Source: Thermoplasmata archaeon (lineage in GTDB: Archaea > Thermoplasmatota > Thermoplasmata > RBG-16-68-12 > JAFNFQ01). Taken from it: a DNA stretch of 39,830 nucleotides. Both the position numbers and the translations under genes were made by a program. The stretch is from contig JBGPQV010000023.1 in NCBI GenBank assembly GCA_041489255.1, positions 1-39,830 of the forward strand, given 5' to 3'. Below, piece after piece: positions 1 to 39,830 of this stretch (positions within the stretch are counted from its first letter, which is position 1; every line of letters starts with the position of its first letter). The notes beneath the pieces are model-generated. The model worked only from the letters and a program-made list of their open reading frames with translations, did not search any database and had not been told where the DNA came from.

Positions 1-86
1 GCTCAATGAAGATGACGACGATCTACCTGAACGAGCTCGCAAGGGGTACGCGAGAGGACATAAGCTCGCACCCTGTTAGATATTAA
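1..86 (+). CDS. 3' end of a gene entering the window; possibly the C-terminus of a tyrosine recombinase (XerA/integrase-like)
   Basis: Frame from position 3 reads SMKMTTIYLNELARGTREDISSHPVRY-stop (TAA 84-86). S-x3-T-x-IY resembles the tail of the tyrosine-recombinase (L)GH-x5-T-x2-Y motif, but the His would lie outside the window. Confidence 0.3.
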   Translation, partial: SMKMTTIYLNELARGTREDISSHPVRY

Positions 87-231
87 CGAATCCCTGTCGC
101 AAAAATGGCGATTAAGTCGCATGAAACGCTACACCGTCGGAGAGCCGATTGGCCTCTGGATCACGAGGCTCGTGAAGGCCATTCGCAAGAACTAAGACGA
201 TGGAGCGTGATAGAGGGCCGAAGTGGTCGCG

Positions 232-1179
232 ATGGCAAACAAGAAGCAAGCAGCGAGAAGGAACGCGGGTGGGAGAGATTCTCCAGCTCAGACTGGTCGG
301 ACTGCGCAGGAACTATCCGAGAGCTACAACAGGTTCTTCCGGGTCTGGTCCGGCATGAGCCAAGACATGGGGAACCAGGTAGGCCAGAACCTGAAGAAGC
401 GGCAGGCGACGTACGACGACTTCTTCGGGCGGTGGAACAAGCTCTCCGCCGAGGTCGGCAGCCGCCTGAGCAGGGAGCGCGCGAATGAAGGCGTGAGGGA
501 GTTCTACGACGTCTGGAAGAACTACGCCAGCAAGATGGGTCCGAGACTGCAGAAGGCCGTGACCGAGGGCCTGCAGGGATACGACACCGTCACTCAGAGC
601 CTCGACAAGTACACGCGGAAGATGAAAGAGCGGGCGCAAGGTCTCCTCGCCAAGCCTGAGGAACCGCGCAGCCTCGATGATCTCTACGGTGCCTGGCAGG
701 AGTTCGGGACGTCCACCAGGAAACAGATGCAAGGCGCGATGGGCCAGGGATTGGTGGAGGCTGACGAGTTGACCAGGACATGGCTCGACTTCAGCAACCG
801 CATGGATAAGCTGGTCTCAGATGTCGGCGGACAGGGCGCAGACTACGCCGATCTCGCGGAGCTCTGGCAGAAGTTCTCCAAGGAAATCGGGGGCTCTCTG
901 ATGTCCGTTGTGAACGGAACGGGCAAGGACATGGACAGTCTCCAGAAGACCTGGAACGACTACCACTCCAAGGTCGAGCGGGAGATGGTGCAGCTCGCCA
1001 GCGACGTCGGTATGAACTACCAGCAGCTCTACATTCGGTTCTTCGAGCAGCAGAGCGAGGCGTTGAACAGCCTCGGGCAGTGGTGGCAGACCGCGGTCGA
1101 AACGACGAGAAAGCAGCTCGGCGACATGCAGCGCAGGCCGCAGGAACGTGAGAAGAGGCCTGGAGAGACGAGACGCTAA
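232..1179 (+). CDS. All-helical amphipathic repeat protein, PhaE/phasin/apolipoprotein-like
   Basis: ATG 232 (GTG 223 alternative). About nine repeats such as YDDFFGRWNKLS, VREFYDVWKNYA, LDDLYGAWQEFG, ADELTRTWLDFS with Trp every 27-31 aa; resembles the EFYDxW motifs of PhaE. The CDS is clear, the function is tentative. Confidence 0.55.
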   Translation: MANKKQAARRNAGGRDSPAQTGRTAQELSESYNRFFRVWSGMSQDMGNQVGQNLKKRQATYDDFFGRWNKLSAEVGSRLSRERANEGVREFYDVWKNYASKMGPRLQKAVTEGLQGYDTVTQSLDKYTRKMKERAQGLLAKPEEPRSLDDLYGAWQEFGTSTRKQMQGAMGQGLVEADELTRTWLDFSNRMDKLVSDVGGQGADYADLAELWQKFSKEIGGSLMSVVNGTGKDMDSLQKTWNDYHSKVEREMVQLASDVGMNYQQLYIRFFEQQSEALNSLGQWWQTAVETTRKQLGDMQRRPQEREKRPGETRR

Positions 1180-1362
1180 TATCGCTGCGTCACCTTCGGA
1201 AATCGCAAGCCGGAGCACTACCTTCCGGTGACAGTCGGGAGACCGATATGCAGCCTCACTGATTAGCCCCGGCGATCACCCGCGATTCTTTTTGCCCACA
1301 ACCGTCCGATGCCCCCGCCAACAAGTCTCGGAATCGCTCCGTCCGGAGCGGAGACTCCCGCC

Positions 1363-1549
1363 ACCGCCAAGATCTACTACAACGATGGAACCGGACCCAT
1401 AACCCAGTCCTGGCGGGACTTACCCATTCATCGCGACCGACTCCACCCGGCGCATCCTCCTCATGGCGGGTGATTACAGCCTGAGGCCGACCGTGATAGA
1501 CGATAACGGCGGTACCTCGGAAGTCGTGATCATCCCGGTCATCCGTTGA
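1363..1549 (+). pseudogene. Decayed PKD-domain fragment
   Basis: TAKIYYNDG, a frameshift near 1390, then PDP*PSPGGTYPFIATDSTRRILLMAGDYSLRPTVIDDNGG. This matches the YYNDG..PDPYPSP.GTYPF...G.Y...TV.DDDGG pattern I recognise from Thermoplasmata PKD modules. TAA at 1400-1402 falls where Tyr is expected. Confidence 0.55.
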
Positions 1550-1697
1550 GAGCGGGAGCACCGCCATAATCAGAACATGACTGGACAGTGAACCCTCTTC
1601 CCCTTTGGCTCCTCGCGCTCCTGCCGCGGCTGGCCCAGCCAGCTGCGGACCCCCGTTGCAGTAATCACAATCGCATCATCAATATCCTCGATTATCG

Positions 1698-1840
1698 CTA
1701 CTCGACTAGCAATTCCCGGCCATACACCTTCCGCAGGAAGTCCGTCGAGAGACGATACCTCCGGTCACGCTTCTCCTCCTCGGAGAATATCGACATCGTC
1801 TGCTGCCGGCCAACACGGGGCGATGGAGACCAGAAACGCG
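1698..1840 (-). pseudogene. Possible relic of a DinB/Y-family polymerase C-terminus
   Basis: Minus frame reads QQTMSIFSEEEKRDRRYRLSTDFLRKVYGRELLVE-stop, preceded in another frame by RVSGL. Resembles the DinB tail (vsgL...QlslF...D.lr.kyG). No catalytic domain is present. Confidence 0.35.
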
Positions 1841-1880
1841 GGGAAGTGCATCGATGCGGCGGTTGGAGTCCTTGGCCTCT

Positions 1881-2420
1881 TCAGAAGCGACACTGCCCGA
1901 TGAGCTCTTCCGTGATCTGCGTCCTCTCGTCGAACGCGAGGAGGAGCTCGCGATGACATGAATTCCTGGAGAAGAAAAGGTGAGTGAGCACGCCGGCATC
2001 CTTGGCTGCCTGGACCGCGGGGACGAAGTCGCTGTCGCCCGTGACCACGACCGCCTTTTGTATCTGGTGATCCCAGCTCATCCTCACGAGATCCACGGAA
2101 AGCAGGACGTCGACGCGCTTCTGCTCGAACGAGGCTCCTTTTCTTGCGAGGCGACCGAAGCGAACCTCGAACCTAGGAAGGCACTGCAGTTTGTTGATCC
2201 ATTTCTGCGCACGCTCGTATCGCTCTGACTCCTTCCGCGTCGGGGGGTTTCCTTGGAAAGGCATACAGTAGTAGAGGTATGTCCTGAGCCGTTCGTAATC
2301 TGGCCCGACGAGGAGGTCTGAGAATTTCCTGAAGTCGAGTCTCGCCTCATCGAATTCATGCTTGAGTATCATCGCCAAGTATCCATTGTCGATGAATACA
2401 GCTGCTCGCATATCGTTCAT
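1881..2420 (-). CDS. NYN domain protein (LabA/DUF88, PIN-like fold)
   Basis: VFIDNGYL, EQKRVDVLLSVDL and VTGDSDFVPAVQAAKDAG are the conserved acidic motifs of the NYN/LabA family. Confidence 0.9.
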   Translation of the reverse strand: MNDMRAAVFIDNGYLAMILKHEFDEARLDFRKFSDLLVGPDYERLRTYLYYCMPFQGNPPTRKESERYERAQKWINKLQCLPRFEVRFGRLARKGASFEQKRVDVLLSVDLVRMSWDHQIQKAVVVTGDSDFVPAVQAAKDAGVLTHLFFSRNSCHRELLLAFDERTQITEELIGQCRF

Positions 2421-2578
2421 CTATTCGCATCCCATCTCATTGCATATAGGAACCTGCAGTTCCCTCGGGAACAGCAGGGCGTATTTCGAGGATAAGATGG
2501 TTCTCCGGTATATGAATACTTTGTGCAGAGTTATGGAATCCAGAAGCGAGTGAGATAATCGGGACGCGCGGAGACTCA

Positions 2579-5392
2579 TCAGCTCGGCGACTTTGGCGGC
2601 GACTCGCTCGGTTCCTCTGTCTCCTCTTCTTCCGCCTTCGGCTCCTCGGCGGCGGGCACCGCATCTTCCTTCTTCTTCCGTCTCATCAAGACCAGGATGA
2701 CTACCGCCGCAAGGACCGCGACCACTATCACGATGGCCAGCACTACGTAGATATCGAGACCCATCAACTCTCCTCCCGCATTCACCGAGAAGGAGTGCTC
2801 TCCCGTCTGCGGATGGCGGGCCTCGTTGCCCGCGTCGTCTGTCGCGTTGATGTAGTAGTAGACAGTGCCCGATTCTGATTGGGCAGGTATGGTGGCCTCG
2901 TATGTGTCGCCAGTTATCCTGATCATCCTGACTTCAATGAACGTCGTTGCGCCGACCGCCTTGTAATGTAGGCAGACAACCTTGACGCCGATGTCGTCGG
3001 TGACGTTGACGGTGATGATGATCGCCTTGTTGACGGGGACATCGCCGTGAGGCGTGTGCGTGATGAGTGGGGGTGTGTCATCATTCACCTCGACCTGCCT
3101 GGTCGCGTTGCTGACAAGCCCGCCAGTGTCCCTGACCTCGAGGCGGATCGTGTACGTCCCGGGCGCCGAGTACTGATGGTGCGCGGCCTTGGTCGTGGAC
3201 CATGTCGTATCCCAGACACCGTCGTCCTCCCAGTCCCAGCGGACCGACAGGGAGTCGAGCGTGTCCTCTAAGTCGCTCGATTGGGAAGCGTCCACCCAGA
3301 CCGAGAACGGAGGAGAGTCCAAGGGTGGTGGCATGAGAGCGATAGCAGCCAACGGCGGACTGTTGGCCTTCGTGACATTGACCGAGGCGACCGAAGAAGG
3401 ATTTCCGCTCCAGTCCCAGGCCATCATCTCAATCCGGTTCGCGCCCAGAGAAAGCTGGACGGACATGGTCCATGATTCTGTCCCGGAGGCGTTCTGCCAG
3501 ACCCCGCCGTTGATGCGCCCCACGACGCGGAAGAGACCGTCGGCTCCGCGATCATAGGCTGAGCCCGAGACGACGATTGATGCCTCGTAGACGACCACGC
3601 CCTCTGCGGGGGACTCGATTAACACCTCTGGCGGGAAGTCATCCGCGAGCGGGATGGACGTCATCAGCGGGTATCGATCCTCGCTGTCGAGGTCAAGAAC
3701 AAACGGTGTGTCCCCGATGCCATCGGGCGCCGGGCAGATGTCCTGATTCGGACCGCTGCAATTGTCAGCCCCGAGGAAATTCGACCAATGGTTACCTCCG
3801 CTAGGGTAGCCGTTGTCCCAGCGGTTCTGCGAACCCATGTCGTCCGCGGCCTGCGTGGGATGATGGTAAATGTCATTTAGGATGTTGTTGTGATGAACGG
3901 AGATGTCTCTGGAGCCCCAGAGGAGAATCGCCTCGTTGATATTGTTGTAGAGGCTGTTGTTGTACATTGAGACATTCGTCGAAGCTTCCGAACGGATTCC
4001 GTTCCCACTTGAGAAGGAGATGTTATTCGCGGCGACGGACACGTTTTTCGAGGACGTTAGGGTTATGCCATGCCAACTCGTTGAATTCATGGCGTTGCCA
4101 ATGAGGGAGACATTCGAGCTCTGATGGATCGCCAGCCCGTAGTACCGTGCGTCCGAGACGACGTTGGCGGACAGGGTCGCATTAGATGAGAATGCGAGCG
4201 CAATGCCGCAGAGCGTGGACTGGAGGGTGTTGCCCATCAAGGAGAGCCGAGTTGATGACCACACGCCGATTCCATAGAGTGTATCCGAAATGCGGTTCGC
4301 CATGAGAGCGATGTCGTTCCCGTAGGCCACCTGGATGGCCTGATCTGTATCGGAAATCTCGAGGTTTGCTATGTTCGCTCTGGTGCAGTTGGCCAAGAGC
4401 ACCTGTCCGACGGGGATGTCGTTTAGGACGAGATCCGTGCAATCCTTGTAGTAGAGGAGCGGTCTTCCGTTCACGCTGTTGTCCGAGACAATGGTGTGGG
4501 AAGCAAAGTGAGGGCCCGTCGTTCCAGAAAGGAGGACGCCGTCGGACAGTAGGATGTTTCCTGATAAATCGATTCCCGTGGAGGAAGCAAAGAGGATGCC
4601 AACATCTTCGTTCCGGGAGATGACATTGGCACCCAGGGAGACGTTTGACGAATGGTCGAGCAAGACGCCGTATCGGCCGTTGGCGGAAACGGTATTGGCT
4701 GTGAGCGTGACGTTAGTGGATGAGTAGATGGCAATCCCATCCACATCATTAGAAGAGATGTTGCTAGAGGAAATCGAAACTTGATTAGAGGAATCCAGAC
4801 GGATGCCCGCGCCCGGATTTGAGAAAGCACTTGTGTCGCTGATGGAGACGTTCGCAGACCAAGTTAGCCCGTAGCCATAGCCATTGTTGGAGGAGAGGGT
4901 GTTGCCTGCGAGGGTGATGTCCGCAGAGTAAGAGATAAAGACGCCGTACCCTCGGCTCGAGGCAATCGCGCTGCCCGTGATGAAGATGCGAGTCGAGGAG
5001 GCTACGTAGATGCCATACCAGTTGCCATCAGACGACACGTTCTCCAGAGCGCCATCTGCTACATTGACGAGCAGGACGCCCACATTAAGCAGCCCACCGG
5101 AGTGCACACGCCCGTTCCGGATGACGAAAACGGCATCCGTATCACGAACCTCGATTCCGTTCGCTGTCGAAGCATCGATCTCCCAACCCTCGATCACATA
5201 CGGATCCGATGGAGTCCCGCTTCCGCCTGTGATGCCATTAGCGACGGTGAAATCCCCATTGCCATTTATGAGAATCGGTGCATGGGGAGTGTAGGCCGAG
5301 GCTCCCGCAGGGATTGACACCAGAACCGACAAGGAGCTCAACACGAGAATCCCTAGAACGACCGATGACCGCATCTTCGTTACCGCAAGCAT
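2579..5392 (-). CDS. Cell-surface protein: right-handed beta-helix (NosD/CASH), Ig-like and PKD domains, C-terminal TM anchor
   Basis: Signal peptide (start may be ATG 5374); many GIxLxxSxNxxIxxN repeats; PSGGNHWSN..DGIGDTP..DRYPL cap; PKD motif WDWEDDG..HQYSAPGTYTIRLEVRDTGG; hydrophobic helix followed by RRKKK and an acidic tail. Confidence 0.85.
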   Translation of the reverse strand: MLAVTKMRSSVVLGILVLSSLSVLVSIPAGASAYTPHAPILINGNGDFTVANGITGGSGTPSDPYVIEGWEIDASTANGIEVRDTDAVFVIRNGRVHSGGLLNVGVLLVNVADGALENVSSDGNWYGIYVASSTRIFITGSAIASSRGYGVFISYSADITLAGNTLSSNNGYGYGLTWSANVSISDTSAFSNPGAGIRLDSSNQVSISSSNISSNDVDGIAIYSSTNVTLTANTVSANGRYGVLLDHSSNVSLGANVISRNEDVGILFASSTGIDLSGNILLSDGVLLSGTTGPHFASHTIVSDNSVNGRPLLYYKDCTDLVLNDIPVGQVLLANCTRANIANLEISDTDQAIQVAYGNDIALMANRISDTLYGIGVWSSTRLSLMGNTLQSTLCGIALAFSSNATLSANVVSDARYYGLAIHQSSNVSLIGNAMNSTSWHGITLTSSKNVSVAANNISFSSGNGIRSEASTNVSMYNNSLYNNINEAILLWGSRDISVHHNNILNDIYHHPTQAADDMGSQNRWDNGYPSGGNHWSNFLGADNCSGPNQDICPAPDGIGDTPFVLDLDSEDRYPLMTSIPLADDFPPEVLIESPAEGVVVYEASIVVSGSAYDRGADGLFRVVGRINGGVWQNASGTESWTMSVQLSLGANRIEMMAWDWSGNPSSVASVNVTKANSPPLAAIALMPPPLDSPPFSVWVDASQSSDLEDTLDSLSVRWDWEDDGVWDTTWSTTKAAHHQYSAPGTYTIRLEVRDTGGLVSNATRQVEVNDDTPPLITHTPHGDVPVNKAIIITVNVTDDIGVKVVCLHYKAVGATTFIEVRMIRITGDTYEATIPAQSESGTVYYYINATDDAGNEARHPQTGEHSFSVNAGGELMGLDIYVVLAIVIVVAVLAAVVILVLMRRKKKEDAVPAAEEPKAEEEETEEPSESPPKSPS

Positions 5393-5464
5393 GGCCCAGC
5401 TCCCTATGTTCGAATCTGAGCATGTCGATTGTCCATAATAAAAGTGAGCGTGGGAGAAGGCTCG

Positions 5465-6766
5465 TCACTTGCCGCCTTTCATCGGTTCCTTCGGCTCTAT
5501 CTTCTCCAGCCCGCCCATGTAGTCCCTCAACACCGGCGGCACCTCGAGCGAGCCATCCGCTCTCTGATAGTTCTCGAATATCGCCCTCAGAGCGCGTGAC
5601 GTCGCTATTGCGGTGCTGTTGAGCGTGTGCAGGAACCTCTTCTCCCCGCCGACCTTTCCGCACCTGACGTTCAGCCTGCGCGCCTGGTAGTCCGTGCAGT
5701 TGCTGCAGGAGACGACCTCCCCGTACGACTTCGTGCGGGGGAACCAGGCCTCGATGTCGTACTTCTTGGCGGCTATGGTCCCGATATCCCCCGTGCAGAC
5801 GTTCACCACCCTGTAGGGGAGGTTGAGCTGCTGGAAGAGCGCCTCCGCGTTGGACAGAAGCTCCTCGTGCATCTGCCAGCTCTCCTCCGGCCTGCAGAAG
5901 ACGAACTGCTCGATTTTGTTGAACTGGTGAATCCTGAAGAGCCCTTTCGTGTCGACGCCGTGCGCCCCTATCTCCTTCCTGAAGCACGTCGAGTAGCCCG
6001 CGAACTTCATCGGCAGCAAGTCCTCGTCGATTATCTCTCCCTGGTACATCGCGCCAATCGGGTGCTCCGAGGTCGCGATGAGGTACATGTCCTCTCCCTC
6101 GATCTTGTACATCATGCTCTCGAAGTCGCCGAGGTCCACGACGCCTTCATACGGCTCGCGACGGAGCATGTATGGCGGGAGCAGAGGCGTATAGCCCTTC
6201 TTCACGAGGTAATCAAAGGCGAACTGCACGATCGCGATGTCCATCAGCGCCAGCGGGCCCTTGAGGTAGAAGAACCCTGCGCCCGCCACCTTCCTCGCTC
6301 GTTCGAAGTCCGCGACGCCGAGGTGCTCCATGAACTCGCCGTGCGGCATCAACTCGAACGGCGGGACCTTCGGCTCGCCCCAGCGCTTGACCTCGACGTT
6401 GTCAGCGTCAGAGGCCCCTATGGGCACGGACTCGTGCAGGATGTTGGGGAGGCGCATCAGCCCGCGCGTGATCTTCTCCTTGAGGGCGTCGACCTCCTTT
6501 TCCGCCTTCTCGATCTCCAGGGGCAGGCGGGCGGCTTCCTCCACCTTCGCCTTCACGTCCTGCCCGGCCTTCTTGAGGTTCGCGACCTCCTTAGTGAGCT
6601 CGTTGCGCTTGCGGCGGAGATCCTCGACCAGCTTCAGCTCCGCCCGCCATTCCTCGTCCCAGGTGATGACGTGCTCGAGGAGTTGCATCTTCTCCGAAGC
6701 GCCACGCTTCTCGAGGTCCTGCCGGATGATGTCAGGCTTTTCCCTGACGAGCTTGATGTCTAGCAT
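5465..6766 (-). CDS. serS: Seryl-tRNA synthetase
   Basis: MLDIKLVRE N-terminal coiled coil, LIATSEHP, motif 2 FRKEIGAHGVDTKGLFRIHQFNKIEQF, EVVSCSNCTDYQARRL, HTLNSTAIA. Confidence 0.98.
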   Translation of the reverse strand: MLDIKLVREKPDIIRQDLEKRGASEKMQLLEHVITWDEEWRAELKLVEDLRRKRNELTKEVANLKKAGQDVKAKVEEAARLPLEIEKAEKEVDALKEKITRGLMRLPNILHESVPIGASDADNVEVKRWGEPKVPPFELMPHGEFMEHLGVADFERARKVAGAGFFYLKGPLALMDIAIVQFAFDYLVKKGYTPLLPPYMLRREPYEGVVDLGDFESMMYKIEGEDMYLIATSEHPIGAMYQGEIIDEDLLPMKFAGYSTCFRKEIGAHGVDTKGLFRIHQFNKIEQFVFCRPEESWQMHEELLSNAEALFQQLNLPYRVVNVCTGDIGTIAAKKYDIEAWFPRTKSYGEVVSCSNCTDYQARRLNVRCGKVGGEKRFLHTLNSTAIATSRALRAIFENYQRADGSLEVPPVLRDYMGGLEKIEPKEPMKGGK

Positions 6767-6790
6767 TCCGAGACCGGAGAAACGTCAGTC

Positions 6791-6883
6791 TATAAGTAAA
6801 CTTGTTGGCGGTTCGCGGGAGGCGAGAGACATGGCCATCCACCGCAAGAACCGGCGTGAGCGTTTACCCAATATGTATAAATA
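6791..6883. promoter_or_regulatory. Divergent TATA-box promoters for serS and rps3ae
   Basis: TATAAATA at 6876-6883 lies ~26 nt before the rps3ae ATG. On the minus strand TTTACTTATA (6791-6800) lies ~25 nt before the serS ATG. The spacing fits leaderless archaeal transcripts. Confidence 0.55.
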
Positions 6884-6908
6884 GAGTCGGCGGAATCGAC
6901 TCTTTCAC

Positions 6909-7652
6909 ATGGCTGAGAAGAAGACTAGGACCACCGCCAAGAAGGTCAAGGACAAGTGGAAGTCGAAGAGCTGGTACTCAATCCTCGCCCCTGACATGTT
7001 CAACCGCATGACGATAGGCGAGACCTTGACCGACGACCCGGCGAAGCTGCCCGGCCGCATAACCCAGGCGACCGCCCAGGACCTGACCGGGGACTTCAGC
7101 AAGATGCACATCAAGCTCATGCTCAAGGCGTTCGACGTCAGGGGCAACGAGATCTTCACGCAGTTCGTCGGGCACGACATGACCTCGGACTACATCAGGA
7201 GGCTCACGAGGCGCAAGAGGACCAGGACCGATTCCGTGATCGAGGTAATCACCAAGGACAACTGGAAGGTCAGGGTGAAGCCGATGGTCATCACCGACAG
7301 GAGGATCCAGTCGGCCAAGCAGACCGCCATCAGGGCGATCATGGTTAGGACCGTCAAGGAGATAGGCGGGAGGGGCACGATCGGCGACCTGGTGAGGGTG
7401 ATGATATCGGGCGAGCTCTCGAAGGAGATCGCGCAGGCATGCAAGAAGGTTCAGCCGATTTCCCGCGTAGAGATCAGGAAGTCGGAGGTCATCAGGATGG
7501 GCACGATACCGGAGCCCTCACCTCCAGCGCCGCCGCCCGAGGGCGCCGCGGAAGTCGAGGCGCCGGCGCCTCCTCCGCCGCCACCGGAGACTCCGCCACC
7601 GCCGCCGGAGCCCGCGCCTGAGGAGATTATCGATGAGGAGCCTGAGAGTTGA
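6909..7652 (+). CDS. rps3ae: 30S ribosomal protein S3Ae (eS1) with Pro/Glu-rich C-terminal extension
   Basis: KVKDKWKSKSWYSILAPDMF, DLTGDFSKMHIKL, DYIRRLTRRKRTR, RVEIRKSEV. Confidence 0.97.
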   Translation: MAEKKTRTTAKKVKDKWKSKSWYSILAPDMFNRMTIGETLTDDPAKLPGRITQATAQDLTGDFSKMHIKLMLKAFDVRGNEIFTQFVGHDMTSDYIRRLTRRKRTRTDSVIEVITKDNWKVRVKPMVITDRRIQSAKQTAIRAIMVRTVKEIGGRGTIGDLVRVMISGELSKEIAQACKKVQPISRVEIRKSEVIRMGTIPEPSPPAPPPEGAAEVEAPAPPPPPPETPPPPPEPAPEEIIDEEPES

Positions 7653-7654
7653 AA

Positions 7655-7759
7655 GTCGGGGTGGCTCAGCCTGGTGGAGCGTCGGACTCATAGGGTACGC
7701 TTCTGAAGAGGCGCTCCTGGGGCATCCGGAGGTCGCGGGTTCGAACCCCGCCCCCGACA
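7655..7759 (+). tRNA. tRNA-Met(CAU), elongator type, with a 31-nt intron at 37/38 (7693-7723)
   Basis: Acceptor stem GTCGGGG/CCCCGAC, D-arm GCTC..GAGC, anticodon stem TCGGA/TCCGG with CAT at 7689-7691, T-arm GCGGG-TTCGAAC-CCCGC. The intron forms a bulge-helix-bulge (CTCA/TGGG helix, TAG and GCA bulges). Confidence 0.93.
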
Positions 7760-7782
7760 CCTAACGCTGTTCACTCCCATCG

Positions 7783-7807
7783 TGCGGGAGAGCATTCTCC
7801 TCCCGCA
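7783..7807. terminator. Hairpin between the convergent tRNA-Met and the downstream gene
   Basis: TGCGGGAG (7783-7790) pairs perfectly with CTCCCGCA (7800-7807). Confidence 0.35.
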
Positions 7808-7830
7808 ATCCGGCCTTCGTTGTCGCCGAC

Positions 7831-9231
7831 TCATCGCGGCGGCAGGTTCCTCGTCTTCTTCCTCGAGGCCACGACGACGACCACCGCCACGACCACGATT
7901 ATGATCATGATCAGCAGCAACAGCCCCGCGATCGCGGCGAAGTTGGGCGTCGATGCCGTCGTCGGCGGCGCCATGTACGCCGTGTAGACAGGGTCGTGCT
8001 CCACCCTATAGCCGTCCCAGCGCGGGAAAGAGACCGCATACCAGAGAGTGGACGTCAGGAACTCGTGCCCTCCGGTGAGGAACAGGTCGAGAGGCCCGTC
8101 GTACCTCGCCTGCAGGTCGGGGCTCAGTGCGTACGCCATCGTCGCCATGACCCCCAGGCTGAACGCCCCCTGCCATGCCACGAGGAGGCGGTCCACGAAC
8201 GTCGCCCTGACTATCAGGTTGCGGGCGTCGTCCCCCGCGCGGACAGTCACGTCGGACGTCTCATTGATCAGGTCGAACTTGCCGCGGAATCCGACGTCGA
8301 AGACCCTTCTCGGAGGACTGCCCACCTTGAGGTTCAGGTCCTCCCCGACCTGGTGCTGGATGTCCGTGTCGATCGTGTGCCCGGTCTGGTTGCCCATGAT
8401 CTGGTATGTCGAGCCGAACATCGCCACGTAGTGCACCGCGGCTATGCCCCAATTGTCCGGGATGAGTTGCGGGTTGACCTCGATGCCCCAGAGCCAGAGC
8501 TTCGTGACTTGGCCCAGGGTGTAGAACGTCTGCGCGGTCAGGGTGTTGTTAGCGCCGAACCTGATGTCGTAGGTGACCGACAGCTCGCTGAACCTCGCGA
8601 TGTACAGGGGATAGACGGTGCTCAGGAGCAGCGCCCACGGGTTGCTCGCGTCGATTATCTTGGCGTAGAGGTTCGTGTACCGCATACCGAACTGGTAGTG
8701 CCCGTCGCCAAGTTTCTGCGCGGGGATCGGGGTGACTTCGGGCACGTAGTTGCCGCCGGTCAGGGTCCCCCCGACGCCGAAGGGCACGACGTAGTACACG
8801 TCCTCGTAACCGGGGTCGGGCATCCCGTTCTCCCCGGGACCGGTGCCGTTGTAGGTGTCGTTGAATGCCATCAGGAACGCGAAGACGGCGCCGATGAAGA
8901 TGTCCCTGTTCTCGGGACTCTTGTAGTGCATCCCGAACAGCTGATAGGGGAGCGTTGAGACGTTGCCGTCCTTCTCGTACGTCTTGAACGCGAGGAGGAA
9001 CGCTTGGGCGTCGTCGTGGTTCACGTAGGACATCGTCATGCTCGTCGTCGCACCGTTCGAGGTGTTCGACATGTCCGCCGTCCAGTACTCCTCCGTGAGG
9101 TGGTGCCCGGTGATCGCATACTCGTCGCCCGTGTGCCATGTCTCCGGTATCGGCGCCTGCGCCCTCGGCGCGAGCAGCGCGACACCGATCAGGGACAGCA
9201 CGGCTGCAATAGCCGCAACCTTGACTTTCAT
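7831..9231 (-). CDS. Secreted, C-terminally membrane-anchored protein of unknown function
   Basis: Signal peptide MKVKVAAIAAVLSLIGVALLA; beta-rich, aromatic-rich body ending FPRWDGYRVEHDPVY; Thr/Pro linker, long hydrophobic helix and RKK tail; host-like codon usage. Confidence 0.8.
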   Translation of the reverse strand: MKVKVAAIAAVLSLIGVALLAPRAQAPIPETWHTGDEYAITGHHLTEEYWTADMSNTSNGATTSMTMSYVNHDDAQAFLLAFKTYEKDGNVSTLPYQLFGMHYKSPENRDIFIGAVFAFLMAFNDTYNGTGPGENGMPDPGYEDVYYVVPFGVGGTLTGGNYVPEVTPIPAQKLGDGHYQFGMRYTNLYAKIIDASNPWALLLSTVYPLYIARFSELSVTYDIRFGANNTLTAQTFYTLGQVTKLWLWGIEVNPQLIPDNWGIAAVHYVAMFGSTYQIMGNQTGHTIDTDIQHQVGEDLNLKVGSPPRRVFDVGFRGKFDLINETSDVTVRAGDDARNLIVRATFVDRLLVAWQGAFSLGVMATMAYALSPDLQARYDGPLDLFLTGGHEFLTSTLWYAVSFPRWDGYRVEHDPVYTAYMAPPTTASTPNFAAIAGLLLLIMIIIVVVAVVVVVASRKKTRNLPPR

Positions 9232-9391
9232 CTCGTCACCATCCGGCGATGCCGGAACCGGCCGTGATTTCGACTCGCGGGCATAAGTGTTTCTATCCCC
9301 ATATCATCGATGCGATTCATTGCGATGAGCCGCAGTCAGGACACCGCCGCCGGAGACAGCAGAGACGCCAGCCGAGGCGGGAGAGTATCTC

Positions 9392-9547
9392 GTGGAGGAG
9401 ATGAGGCAGGTGACGGAGAGGATAATCGGGATCCCCGCCACGAGGTTCCAGGGGCTCTCGGCCAAGCATCTGCATCTCGTCCGCGGCATGGTCCAGGATA
9501 TAGAGGCGCAACTGGCGGAATGGAGGGGCATCATCGGGACGGCCTGA
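9392..9547 (+). CDS. Small hypothetical protein, possibly frameshifted at its 5' end
   Basis: Frame reads ...EYLVEEMRQVTERIIGIPATRFQGLSAKHLHLVRGMVQDIEAQLAEWRGIIGTA-stop with host-like codons. It is open back to 9329, one base out of frame with ATG 9325. Confidence 0.4.
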   Translation: MEEMRQVTERIIGIPATRFQGLSAKHLHLVRGMVQDIEAQLAEWRGIIGTA

Positions 9548-9624
9548 CCCGATACGACGAAGAAGGCACTTGGCGGGCGCGTCGGAGCGCAACTATCTTA
9601 GACTTGTTTCCGTTCCGGCTGAAC

Positions 9625-10110
9625 ATGATTCCCTCCAACGAGATTGAGAAGCAGGACCCGGGCAGCGGCCTCTGGAAGCGACTTTACGGGATGATCTGGC
9701 TGAACGTCCTGACATTCATCCTAGTGCCCTCGCTCCTCATACCCGGTGTGGTGCTGTCCAGTACAGAAGGGACCATCCTGACTGGGCTCCACATCCTGGT
9801 CGGCGCTGCCGTGCTAGGTCTGGCCATTTACAACATGACGAGCCTCGAGATGACCGAGTGCCCTGACAGGGTCAAGAGGATCTCCAAGGTGATTGTCGAG
9901 ATGTCGGTGCTGGCATCGATCCTTGGCGTCATCATAGCGGTCGGCCTCTGGAATCTACAAACGTTCTGTCAGTTTGACCTGATCAGACTGATGCACCTGG
10001 TGGTCAGCCTCGCGATCATCACGCAGGCGACGTCCGTCGCGACGGGCTACGACATGTGGGAGGAGAAGGAGTTCGAGCCGAAGAAGGCGGTGACAATCGC
10101 GGCGCAATGA
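9625..10110 (+). CDS. Four-TM membrane protein
   Basis: Likely start ATG 9625 (MIPSNEIEK). Four hydrophobic segments, His residues in two of them (LHILVG, MHLVVS), ending GYDMWEEKEF. The longer track ORF from 9310 has a non-protein-like N-terminus. Confidence 0.75.
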   Translation: MIPSNEIEKQDPGSGLWKRLYGMIWLNVLTFILVPSLLIPGVVLSSTEGTILTGLHILVGAAVLGLAIYNMTSLEMTECPDRVKRISKVIVEMSVLASILGVIIAVGLWNLQTFCQFDLIRLMHLVVSLAIITQATSVATGYDMWEEKEFEPKKAVTIAAQ

Positions 10111-10214
10111 GCTCCATTCCTGGGATTCCGCGAACCATAGCGGGAATGCATCCGACCAACCACGACGATAGAGCTTTAGGCTGATCCCCGGTTTCCTGGA
10201 GTCGGTGGCGGACG

Positions 10215-12635
10215 TTGAGACCAGGTGATGAATCATCGTTGCGGAGAGAGACCATAGTGCCAGTGGGATTCGAGCGCTTGCCAGCCGACCAAAGAATCCC
10301 TGCAATCCATGAGTTGATCCGCAAGGTGGATGGCGGCGATGCCTTGACTCGCCTGGCTGCCATGCGCGCGATTGCGAATCTCCGAAACTACATCCCGGAG
10401 GAGACGTTCTCTCCCATTGCATCGAGTTTTCTTCGTCAAGCGCGAAGTGAGGATGGAGACACTCGATGTGCGGCTGCTCGTGGAATTATTCGGTTAGGAC
10501 GCATCTTCTTGGGAATCCCACAGGACGACGCGTGGGCTGGCATTGAACCGCTCTTCTTCGATTCTGAACTTGAGACCAGATGGATTGCCACGCATTCTGT
10601 CGGATTGACCCTCAATAGCATCCCAGGGGGGAAGGCAGCCCAATTGATTGAGAAGCTCATGACGATGTGTGGTAGTCCCGGCAGAGAGGGCGAGATCGCA
10701 GCGTTTCTATTGGGCAGATTGTCGCGGGTCTTGCCGTCCGAGAGTACCGACTCCGTCGCGGCGAGATTAATCCAAGCATTCGACGATGGGGGTCTTGATA
10801 TCAAGCGCAACGCTCTTCATTGTTTCAACGAAATGGCCTGTCGATTATCCGAGAATCGGTGCTGCGAGGTTGTCGAGCGCATCGTCGACTCGCTCGCGGA
10901 TGACGAGTTGTGCGGAGAGAAGGATTTCGACCGGAGTCCTCTCTCGCCGTATCGCCACATGATTCCGGTGGCGATGAGTGAGACTGTTATGGACCGTCTC
11001 AATGAATTGACGCATCACGCGAGCACGACCGTCAGAAGGAGATCTGTGTCTGCAATCAAGACAATCAGGCATTGCATACCGACAGGCAGAATCGCTGAGA
11101 CCGCCCGCGTTCTGCTGGATATGTTTGCTGACCGTGATCATCAAGTCGGACAGGGAGCCGCTGGAGCTTTCTTGAAGATGATTGCCGCATTGAACCTGTT
11201 GCCCGAGAACGAGCGAGTCGCCATAATCGACCGATACATGACAAGCTTCGAGACAACCGACTCGGTTCCGCTGTACCTTATTGACACTGATTTCCACTTC
11301 GGATGGCGGGAGACGATTCCTGCGTCATATCGTCCCGTGGTCGTGAACCGTCTCCTGAGTATGACACACCACCCTGAATCCGGAAAAGCGCGCTCGGCGA
11401 TGCACGCTGTTGCAGCCCTCCATCGCGCAATCCCTCTGTCGATGCTTGAAGCGGTGTTCACTCGAATCATCGAAATGAGCCACGGGGAATCTCGGCGCAC
11501 CGCGTGCAATGCCTTGGCGGATATCCTGGACACAGTCGACGAGGCAGGACGCTTAATCGTTCTGGACCGTCTCTTCGAGCTTGCCGCTGATTCAGATGAG
11601 CGCGTGAAGGGAGAAGCCTTGCACATGCTCGGAATCAATGAAGACTCGATTCCAGAGAATAGAGCGCCCACAGTGGCGAAACTCCTGCTTCAGGACTTGA
11701 AGCCCAGTATGGAGCGTGGCGAGCTTTCGGCATATGACATGAATCAGCTCGGTAGCGCACTACGCAAGACGCCCCGAGAACTACGTGAAGTATTCCTACC
11801 TAAGGTTGAAATCGATTCGCTGGTGGAGGAGTTGATAAACCTTGTAGGCCAGGGCTACGAAGAAGACTGCATGGATGCCGCAGCCGCAATTGCGAGCCTC
11901 GGTTGGATCATGCCGGAGGTGCAGGTCGCTGCGACAATTGGGCGACTGGAAGAGATGCCGATGGATATTCATGGCCAAGCACCTATGGCTGCTGGATATG
12001 CGATTGGTGGATTGTTGAGTTGTCTGCCTGTTCGAGAGCGAATCGAGACGCTCAACCGCTTTCTGGATCCTGAGGGAGAACGAGGAGAATATCAGCTCCC
12101 ATGTGTATTGTCTGATTTAGGCACGGACATTCCGCCAGAATGTTTGAACAGGTCAATGGAGGCGATGCTTAGATTCACCGAGGATGACTACCCAGAAGAT
12201 GTGAGACGCACGGCGGTTGAAGCCCTAGAGCGCTTGGGCTCGATCGAAGTCGCATGGCGGGAGCAGACTGCAGACAGACTCATCCTTCTTCTCGATGATG
12301 ATGACATCTATCATTGGGCGATGAGGACCATAGGGAGCCTGAAGGAGAGTATTCCAGAAGCGAAGTGGCCCATCATTGTAGATCGGTTCATCGAACTCAT
12401 AGATCATCGCCTTTACGGACATGTCGGGGGTCAATTAGCCAAGTCTTTATGCGAATTCGGAAGCCTGATTCCCCCGGAGAAGCGGGAGAAGATAGTCATG
12501 CAGATGTTGGACATCTTTCGTCACGAGCCGGACGACGCGGAAGTTTGGCCAGTCGCGCATGGTCTGAAAGAGTTGACGAGCCATGTCCCGAAACCGCTTC
12601 AAGTCGAGATTGCCAAGGCGCTTGAGCGCGAGTAG
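10215..12635 (+). CDS. HEAT/ARM-repeat alpha-solenoid protein
   Basis: Repeated units such as DGDTRCAAARGI, DIKRNALHCF, STTVRRRSVSAI, DERVKGEALHML, EDVRRTAVEAL at ~38-40 aa spacing; start codon uncertain; visibly lower GC than flanking genes. Confidence 0.8.
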   Translation: MRPGDESSLRRETIVPVGFERLPADQRIPAIHELIRKVDGGDALTRLAAMRAIANLRNYIPEETFSPIASSFLRQARSEDGDTRCAAARGIIRLGRIFLGIPQDDAWAGIEPLFFDSELETRWIATHSVGLTLNSIPGGKAAQLIEKLMTMCGSPGREGEIAAFLLGRLSRVLPSESTDSVAARLIQAFDDGGLDIKRNALHCFNEMACRLSENRCCEVVERIVDSLADDELCGEKDFDRSPLSPYRHMIPVAMSETVMDRLNELTHHASTTVRRRSVSAIKTIRHCIPTGRIAETARVLLDMFADRDHQVGQGAAGAFLKMIAALNLLPENERVAIIDRYMTSFETTDSVPLYLIDTDFHFGWRETIPASYRPVVVNRLLSMTHHPESGKARSAMHAVAALHRAIPLSMLEAVFTRIIEMSHGESRRTACNALADILDTVDEAGRLIVLDRLFELAADSDERVKGEALHMLGINEDSIPENRAPTVAKLLLQDLKPSMERGELSAYDMNQLGSALRKTPRELREVFLPKVEIDSLVEELINLVGQGYEEDCMDAAAAIASLGWIMPEVQVAATIGRLEEMPMDIHGQAPMAAGYAIGGLLSCLPVRERIETLNRFLDPEGERGEYQLPCVLSDLGTDIPPECLNRSMEAMLRFTEDDYPEDVRRTAVEALERLGSIEVAWREQTADRLILLLDDDDIYHWAMRTIGSLKESIPEAKWPIIVDRFIELIDHRLYGHVGGQLAKSLCEFGSLIPPEKREKIVMQMLDIFRHEPDDAEVWPVAHGLKELTSHVPKPLQVEIAKALERE

Positions 12636-12691
12636 AGAAAATGACCGCCAACCCGAAGCCTTCATAAACCCCCGCCGCTTGGCCACTTCCG

Positions 12692-12841
12692 ATGGCCCGC
12701 TTCCCTGAGGCCGAGAAACGCCTCCTGGTCAAGAAGATCTGCATGAACTGCTACGCCAGGAACTCCATCAGGGCGACCCAGTGCCGGAAGTGCCGCAGCA
12801 AGGAGCTCCGCTTGAAGGCAAAGGAGCCGAGGCGGGAGTAG
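12692..12841 (+). CDS. rpl40e: 50S ribosomal protein L40e (eL40), absent from the ORF track
   Basis: Manual translation [49 protein letters not shown] (49 aa) with the two CxxC pairs of L40e. Confidence 0.96.
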
Positions 12842-12919
12842 ACCATCTTATTCTCCCAGCGATGGCGGAAGCGAACCGCATGCGAGCATTTAAGTATTTG
12901 TCGCGTAATAATTACGCGA

Positions 12920-13279
12920 ATGACGCGCATGGAGAGCCATCTGGCCAGGTACCGTGAGTTCAAGAAGTCCGCCGAGCTGTCAGATTCGGACGCCGTGAAG
13001 GTTGAATCCTGGTTCCTCGCAGCCTACCACGCCATAGAAGCGTGCGCGGCGAAGCATCGAATTCACATCCAGAAGCACCATCTCGTTCCCCGTGAACTCG
13101 AACGCAACCCCGCCATCTTCGGCGAGAGGACGAAGCAAGTAGCCGATGCGTTCCGTTATCTGGACTTCGAGGCGCGGGCCAAGTTCGTCTATGGTGGCTC
13201 AGGCAAGGCGTCCGACCGGGTCCTGGCCAAGCGCAGCTTCGAGACCATCGAGTCAGCGTGCGAGGACGTGCTCCGATGA
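12920..13279 (+). CDS. HEPN domain protein
   Basis: 119-aa helical protein with FLAAYHAIEAC, KHHLV and R-x4-Y (RAKFVYG). Its stop overlaps the next start (ATGA 13276-13279). Confidence 0.75.
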   Translation: MTRMESHLARYREFKKSAELSDSDAVKVESWFLAAYHAIEACAAKHRIHIQKHHLVPRELERNPAIFGERTKQVADAFRYLDFEARAKFVYGGSGKASDRVLAKRSFETIESACEDVLR

Positions 13280-13893
13280 ATCCACGCAAACACGACGAGG
13301 CGGTGGAGGAGATCCGGCAGGGCCTGTCCCGGCTGCGTGGAGTGCAATCGGTCGTCCTGTTTGGATCGGCCGCCAGTGGCTCGGCGACTGAGGAAAGCGA
13401 CATCGACATCCTCGTTGACTGCGACGCAGCCGTCACGGATGCCGTCCGCGAGATTCTCTACGGCATAGGCGCACGACACGAGGTCAACGTCAGCCCAGCA
13501 TTCTATGGCGAGGAGGAGAGTGAGAAGTTCGACACCCAGTTCATGGAGTCAATACTCAGGCACGGAAAGCCTCTCGTGGGGGAACTGCCTCGGCTCAGCC
13601 CGCACGACCTCGACCTCCAGCCGCTGCGTCTCGTGAGCTACCAGATAGATAGGCTCAGCCCCCGGAAGAAAGCCCAGTTGCTACGCATCCTGGACGGCTA
13701 TCAGACCGAGAAGACGATCCGGCGCAAGAGATACGCCACACAGAAAGATGGTTTCGTGAGAAGGGTAGGCGGCTGGCGGGCGGGGAGAGGAGCAGTCGTC
13801 GTTCCAGAGGAGGCGATCCGGGAGCTGGACGCCATCCTCGAGCAGTTCGGCGCCACGCGCACCATGATTCCAATCTGGTGCCAGCGACCATGA
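13276..13893 (+). CDS. Minimal nucleotidyltransferase (MNT) with an extra C-terminal domain
   Basis: VVLFGSAASGSATEESDIDILV is the Pol-beta GS-x10-DxD motif, ending ILRHGKPL; followed by ~90 additional residues. Confidence 0.85.
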   Translation: MNPRKHDEAVEEIRQGLSRLRGVQSVVLFGSAASGSATEESDIDILVDCDAAVTDAVREILYGIGARHEVNVSPAFYGEEESEKFDTQFMESILRHGKPLVGELPRLSPHDLDLQPLRLVSYQIDRLSPRKKAQLLRILDGYQTEKTIRRKRYATQKDGFVRRVGGWRAGRGAVVVPEEAIRELDAILEQFGATRTMIPIWCQRP

Positions 13894-13978
13894 GCAACAA
13901 GGGATTGCGTTATCCAGTAATCCCCTTCGACCCGCAAACGTGAGAAGAATCAATATCGAATGCGGACGATGGGGGTTC

Positions 13979-14641
13979 GTGCGGCTCACGGTTGACCATG
14001 CGATTCGTTCGGAATATCAGGGTCTTGCCGCGATTCTCTTCGCGATAAAGGGCGTGCGCGTCGAGGAATCGCTAGACGACCTTGAACACTTCAAGTCCGA
14101 GGCGCTCCAGAGATTCAGGTCCACGCTGAGCCTCGAGACTCTCAAGGATGTCCCCGCCCTCAGGGCCTATCGCGACTTCTTCTGGCGGGTTGGGATCGAT
14201 CCGACGAAGACGAGGCCCGCCTCGGAGGCGCTGCTCAGGCGGGTGCTCCAAGGCAAGGACATACCGCGCATCAACACGCTCGTCGATGCGTACAACATCG
14301 CATCGATGGAGACGCACGTTCCCCTGGCGGTGTTCGATGCCGCCAAGCTGCAAGGGGACATGGTGATGCGGATGGCGGTGGCGGGAGAGAAGTTCCACGG
14401 AATCGGCATGACGGCGGAGGAGACGCTCACTGGGAAGGAGGTGGTCGTGCAGGACGACCAAATGCTCATAGCGATCTACCCGTACAGGGATGCAGACTTC
14501 TCTAAGGTAATGACGGAGACGACGGACGTGTCCATCATGGTGTGCGGCGTGCCCGGCATCGATCTGCCTCGACTTGACGAGGCGAGGAGGCTGTCGGCGG
14601 ACTACATCATGAGGTTCTGCGGCGGGAAAATCCATGCATGA
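13979..14641 (+). CDS. Stand-alone B3/B4 domain protein (PheRS-beta editing-like)
   Basis: AYRDFFWRVGIDPTKTRPASEALLRR, PRINTLVDAYNIAS, YPYRDA. Likely start GTG 13979 (track gives 13940). Confidence 0.9.
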   Translation: MRLTVDHAIRSEYQGLAAILFAIKGVRVEESLDDLEHFKSEALQRFRSTLSLETLKDVPALRAYRDFFWRVGIDPTKTRPASEALLRRVLQGKDIPRINTLVDAYNIASMETHVPLAVFDAAKLQGDMVMRMAVAGEKFHGIGMTAEETLTGKEVVVQDDQMLIAIYPYRDADFSKVMTETTDVSIMVCGVPGIDLPRLDEARRLSADYIMRFCGGKIHA

Positions 14642-14698
14642 ACCCCGCCAACCCCAAGGGTTTATTCGCGACTGTCGGCTTATGCAAGAGGGGATACC

Positions 14699-15265
14699 TT
14701 GAAAGGAATAGACGACCTCAAGTGGAAGAAGGAGATCGAGCAGCTGAGGGCGGAGAAGGACGAGTGGATGCGCACGAGCCCGAACTCGCCGATACCCCAT
14801 GAGATCAGGCACCACATGAAGGGGCTGGAATACTTCCCGCCAAATCCGGCCTGCGTGTTCGCCGTCAAGTTGAAGATGTATCCGAATCCTGAGGAGCTGA
14901 CGATGACGACGAGCAAGGGCAAGCAGAGGGACTACCTCCGGTACGGATACTTCGAGTTCCAGATAGAGGGGAAGACGCAGAAGCTGCAAGCGTACATGTC
15001 CATCCCAGTCCGCGAGCACCAGCACGAGGAGCAGCTATTCGTCCCGTTCCGCGACTCCACCTCTGGAAAAGAGAGCTACGGGGCTGCACGGTACATCGAC
15101 ATGGATCTCATTCCCTCCGCCGAGTACGTTCTCGACTTCAACCTCGCATACAACCCATACTGCGCCTACAGCGACGACTACGTCTGTCCGTTCCCGCCGC
15201 AGGAGAACTGGCTGCAGGTGCCGATCATGGCGGGGGAGAAGAACTTCCCCAGGCCGGAACACTGA
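14699..15265 (+). CDS. DUF1684 family protein
   Basis: LFVPFRDSTSGKESYGAARYID and LDFNLAYNPYCAYSDDYVCPFPPQENWL. Confidence 0.92.
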   Translation: MKGIDDLKWKKEIEQLRAEKDEWMRTSPNSPIPHEIRHHMKGLEYFPPNPACVFAVKLKMYPNPEELTMTTSKGKQRDYLRYGYFEFQIEGKTQKLQAYMSIPVREHQHEEQLFVPFRDSTSGKESYGAARYIDMDLIPSAEYVLDFNLAYNPYCAYSDDYVCPFPPQENWLQVPIMAGEKNFPRPEH

Positions 15266-15273
15266 GGGATCCG

Positions 15274-15510
15274 ATGGCGGTTAAGACGAAGAGGGCCGAG
15301 TTCCACATCTCAGGCTTTGACTGCGCGACCTGCACCAAGATAGTCGGGAAGGCGCTGGAGGGGCTGCCTGGTCTGACAGAAATCAATGTCAACTATGTCG
15401 TGAACAGGGGATACGTCGACTTCGATCCTGACCAAGTCAGCGAGCAGGAAATAGAGGACAGGCTGAAGGCAAAGACGAAGCTGCGCGTGGTCCGCAGGAA
15501 GAGCGGCTGA
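15274..15510 (+). CDS. Heavy-metal-associated (HMA) domain protein, CopZ-like chaperone
   Basis: 78 aa with ISGFDCATC (GMxCxxC variant) and an HMA-like sequence pattern. Confidence 0.85.
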   Translation: MAVKTKRAEFHISGFDCATCTKIVGKALEGLPGLTEINVNYVVNRGYVDFDPDQVSEQEIEDRLKAKTKLRVVRRKSG

Positions 15511-15553
15511 TTCGCGAAAGGTTATTGCCGCACACGGTCTCCCCGCCACCGCC

Positions 15554-16168
15554 ATGTTCGTCCATCAGGAAAAGCTCGGACGGATGAACAACTTCGGATA
15601 CCTCGTCGCCGATGAGAAGACCAAGCTAGCCGCGGTCATCGACCCCTCGGTCGATTCGCGACCGTTGCAAGCCTTGGCGGCGGAGAAAGGTTTCAAGATC
15701 ATCTATATCCTGAACACCCATGACCATCAGGATCACACTGCGGACAACGAGAGACTGGCGCGAGAGACGGGAGCCAAGATTGCCGCGCACAGGCTCGCGA
15801 GGATAAGAAAGGACATCTCCCTCGAGGATGGCGATGTCCTGAAGATTGGCGAGCTGGAGCTGAAGGTGCTGCACACCCCGGGTCACTCGATCGAGTCCTG
15901 CTGCTTCATCGCTGGCGTGGCCCTGTTCACGGGCGACACGTTGTTCGTCGGGGAATGCGGGCGCACTGACCTGCCGAGGGGCGATGTGGAAGCGATGCAC
16001 GACAGCCTGCGCCACAAGATCCGCTCCCTGGACGATGACTTGACGGTGTACCCAGGTCACGATTACGGGAAGAGGCAGTCATCGCCTTTGGGCTACGAGA
16101 AACGGCACAACTACACTCTCAAACCGAGGACTCTCGCCGAGTTCATCAAGTTCATGAGCGAGCCTTGA
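15554..16168 (+). CDS. Metallo-beta-lactamase fold hydrolase (glyoxalase II/ETHE1-like)
   Basis: THDHQDH, HTPGHS, FTGDTLFVGECGRTDL, VYPGHDY. Confidence 0.93.
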   Translation: MFVHQEKLGRMNNFGYLVADEKTKLAAVIDPSVDSRPLQALAAEKGFKIIYILNTHDHQDHTADNERLARETGAKIAAHRLARIRKDISLEDGDVLKIGELELKVLHTPGHSIESCCFIAGVALFTGDTLFVGECGRTDLPRGDVEAMHDSLRHKIRSLDDDLTVYPGHDYGKRQSSPLGYEKRHNYTLKPRTLAEFIKFMSEP

Positions 16169-18491
16169 CCGCCTTCGGCTTCCTCGCCTTTTTCACTTTC
16201 TTCTCCGGCGGCTTCGGCTTGTTGTTCTTGGTCTTCCCGGGGCACTCCATGTTGATACACAGGACCCACGTGCCCTTGCCCCGGAAAGTCGTCTCTATGA
16301 TCGGGCTGCCGCAGTGTTCGCATTTCCTGCCCGTGACATGGATCGGGCCTTTCTGCGGCAGGGGATAGGTCTGGGTGCATTTCGGGTAATTGGCGCACCC
16401 CACGAACCTCTTGCCCCGGCCCGAATATCTCAGGGTCAGGTTCCCGCCATCCTTGGGGCAGACCCCGATGTGCCTCCTCTTGACCACGCTGGGGCACTCT
16501 GAGTTGACGCACATCTTCGTGACCCTGCGGCCGTCCACGTGCTGTATCATGATCGACTTGCACTCGGGGCAGTGCTCGCCCGTCGCCTCCAGGTCGCCCG
16601 TCTGCGGGACGCTGTTCCACGTCCTGCACTGCGCGTAGTTCATGCACGTGAGGTAGCGCCCGCCGCGGTTCGTCCTCGCGATGTAGAGGTCCCCGCCGTC
16701 CTTGGGGCACTTGCCAACGACGTTCTGCTCCTGCATCGCCGCCTTGATTGATCTGCCGATAGCGTCACGATGGGTGTCCATCACGTCGAGGACGTCGGCG
16801 AGCATCTCCTGTGACTCCGTCACCACGTCCTTCTCCGTGCGGATGCTCCTAGCGACCTCGTCCATGTCCGACTCCAGGTGCGCGGTCATCTCCGGCTCAG
16901 TGATCTTCCTCGCGTGGGTCTCGAGGGCGAGCACCATCGCCCTGCCAGTGCTTGTCGGCTTCAGGAACCTGCCTTCGATGTAGTTCCTCTCGAACAGCTT
17001 CTGGATGATCTCGTGGCGGGTCGACTTGGTGCCGAGCCCCTTCCGCTCCATTTCCTGAATTATTGACCCTTGTGAGTGCCTCGGCGGTGGCTTCGTCTTG
17101 TTGTGCTCCAGGTCGTGTATCTTGACTATCTCGACAGAATCACCCTGAGACATCGTAGGGATCGTTTTCTCTTCTCGGTCATAATAGGAATAGTACTTCC
17201 TCCAGCCGGGTGACTTGACCCGGTAGCCCTGGGCCGCGAAAACCTCCTCGTTGACGTCGATCCGGGCCTCCTGGTGCACCGCCACGGCGTTGGGCGCGAG
17301 CGTCGCGAGGAACCTGCTGACGATGAGCTCGTAGATCCTCCAATAGTCCGTCCTCATCCCCGTCTTCTTCGCCGCATCGACGGGATAGATCGGCGGGTGG
17401 TCGGTCGTCTCTGTCTTCCCCCTGGTCGGACGGATCGAGGGTTGTGCGAGTATCTCGGTGGCGGCATCGCTGAACACGGATGCCTTGAGTTTGTTCAGGA
17501 CCCCTCTGAGGTTCAGCGTCGGCGGATAGACCGTGTTGTCTGTTCGCGGGTACGATATATAACCGTCCTGGTACAGGTTCTCGGCGATCTTCATCGCCTG
17601 CGCCGCGCTGAAGCCGATCCTGTTCGCTTCCGTGATGAATATCGTCGTGCTGAACGGGACCGGGGGTCGCTCCTCCTTCTCCTGTTCCTCGTAACTGATG
17701 ACCTTCCCGTCGACGGCAAGGCAGGCCCTCGCCCTCGCCGCTTCCGCTTCGTCCCTCCGCCAGAACGGGTTCTTCTCATGGGCCGCCCTGAACTCCTCAC
17801 CCTTCTTCAGCAGCGCGAAGAGGGACCAGTAGTCCTGCGGGACGAAGTTCTCTATCTCCTTCTCTCGATCGACGACCAGTGCGAGCGTTGGCGTCTGGAC
17901 GCGCCCGACCGAGAGGAAGTCGTGGCCTAGCTGGTTCGCGGCAAGCGACATGAAACGTGTGAGTGTCGCGCCCCAAGCGAGGTCGACGACCTGGCGGGTC
18001 TCCGCCGACTCGGCAAGCGCATAGTCCACATCCACCAGGTTCTCGAAGGCGCGGTCGATGTCCGTTTTCGTCAGAGCCGAGAACTTCGCGCGCCTCACGG
18101 TCTTGTTCGGCGAAACCGGGCGCATTATCTCCAGCGCCTCGACGCCGATCAGCTCCCCTTCCCTGTCATAGTCAGTCGCGATGATGACCTCGTCGGTCTT
18201 GGCGGCGAGCTCCTTGAGCGTCTCGACGATGTTGTGCGCGGTCACTTCCTTGATCGGCTCGGCCCAGATCAGCTTCTTGAGCTCGGTCGCCTCCCATCTG
18301 TTGAACTCGTCGGTGTAGTCCAACTTGAGGACGTGGCCCCTGAGACCAACGACCGTCCACTGATCACCGCCCCTGTCGAACTCGAACACGGCGACTTTGC
18401 GGGGGTACGACCGCCTCGTTTTGCCCTCAGAAAGTATGGAGGCGATGCGCATCGCGGCGTGGTTCTTTTCTGTGACGACGAGTCTGCGCAC
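16152..18491 (-). CDS. topA: Type IA DNA topoisomerase with C-terminal Zn ribbons
   Basis: TOPRIM VTEK and ATDYDREGE, SVGRVQTPTL, catalytic ISYPRTD, GLGTKSTR, several CxxC ribbons, Lys-rich tail. The 3' end overlaps the convergent MBL gene by 17 nt. Confidence 0.97.
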   Translation of the reverse strand: MRRLVVTEKNHAAMRIASILSEGKTRRSYPRKVAVFEFDRGGDQWTVVGLRGHVLKLDYTDEFNRWEATELKKLIWAEPIKEVTAHNIVETLKELAAKTDEVIIATDYDREGELIGVEALEIMRPVSPNKTVRRAKFSALTKTDIDRAFENLVDVDYALAESAETRQVVDLAWGATLTRFMSLAANQLGHDFLSVGRVQTPTLALVVDREKEIENFVPQDYWSLFALLKKGEEFRAAHEKNPFWRRDEAEAARARACLAVDGKVISYEEQEKEERPPVPFSTTIFITEANRIGFSAAQAMKIAENLYQDGYISYPRTDNTVYPPTLNLRGVLNKLKASVFSDAATEILAQPSIRPTRGKTETTDHPPIYPVDAAKKTGMRTDYWRIYELIVSRFLATLAPNAVAVHQEARIDVNEEVFAAQGYRVKSPGWRKYYSYYDREEKTIPTMSQGDSVEIVKIHDLEHNKTKPPPRHSQGSIIQEMERKGLGTKSTRHEIIQKLFERNYIEGRFLKPTSTGRAMVLALETHARKITEPEMTAHLESDMDEVARSIRTEKDVVTESQEMLADVLDVMDTHRDAIGRSIKAAMQEQNVVGKCPKDGGDLYIARTNRGGRYLTCMNYAQCRTWNSVPQTGDLEATGEHCPECKSIMIQHVDGRRVTKMCVNSECPSVVKRRHIGVCPKDGGNLTLRYSGRGKRFVGCANYPKCTQTYPLPQKGPIHVTGRKCEHCGSPIIETTFRGKGTWVLCINMECPGKTKNNKPKPPEKKVKKARKPKAVKARS

Positions 18492-18591
18492 GGCAGTGAA
18501 AGCACAGCGGGACCCTATTTATTGGTTTGCGAGAAGGTATCAGGAGGGCTAGATTCCGTAGGAATCTAGACGACTGAACGCCACCGGAATA

Positions 18592-19446
18592 TCACAGCAG
18601 CTGCGCGATGTCGCTCGGGTACTTCGCGACCTTGACCCCGACCTTCTCGAACGCCTTGATCTTCGATTCGGCAGTGCCCATGCCCCGCTGGATTATCGCG
18701 CCGGCGTGGCCCATGCGCTTCTCCGGCGGAGCGGTCAGTCCCGCCACGTAAGCCGCGACCTTCTTCGTCACGTTGCCCTCGATGTACCTCGCGGCCTCTT
18801 CCTCCGCCGTGCCACCGATCTCGCCGACGAGAACGATCTTTTCCGTCTGCTTGTCCTCTTCAAACAGCTTCAGCGCCTCGACGAAGTTCGTGCCGATTAT
18901 CGGGTCCCCGCCTGAGCCCATGCAGGTGCTCTGGCCCATCCCCGCCGCGGTCATCGCCGCGACGACCTCGTAGGTGAGAGTCCCGCTCCTCGAGATGACT
19001 CCGACGCTGCCCCTCTTGAATATGTGCGAGGGCATGATGCCGCACTTCGCCCGCCCCGGCGAGATTATCCCCGGCGTGTTCGGGCCTATGATCGCGACGT
19101 TCTTCGCCCTCGCGTACGGCATGATGTCCAGGCAGTCATGGAAAGGGACTCGTTCGGTGATGATGACGACCAGCCTGATCCCCGCCTCTATCGACTCCAC
19201 GACCGCGTCCTTGGTGAAAGGCGCCGGCACGAAGATGATGCTCGTATCAGCCCCTGTGACGGCGACCGCCTCGGCGACGGCGTCGAACACGGGCACCCCG
19301 TTGACCTTCTCTCCCGCCTTCCCCGGGCTCGTTCCCGCGACGACCTTCGTCCCGTAGTCCATCATCGCCTTGGTGTGGAACTGACCCTGGTGACCGGTGA
19401 TTCCCTGCACCACCACCTTGCTGTTCTCGTCGAGCAGAACCGCCAT
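18592..19446 (-). CDS. sucD: Succinyl-CoA synthetase alpha subunit
   Basis: VVQGITGHQG, IIGPNTPG, SRSGTLTYE, phospho-His motif KRMGHAGAII. Confidence 0.96.
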   Translation of the reverse strand: MAVLLDENSKVVVQGITGHQGQFHTKAMMDYGTKVVAGTSPGKAGEKVNGVPVFDAVAEAVAVTGADTSIIFVPAPFTKDAVVESIEAGIRLVVIITERVPFHDCLDIMPYARAKNVAIIGPNTPGIISPGRAKCGIMPSHIFKRGSVGVISRSGTLTYEVVAAMTAAGMGQSTCMGSGGDPIIGTNFVEALKLFEEDKQTEKIVLVGEIGGTAEEEAARYIEGNVTKKVAAYVAGLTAPPEKRMGHAGAIIQRGMGTAESKIKAFEKVGVKVAKYPSDIAQLL

Positions 19447-19447
19447 A

Positions 19448-20551
<1,104 letters not shown>

Positions 20552-20651
20552 GCTCCGACCCCGTGGCGGCTCGATGCCCTGGACGGATATATCAATTGCG
20601 GAGGTGCGCTGCCCGGGTAATCCGGCCGTCGATGGAGCTGCGGGAGCGCGC

Positions 20652-21533
20652 TCACTTCTTGCTGATCGGCGTGCCCGTGGACATCACGAGGTCCCTGTAC
20701 GCCTTCATGAGTTCCTTGGTGATCGGGCCCGGCTTCCCCTCGCCGATCTGCCGCCCGTCCACCTTCGCGACGGGGCCGACCTCGGCGGCCGTGCCGGTGA
20801 TGAAGCACTCGTCCGCGGTCCAGACGTCGAACAGAGAGAAGAACTGCTCGCGGACCTGGTACCCCCTTTGCGTCGCGAGCTCGATGACCGTCTCCCTCGT
20901 GATGCCGGGGAGGTTGGTCGATGTCGGCGGCGTGGTCAATGTCTTCTTGTTGACTATGAACAGGTTGTCCGCCGATGCCTCTGACACGAAGCCCTGCAGG
21001 TCCAGCATCAGCGCCTCGTCCGCGTTCGTCGCGTTCGCCTCGATGCGCGCGAGGACGTTGTTGAGGTAGTTGAGCGACTTGATGCTAGGGCTGAGGCTCT
21101 GCGGCGGGATTCGCCTGTGCGACGCGGTGATGACCGAGAGGCCCCTCTCGTAGGCGTCGCCGTAGAGAGACAGCTGCGGCACCGCGATGATGATCACGCT
21201 CGCTCCCTTCTTGCACTTCCTCGGGTCCAGCCCGAGGTCACCTTCGCCTCTCGTCACAAGCGGCCTGATGTAGCCCGTCTCGATGTTGTTCCGCCTGCAT
21301 GCTTCGAGGATGAGCTCAGTCATCTCGGCCTTGCTCATCGGGATCGTCAGGTCTATCGCCCTGGCGGACAGGAAGAGCCTGTCCACGTGCTTCTCGAGCT
21401 TGAAGACGCGCCCGTTGTAGGCCCTTATCCCTTCGAACACGCCGTCGCCGTAGAGGAAGCCGTGGTCGAGGATCGATACTTTCGCCTGGCTCTGCGGGAC
21501 CCAATCGCCCTTGACGTAGAACAAGTTCTCCAT
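20652..21533 (-). CDS. ilvE: Branched-chain amino acid aminotransferase (PLP fold IV)
   Basis: DHGFLYGDGVFEGIRAY, KSLNYLNN, LPGITR, ADECFITGTAAEV. Confidence 0.95.
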   Translation of the reverse strand: MENLFYVKGDWVPQSQAKVSILDHGFLYGDGVFEGIRAYNGRVFKLEKHVDRLFLSARAIDLTIPMSKAEMTELILEACRRNNIETGYIRPLVTRGEGDLGLDPRKCKKGASVIIIAVPQLSLYGDAYERGLSVITASHRRIPPQSLSPSIKSLNYLNNVLARIEANATNADEALMLDLQGFVSEASADNLFIVNKKTLTTPPTSTNLPGITRETVIELATQRGYQVREQFFSLFDVWTADECFITGTAAEVGPVAKVDGRQIGEGKPGPITKELMKAYRDLVMSTGTPISKK

Positions 21534-21594
21534 GCCAAATTCCCCTGCGATTAGCTGATTGTGGGAGCGGATAAAGAGTTTACCGTGGGGTTCA

Positions 21595-22500
21595 CTATAC
21601 GAGCATTTCGCCGGTGAGACGCTCGTAAAGATTCGCGTACAACGAGCTGACTTGCGTCAGGACATCTGGTGGCAGGGCGGGAATCGGCGGCTCGACTCTC
21701 TTCTTCTCGCGCGCCGCCATGAGCTTCGCGTAGTACCCGGTCGACCGGTAGTACTGCCTCACGAACTCCTTGCTTAATTCGACGCATTTCCCGTTCCCGT
21801 ACTCCTTCGCGTCCCAGAACCTGTCCTCGTCGGCGGTGCCGAAGGTGTCCACGATCATCAGCTCCCGCCGCGCGTCGAGGGCGAACTCCTTCTTGCCGTC
21901 GACGTGGATGAGGCCGCGCCCCCTCACATCCTCGCTGACCTTCCTGTCTATCCTCATGGCGGTCTCCCTGACCTCCTCGTAGTCGCGGCGGGTGAGCCCG
22001 GCGATGCGCAGCGCCTCCTCGCGGTCGACCGGCCTGTCGACCTTCTCCAGCTTCGTGGTCTGCTCGAAGAGCGGGTCCGGCAGCTTCTCGCCGTATTCCG
22101 GCTTGTGGCCCTTGGGGAAGCCGAGGTCCCGGGGCTCGATCTTCCCCGCCTTGATCCTGTCGTGGAGCGACCCGGCGACGTAGTACCTCGTGATGAGTTC
22201 CAAGGGGATGAGGTAGTTGCTCGTGCTCGTGCTGATGCGCGAGTAGTTCGGGATCACATCCACCCTGGACACGCGCATCTTGTTCGGCGCCGTCACCTCC
22301 TTGAAGTGCGTGGACATGCCCATCTCCTCGCACACCTTGAACCAGTGGGCGCTCGTCCTGCACAGCGTCTCGCCCTTGCGCGGCACGAGTGACGGGATGA
22401 TCTTGTCGAAGACGCTTATCTGGTCTGTGAAGACGAACTCCAGCTCTGTGTCCGAGACCTCCCAGACTTCCTTGACCTTGCCCTTGCGGAGGAGCTTCAT
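21595..22500 (-). CDS. purC: SAICAR synthetase
   Basis: Start ATG 22500: KGKVKEV, TDQISVFD, IPLELITRYYVAGS, VDGKKEF, DEDRFW, SKEFVRQYY. The track extension to 23019 is spurious. Confidence 0.95.
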   Translation of the reverse strand: MKLLRKGKVKEVWEVSDTELEFVFTDQISVFDKIIPSLVPRKGETLCRTSAHWFKVCEEMGMSTHFKEVTAPNKMRVSRVDVIPNYSRISTSTSNYLIPLELITRYYVAGSLHDRIKAGKIEPRDLGFPKGHKPEYGEKLPDPLFEQTTKLEKVDRPVDREEALRIAGLTRRDYEEVRETAMRIDRKVSEDVRGRGLIHVDGKKEFALDARRELMIVDTFGTADEDRFWDAKEYGNGKCVELSKEFVRQYYRSTGYYAKLMAAREKKRVEPPIPALPPDVLTQVSSLYANLYERLTGEMLV

Positions 22501-22544
22501 CGCCTCGGGATTCGTGGCAGCGGTAAAATGCTTTGCGCGTGCGG

Positions 22545-23237
22545 CTAGAAGACCTCTACCTCGCTGTGGACCTCGATGCCCTTGTCCGTTATGTTGTACG
22601 GCTTCGGGTCCCGCGAGTGCTTGTGCCGTCTCATCTTGATTATCTGCGTGACAAGCTGCACCGACCTGCTCTCCCCGTAGATGAACCTGAGGCTGATGAC
22701 CCCGTCGCTCACGTACTCGACGATGCCGTCCCTCGACGAGTACGGGTTGTCGTCCTTCGTCTCGGCGGTGAAGATGCAGGTCGCATCGGTCTTTCTTATC
22801 TGGTTGCAGAGGCTGAACAGCCTCGCTCTCCTCTCGACGTCGTCCGCGAACATCATCCCCAGCAGCGACACGGAGTCTATCACTATCCTCTGGGCCCCGA
22901 ACTTCTTGATGAACTCGGGCAGCTCGCCCTTGACCCTGGTGATGGTCGCTTTCGCGTCGGCGGGTTCGAGCTTGATCAGCGCGAGCTTCTTGTCCTTCAC
23001 GTAGGGGCTCAAGTCCCATCCGAAAGAGGCGGCGTTCGCGTTCAGCGACTCCGGCTCCTCCTCCAGCGTGATGAAGATGCCCTTCTCGTTGTTGATGAGC
23101 CCCTTCAACAGGAACATGAGGCCGAGAGTCGACTTGCCTGTCCCGAAGGAGCCCAGCACCGTGACCACGTGTCCCTTCGGCAGGCCGCCGCCCAGCATCT
23201 CGTCCAGACCATCAACGCCCGTGCTCACGAGTTCCAT
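22545..23237 (-). CDS. Single-domain KaiC-like (RAD55/RecA superfamily) ATPase
   Basis: STGVDGLDEMLGGGLP, intact Walker A GSFGTGKST, LEE, Walker B IVIDS, IIKMR, ITDKGIEV. Confidence 0.92.
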   Translation of the reverse strand: MELVSTGVDGLDEMLGGGLPKGHVVTVLGSFGTGKSTLGLMFLLKGLINNEKGIFITLEEEPESLNANAASFGWDLSPYVKDKKLALIKLEPADAKATITRVKGELPEFIKKFGAQRIVIDSVSLLGMMFADDVERRARLFSLCNQIRKTDATCIFTAETKDDNPYSSRDGIVEYVSDGVISLRFIYGESRSVQLVTQIIKMRRHKHSRDPKPYNITDKGIEVHSEVEVF

Positions 23238-23246
23238 GCGATCACC

Positions 23247-24137
23247 TCAGACGATCCTCTCGAAGTTGAAGACCTCGAGTCCTCCGTTGTAAGTGACCAT
23301 GGTGGGGAACCTGGCGATCTTGCCCTCGGGGAGCCGCGGCAGGACGCTCGTGAACTTCTCCACGTACATGTACCTCTGCCGCTTGCTGCTGGTGAGGTAG
23401 TGCTTCCACTCGAACACCAGGCAGCCGTCCACCGAGTCCATGATCATCTGCTCGTACTTCTTGTCGAGAATGCCCCGTGCGAGTATCAGGTAGATTATCC
23501 CGTCCCATGTCTTCGCCGCCCTCTGCATCCCCTTCAACGCGGCGACGAGGTCCTTCATCTCGACTGTCTCAGTCTCGATCAGGTCCGTCAGCGAGTCCAC
23601 GACGACCATGGAGCCCCTGCCGTTCTCATCGAGGAAGTTGACGAGCTCCTCGAGGATGTCCGTGGCCTTTGATTCGAACGGAGACTCCTGCTGGGTCCAG
23701 CTCGACGGGACGACTGTGTTCTTGAAGTAGGTGGAGGAGAAGTCCTTGAAGACCGTGAAGTCGCGGAATGCGAAGAAGAAGTCCGGATTGAAGGAGGTTG
23801 AGAGTTCCTGGAGGATTCCCTCGCGCGACCTTGAGAATGTCACGTAGCAGATCCTCTCGGGCAGGTAGGCGTCGTCGCAGGAGCTGCCGAGCCTCCAACG
23901 CTTCACCCGCGGCTGCGCGCGGGCCATCGCGAGCTTGCAGGCGGACGTGTAGACGAACTCCTGCGTCCCAGCGCCGACGTCGCCCCAGAGCAGGACGACG
24001 GAGCCCGAAGGGAAACCGCCTCTCACGATGCCGTCGAGGTCCGCGACCCCTGTGGGTATGCGCTTGACAAAGGTCGGATCAATTTCTTTGACCGGCACTT
24101 CCTCTGCCGGTGGATCGATGCTGCCTGTTAGAGCCAT
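23247..24137 (-). CDS. KaiC-like ATPase with degenerate Walker A
   Basis: IPTGVADLDGIVRGGFPSGS, P-loop GDVGAGTQE lacking the Lys, VVVDSL, and VEKF where KMR is expected. Confidence 0.85.
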   Translation of the reverse strand: MALTGSIDPPAEEVPVKEIDPTFVKRIPTGVADLDGIVRGGFPSGSVVLLWGDVGAGTQEFVYTSACKLAMARAQPRVKRWRLGSSCDDAYLPERICYVTFSRSREGILQELSTSFNPDFFFAFRDFTVFKDFSSTYFKNTVVPSSWTQQESPFESKATDILEELVNFLDENGRGSMVVVDSLTDLIETETVEMKDLVAALKGMQRAAKTWDGIIYLILARGILDKKYEQMIMDSVDGCLVFEWKHYLTSSKRQRYMYVEKFTSVLPRLPEGKIARFPTMVTYNGGLEVFNFERIV

Positions 24138-24182
24138 CCCAGTGCACTAATGCCCCAGGTCGGATAAAGCCTTTACTCTGCG

Positions 24183-25079
24183 CTATATCTTCTTCATCCG
24201 GCCGAGCACGGGCTCATAGACGAGCCCCTTGTCCAAGAGGACGTTAACCAGCTCCTCGAGCTTGTCCCTGTCGACCTTGTGCTTCTTCGCGCCCTCGAGT
24301 ATCGCGTCCCACGAAGCTCCCTTCCCGTCCTTGTCCAGCTGTTCGATCAGAGCCAGGACATCTCCTTCGAGTTGGTCGTCAGCGCCCTTCTGCGGCGCTT
24401 TCTCCGCGACCTTCTCCTCCACCTTGATGACCCCCTCGGTCTCCGGCGGGCGGGACTCCTGGAACTCGGGGAGGAGGTAGCGCAGCGACTCCGCGAGCAT
24501 CGAGCTGTACCGGCTGAGGTCGACATTGCCATAGTGGGCGACGGCAGCAACGAGGCCGGCTGACAGCGAGCTGGAGCAGCCGAGCTTGAGGAGCTCCCCG
24601 ACGGTCGGCGGGTTCATCTGGTACGCTTCCCTGGCCGCCTCGAGCCGCTTCTTCAGGCTCTGGCAGCTCTCCAGGACCCAGTAGTCCCTCAGGTTGGCGT
24701 CGACCACCTTGACGATCTCGGGGCGGATCGACACGTAGGTCGCGCCGCTGTCGGGCTTGTAGACCCTGCTCTTCCCGGAGACCGCCGCGAACACCGGTGG
24801 CTTGAGCTTGGACATCGCCGCCGCGGCGGCCGGCTGGAACTGCCCCGCGTAGATGTGGAACGTCCCCGTGGGGTCTGTGATCCGGCCCCGCCACATCGGC
24901 CCCTGCTCGGTGCCGACGTTCTCCATGTCAGTGAGCACGCCGACGACGAACAGCCTGTTCACCTTGGCGCCCAGGGGCGTGACCACGTAAGTGGGGCTCC
25001 TCTCGCCGCCGTCGGACATATCCAATGTGCTGTCGTTGTACTCTCCCGCAAATACCCGCCAAGCCGTCTCTCTGTTCAC
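24183..25079 (-). CDS. RPA-associated / RPA2-like OB-fold protein with C-terminal winged helix
   Basis: RETAWRVFAGE, TPLGAKVNRLFVVGVLT, DPTGTFHIYAGQFQP, SIRPE; C-terminal LLDKGLVYEP. Overlaps the RPA stop by 4 nt. Confidence 0.88.
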   Translation of the reverse strand: MNRETAWRVFAGEYNDSTLDMSDGGERSPTYVVTPLGAKVNRLFVVGVLTDMENVGTEQGPMWRGRITDPTGTFHIYAGQFQPAAAAAMSKLKPPVFAAVSGKSRVYKPDSGATYVSIRPEIVKVVDANLRDYWVLESCQSLKKRLEAAREAYQMNPPTVGELLKLGCSSSLSAGLVAAVAHYGNVDLSRYSSMLAESLRYLLPEFQESRPPETEGVIKVEEKVAEKAPQKGADDQLEGDVLALIEQLDKDGKGASWDAILEGAKKHKVDRDKLEELVNVLLDKGLVYEPVLGRMKKI

Positions 25080-26428
25080 GCAGTGTCCTCCAGCCCCTCG
25101 AGCTCCTCCAACATCGCCCTCGCCTCCTGCTCCACGTCAACCTTGAGTATCTTCGCGCCGTCGACGATCATCATCAGGCCGTAGTCGTCGCTCGTCACGT
25201 TGCCCCTGACTTCCACGGGCTGCGCGACTAGAAGGTCCGCCAGCTGGTCCCTCACGACCTCCTGGCTCATGTTCTCCTTCGCCTCCGTTATGCAGGCCTC
25301 GAGAGTCTTGCCGAGCAGGCCCTCGGTGAGTTCCTTGCCGAAGACCGCGATGAGCGCGCCGCTGCCGTCGTCGACGACCGCCTTGACCCTGAGGTCCGGC
25401 GTGCCCTGCACTTCTCCGTGAATCCGGCAGGCCATCTTCCTGAGGACCCTCTTGCACTCGGGGCAGCGGTAGACCAGTCCCGAGCCTTCCTTGATGTCGA
25501 TGACGATGCCTCTGACGACGACGTCGATCGCCCCGCCGCGCTCCGCGAGGTCCTCTATCCAGACGCGCGGTGACTTCTCCAGCTCCTCGACTGCGGGCAG
25601 CGTGCTCGCCTCGAGCTTCGAGACCGCGGACCTCTCATCGAAGCTGAACTGCGGGATCCCCCGCCAGGCCTTGACGTAGCCGCCCTCGATCTTGAGGGTG
25701 TCGCTCGGCGAGATGCTGAAGTCCTTCCATGCGGAGAACTTGACCTTGCCCGTCTCGTCCGCGAACGTGCCTGAGAAGACCGTCTTCGCGTCGCCGTTGA
25801 CCTGGACCTGCCTCTTCTCGACGTCGAGGACCCTCACGATGAGAGAGACGTTGCTCGAGCCTTCCTTGAGGTCCACGACCTTCATCGGGGTCGGTGGTCC
25901 CCTCGGAACTGAGCCCTTGCCCGGCTCGTATGGCGGGAGCGCGTCGGCGCTCTCCTTCGCCAGGGTCGTCCTGTTCCCGAAGTTGACCTGGACCTGGCCC
26001 CTGAACTCCTTCGTGTAGGCGTTCCTCACGCGGACGACGTCGCCTTTGTGGAGGTCCAGCCCCTCGACGACCCAGGCGGTGAAAGGCACCGTCCCTGTCT
26101 GGTCACCGAGGATGCCGTAGAGGATGTCCTTGGGCCCTCCTTCGACGTCAATCTGCCTGCCGTCCACGCTGACGATCCTGCAGAGCATATCGACGCTCTG
26201 CTCTCCGGGTATCAGCTCTTTGATCGTCTTCGAGACACCGAGCTGCAGCCCTGTCGGGTCGCCTCCATGCTTCCTGACTATGCTCCTCTTCGCCGTGTCC
26301 AGCGAAACGCGGTACACGTTGAGGTAGTTGTTCAGCTCGTTCTCTATCTCCTTCTCACTTACCTTCCCGCCCAGCGCCCTGCTGATGTCCCTAGCATGGG
26401 ACGCGATCTCTTCCTGCATTCTTTTCAC
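25076..26428 (-). CDS. rpa: Replication protein A (multi-OB-fold ssDNA-binding protein with Zn finger)
   Basis: Repeated OB motifs GDQTGTVPFTAW, ADETGKVKFSAW, DDGSG; Zn finger RCPECKR..CRIHG. Confidence 0.92.
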   Translation of the reverse strand: MKRMQEEIASHARDISRALGGKVSEKEIENELNNYLNVYRVSLDTAKRSIVRKHGGDPTGLQLGVSKTIKELIPGEQSVDMLCRIVSVDGRQIDVEGGPKDILYGILGDQTGTVPFTAWVVEGLDLHKGDVVRVRNAYTKEFRGQVQVNFGNRTTLAKESADALPPYEPGKGSVPRGPPTPMKVVDLKEGSSNVSLIVRVLDVEKRQVQVNGDAKTVFSGTFADETGKVKFSAWKDFSISPSDTLKIEGGYVKAWRGIPQFSFDERSAVSKLEASTLPAVEELEKSPRVWIEDLAERGGAIDVVVRGIVIDIKEGSGLVYRCPECKRVLRKMACRIHGEVQGTPDLRVKAVVDDGSGALIAVFGKELTEGLLGKTLEACITEAKENMSQEVVRDQLADLLVAQPVEVRGNVTSDDYGLMMIVDGAKILKVDVEQEARAMLEELEGLEDTA

Positions 26429-26549
26429 ATTCCTGAGATGTCAATTTCTATCTCAGTCCGTTCGTGATATCGCGCACCCACTAAAAGGGTTTGCGGGAAG
26501 GTATGTGTAACTAAAGATACATCGTTTATCTCAGCTCGACCAGAACGTG

Positions 26550-27638
26550 TCAGGAGATTGGCGGGAGCAAGAGGATGTTTTCCTCCGCGAGTGCATCCTT
26601 GCCGAAGGCGACATTCATTCGGACTTGGATGAAATGGGTCAGCTTCGATATCTTGCCCGTGATTGAGGGATGCGCATCGGCGGGGACAGAGAGGTTGAAC
26701 TGCATTGTCTGGAGTGGGCTGCCTGGAGCGGGCAGTGTGGTCTCCGCGAGTACTCTCCGGGTGACGGTTTCATGGCCCTGAGCCTTCACCCATTCCCGCT
26801 CGACGAGCCGTATCCTTGTCCCCCGCACTCGGGTGAGGTCGAAGTCTGAGAACGTGACTCTGCCTTTGACCATGCCGCCGGGCGCGGATTCCATGCTGTC
26901 CAGGCTCACCTGGAGGATCGGGACGCCACTTGCCCCCAATGACTTCTCCGACCTGAAATCCACGGGGATTGTGTCGGGATATCGGCCTCGCCATTTCACC
27001 GAGATTGTCGATTCCGCAAGCACATCGACGTCGTGGATGATTGCGATTCGGAGCATGACGACACAGCGCATCTTCACATAGCTCCCCTGCAATGAAGGGA
27101 ATACGTCAAGAGGGAGCTGGAAAGCGAAGCCGTAGGAGTATGTTCCGGGGGCCAGCGACTTGTCCTCCAGGGTGCCAAGCGCAAGCGCCGCGGTCAGGCC
27201 CTGTGCCGTCAAATCGAGTTCCCTGTCCATCCATGCCGCTTTCTCTGCGTAGACGACCTCACCTTCGCCCGCCGATTCGGTGAATCTCACCTCCTCCCCG
27301 CCCCAGGCCCTTGCGACAATCGTGCCTATCCGGAGTTTGCGCGGCACGTTGAGCTCGATGCGGCCAGTGATTTTGTCTCCAGGCCGGGCAGAATCGACGT
27401 CGAATAGTATTCGAGGCACATCACTCGACATCCATTTCAATCGGAATAGAAAAAAGGTGCAGATGATGAAACCCATCAATGGAATCATGACGCAGGTGGT
27501 GGAAATGATCGGCGGGTAAGATTTGCTCCCGCCGAAAAAGATAATCGCAGTGCCCATCAACGCGCCGAAGAACATCGTCGCAAGAATCGATGCCGATTTG
27601 GACCGATCTATCCAGAGGTTCCTCTTCACTTCAGCCAC
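26550..27638 (-). CDS. Membrane-anchored arrestin-fold (arrestin N + C / Spo0M-like) protein
   Basis: Two N-terminal TM helices, then two similar beta-sandwich units: PGDKITGRI..LAPGTYSYGFAFQLP..PSLQG and PGGMVKGRV..FNLSVP..PSITGK. Confidence 0.7.
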   Translation of the reverse strand: MAEVKRNLWIDRSKSASILATMFFGALMGTAIIFFGGSKSYPPIISTTCVMIPLMGFIICTFFLFRLKWMSSDVPRILFDVDSARPGDKITGRIELNVPRKLRIGTIVARAWGGEEVRFTESAGEGEVVYAEKAAWMDRELDLTAQGLTAALALGTLEDKSLAPGTYSYGFAFQLPLDVFPSLQGSYVKMRCVVMLRIAIIHDVDVLAESTISVKWRGRYPDTIPVDFRSEKSLGASGVPILQVSLDSMESAPGGMVKGRVTFSDFDLTRVRGTRIRLVEREWVKAQGHETVTRRVLAETTLPAPGSPLQTMQFNLSVPADAHPSITGKISKLTHFIQVRMNVAFGKDALAEENILLLPPIS

Positions 27639-27727
27639 GATTGGCCAGAGGGGCGTCCCACCAGATGGATTTTGCGGGAGCCAGTGTAATCACACAAGCG
27701 GGCGCGACGATGCCGCAGGACGGCCGT

Positions 27728-28354
27728 CTACTGGCTGAACATCTCGACGCGTTCGTAGGTCTTCTTGACGTGCTTCAGGAGCGTATCGCGGTTCCGCCTC
27801 AGGTGGCTCTCGTACCAGACCTTGACGATGTCGCCCATGATACCGTGTATCTTGTCCAGGTCGACCTTCTCCACATCCGCCTCGTAGAGGTTGTGCTGCG
27901 CCCAGAGGCGCTTCCAGCCCGAGTATTTGTAGTAGTGTTCGCCCTCGCAGTACTCGAATGTCATGCGCAGGCGGGGCCTGCCGTCGATCGTGACGTAGTC
28001 AATCTTGAGCCCGTCCCCGATCCTGCCCTGGTCCTGGGTCTTGTCGAGCAGTTGTATCGAGTTGATTGCGGCGGGGTTGAACCCGGAGCGCCACGTCCAG
28101 TCCCCGTCGGGGAATGTGTCCTTGAACTGCGCGAAGGAGTTGTAGCTCGGCTCCAGGGTCAACGTGACGCTGATCTTGTTGAACCGCTTCCAGACCTTGA
28201 ACAGGTCTTCGATGAAGGACCTGTTGAGGTCCGCCTTCTTGGTCGCCTGCTCGCCGACATCGTGGACAATTTCCTCCGTCTTCTTCTGAAGCTCCATGTC
28301 GAGAGAGTCGAACCAGTCCCTTCCCTGACCCTTTGATTTCGGAGACACGGCCAT
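27728..28354 (-). CDS. Hypothetical soluble protein
   Basis: Likely start ATG 28354 (MAVSPKSK), 208 aa, strongly host-like codon usage, TTTTATC box ~27 nt upstream on the minus strand; no recognised motif. Confidence 0.8.
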   Translation of the reverse strand: MAVSPKSKGQGRDWFDSLDMELQKKTEEIVHDVGEQATKKADLNRSFIEDLFKVWKRFNKISVTLTLEPSYNSFAQFKDTFPDGDWTWRSGFNPAAINSIQLLDKTQDQGRIGDGLKIDYVTIDGRPRLRMTFEYCEGEHYYKYSGWKRLWAQHNLYEADVEKVDLDKIHGIMGDIVKVWYESHLRRNRDTLLKHVKKTYERVEMFSQ

Positions 28355-28512
28355 CACGAGTTGCGGAATATGAGTGGATGATAAAAGGCTTATGGATAGT
28401 CGGATGTAATAATCGCCATCGCACGCCGCGGCAGTAAGGATAGGGGCAGCTCGATGCCCAACCGGCCCGATCGCTCGAGATGCTTGGAATCGACTATGAT
28501 GCCGCCTGTCGC

Positions 28513-29151
28513 TCACCTTGTGCATCTCTCTGCGAGCACGGCAATGTTGCGGTGGCCCGGGGTGCTGTGGTACCTCGCCTCGCCTTTCTCCAGGACGGGG
28601 ACGATCACGCCGAGTTTCTCCAGACTCTTCAACGATTTCCTCAGGGAAGCGTCGCTCACTCCAGACAGCTTGATCGCGAGGCTCTTGACCGTGTCGCCTT
28701 CCTCGAATTTCTTCATGATCCTCACATCGTCCTCGCTGAAGGCGTCCTCGAATCTCACTCCTCTCATCACAGGGAGCTTGATTGTCGTCTCATCGCAGTG
28801 ATACGCCTCGACTCCGTTCTGGAACGCCGCTAGGATTGCCGCGTCGGCGAGAATCTTCGTGCCCCCGCTGATGTTCAAGACGACCTCCCCTCCCGCCAAA
28901 TGCTTCCTTATCGCTCCATTCATTCTATTGTAGCATTCGGCGAAGTCGAAAGGATCGACAGTCACCGTCTCGACCGTCCCGCCACCTTTCCCCTCAAGGG
29001 CGACCATGAGCTTGTACTCCTTCAGTTCCAGCACATCCTTGCCCGCCACGAGGACCAGACGGTTGTATCGGATGCTCCGCATCGCCGCGAAGATCTTCTT
29101 CTCGTTGAATCCGAAGGTGCAGATCAGGGTCCTGACGCTCACGGCGTTCAC
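28513..29151 (-). CDS. CARF-wHTH transcriptional regulator (Csa3/DUF6293-like), copy 2
   Basis: TLICTFGF (motif I), DPFDF, LNISGGTKIL (motif II), C-terminal wHTH (SLRKSLKSLEKLGVI). Overlaps copy 1 by 4 nt. Confidence 0.85.
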   Translation of the reverse strand: MNAVSVRTLICTFGFNEKKIFAAMRSIRYNRLVLVAGKDVLELKEYKLMVALEGKGGGTVETVTVDPFDFAECYNRMNGAIRKHLAGGEVVLNISGGTKILADAAILAAFQNGVEAYHCDETTIKLPVMRGVRFEDAFSEDDVRIMKKFEEGDTVKSLAIKLSGVSDASLRKSLKSLEKLGVIVPVLEKGEARYHSTPGHRNIAVLAERCTR

Positions 29152-29786
29152 TCCAAGAGGAGTTCGACGGCAGGCTCCACCTTCACCACCTTCGCCCGCC
29201 TGTCTCCCTTCTTCGCGGTCAGGGTCACGACACCTTTCTCGACCAGCCTTGAGACGTGATGGTTGATCGTCGCCTTCTTGACCCCGACGGCGTCCGCGAG
29301 CTCCCTCTCGGTGAGTTCGCTCTCCTTGTGGTCGATCAGGTATCGGAGGATCTCCCTCTGCTTGGTCGTGAGGGTAGCGGAGTACTTGATGCGGAGGAGC
29401 GGGAGGTGGAACGGCTGCAGGGTGCGGTCGTGGACATAGGTGGCGGGGATCCCCTCCAGGATGCTGATCAACAGGGCGGCGCTGCTCATGAGCTTCGTGC
29501 CGCCGGCGATGTTGAAGCAGGCGATCTCCGAGCCCTCCTTGCGGTACCTGCGGACATCCTGCTTCATCTCCTTGGCCAGCTGCAGGAAGTCGAAAGCGTC
29601 GTCGACGGGGATGGGGACCGCCTTGATGCCGAGGGTCTCGCAGTAGGAACAGACCTCGGACTTCGCCTTGAGACTGGAATCGTGGTGGTCATGGTAGAAG
29701 ACTACCTTCTCCACATCGGACGTTGCCTTGATCGCGGGCAGCAGCGCCTCGGAACGGAAGCCTAGTGTGCCGAACAGTACGGTCAT
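29148..29786 (-). CDS. CARF-wHTH transcriptional regulator (Csa3/DUF6293-like), copy 1
   Basis: VLFGTLGF, DAFDF, FNIAGGTKLM; MarR/ArsR-like wHTH LTTKQREIL..ELADAVGVKKATINHHVSRLVEKGVV..GDRR. Confidence 0.88.
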   Translation of the reverse strand: MTVLFGTLGFRSEALLPAIKATSDVEKVVFYHDHHDSSLKAKSEVCSYCETLGIKAVPIPVDDAFDFLQLAKEMKQDVRRYRKEGSEIACFNIAGGTKLMSSAALLISILEGIPATYVHDRTLQPFHLPLLRIKYSATLTTKQREILRYLIDHKESELTERELADAVGVKKATINHHVSRLVEKGVVTLTAKKGDRRAKVVKVEPAVELLLE

Positions 29787-29816
29787 GTTATCGCCTGTGT
29801 ATTGGTTTGAGACATA

Positions 29817-29834
29817 TTTGACAGATTTGTCAAA
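29817..29834. promoter_or_regulatory. Palindromic candidate operator in a divergent promoter region
   Basis: TTTGACA-gatt-TGTCAAA, a perfect 7-bp inverted repeat in an AT-rich spacer, 30 nt upstream of the CARF start and just before TATGTATAT on the plus strand. Confidence 0.6.
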
Positions 29835-29946
29835 CCGTATGTATATCTTTCATACCAATTCATCTTCGCGATGGTTTCATCCAGAATCACACGGTTTCAG
29901 TCAAGAGATAAGCTGCCACACTCACTTGGAGGACTGAGATGAGAAC

Positions 29947-30120
29947 ATGAGGAATTCGCATGACGATTGTCCGCAGTGCGGTGCGATTGACAGAAGGCTG
30001 TCCAGGATGACGATCTATGAGAAACGCGCGATCTTCGGCCTCCCGTTCCAGCAGTGGGGCTCCGGAGAATGGGCCGAGCTCTTCGGCGAGCTCCCGTCCG
30101 GCTTGGAGTTCGGGGCCTGA
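29947..30120 (+). CDS. 57-aa CPxCG microprotein, absent from the ORF track
   Basis: MRNSHDDCPQCGAIDRRLSRMTIYEKRAIFGLPFQQWGSGEWAELFGELPSGLEFGA; GGAGG upstream; hairpin and pyrimidine tract downstream. Confidence 0.55.
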   Translation: MRNSHDDCPQCGAIDRRLSRMTIYEKRAIFGLPFQQWGSGEWAELFGELPSGLEFGA

Positions 30121-30150
30121 GATTCAGATACGCGTGGTTCCTTCATCTGC

Positions 30151-30198
30151 TGGCGGGGGGTTCGGATGATTGACTCCCGCCATCTTTCTCTCTCTTCT
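30151..30198 (+). terminator. Hairpin plus pyrimidine tract
   Basis: TGGCGGG (30151-30157) pairs with CCCGCCA (30176-30182), followed by TCTTTCTCTCTCTTCT; lies between convergent genes. Confidence 0.5.
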
Positions 30199-30227
30199 GC
30201 TCAATTGGGCGGAATGCCGCCAACTTT

Positions 30228-31364
30228 CTACTGCTGCGGGGTGCTCGGTTTCTTTCTCCTCATCAGGAGGATGATCACGATCAGAGCGATCGCAACGATG
30301 AGGATGATGCTGATGTAGAGGATGATTGGCGTCTCCTCCTTTATCGGCTTCTCGCCGGTGAGGAACGCGCTCGCGAAGTTGTTGGTCTCGCTGACCTCTC
30401 TAACGAAGTTGCCCGGGTCAGCTGTGACGTTCAGGTACTGCAGGCCGAGCACAGCATCCCAAGCGACTTGCATGTAGGTCTGGTTGCCCGGGCCAAGGGT
30501 GACGCTCACATTAGTCAGGACCCGCGTCGAGCCCCCTGCATACAGGGTTACTAGCACGTGGAAAGTCGCGCTGAGCGTGCCCCAGTTCTCCACGCTAATG
30601 TTCGCGGTGATGTTGTCGCCCTCATTCGGGTGCGTGTTGGAGATGATTATGTCCTCTGTCTCGGCGACGATTTCGGGCAAGTCTTCATTCATTACGAGAA
30701 TGGAGATTCTATCCGAACCAGACAGCGATCTGTTGGTGACGGTCAAATCGTACCAATGGATTCCGACTCCCGCCGGCGCCGTGATCTGGACCCTGCACTT
30801 GCCGGTCACATTGGTCATTGTGTCCCATTGTTCAAGGGTGCTCCTTTTAATCGAGACATCTGACCATTCGGCCGGCGCGCTCGTGTTGTCGGAGTAGTAC
30901 GCGGTGACTGTGAGATTGACATTCTGCCCGGGGTACGCCTGGGTGATGTCCGCGGTCATCGTTGCGGTCATGTTGAACGCGTACTGGACGAAGATCGGGT
31001 CGGTTGAGTTGGTGTCGCCGTTGGTGTCCATCACGGAGAACACGTAGTCCATGCTAATCGAAGTCGGATCGAGGTCGACCGTCCAGTTGTAGATGTCGTT
31101 CGCATCGGGGCCGATCAGGTCATGGGGATGGCAGATGCCTCCAGGGAGCAAGTAGTAGAAGCAGTACTGGATCTGGGCGAATTGGATGGGGACCGCGCTC
31201 GTGATCTTCGCGGACATGTCCACTCGGTCTGTGAGCACGGGGAACCGTGGGAAGTGCTTCATCTGCTTGATCACCGGCGCTGCCTTCACGCCGAGGGGCA
31301 GGATCGACACGAGAAGCAGTCCTGTGATGATCATTGCCAGCATGGAGATCGACTTGCGGGTCAT
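30228..31364 (-). CDS. Surface protein with Ig-like and CARDB domains and C-terminal TM anchor
   Basis: Signal peptide; CARDB signature PNEGDNITANISVENWG..ADPGNFVREVSETNNFA; many NxS/T sequons; TM helix followed by RRKK. Confidence 0.85.
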   Translation of the reverse strand: MTRKSISMLAMIITGLLLVSILPLGVKAAPVIKQMKHFPRFPVLTDRVDMSAKITSAVPIQFAQIQYCFYYLLPGGICHPHDLIGPDANDIYNWTVDLDPTSISMDYVFSVMDTNGDTNSTDPIFVQYAFNMTATMTADITQAYPGQNVNLTVTAYYSDNTSAPAEWSDVSIKRSTLEQWDTMTNVTGKCRVQITAPAGVGIHWYDLTVTNRSLSGSDRISILVMNEDLPEIVAETEDIIISNTHPNEGDNITANISVENWGTLSATFHVLVTLYAGGSTRVLTNVSVTLGPGNQTYMQVAWDAVLGLQYLNVTADPGNFVREVSETNNFASAFLTGEKPIKEETPIILYISIILIVAIALIVIILLMRRKKPSTPQQ

Positions 31365-31457
31365 CGCTAGGCGATTCCCGCCACTCCCCCTTAAGCTTTC
31401 GCGTATCTGGCATGGGGTGCGGATACCCTTATTAGACGAATTGCGGTATCGAGGGGC

Positions 31458-32447
31458 ATGCGCAAGGGAGAGCTCCTCCGGAAGCCCGTGAGGGACATAG
31501 AGCCGACCGACAGCGTCGTGGAACTTGTCTCGGCGATGGGGGAGGCTGGCGGGTTCACCGCCAAGAAGGTCGCGGAGGGCGTCGACATACTGGAGCGGAT
31601 GGAGCGCGTTGAATGCACCAAGTTCCTTTCCTTCCCCGCCGCGCTCATGGCGACAGGCACGCGCGGCATCCTAAGGACGATGGCGGAGAAGCGACTGGTC
31701 GACGTCGTCATCACCACCTGCGGTACCGTCGATCATGACCTCGCGAGGACCTGGCGGGACTACTATCACGGGAGCTTCGAGATGGACGATGCGGCGCTGC
31801 ACCGCCTCGGAGTGAACCGCCTCGGCAACGTCCTCGTCCCGAACGAGAGCTACGGCATCGTGCTGGAGAAGAAGGTCCAGCCGATCCTCCAAGAACTCTG
31901 GGACTCGGGGAAGAGGTCGTTCTCGACCCGCGAGCTTCTCTGGGAGTTCGGGCGGCGCGCCGACAGCCGCAAGTCGTTCCTGTGGTGGTGCTGGAAGAAC
32001 AAGATTCCCGTCTTCATCCCCGCCATCCTCGACGGATCGTTCGGCTACCAGCTCTGGTCGTTCTGGCAGGACCACAAGGAGTTCCGCATCGACGAGTTCA
32101 GAGACGAGTCGGACCTCTCGGACATCGTCTACACCGCCAAGAAGACAGGCGCCCTGATTGTCGGCGGCGGTGTCTCCAAGCATCACACGATCTGGTGGAA
32201 CCAGTTCCGCGAGGGGCTCGACTACGCGGTGTACATTACGACCGCCCCGGAGTGGGACGGGTCGCTGAGCGGGGCGAGGATGCGAGAGGGGATTTCCTGG
32301 GGGAAGGTCAAGGAGCAGGCCGCCCAGGTCACGATCGAGGGCGACGCGAGCGTCCTGCTGCCGCTGATGTTGTCGGCACTGCAGCAGAGGCTCTCAAGAA
32401 AAGAGAAGAAGGCGAGAGCGAAGGCTCGCTCTTCCCGCCATAGATGA
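31458..32447 (+). CDS. dys: Deoxyhypusine synthase
   Basis: GGFTAK, ATGTRG, NRLGNVLVPNESY, PAILDGSFG, GGGVSKHH, DGSLSGARMREGISWGK, EGDAS. Confidence 0.96.
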   Translation: MRKGELLRKPVRDIEPTDSVVELVSAMGEAGGFTAKKVAEGVDILERMERVECTKFLSFPAALMATGTRGILRTMAEKRLVDVVITTCGTVDHDLARTWRDYYHGSFEMDDAALHRLGVNRLGNVLVPNESYGIVLEKKVQPILQELWDSGKRSFSTRELLWEFGRRADSRKSFLWWCWKNKIPVFIPAILDGSFGYQLWSFWQDHKEFRIDEFRDESDLSDIVYTAKKTGALIVGGGVSKHHTIWWNQFREGLDYAVYITTAPEWDGSLSGARMREGISWGKVKEQAAQVTIEGDASVLLPLMLSALQQRLSRKEKKARAKARSSRHR

Positions 32448-32477
32448 AACGAACAGGAGCAATCTGCACCCGTCAGG

Positions 32478-32702
32478 TCACTTTATGAGATAGTAGCCCG
32501 CCGCCTTCTCGCGGGCCTTCCGCTTCACGTAGCCCTTCGCCATGAGCTCCTGCAGGGCGTTGAGCACCATATTCTTCGGAAGTTTCGACATATGAGTGAT
32601 CTGGTCCGCGTCGCGCATCTTGTCCTCGACTGTCATGCCGGCTGACTTCATAACATCATAGACCTTGTTCGCCCTATCGGAAACGTCCGGAAGCGGTGGC
32701 AT
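32478..32702 (-). CDS. Small basic winged-helix protein (74 aa)
   Basis: ATG 32702 preceded by GGGAGG; LPKNMVLNALQELMAKGYVKRKAREKAAGYY fits a wHTH recognition helix plus wing. Confidence 0.75.
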   Translation of the reverse strand: MPPLPDVSDRANKVYDVMKSAGMTVEDKMRDADQITHMSKLPKNMVLNALQELMAKGYVKRKAREKAAGYYLIK

Positions 32703-32933
32703 TGTGTTGCCTCCCTTTATAGGGGGGCAGTAGAACACGGCCATACAAAAGCGTTTCCATGAGGTTACGGCGGCGAATATCAGACCGGGCAACGGGAGCA
32801 GGAACGGGATTCAGGCGGTTCTTCCCGCCATCCCCCGCCGCACCCTACTTAAAGGCATCGGCAAGACTCTTCCTCAAGACACTTCCGCTGCACTAGATAG
32901 ACACCCCGCCATATCTTGTCTCAGGTGAAAAAC

Positions 32934-35123
32934 ATGCAAACCCGCGGAAAGAACGGAGCGACGGGGATTGTATTCGTGGCGATCGTGGCTGCGGTGCTCG
33001 TGACTGCCGGCATGGTAGGATTGATTCTTCGGCAGAGGAGCAACGGCAGCCTGAACGGGAATCCCGAGTACCAGGGCATCATGAGTTTCCAGCCTGGGAC
33101 CTCGGGCGAGATGACATCGACGCAGGCCGAGGCAACGAGCCTCGACAACGGCATGAGGGGTGAGGCGCGGGCGCAGAGCGTCCCCGCGGTGGCGGGGGAG
33201 CCGAGGCCGGTGCCTGAGAGCGATGTCGAGAAGGTCGAGGCGCCGGGGACTGATGGTGCGGAGGTTCAGCTTCCAGAGACCTCGGACCCGAGTCAGGAGT
33301 CTGACGACCTGTTCGAACAGCCCTCCGTTTCAGACAATGATGCGGTGAAGCAATTCGAAAGCCTGAACCAGAGCATCGGGACGGACAACGCGGCTGACCC
33401 GGTTGCGGGAGTCGGCGGCTGGTTCGACGCTCCGGATGGCGCTCCTTCTCTGAATAATGGGTTCATTCAAGAGGTCACCCCGATCAACAACATCGGCTCG
33501 TCAGGCAGCGACAACTGCACGTGGACCTGGCAGCTGATCGAGCAGAGGGACGCCAACAACGACCAGCACCCCGAGTACCTGCACGTCCACGCGCTCGGCG
33601 TGTGCAGCTCGGACAGGGACGGGGATGGCAACCCGGAGTGGCGGTTGGCGATCGCGCTTGACGTCGAGCTCTGGGACGACGACAGCGACGGGGACATTAG
33701 CGCGCTGAAGGGCTCTGTCGGGATTCACGAGACGATAGACCCGAACGACGACGGCAACGTCGAGGTCGAGGCGTACGGGGCCGGGACCCTGGAGATGCGG
33801 GACAGCAACGAGGACAAGCTGCCGGAGTACTTCGCCCTCAATTACGCGGCGGAGCAGAGCTTCGACTTGAACTTCAACGGGATCAAGGAGTACGTGAGGG
33901 CGATCGCGCTGAAGGGCGTCAACAACGACACCGATAGTGATGGGATCAAGGAGGACGCATACTTCGGCATCGTCTTCTATCACACTTTCGACGTGAGGGA
34001 CGACGGGACGAGGGAATATCAGGGCGTTGCGGGAGTCGAGGCATCGACAGTCGATGCGAACGATGACGGGAACAATGAATCGGCGGTGGTGCACATCGCA
34101 GCCTACGACGCCTACGACAACAACACCGACGGCATGCCTGAGGCCCAGAGGGGCTTCGCGCGGGCGATCGAACTGAAGGACGCGAACAGCAACGGGCATC
34201 CGGAGAGCATCGAGTTCCTGCAGTTCGCCTTCGCAGCACTGGACTGGGACAGCAACGGCGTGCAGCAGTACGGGAAAGCCTACGCCATAGAGGCGTCAGC
34301 GACAGACGCGAGCGACGACGGCAACCCCGAGCTATTGACGGTTCATGCGAGGGGAATAGAAATCCTTGACGCGAACGAGGACAGCAACCCCGAGGCGGTC
34401 AGGGGCGTCGAGGGCTGGATCAACGCGACCGACAGCGACTCGAGCGGGGTCGCGGAGAAGGTCGAGGTATCGCTCGTCGCGGGTGCGGCGCTGGACCTTG
34501 ACAGCGATGGAGTCCCACAGGCCCTCGCGGTCGCGGTGCTGCAGGCTCGCGCGGTCGACATGACCGAGGACGGTCACCCCGAAGAGGCAGTGCTCGAGGT
34601 CGCAGCCTATGCGATGCGCGACGACAACGATGACGGCAACCCGGAGGAGCAGGCGGCGATCTGCGTGAGGGCGAGCGTCGTCGACTCGAACAGCAACGGC
34701 TTCTCCGAGGAGACGAACCTGACGCTCGTCGCGGTGCACACGGTGGACAACAGCTCCGATGGCGTCCCCGAGACTGTCGGCTTCTTCGCCGCGAGGTACC
34801 TCGCGACCGACTCGAACGGCGACGGCAACCCCGAGATGAAGCTGCTGGAGGCTGTCGGTGTCGAGAGGAAGGACGCCGACCAGGACGGGAACTACGAGAG
34901 CAACAAGACGTTCGCGATGAGGATAGAGATGATCGACGCGAACAGCAACGGCATCGCGGAGGTCGTCAACATCGACGCTGCGTACCACGAGATAATCGAC
35001 AGCAACGACGACGGGGTAGTCGACGGTCAGGCGTGGGCCGTGGTGCACTACCACGGCGAGGACACGGACGAGGACGGCCAGATGGAGATCGTGGACTTCT
35101 GGATATGGGTGCACCGCGAGTGA
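32934..35123 (+). CDS. Membrane-anchored acidic protein with 25 DxDxDG-type 21-aa repeats
   Basis: ATG 32934 after AGGTGA; N-terminal TM helix; ~165-aa acidic low-complexity linker; strictly periodic C-terminal region. Confidence 0.88.
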   Translation: MQTRGKNGATGIVFVAIVAAVLVTAGMVGLILRQRSNGSLNGNPEYQGIMSFQPGTSGEMTSTQAEATSLDNGMRGEARAQSVPAVAGEPRPVPESDVEKVEAPGTDGAEVQLPETSDPSQESDDLFEQPSVSDNDAVKQFESLNQSIGTDNAADPVAGVGGWFDAPDGAPSLNNGFIQEVTPINNIGSSGSDNCTWTWQLIEQRDANNDQHPEYLHVHALGVCSSDRDGDGNPEWRLAIALDVELWDDDSDGDISALKGSVGIHETIDPNDDGNVEVEAYGAGTLEMRDSNEDKLPEYFALNYAAEQSFDLNFNGIKEYVRAIALKGVNNDTDSDGIKEDAYFGIVFYHTFDVRDDGTREYQGVAGVEASTVDANDDGNNESAVVHIAAYDAYDNNTDGMPEAQRGFARAIELKDANSNGHPESIEFLQFAFAALDWDSNGVQQYGKAYAIEASATDASDDGNPELLTVHARGIEILDANEDSNPEAVRGVEGWINATDSDSSGVAEKVEVSLVAGAALDLDSDGVPQALAVAVLQARAVDMTEDGHPEEAVLEVAAYAMRDDNDDGNPEEQAAICVRASVVDSNSNGFSEETNLTLVAVHTVDNSSDGVPETVGFFAARYLATDSNGDGNPEMKLLEAVGVERKDADQDGNYESNKTFAMRIEMIDANSNGIAEVVNIDAAYHEIIDSNDDGVVDGQAWAVVHYHGEDTDEDGQMEIVDFWIWVHRE
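33549..35123 (+). repeat. 25 x 63-nt (21-aa) diverged tandem protein repeat
   Basis: Each unit is a 9-aa loop D-x-[DNS]-x-[DN]-G-x-x-E plus 12 aa (11 plus stop in the last). 33549-35123 is 1575 nt, exactly 25 x 63. Confidence 0.93.
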
Positions 35124-35141
35124 AGCGGTGGCCCACCCATC

Positions 35142-35163
35142 TTTTTTTCTCTTTTTTTCTTTT
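35142..35163 (+). terminator. Archaeal poly-T terminator
   Basis: TTTTTTTCTCTTTTTTTCTTTT starting 19 nt after the repeat-protein stop. Confidence 0.75.
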
Positions 35164-35224
35164 CATTGAACAACTGTGGCACCGCCGCAAGATGCGCATG
35201 GAGGGGGCAATCGCGGGACAACCA

Positions 35225-35653
35225 TTATGCGGTGGCGGGTGATTTCCCTTGTCCGGTCACAGGCTTGAACTTGTAACCGTACTGGAGTATTCCTGCCTCG
35301 CCTTCCTGCCCGAGCTTCCTGAATACAGCCTCGACCCGCAATCCTATCTTCACGTCACCGGGCTCGACGTTGATTATCTGCGAGGTCAGCCTGGCCCCCT
35401 CCTTCAGTTCGATCACCGCGAGGACGTAGGGCTTCAGCAGGTCGAAGGAGCTCGGCGCGTCGTAGACGATAGTGTACGAGACAATAGTCCCGATACCGCT
35501 GAGCTTCTGCTTCATCATCTTGCCGACGCTCTTCCTCCCGCACTTGGGGCACACCGCCCTCGGCGGGAAGTCCAAGGTGCCGCAGCTGCCGCACTTCGTT
35601 CCGATGAGGTTGTACCTGCTCGGTATCTCCCGCCAGAACCTTGGCGTGGCCAT
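35225..35653 (-). CDS. DUF35 family Zn-ribbon/OB-fold scaffold of the thiolase-HMGS complex
   Basis: RFWREIPSRYNLIGTKCGSCG..FPPRAVCPKC, GILQYGYKF; directly downstream of the thiolase. Confidence 0.93.
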   Translation of the reverse strand: MATPRFWREIPSRYNLIGTKCGSCGTLDFPPRAVCPKCGRKSVGKMMKQKLSGIGTIVSYTIVYDAPSSFDLLKPYVLAVIELKEGARLTSQIINVEPGDVKIGLRVEAVFRKLGQEGEAGILQYGYKFKPVTGQGKSPATA

Positions 35654-35654
35654 T

Positions 35655-36824
35655 TCATCTCACTCTCCTGAAGATGTGGACGACGGCGGTGGCCCCGGTC
35701 CCGCCGAGCGTGTGAGTCAGCCCGACCTCAGCGTCGGTTACCTGCCTCTTGCCTCCCTCGCCCCTCAGCTGGCGGACGATCTCGATTGCCTGAGCGACGC
35801 CTGTCGCGCCGACCGGCTGCCCTCTCGCCTTTAAGCCGCCAGAGGTGTTGACGGATATCTTCGAATTCAGAGCAGTTTCCCCCTCTTCAGTGGCGGGCCC
35901 GCCCTGACCCTTCTTGACGAACCTCAGGTCCTCGATCGCCATGATCTCAGATATGGTGAAGTTGTCATGCACCTCCGCGACGTCGACATCCGCAGGGGTG
36001 AGACCCGCGCGGTGGAACGCCCTTTTCCCCGCCACAACCGTCGCGTCCATGGTCGTGAGGTCCCTCCTGTCGTGCAGAGCTATCGTGTCGCTCGCTTGCC
36101 CCGAGGCGATGAGCTCGACCGGGGTCTCGCAGAACTTCCTCGCCCTGTCGAGGCTGCACATGACGATGGCGGCAGCGCCGTCGCTCAACGGCGCGCAGTC
36201 AAAGACGCCGAGCGGATCTGCGACCATCCCCGCGTTGAGCACCATCTCCATGGTGATCTCCTTTTGGTACTGCGCCACGGGGTTCAGCGCGCCGTGCCTG
36301 TGGTTCTTCACCGCAACCGCGGCGAGCTGCTCTCTGGTCGTGCCATACTCGTACATGTGCCGTCTGGCCATGATTGCATAGAGAGCGGGGAATGTCGCTC
36401 CGAAGACCGTCTCCCATTCCTGGTCTGCGGTAGCGGACAATATCTCGGCGGCCTTCACCTCGCCCACGTCGGTCATCTTCTCGGCGCCTCCGACCACGAC
36501 AATGTCGTGCAAGCCCGAAGCGATCGCCGCGTACGCCTGCAGAAGCGCTAGAGCCCCACATGCCCCGCCGCCCTCGACCCTGGTCGTCGGCAGATGCGAG
36601 TCCGCCAGCCCGGCATAGTCCGCCACAATCGCGGAGACATGCTCCTGCTCGATGAACTTCCCAGCCGACATGTTTCCGATGTACAGCGCGTCGATGTCCT
36701 CCGCCCTGATGTGAGCGTCCTCTATCGCCTTCAGCCCTGCTTCGATCCCGAGGTCCCTGAACGACCTGTCCCAGAGCTCGCCGAACTGAGTCTCCCCGAC
36801 GCCGATGATAGCGACGCCGCGCAT
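35655..36824 (-). CDS. Acetoacetyl-CoA thiolase (archaeal type)
   Basis: Start ATG 36824 (MRGVAIIGVG); GAEKM, KNH, DGAAA, AEVHDNF, NTSGGLKARGQPVGATG. Several catalytic positions deviate from the usual consensus. Confidence 0.9.
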   Translation of the reverse strand: MRGVAIIGVGETQFGELWDRSFRDLGIEAGLKAIEDAHIRAEDIDALYIGNMSAGKFIEQEHVSAIVADYAGLADSHLPTTRVEGGGACGALALLQAYAAIASGLHDIVVVGGAEKMTDVGEVKAAEILSATADQEWETVFGATFPALYAIMARRHMYEYGTTREQLAAVAVKNHRHGALNPVAQYQKEITMEMVLNAGMVADPLGVFDCAPLSDGAAAIVMCSLDRARKFCETPVELIASGQASDTIALHDRRDLTTMDATVVAGKRAFHRAGLTPADVDVAEVHDNFTISEIMAIEDLRFVKKGQGGPATEEGETALNSKISVNTSGGLKARGQPVGATGVAQAIEIVRQLRGEGGKRQVTDAEVGLTHTLGGTGATAVVHIFRRVR

Positions 36825-36826
36825 CT

Positions 36827-37873
36827 TCAGTCCCCCCTCATGCGTATCTTCCCGCGGAACTTCGCGTAGGTCCCGTAGTCGAGGAACTTCGCGTCCTTCG
36901 TCATCTCCTCGATAGTCTGCGCGCGCTTGAGCTTCTTGATTCCAGACGTGACGGTCATGTCGAAGGCATCGGAGCCCGCGCCGGAGCCGTAGCCGACCAT
37001 GAATATCCTGTCCCCGGGCACGGCCCTGTCGAGGATCGAGCATAGGCCGAGGAGGACGGCTCCCGAGTATGTGTTGCCTATCGACCTCACTAGCATGCCC
37101 GCGTCGAGCTGCTTGTCGTCGAAGCCGAGGGTCCTGCCGACCTTCACGGGGAACTTGCCGTTGGGCTGGTGGAAGACCGCGTAGTTGTAGTCTTCAGGTT
37201 TTGAGCCTGCCTTGTCCATGAGGAGCTTCGCGCAGCTCATGACGTGCTTGAAGTACGCCGGCTCGCCGGTGAACCTCCCGCCGTGACTTGGGTACTGCTG
37301 GCCCTCGCGCCGCCAGAAGTCGGGTGTGTCGGTTGTATAGGAGACGGTTTGATTGATCTCCGCGATGAGGTTCTCCTTGCCTATGAGGAGGGCCGCGCCG
37401 CCGGCGGATGCGCTGAACTCGAGAGCGTCTCCCGGCGCGCCCTGGGAAGTGTCGGAGCCTATCGCCATCCCGTACTTGATCATGTCAGAGAGTGTGAGGC
37501 CCATGCAGGTCTGTATGGCCGCCGTGCCGGCCTTGCACGCGAACTCGAAGTCGGCGGCGGTCATCACGGGCGTGGAGCCTATCGCCTCTGCTACGACGGT
37601 GGCTGTGGGCTTCACCGCGTAGGGGTGGCTTTCCGATCCGACGTAAATCGCCCCGATATCGGTCGGCGCGATGTCCACCTTCTTCAGGCACTCTCTCGCC
37701 GCTTCGACTGAAATCGTGATGACATCCTCGTCCGGCGAGGGGACGCTCTTGGCGTTTATCCCGAGGCTTTTTCCCATCGCCTCGCCGTCGACGCCCCAGA
37801 CGTTCCCTATTTCCTTCGGCGTTATCCGATAGCGCGGCACGTAGCCACCGTAGCTCACAATTCCAGCGACCAT
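36827..37873 (-). CDS. Hydroxymethylglutaryl-CoA synthase
   Basis: Start ATG 37873; [11 protein letters not shown], catalytic [39 protein letters not shown]. Confidence 0.97.
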
Positions 37874-37874
37874 G

Positions 37875-38552
37875 CTACAACCTCTCGAGTCTCCTGATGA
37901 GTTCGTCAGTGTCAAGCTCGGTCCTCGCGAGCGAGATGCTCGACAGCTCCGCGAGCTTCACGGCTAGAGCGTCGACGTTCTCCGGGCGCACGTAGACCAC
38001 CAGGGCGGGCTTCAGCGGCTGCGCTCTGATCGCGACCATCGGCGACCTGCCGAACGTGACGCCGGTGAATATCAGCGCTCTCTCGCTCGATGTGCCGAAG
38101 ATGCGCAAGTAGTCGGAGGCGTCGAGGGTCGTGATCGCCTTGATGCTGTCTATGACCGTGTAGCCATAGAGCGACTTCGATGGCGGCCCCGAGCGGGTGA
38201 GCAGCCTGCCCGCTATCGTCCTTAGGAAGGTTGACTGCCTCATGCCGGCGGGCAGCTCCCTGATGCTCGGTATGACCTCGGAGAAGGGCTCCTCGAACCG
38301 CCTTGAGAACCTGCGACCGGAGGATTGGTCTATCTCCAGCATCGCCTCGACGAGGCGTTTGATAGTCTTCGAGCCGGGGGAGCTCCTCCTTCCAGACTCG
38401 TAGTCGCTGATCACCGAGGGCGAGACCTTCAGGTGGCGGGCCATGTCCAGCTGGGAGATCTTGAACTCCTCCCGCCATTTCCTGAGGACGCTGCCCGGGT
38501 CGTCGGAGAGGACCACCTCGCCCGCTATCTTCTTCGTCAGCGAGGACTGCAC
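37875..38552 (-). CDS. XRE-HTH transcriptional regulator commonly found upstream of archaeal HMG-CoA synthase
   Basis: [67 protein letters not shown]. Confidence 0.9.
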
Positions 38553-38647
38553 GGCAGGCTGACTTGGGCGGTGGTATTTAGCTTTGTCGAATGTGGAATC
38601 GGCAAATGACGAAGCACGCTCTCAGCGGATTCTCGAGGTGTCGGTGG

Positions 38648-39010
38648 CTACATGCGTCTGAGCTGAGGCGATGGCTTCTCCCGCTTAGCGAGTTCTATGA
38701 GCAGCGCCTTGTCTCTCCTGTACTCGGAGGCGTCGTCCATGAGGAACAGCAACTCGAAGAGGGGCAGGAGACCTGTGGCCGCGACCATCCCCAGGCCATA
38801 GAAGAGCATGAAAGACTCGTCCATGTACCAGAGCATGAAGCCCGGCGGCGCGGCGATGAATATCAGCCTCATGGAGACCGCGTAGGTCAGGAAGATCGCG
38901 AGCCAAGTGAATGTGAGGGCGATGGCGTGGCTGAGGATGCGGTGGCGGAGGTGCGACGTGTGAGCTATCCGCTCCATCTCCGTTGTGAACTTCCGTCCCC
39001 TGAACATCAT
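38648..39010 (-). CDS. Small two-TM membrane protein
   Basis: 120 aa with two hydrophobic segments and host-like codon usage. Confidence 0.65.
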   Translation of the reverse strand: MMFRGRKFTTEMERIAHTSHLRHRILSHAIALTFTWLAIFLTYAVSMRLIFIAAPPGFMLWYMDESFMLFYGLGMVAATGLLPLFELLFLMDDASEYRRDKALLIELAKREKPSPQLRRM

Positions 39011-39146
39011 TCGCGGTGTGCCTCTTCGCCCCTTGCGGCAGGGAGCGTGATGTGCATTGTTGGAGGGAGTATTTCTCGATAGCGTTTCTGAACCGTGCGA
39101 ATGACTGCGTTAGGTTTATGTCGGGCTCGGCCTTGCGTGGTCTGTC

Positions 39147-39221
39147 GGGTCTGTGGGGTAGCTTGGTCTATCCTAGGTGGTTCGGGACCACTTGACTCCG
39201 GTTCAAATCCGGACAGACCCA
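39147..39221 (+). tRNA. tRNA-Pro(CGG)
   Basis: Acceptor stem GGGTCTG/CAGACCC, anticodon arm GGTGG-TT-CGG-GA-CCACT (CGG 39183-39185), T-arm TCCGG-TTCAAAT-CCGGA, discriminator A, no encoded CCA. Confidence 0.95.
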
Positions 39222-39433
39222 CTCCTCGATTCTCGGCAGTTGGACGATTGGGACCGCTACACCCTTACTCAGTAACCGCCGGGCCAGACTGCAATGGTGA
39301 ACAGGGTCGTCGAGGCATGCCTTCGTGGACGCAGTCACCGTAACCTACATGGGTGTCCTATCCCGGTCGATTCTCCATCCGCAATCCCTGACCTGAGCCT
39401 GCTCAGGACTCCTTCCTGCTGGGTCTCATACGC

Positions 39434-39595
39434 CTATCGATACCGGACGTATGGGATGCCGAAGATGTTGGACAGGTGGGCGACCCTGAGGTCGTCGTTC
39501 GTGCTATCGTAGTAGCTGATGAGGCCGAGTCCGTCGACGCCGATCGTCACGGACGTGTAATAGCCTACACTGCCCACGATGTCGAGCGTGGAGAG
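39434..39595 (-). pseudogene. Orphan C-terminal fragment of a beta-propeller-type repeat surface protein
   Basis: STLDIVGSVGYYTSVTIGVDGLGLISYYDSTNDDLRVAHLSNIFGIPYVRYR-stop matches the D..G.VG.YTSI.IG.DG...ISYYD.TN.DL.VAH repeat of secreted proteins; the similarity stops abruptly upstream. Confidence 0.6.
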
Positions 39596-39830
39596 GGCGT
39601 ACGGGAACAGCGACGTCAAGAGGGTCCTCGACGAGCTGTTCAGGCTCACCCAGGTCCCCGTGCTCGACCTCGAGACGTCGCAGGCGGTTGACGGCACGGG
39701 CATGCCCACTTCGTCGAAGGTGAACTACGAGAACGACAAGAGGAAGGGGAAGATGGCGGGGTTCGAGCACGTCCTCACGGCCATCGGGACGACCTACAAG
39801 CTGTACTCCTCGGTCATCACGATGGAGAAC
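39579..39830 (+). mobile_element. DDE transposase fragment (IS4/IS5-like), probably 5'-truncated, running off the window
   Basis: Open frame MSSVERAYGNSDVKRVLDELFRLTQVPVLDLETSQAVDGTGMPTSSKVNYENDKRKGK...; AVDGTG matches the first catalytic Asp motif of DDE_Tnp_1-type transposases. Confidence 0.6.

Follow-up and report, generated by a model that had tools for sequence, protein, structure and literature searches.

The RTX beta-roll and the Ca2+-dependent beta-solenoids, such as those built from the 19-residue Marinomonas antifreeze repeats, are parallel structures with GGxGxD-type turns and Ca2+ held between the turns. The blades of FG-GAP/VCBS propellers are about 45-65 aa long, and the single-layer sheet of Borrelia OspA is short, globular-capped and polar on both faces. 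Hairpins of the integrin type carry the 'calcium blade' motif, Dx[DN]xDG with D or E two residues further on, and in known proteins this loop type forms a self-contained structural Ca2+ site (PMC3123361). The apoB100 beta-belt is described as a continuous amphipathic sheet about 4 nm wide, with strands that average 11 residues and an inner face that touches lipid (PMC11839476).

Here we analysed a 39,830-nucleotide stretch of DNA from a Thermoplasmata archaeon (the window) and describe one of its genes, which encodes a protein, P0001, built from a calcium-type loop and a beta-strand in strict alternation. We propose that P0001 founds an uncharacterised repeat family, the calcium-hairpin meander, which is spread through the Thermoplasmatota. 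The family is unannotated: neither Pfam nor NCBIfam has a model for it, and no relative has a solved structure. The gene is conserved, in single copy, in most of the genomes sampled from an uncultured Thermoplasmata order.

Gene and protein organization

The gene for P0001 occupies positions 32934-35123 of the plus strand, as taken from the ORF list and its translation, and encodes 729 aa plus a stop codon when counted from the ATG. A TTG at 32916 is a possible alternative upstream start, but the orthologs, too, begin M-Q. The first-pass annotation had described a transmembrane helix followed by a long acidic linker, and both are present. A hydrophobic helix read off the sequence at about residues 9-31 (32958-33026, plus strand) lies behind a basic N-terminus, with an equivalent in most orthologs compared, and may be a signal-anchor or an uncleaved signal peptide, a topology assigned by eye rather than with a dedicated tool. 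It is followed by an acidic linker of about 150 aa, recognised by its composition (~residues 32-184; 33027-33485, plus strand), which is rich in Ser, Gly, Pro and Ala and of low complexity (S 10.9%, G 10.3%, E 8.6%, P 8.0%). The part of the linker that was modelled with AlphaFold2 (AF2) is predicted to be disordered, with pLDDT < 50 at model residues 1-32, corresponding to protein residues 160-191. Residues 185-205 (33486-33548, plus strand) form strand 0, which matches AF2 strand E36-46 and carries the first conserved cysteine, C195. The remainder of the protein (33549-35120, plus strand) consists of 21-aa units, 25 in number, in which a 9-residue loop is joined to a 12-residue strand, as delimited by the sequence, the AF2 model and the ortholog alignment. 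Ten N-x-S/T sequons are found in P0001.

A short stem-loop and T-rich tract at 35127-35163 on the plus strand is a likely transcription terminator by consensus match only. The poly-T terminator noted earlier corresponds to the T-rich tract at 35140-35163, directly past the stop codon, and the region has three terminator-like sites against 2.4 expected in shuffles. The gene had also been said to stand alone, which agrees with our finding of no conserved neighbour outside the genus within ~1.5 kb per side at 10 loci of other genera. RNA support for the gene consists of three short metatranscriptome contigs from a single run, with 91-99% identity; stretches of the gene that lack such contigs in the run are not informative.

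A repeat array in strict 21-residue register

From residue 206 (nucleotide 33549) to the C-terminus, P0001 runs as 25 units that hold strictly to a 21-residue register without a single indel, the final unit having 20 residues. The unit consensus is a loop, D-x-[DN]-x-[DN]-G-x-P-E, and a 12-aa spacer. Loop position 1 is D in 25/25 units, and the remaining consensus positions are occupied by D or N at position 3 (21/25) and position 5 (24/25), G at position 6 (22/25), P at position 8 (12/25) and E at position 9 (21/25). A relaxed loop pattern gave 24 matches in the repeat domain with 22 consecutive spacings of 21, whereas shuffling this domain 2000 times gave means of 0.29 motifs and 0.0005 such spacings (maxima 4 and 1, respectively). 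The exact phasing of 25 loops despite divergence, as first reported for this gene, therefore far exceeds chance.

Asp autocorrelation in the repeat domain peaks at 21, 84, 63 and 42. Tandem Repeats Finder detected no 63-bp tandem repeat in the DNA, and the units appear to be old and diverged. Four units make up an 84-aa super-repeat, with unit similarity peaking at separations of 4, 8 and 12 units, and the hydrophobic register alternates between odd and even units. The domain has a net charge of -86, with 114 acidic residues in 524.

Relation to described families

We searched P0001 against family and structure databases. Pfam, at E up to 10, returned a lone chance-level match (E 0.47; 11.1 bits, where the cut-off is 25), and NCBIfam and the PDB, searched by sequence, returned none; the ESM Atlas gave no usable match. 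Pfam matches to FG-GAP and to RTX/HemolysinCabind were absent at E up to 10, as was any Pfam match to TSP_3. A full-length FG-GAP/VCBS match, named beforehand as the result that would count against a new family, was thus not found for P0001 in Pfam at that limit. When the family profile was used against PDB sequences, only EF-hand metal binders were matched, at marginal significance (8fns_A, E 9.5e-4), and neither the sequence nor the profile matches included chains of apoB or other LLTPs. Whole-protein scores of three orthologs, P0004, P0005 and P0010, were slightly over the cut-offs of PF01839 or PF13517 (24.8 and 27.4 against 22.1, and 30.5 and 27.1 against 26.9, respectively). No individual stretch passed unaided; among the best stretches, those for PF01839 reached no further than profile positions 6-20 or 7-19 out of 37, and for PF13517 two of the top three were partial. 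From this pattern, the FG-GAP/VCBS scores arise from the loop only. In searches of the open literature, none of the papers listed described this calcium-loop and strand unit or its arrays.

The earlier view that no family of this kind is described stands as far as these searches reach: the one Pfam match is at chance level, and neither NCBIfam nor the PDB gave a match by sequence. The calcium-blade loop, Dx[DN]xDG-xx-[DE], is found in 25/25 units with minor substitutions, and by its residue pattern the P0001 loop is an integrin-type calcium-blade hairpin, hence not novel. The 21-aa period is not unique either, because bacterial TSP3-like Cys-containing repeats share it. We conclude that the distinguishing feature of the family is the loop-plus-strand unit and not the period.

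The TSP3-like repeats share both the 21-residue period and the DxDxDG start with P0001. Their spacers, however, contain a second acidic cluster and a C-D-x-C pair and have no hydrophobic strand, whereas those of P0001 are hydrophobic strands with no such Cys pair, and their copies are near-identical whereas the P0001 units are diverged. The TSP3-like proteins recovered by the sequence searches (P0049, P0088, P0095, P0099 and P0104; 5 of 111 proteins) were rejected as false relatives drawn in via the loop. Like the RTX and Marinomonas solenoids, P0001 has short tandem repeats, an acidic site per repeat, strong negative charge and probable folding only given extracellular Ca2+. It differs from these solenoids in its predicted antiparallel strands, its self-contained hairpin loops and its 21-aa unit, with a loop other than GGxGxDxUx. 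With FG-GAP/VCBS proteins (PF01839, PF13517) P0001 shares the 9-residue loop between beta-strands, in which position 8 is often Pro (PMC3123361). It departs from them in having a 21-aa period with a loop at each turn and on both edges, where propellers have one per four-strand blade, and in lacking FG or GAP flanks and blade crossovers, the predicted form being a meander and not a toroid.

Conservation is highest at the putative ligand positions of the loop, with mean pairwise identities of 0.98, 0.76, 0.87 and 0.87 at positions 1, 5, 6 and 9, and lower on the strand faces (face A, 0.35; face B, 0.26), as calculated from 7 of the 12 orthologs with 5 near-duplicates left out. Position 12 of the unit is variable, A, K and R being most frequent, and the acidic residue sits at position 9.

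Predicted fold and structural comparison

AF2 modelled residues 160-729 with a pLDDT of 89.9 and a pTM of 0.78, values to be read with the shallow alignment (28 sequences) and the ability of AF2 to idealise repeats in mind. The model has 26 antiparallel strands of 11-12 residues linked by 9-residue loops and no helix within the repeat region. A distant 483-aa paralog, modelled from only 13 sequences at pLDDT 69.9, starts with shorter, irregular strands and continues with nine regular ones of 11-12 residues joined by 9-residue loops. The hydrophobic moment of ortholog-averaged spacers is 0.92-0.93 at 170-180 degrees compared with 0.38 at 100 degrees. Both the model and the moment match the meander of ~26 antiparallel strands with acidic loops on both edges that had been proposed from the sequence.

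Assuming that hairpins pair position k with 31-k, the mean hydropathy is +1.38 for face A and -0.48 for face B, with A greater than B in 25/25 units. Face A is Ala/Gly-rich and carries a conserved polar row, with E, Q or H at position 19 of odd units and R at position 12 in 40/60 class-2 cells. A face so composed is not what simple lipid binding would call for, and we can name no partner that it would suit. C195 in strand 0 is invariant in the alignment examined, and its partner cysteine in unit 1 is kept in 12/12 orthologs, displaced by two positions in 2; the pair spans the first hairpin.

The best structural matches of the P0001 model were both to the apoB100 beta-belt: 9bde_A aligned over 425 residues at Z 16.6 and rmsd 14.8 Å, and 9coo_A scored Z 14.6, with the following match at Z 11.9. 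The rmsd was large in every structure match, never below 5 Å even over partial ranges, and the open-ribbon shape is read indirectly from the rmsd and Z patterns of these searches. The resemblance to the apoB100 belt lies in a long, open, amphipathic antiparallel sheet with strands of ~11-12 residues and a width of ~4 nm (PMC11839476). The apoB100 belt differs in having no Ca2+ loops, irregular strand lengths, long inserts and 120 strands, and the two proteins have no sequence relation, so that the resemblance is structural only. Lipovitellin gave a partial match of low rmsd (136 aligned, 5.6 Å). OspA-type matches (8xwg_A, Z 8.4, 255 aligned, rmsd 10.5 Å; 5ys7, Z 8.9) share with P0001 an extended, single-layer antiparallel meander, as do engineered extensions of OspA, but P0001 has one face that is hydrophobic throughout.

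Outer-membrane barrels were numerous in the match lists at Z 8-12.5, with rmsd of 13-33 Å over long ranges. The 26-strand barrels MtrB and LptD fitted at 22-30 Å over 363-404 residues, and partial fits at 5-8 Å were best on very wide barrels (SprA, 262 aligned, 7.5 Å; FhuA, 229 aligned, 5.7 Å). Neither structure search had a beta-propeller among the best 50 matches listed. Foldseek TM-scores were at most 0.26 for the P0001 model, with no global match, and at most 0.22 for the 483-aa paralog, with no match at E < 1e-3 and no barrel. Teneurin/Rhs shells headed the Foldseek matches of the P0001 model at TM-scores of 0.05-0.08 and were absent from the best 50 of an independent aligner; we rejected them as a local hairpin likeness.

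Distribution and conservation

The gene is single copy in its genome. Of 42 further genomes sampled from the order, 29 have orthologs with open frames of 725-789 aa, as summed over family rows. Twelve orthologs from this one Thermoplasmata order, at 39-93% identity, retain all 25 units almost without indels, any that occur lying in strand 0, in two of the loops (units 2 and 17) or in the C-terminal tail. Each unit retains its own signature across these orthologs, and contigs of related strains from three DNA runs have no indel within the gene. The fixed count of 25 would also suit a closed fold of defined size. Among the homologues in paralogous subfamilies, in-phase runs of 4 to 24 units were detected, with about 11, 15 and 21 recurring. 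The module was found in 52/401 sampled genomes of the phylum Thermoplasmatota, and in relatives it sits behind the Ig-like surface domains CarboxypepD_reg, PKD and He_PIG. A related-locus search with P0001 alone had a same-genus MAG as its sole match, and the DNA runs containing at least half of the sampled words are sediment metagenomes.

Proposed architecture and alternative readings

We suggest, at a probability of about one half, that P0001 is a membrane-tethered, extracellular, open Ca2+-hairpin meander with a structural role in the envelope, where ribbons self-associate into a surface layer. The last 545 residues would form a single continuous open antiparallel meander of 26 strands of ~12 residues, a ribbon whose size, judged from the apoB100 belt, would be roughly 13 nm x 4 nm. 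A calcium loop of the integrin type, Dx[DN]x[DN]GxPE, would form each hairpin turn, one long edge carrying ~13 of these loops and the opposite edge 12. Because the net charge is -86, folding should await the binding of ~25 divalent cations, presumably extracellular Ca2+; on filling the loops, these would staple the hairpins and stiffen both edges. Since one face is hydrophobic over its full length, it must be buried against something, and self-association of the tethered ribbons would do so while giving rise to a Ca2+-dependent surface layer. The hydrophobic face could otherwise lie flat on the cell's own lipid surface, as in the apoB100 belt. The analysis establishes the anatomy of the repeat, how it is conserved, its amphipathicity and a predicted secondary structure, and from these we infer Ca2+ binding, openness as opposed to closure, what the hydrophobic face packs against and the function. 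The array probably arose by amplification of the calcium hairpin of FG-GAP/VCBS blades, yet it is unlikely to be a propeller. A bolder proposal, which we hold only tentatively and think somewhat unlikely, is that P0001 represents the first prokaryotic beta-belt, a Ca2+-stapled, tethered ribbon of ~13 nm, hydrophobic on one side, that coats lipid or another ribbon and serves as order-wide calcium-dependent armour.

It is unlikely that the ribbon instead lies flat on the outer lipid face, with its hydrophobic side in lipid and its Ca2+ loops at head-group level, where it may reinforce an archaeon possibly lacking a wall. Some Thermoplasmata have no cell wall. The N-terminal helix would tether the protein to the membrane, the hydrophobic face is unbroken in all 25 units, lipovitellin is among the low-rmsd partial matches, and the top structural analogue is a belt whose inner face contacts lipid (PMC11839476). 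However, an Ala/Gly-rich face with a conserved charged row is atypical for lipid contact, a linker of ~150 residues would be superfluous for reaching the cell's own membrane, and an apoB match at 14.8 Å is a likeness of shape only. We consider it more doubtful still that the protein is an adhesin or a scaffold for metal or mineral, with rows of carboxylate loops ~1 nm apart along both edges binding a mineral lattice or sequestering Ca2+ or metal ions as its function. The two regular rows that hold the acidic residues, the sediment origin of the matching DNA runs and the marginal EF-hand metal binders as sole PDB profile matches are in its favour. Against it, the loop type elsewhere is a self-contained structural Ca2+ site (PMC3123361), and the strands and hydrophobic face, which a mere ion sponge would not need, are also conserved.

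The first-pass annotation had allowed for a closed barrel or pore, and the results disfavour this. A closed 26-strand barrel, whether soluble and Ca2+-rimmed or a membrane pore, would agree with the invariant unit number of the orthologs, the high pTM, the many outer-membrane barrels in the structure searches and a strand length of 12 residues, which suffices to cross a membrane; nevertheless we regard it as very unlikely. MtrB and LptD superpose poorly over long ranges, barrels fit at 5-8 Å only over partial ones, the best analogue is an open belt, relatives differ in unit number, and the model of the 483-aa relative matches no barrel. About 12 strongly acidic loops would also have to cross the membrane, and the hydrophobic face bears a charged row. 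In addition, we know of no beta-barrel insertion machinery in archaea. An unusual FG-GAP/VCBS-type propeller, with the 84-aa super-repeats as four-strand blades, has even less to commend it and is highly improbable. The similarity peaks at 4, 8 and 12 units fit a blade of four strands, the loop is the calcium-blade motif (PMC3123361), and three orthologs barely exceed the PF01839 or PF13517 cut-offs. P0001 itself nonetheless has no FG-GAP match in Pfam at E up to 10, the ortholog stretches are largely partial and none passes unaided, the AF2 strands are uniform, and 26 strands are not divisible by four. Moreover, the 25 connections do not differ, each being a tight 9-residue hairpin, which leaves no room for a crossover from blade to blade. 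We give almost no credence to an EF-hand-type helix-loop array with helical spacers, which could draw on the EF-hand-like DxDxDG loops, the richness of the spacers in Ala, Leu, Glu and Arg and the marginal profile matches. The hydrophobic moment is of beta type, 2.4 times higher at 170-180 than at 100 degrees, AF2 places no helix in the repeats, and the loop has no acidic residue at position 12, the acidic residue instead being at position 9 and Pro often at position 8.

If the predicted open meander is correct, the DxDxDG calcium loop gains another protein design, a flat meander with a metal site at each turn, and Ca2+-binding repeats gain a new architecture class beside EF-hands, beta-rolls and calcium blades, with a fold that has no solved representative. 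It would also provide a handle on the little-understood cell envelopes of these sediment archaea. The unit, being short and regular and seemingly able to vary in repeat number, would be appealing for the design of Ca2+-switchable beta-sheet materials. The points that we counted for an envelope role were the TM tether and linker, the ten sequons, the single copy, the presence in 29/42 genomes and the relatives with Ig-like domains. The sequence of P0001 has an anchor, a spacer and sequons such as an archaeal S-layer glycoprotein may have.

The P0001 repeat array and its gene

We laid out P0001, the 729-aa product of the open reading frame at 32934–35123 (+), in rows of 21 residues from residue 206 and obtained 25 rows with a register unbroken to the final residue, in agreement with the first-pass annotation, which had described 25 phased acidic-loop units. 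Each unit joins a 9-residue D-x-[DN]-x-[DN]-G-x-P-E loop to a 12-residue spacer, with D at position 1 in 25/25 units, D/N at positions 3 and 5 in 21/25 and 24/25, G at position 6 in 22/25, P at position 8 in 12/25 and E at position 9 in 21/25. A relaxed loop pattern matched the domain at 24 places, the distance from one match to the next being exactly 21 residues in 22 cases, and 2000 shuffles of the domain gave a mean of 0.29 motifs and 0.0005 such spacings. No 63-bp tandem repeat was found in the gene's DNA, indicating that the units are old and, as had been proposed, highly diverged. Profile similarity between units is highest at separations of 4, 8 and 12 units (1.10, 1.00 and 1.01), with a smaller peak at 2 and values of 0.55–0.62 at odd separations, and these peaks indicate a hierarchical array of 21-aa unit, 42-aa hairpin and 84-aa four-strand super-repeat.

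The ATG at 32934 was favored as the start over an upstream TTG at 32916 because M-Q also opens the orthologs. The hydrophobic N-terminal helix and following linker (rich in Ser/Gly/Glu/Pro) noted earlier are evident in the sequence, as is the T-rich tract directly 3′ of the stop codon. The repeat domain holds 114 acidic and 28 basic residues, for a net charge of −86. The gene occurs once in the 2.74-Mb genome, and its neighbors, a deoxyhypusine synthase (31458–32447, +), a small TrmB-like protein (32478–32792, −) and a trio of DUF35-type OB protein, thiolase and HMG-CoA synthase (35225–37915, −), are common to the same genus only and identify the source as archaeal. No flanking ORF was conserved across groups within ~1.5 kb at 10 loci of other genera; thus the gene stands alone, as had been claimed.

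Conservation among orthologs

In the class, 301 genomes were sampled and 32 had a P0001 match. Of these, 29 belong to the window's order, from which 42 genomes were sampled (summed from family rows and leaving out the window's own genome). Most of these matches align over domain residues 1–524 in open frames of 725–789 aa, and close homologs carry source labels of Thermoplasmata or Thermoplasmatota MAGs. Across 12 orthologs at 39–93% identity, indels in the repeat region fall at five places only: strand 0 (residues 185–205, ahead of unit 1), the unit 2 loop (minus 3, plus 1), the unit 17 loop (one sequence, plus 11), one position close to unit 1 and a short tail at the C-terminus. Every unit carries a signature of its own, conserved across the 12. 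When column conservation was computed from seven orthologs, leaving out the near-duplicates L002, L005, L007, L011 and L012, the most conserved columns were loop ligand positions 1, 5, 6 and 9 (0.98, 0.76, 0.87 and 0.87), with 0.35 and 0.26 on the same scale for the two faces of the predicted sheet, A and B. DNA contigs of related strains from three sediment runs showed no indel within the gene, and three short contigs in one sediment metatranscriptome matched it at 91–99% identity, weakly suggesting transcription in a relative.

A predicted amphipathic meander

AlphaFold2, run on residues 160–729 with 28 aligned sequences, returned nothing but 26 strands of 11–12 residues, strand 0 included, and 9-residue loops (mean pLDDT 89.9, pTM 0.78). 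A distant relative of 483 aa was modeled as well (13 sequences, pLDDT 69.9); there, an N-terminal helical part and some shorter irregular strands come before nine regular 11–12-residue strands with 9-residue loops. The hydrophobic moment of ortholog-averaged spacers is 0.92–0.93 at 170–180 degrees versus 0.38 at 100 degrees. Hydrophobic residues occupy positions 11, 13, 15, 17 and 21 in odd units and 14, 16, 18 and 20 in even units, and under an assumed hairpin pairing of k to 31−k all of them fall on one face. With that pairing, mean hydropathy is +1.38 for face A and −0.48 for face B, with A exceeding B in 25/25 units. Face A is rich in Ala/Gly alongside Val/Leu/Phe and has a single conserved polar row, E/Q/H at odd-unit position 19 opposite G/A/R at even-unit position 12. 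These statistics back the strands independently of AlphaFold2, so the antiparallel meander of about 26 strands first suggested from the sequence gains support from two sides. Strand 0 has a Cys that is invariant across alignment A2 and that opposes a unit 1 Cys (12/12 orthologs, shifted in 2) across the first hairpin, which fits an extracellular disulfide.

A known calcium loop in an apparently undescribed unit

We asked if the array belongs to a described family. In Pfam the sole match was at chance level (Inhibitor_I53, E 0.47, with 11.1 bits where the cut-off is 25). Nothing matched in NCBIfam up to an E of 10, and a PDB sequence search gave no match either. A family profile built from 23 members matched only EF-hand chains in the PDB, at marginal E (best 8fns_A, 9.5e-4), a similarity that is carried by the DxDxDG loops. 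The 8fns_A chain, which we take to be a lanthanide-binding lanmodulin, is a 105-aa EF-hand protein with loops recurring at roughly 21–25 residues; the archaeal loops, whose position 9 is a carboxylate, might conceivably favor lanthanides over Ca2+. FG-GAP or VCBS labels had been precomputed for some orthologs. On rescanning these orthologs no single stretch passed alone, and the best PF01839 stretches covered positions 6–20 or 7–19 of the 37-position model, the calcium loop only; P0001 itself had no such Pfam match, so that a full-length FG-GAP/VCBS assignment found no support.

The loop is the same motif as the "calcium blade" hairpin, which the available text of Rigden et al. describes as Dx[DN]xDG with an extra acidic ligand two residues later, its human examples also having Pro-Glu at positions 8–9 (PMC3123361). 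The claim that no known family has such a unit holds for the libraries searched, in which neither a family nor a solved structure corresponds to the 21-aa loop-plus-strand unit in a long amphipathic meander. Its loop is an already known calcium hairpin, and a 21-aa period also occurs in TSP3-like repeats.

Of 1.84 billion representatives searched, only 85 matched with an E of 1e-3 or lower, and only 5 with 1e-30 or lower. Among 111 proteins compared, the query included, 93 contain three or more loop pairs spaced by 21 and lack Cys pairs. Five (P0049, P0088, P0095, P0099 and P0104) are bacterial TSP3-like proteins with a C-D-x-C spacer, which share the 21-aa period alone with the archaeal unit and are of a different kind. 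They hold 14–22 near-identical 21-residue repeats of DxDxDG loop and acidic spacer; in one of them FG-GAP_3, ASPIC and a T9SS sorting tail also occur, in another a metallophosphatase domain. In true relatives the module is preceded by Ig-like domains such as CarboxypepD_reg, PKD and He_PIG. A search with the family profile found matches (E up to 1e-8) in 52/401 sampled genomes of the phylum (31/162 genera), and in-phase runs of 4 to 24 units were detected in true relatives, with about 11, 15 and 21 recurring. Two proteins of 507–508 aa, P0029 and P0030, repeat the same loop type (D-A-D-S-D-G-N-P-E) every 31–32 residues; they may represent a sister architecture in which Ca2+ loops line just one edge of the sheet.

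Overall shape and proposed role

The shape of P0001 was judged from structure searches with the predicted model. Foldseek TM-scores were low (at most 0.26). Among the matches listed by a Foldseek-independent aligner were outer-membrane barrels at Z 8–12.5, with rmsd of 13–30 Å over long ranges; low rmsd was reached over partial ranges only, mainly with very wide barrels or lipid-binding sheets, such as SprA (262 residues at 7.5 Å), PiuA (194 at 5.7 Å) and lipovitellin (136 at 5.6 Å). When the Foldseek top 1000 were re-aligned, the apoB100 beta-belt ranked first (9bde_A, Z 16.6, rmsd 14.8 Å, 425 residues aligned, spanning model residues 27–570); 9coo_A, also of the belt, scored Z 14.6 and the next row down 11.9. 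MtrB and LptD, both barrels of 26 strands, superposed at 22–30 Å. This pattern, together with a unit number that varies among subfamilies, leads us to favor an open ribbon with a gentle curve, measuring about 13 x 4 nm, rather than a closed barrel. The closed barrel that was initially offered beside a long sheet or solenoid is disfavored, though a closed or capped shape keeps some likelihood, as the unit count is fixed at 25 in orthologs.

Integrin structures show Ca2+ coordinated by side chains 1, 3, 5 and 9 and carbonyl 7. Each P0001 loop would bind a single Ca2+ through the same ligands, in the way that calcium blades do. Given its net charge of −86, the domain would be expected to stay unfolded until cations are bound. 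Folding would in this way be tied to export, as it is for RTX proteins, and the continuous hydrophobic face would have to be buried. We favor self-association of P0001 into a Ca2+-dependent envelope layer, because the protein has a tether and a sequon-bearing spacer, the gene occurs as a single copy and is retained across the order, the hydrophobic face is Ala/Gly-rich, and S-layer lattice formation is often Ca2+-dependent. Our second choice is that P0001 lies on a lipid surface in the manner of apoB, whose belt is described in the available text as an amphipathic continuous sheet, 4 nm wide, with strands averaging 11 residues and an inner face that contacts lipid (PMC11839476).

Other reading frames in the window

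A 937-aa ORF (2579–5392, −) with right-handed beta-helix/NosD repeats and a PKD domain is, by its domain content, likely another surface protein, and an ORF at 30228–31364 (−) carries a CARDB domain; the two point to several envelope proteins in the window. An 806-aa ORF (10215–12635, +) has HEAT/adaptin-like repeats (HEAT_2, E 8.3e-11). The thiolase ORF (35655–37043, −) has an Arg-rich N-terminal extension of ~73 residues, with Pfam Thiolase_N beginning at residue 77, and its true start is probably an internal Met. In Pfam, a 362-aa ORF (26550–27638, −) matched Arrestin_N (E 4.4e-12) as well as Arrestin_C (E 1.1e-7), and a Thermoplasmata protein with a full arrestin-like fold may merit separate attention.
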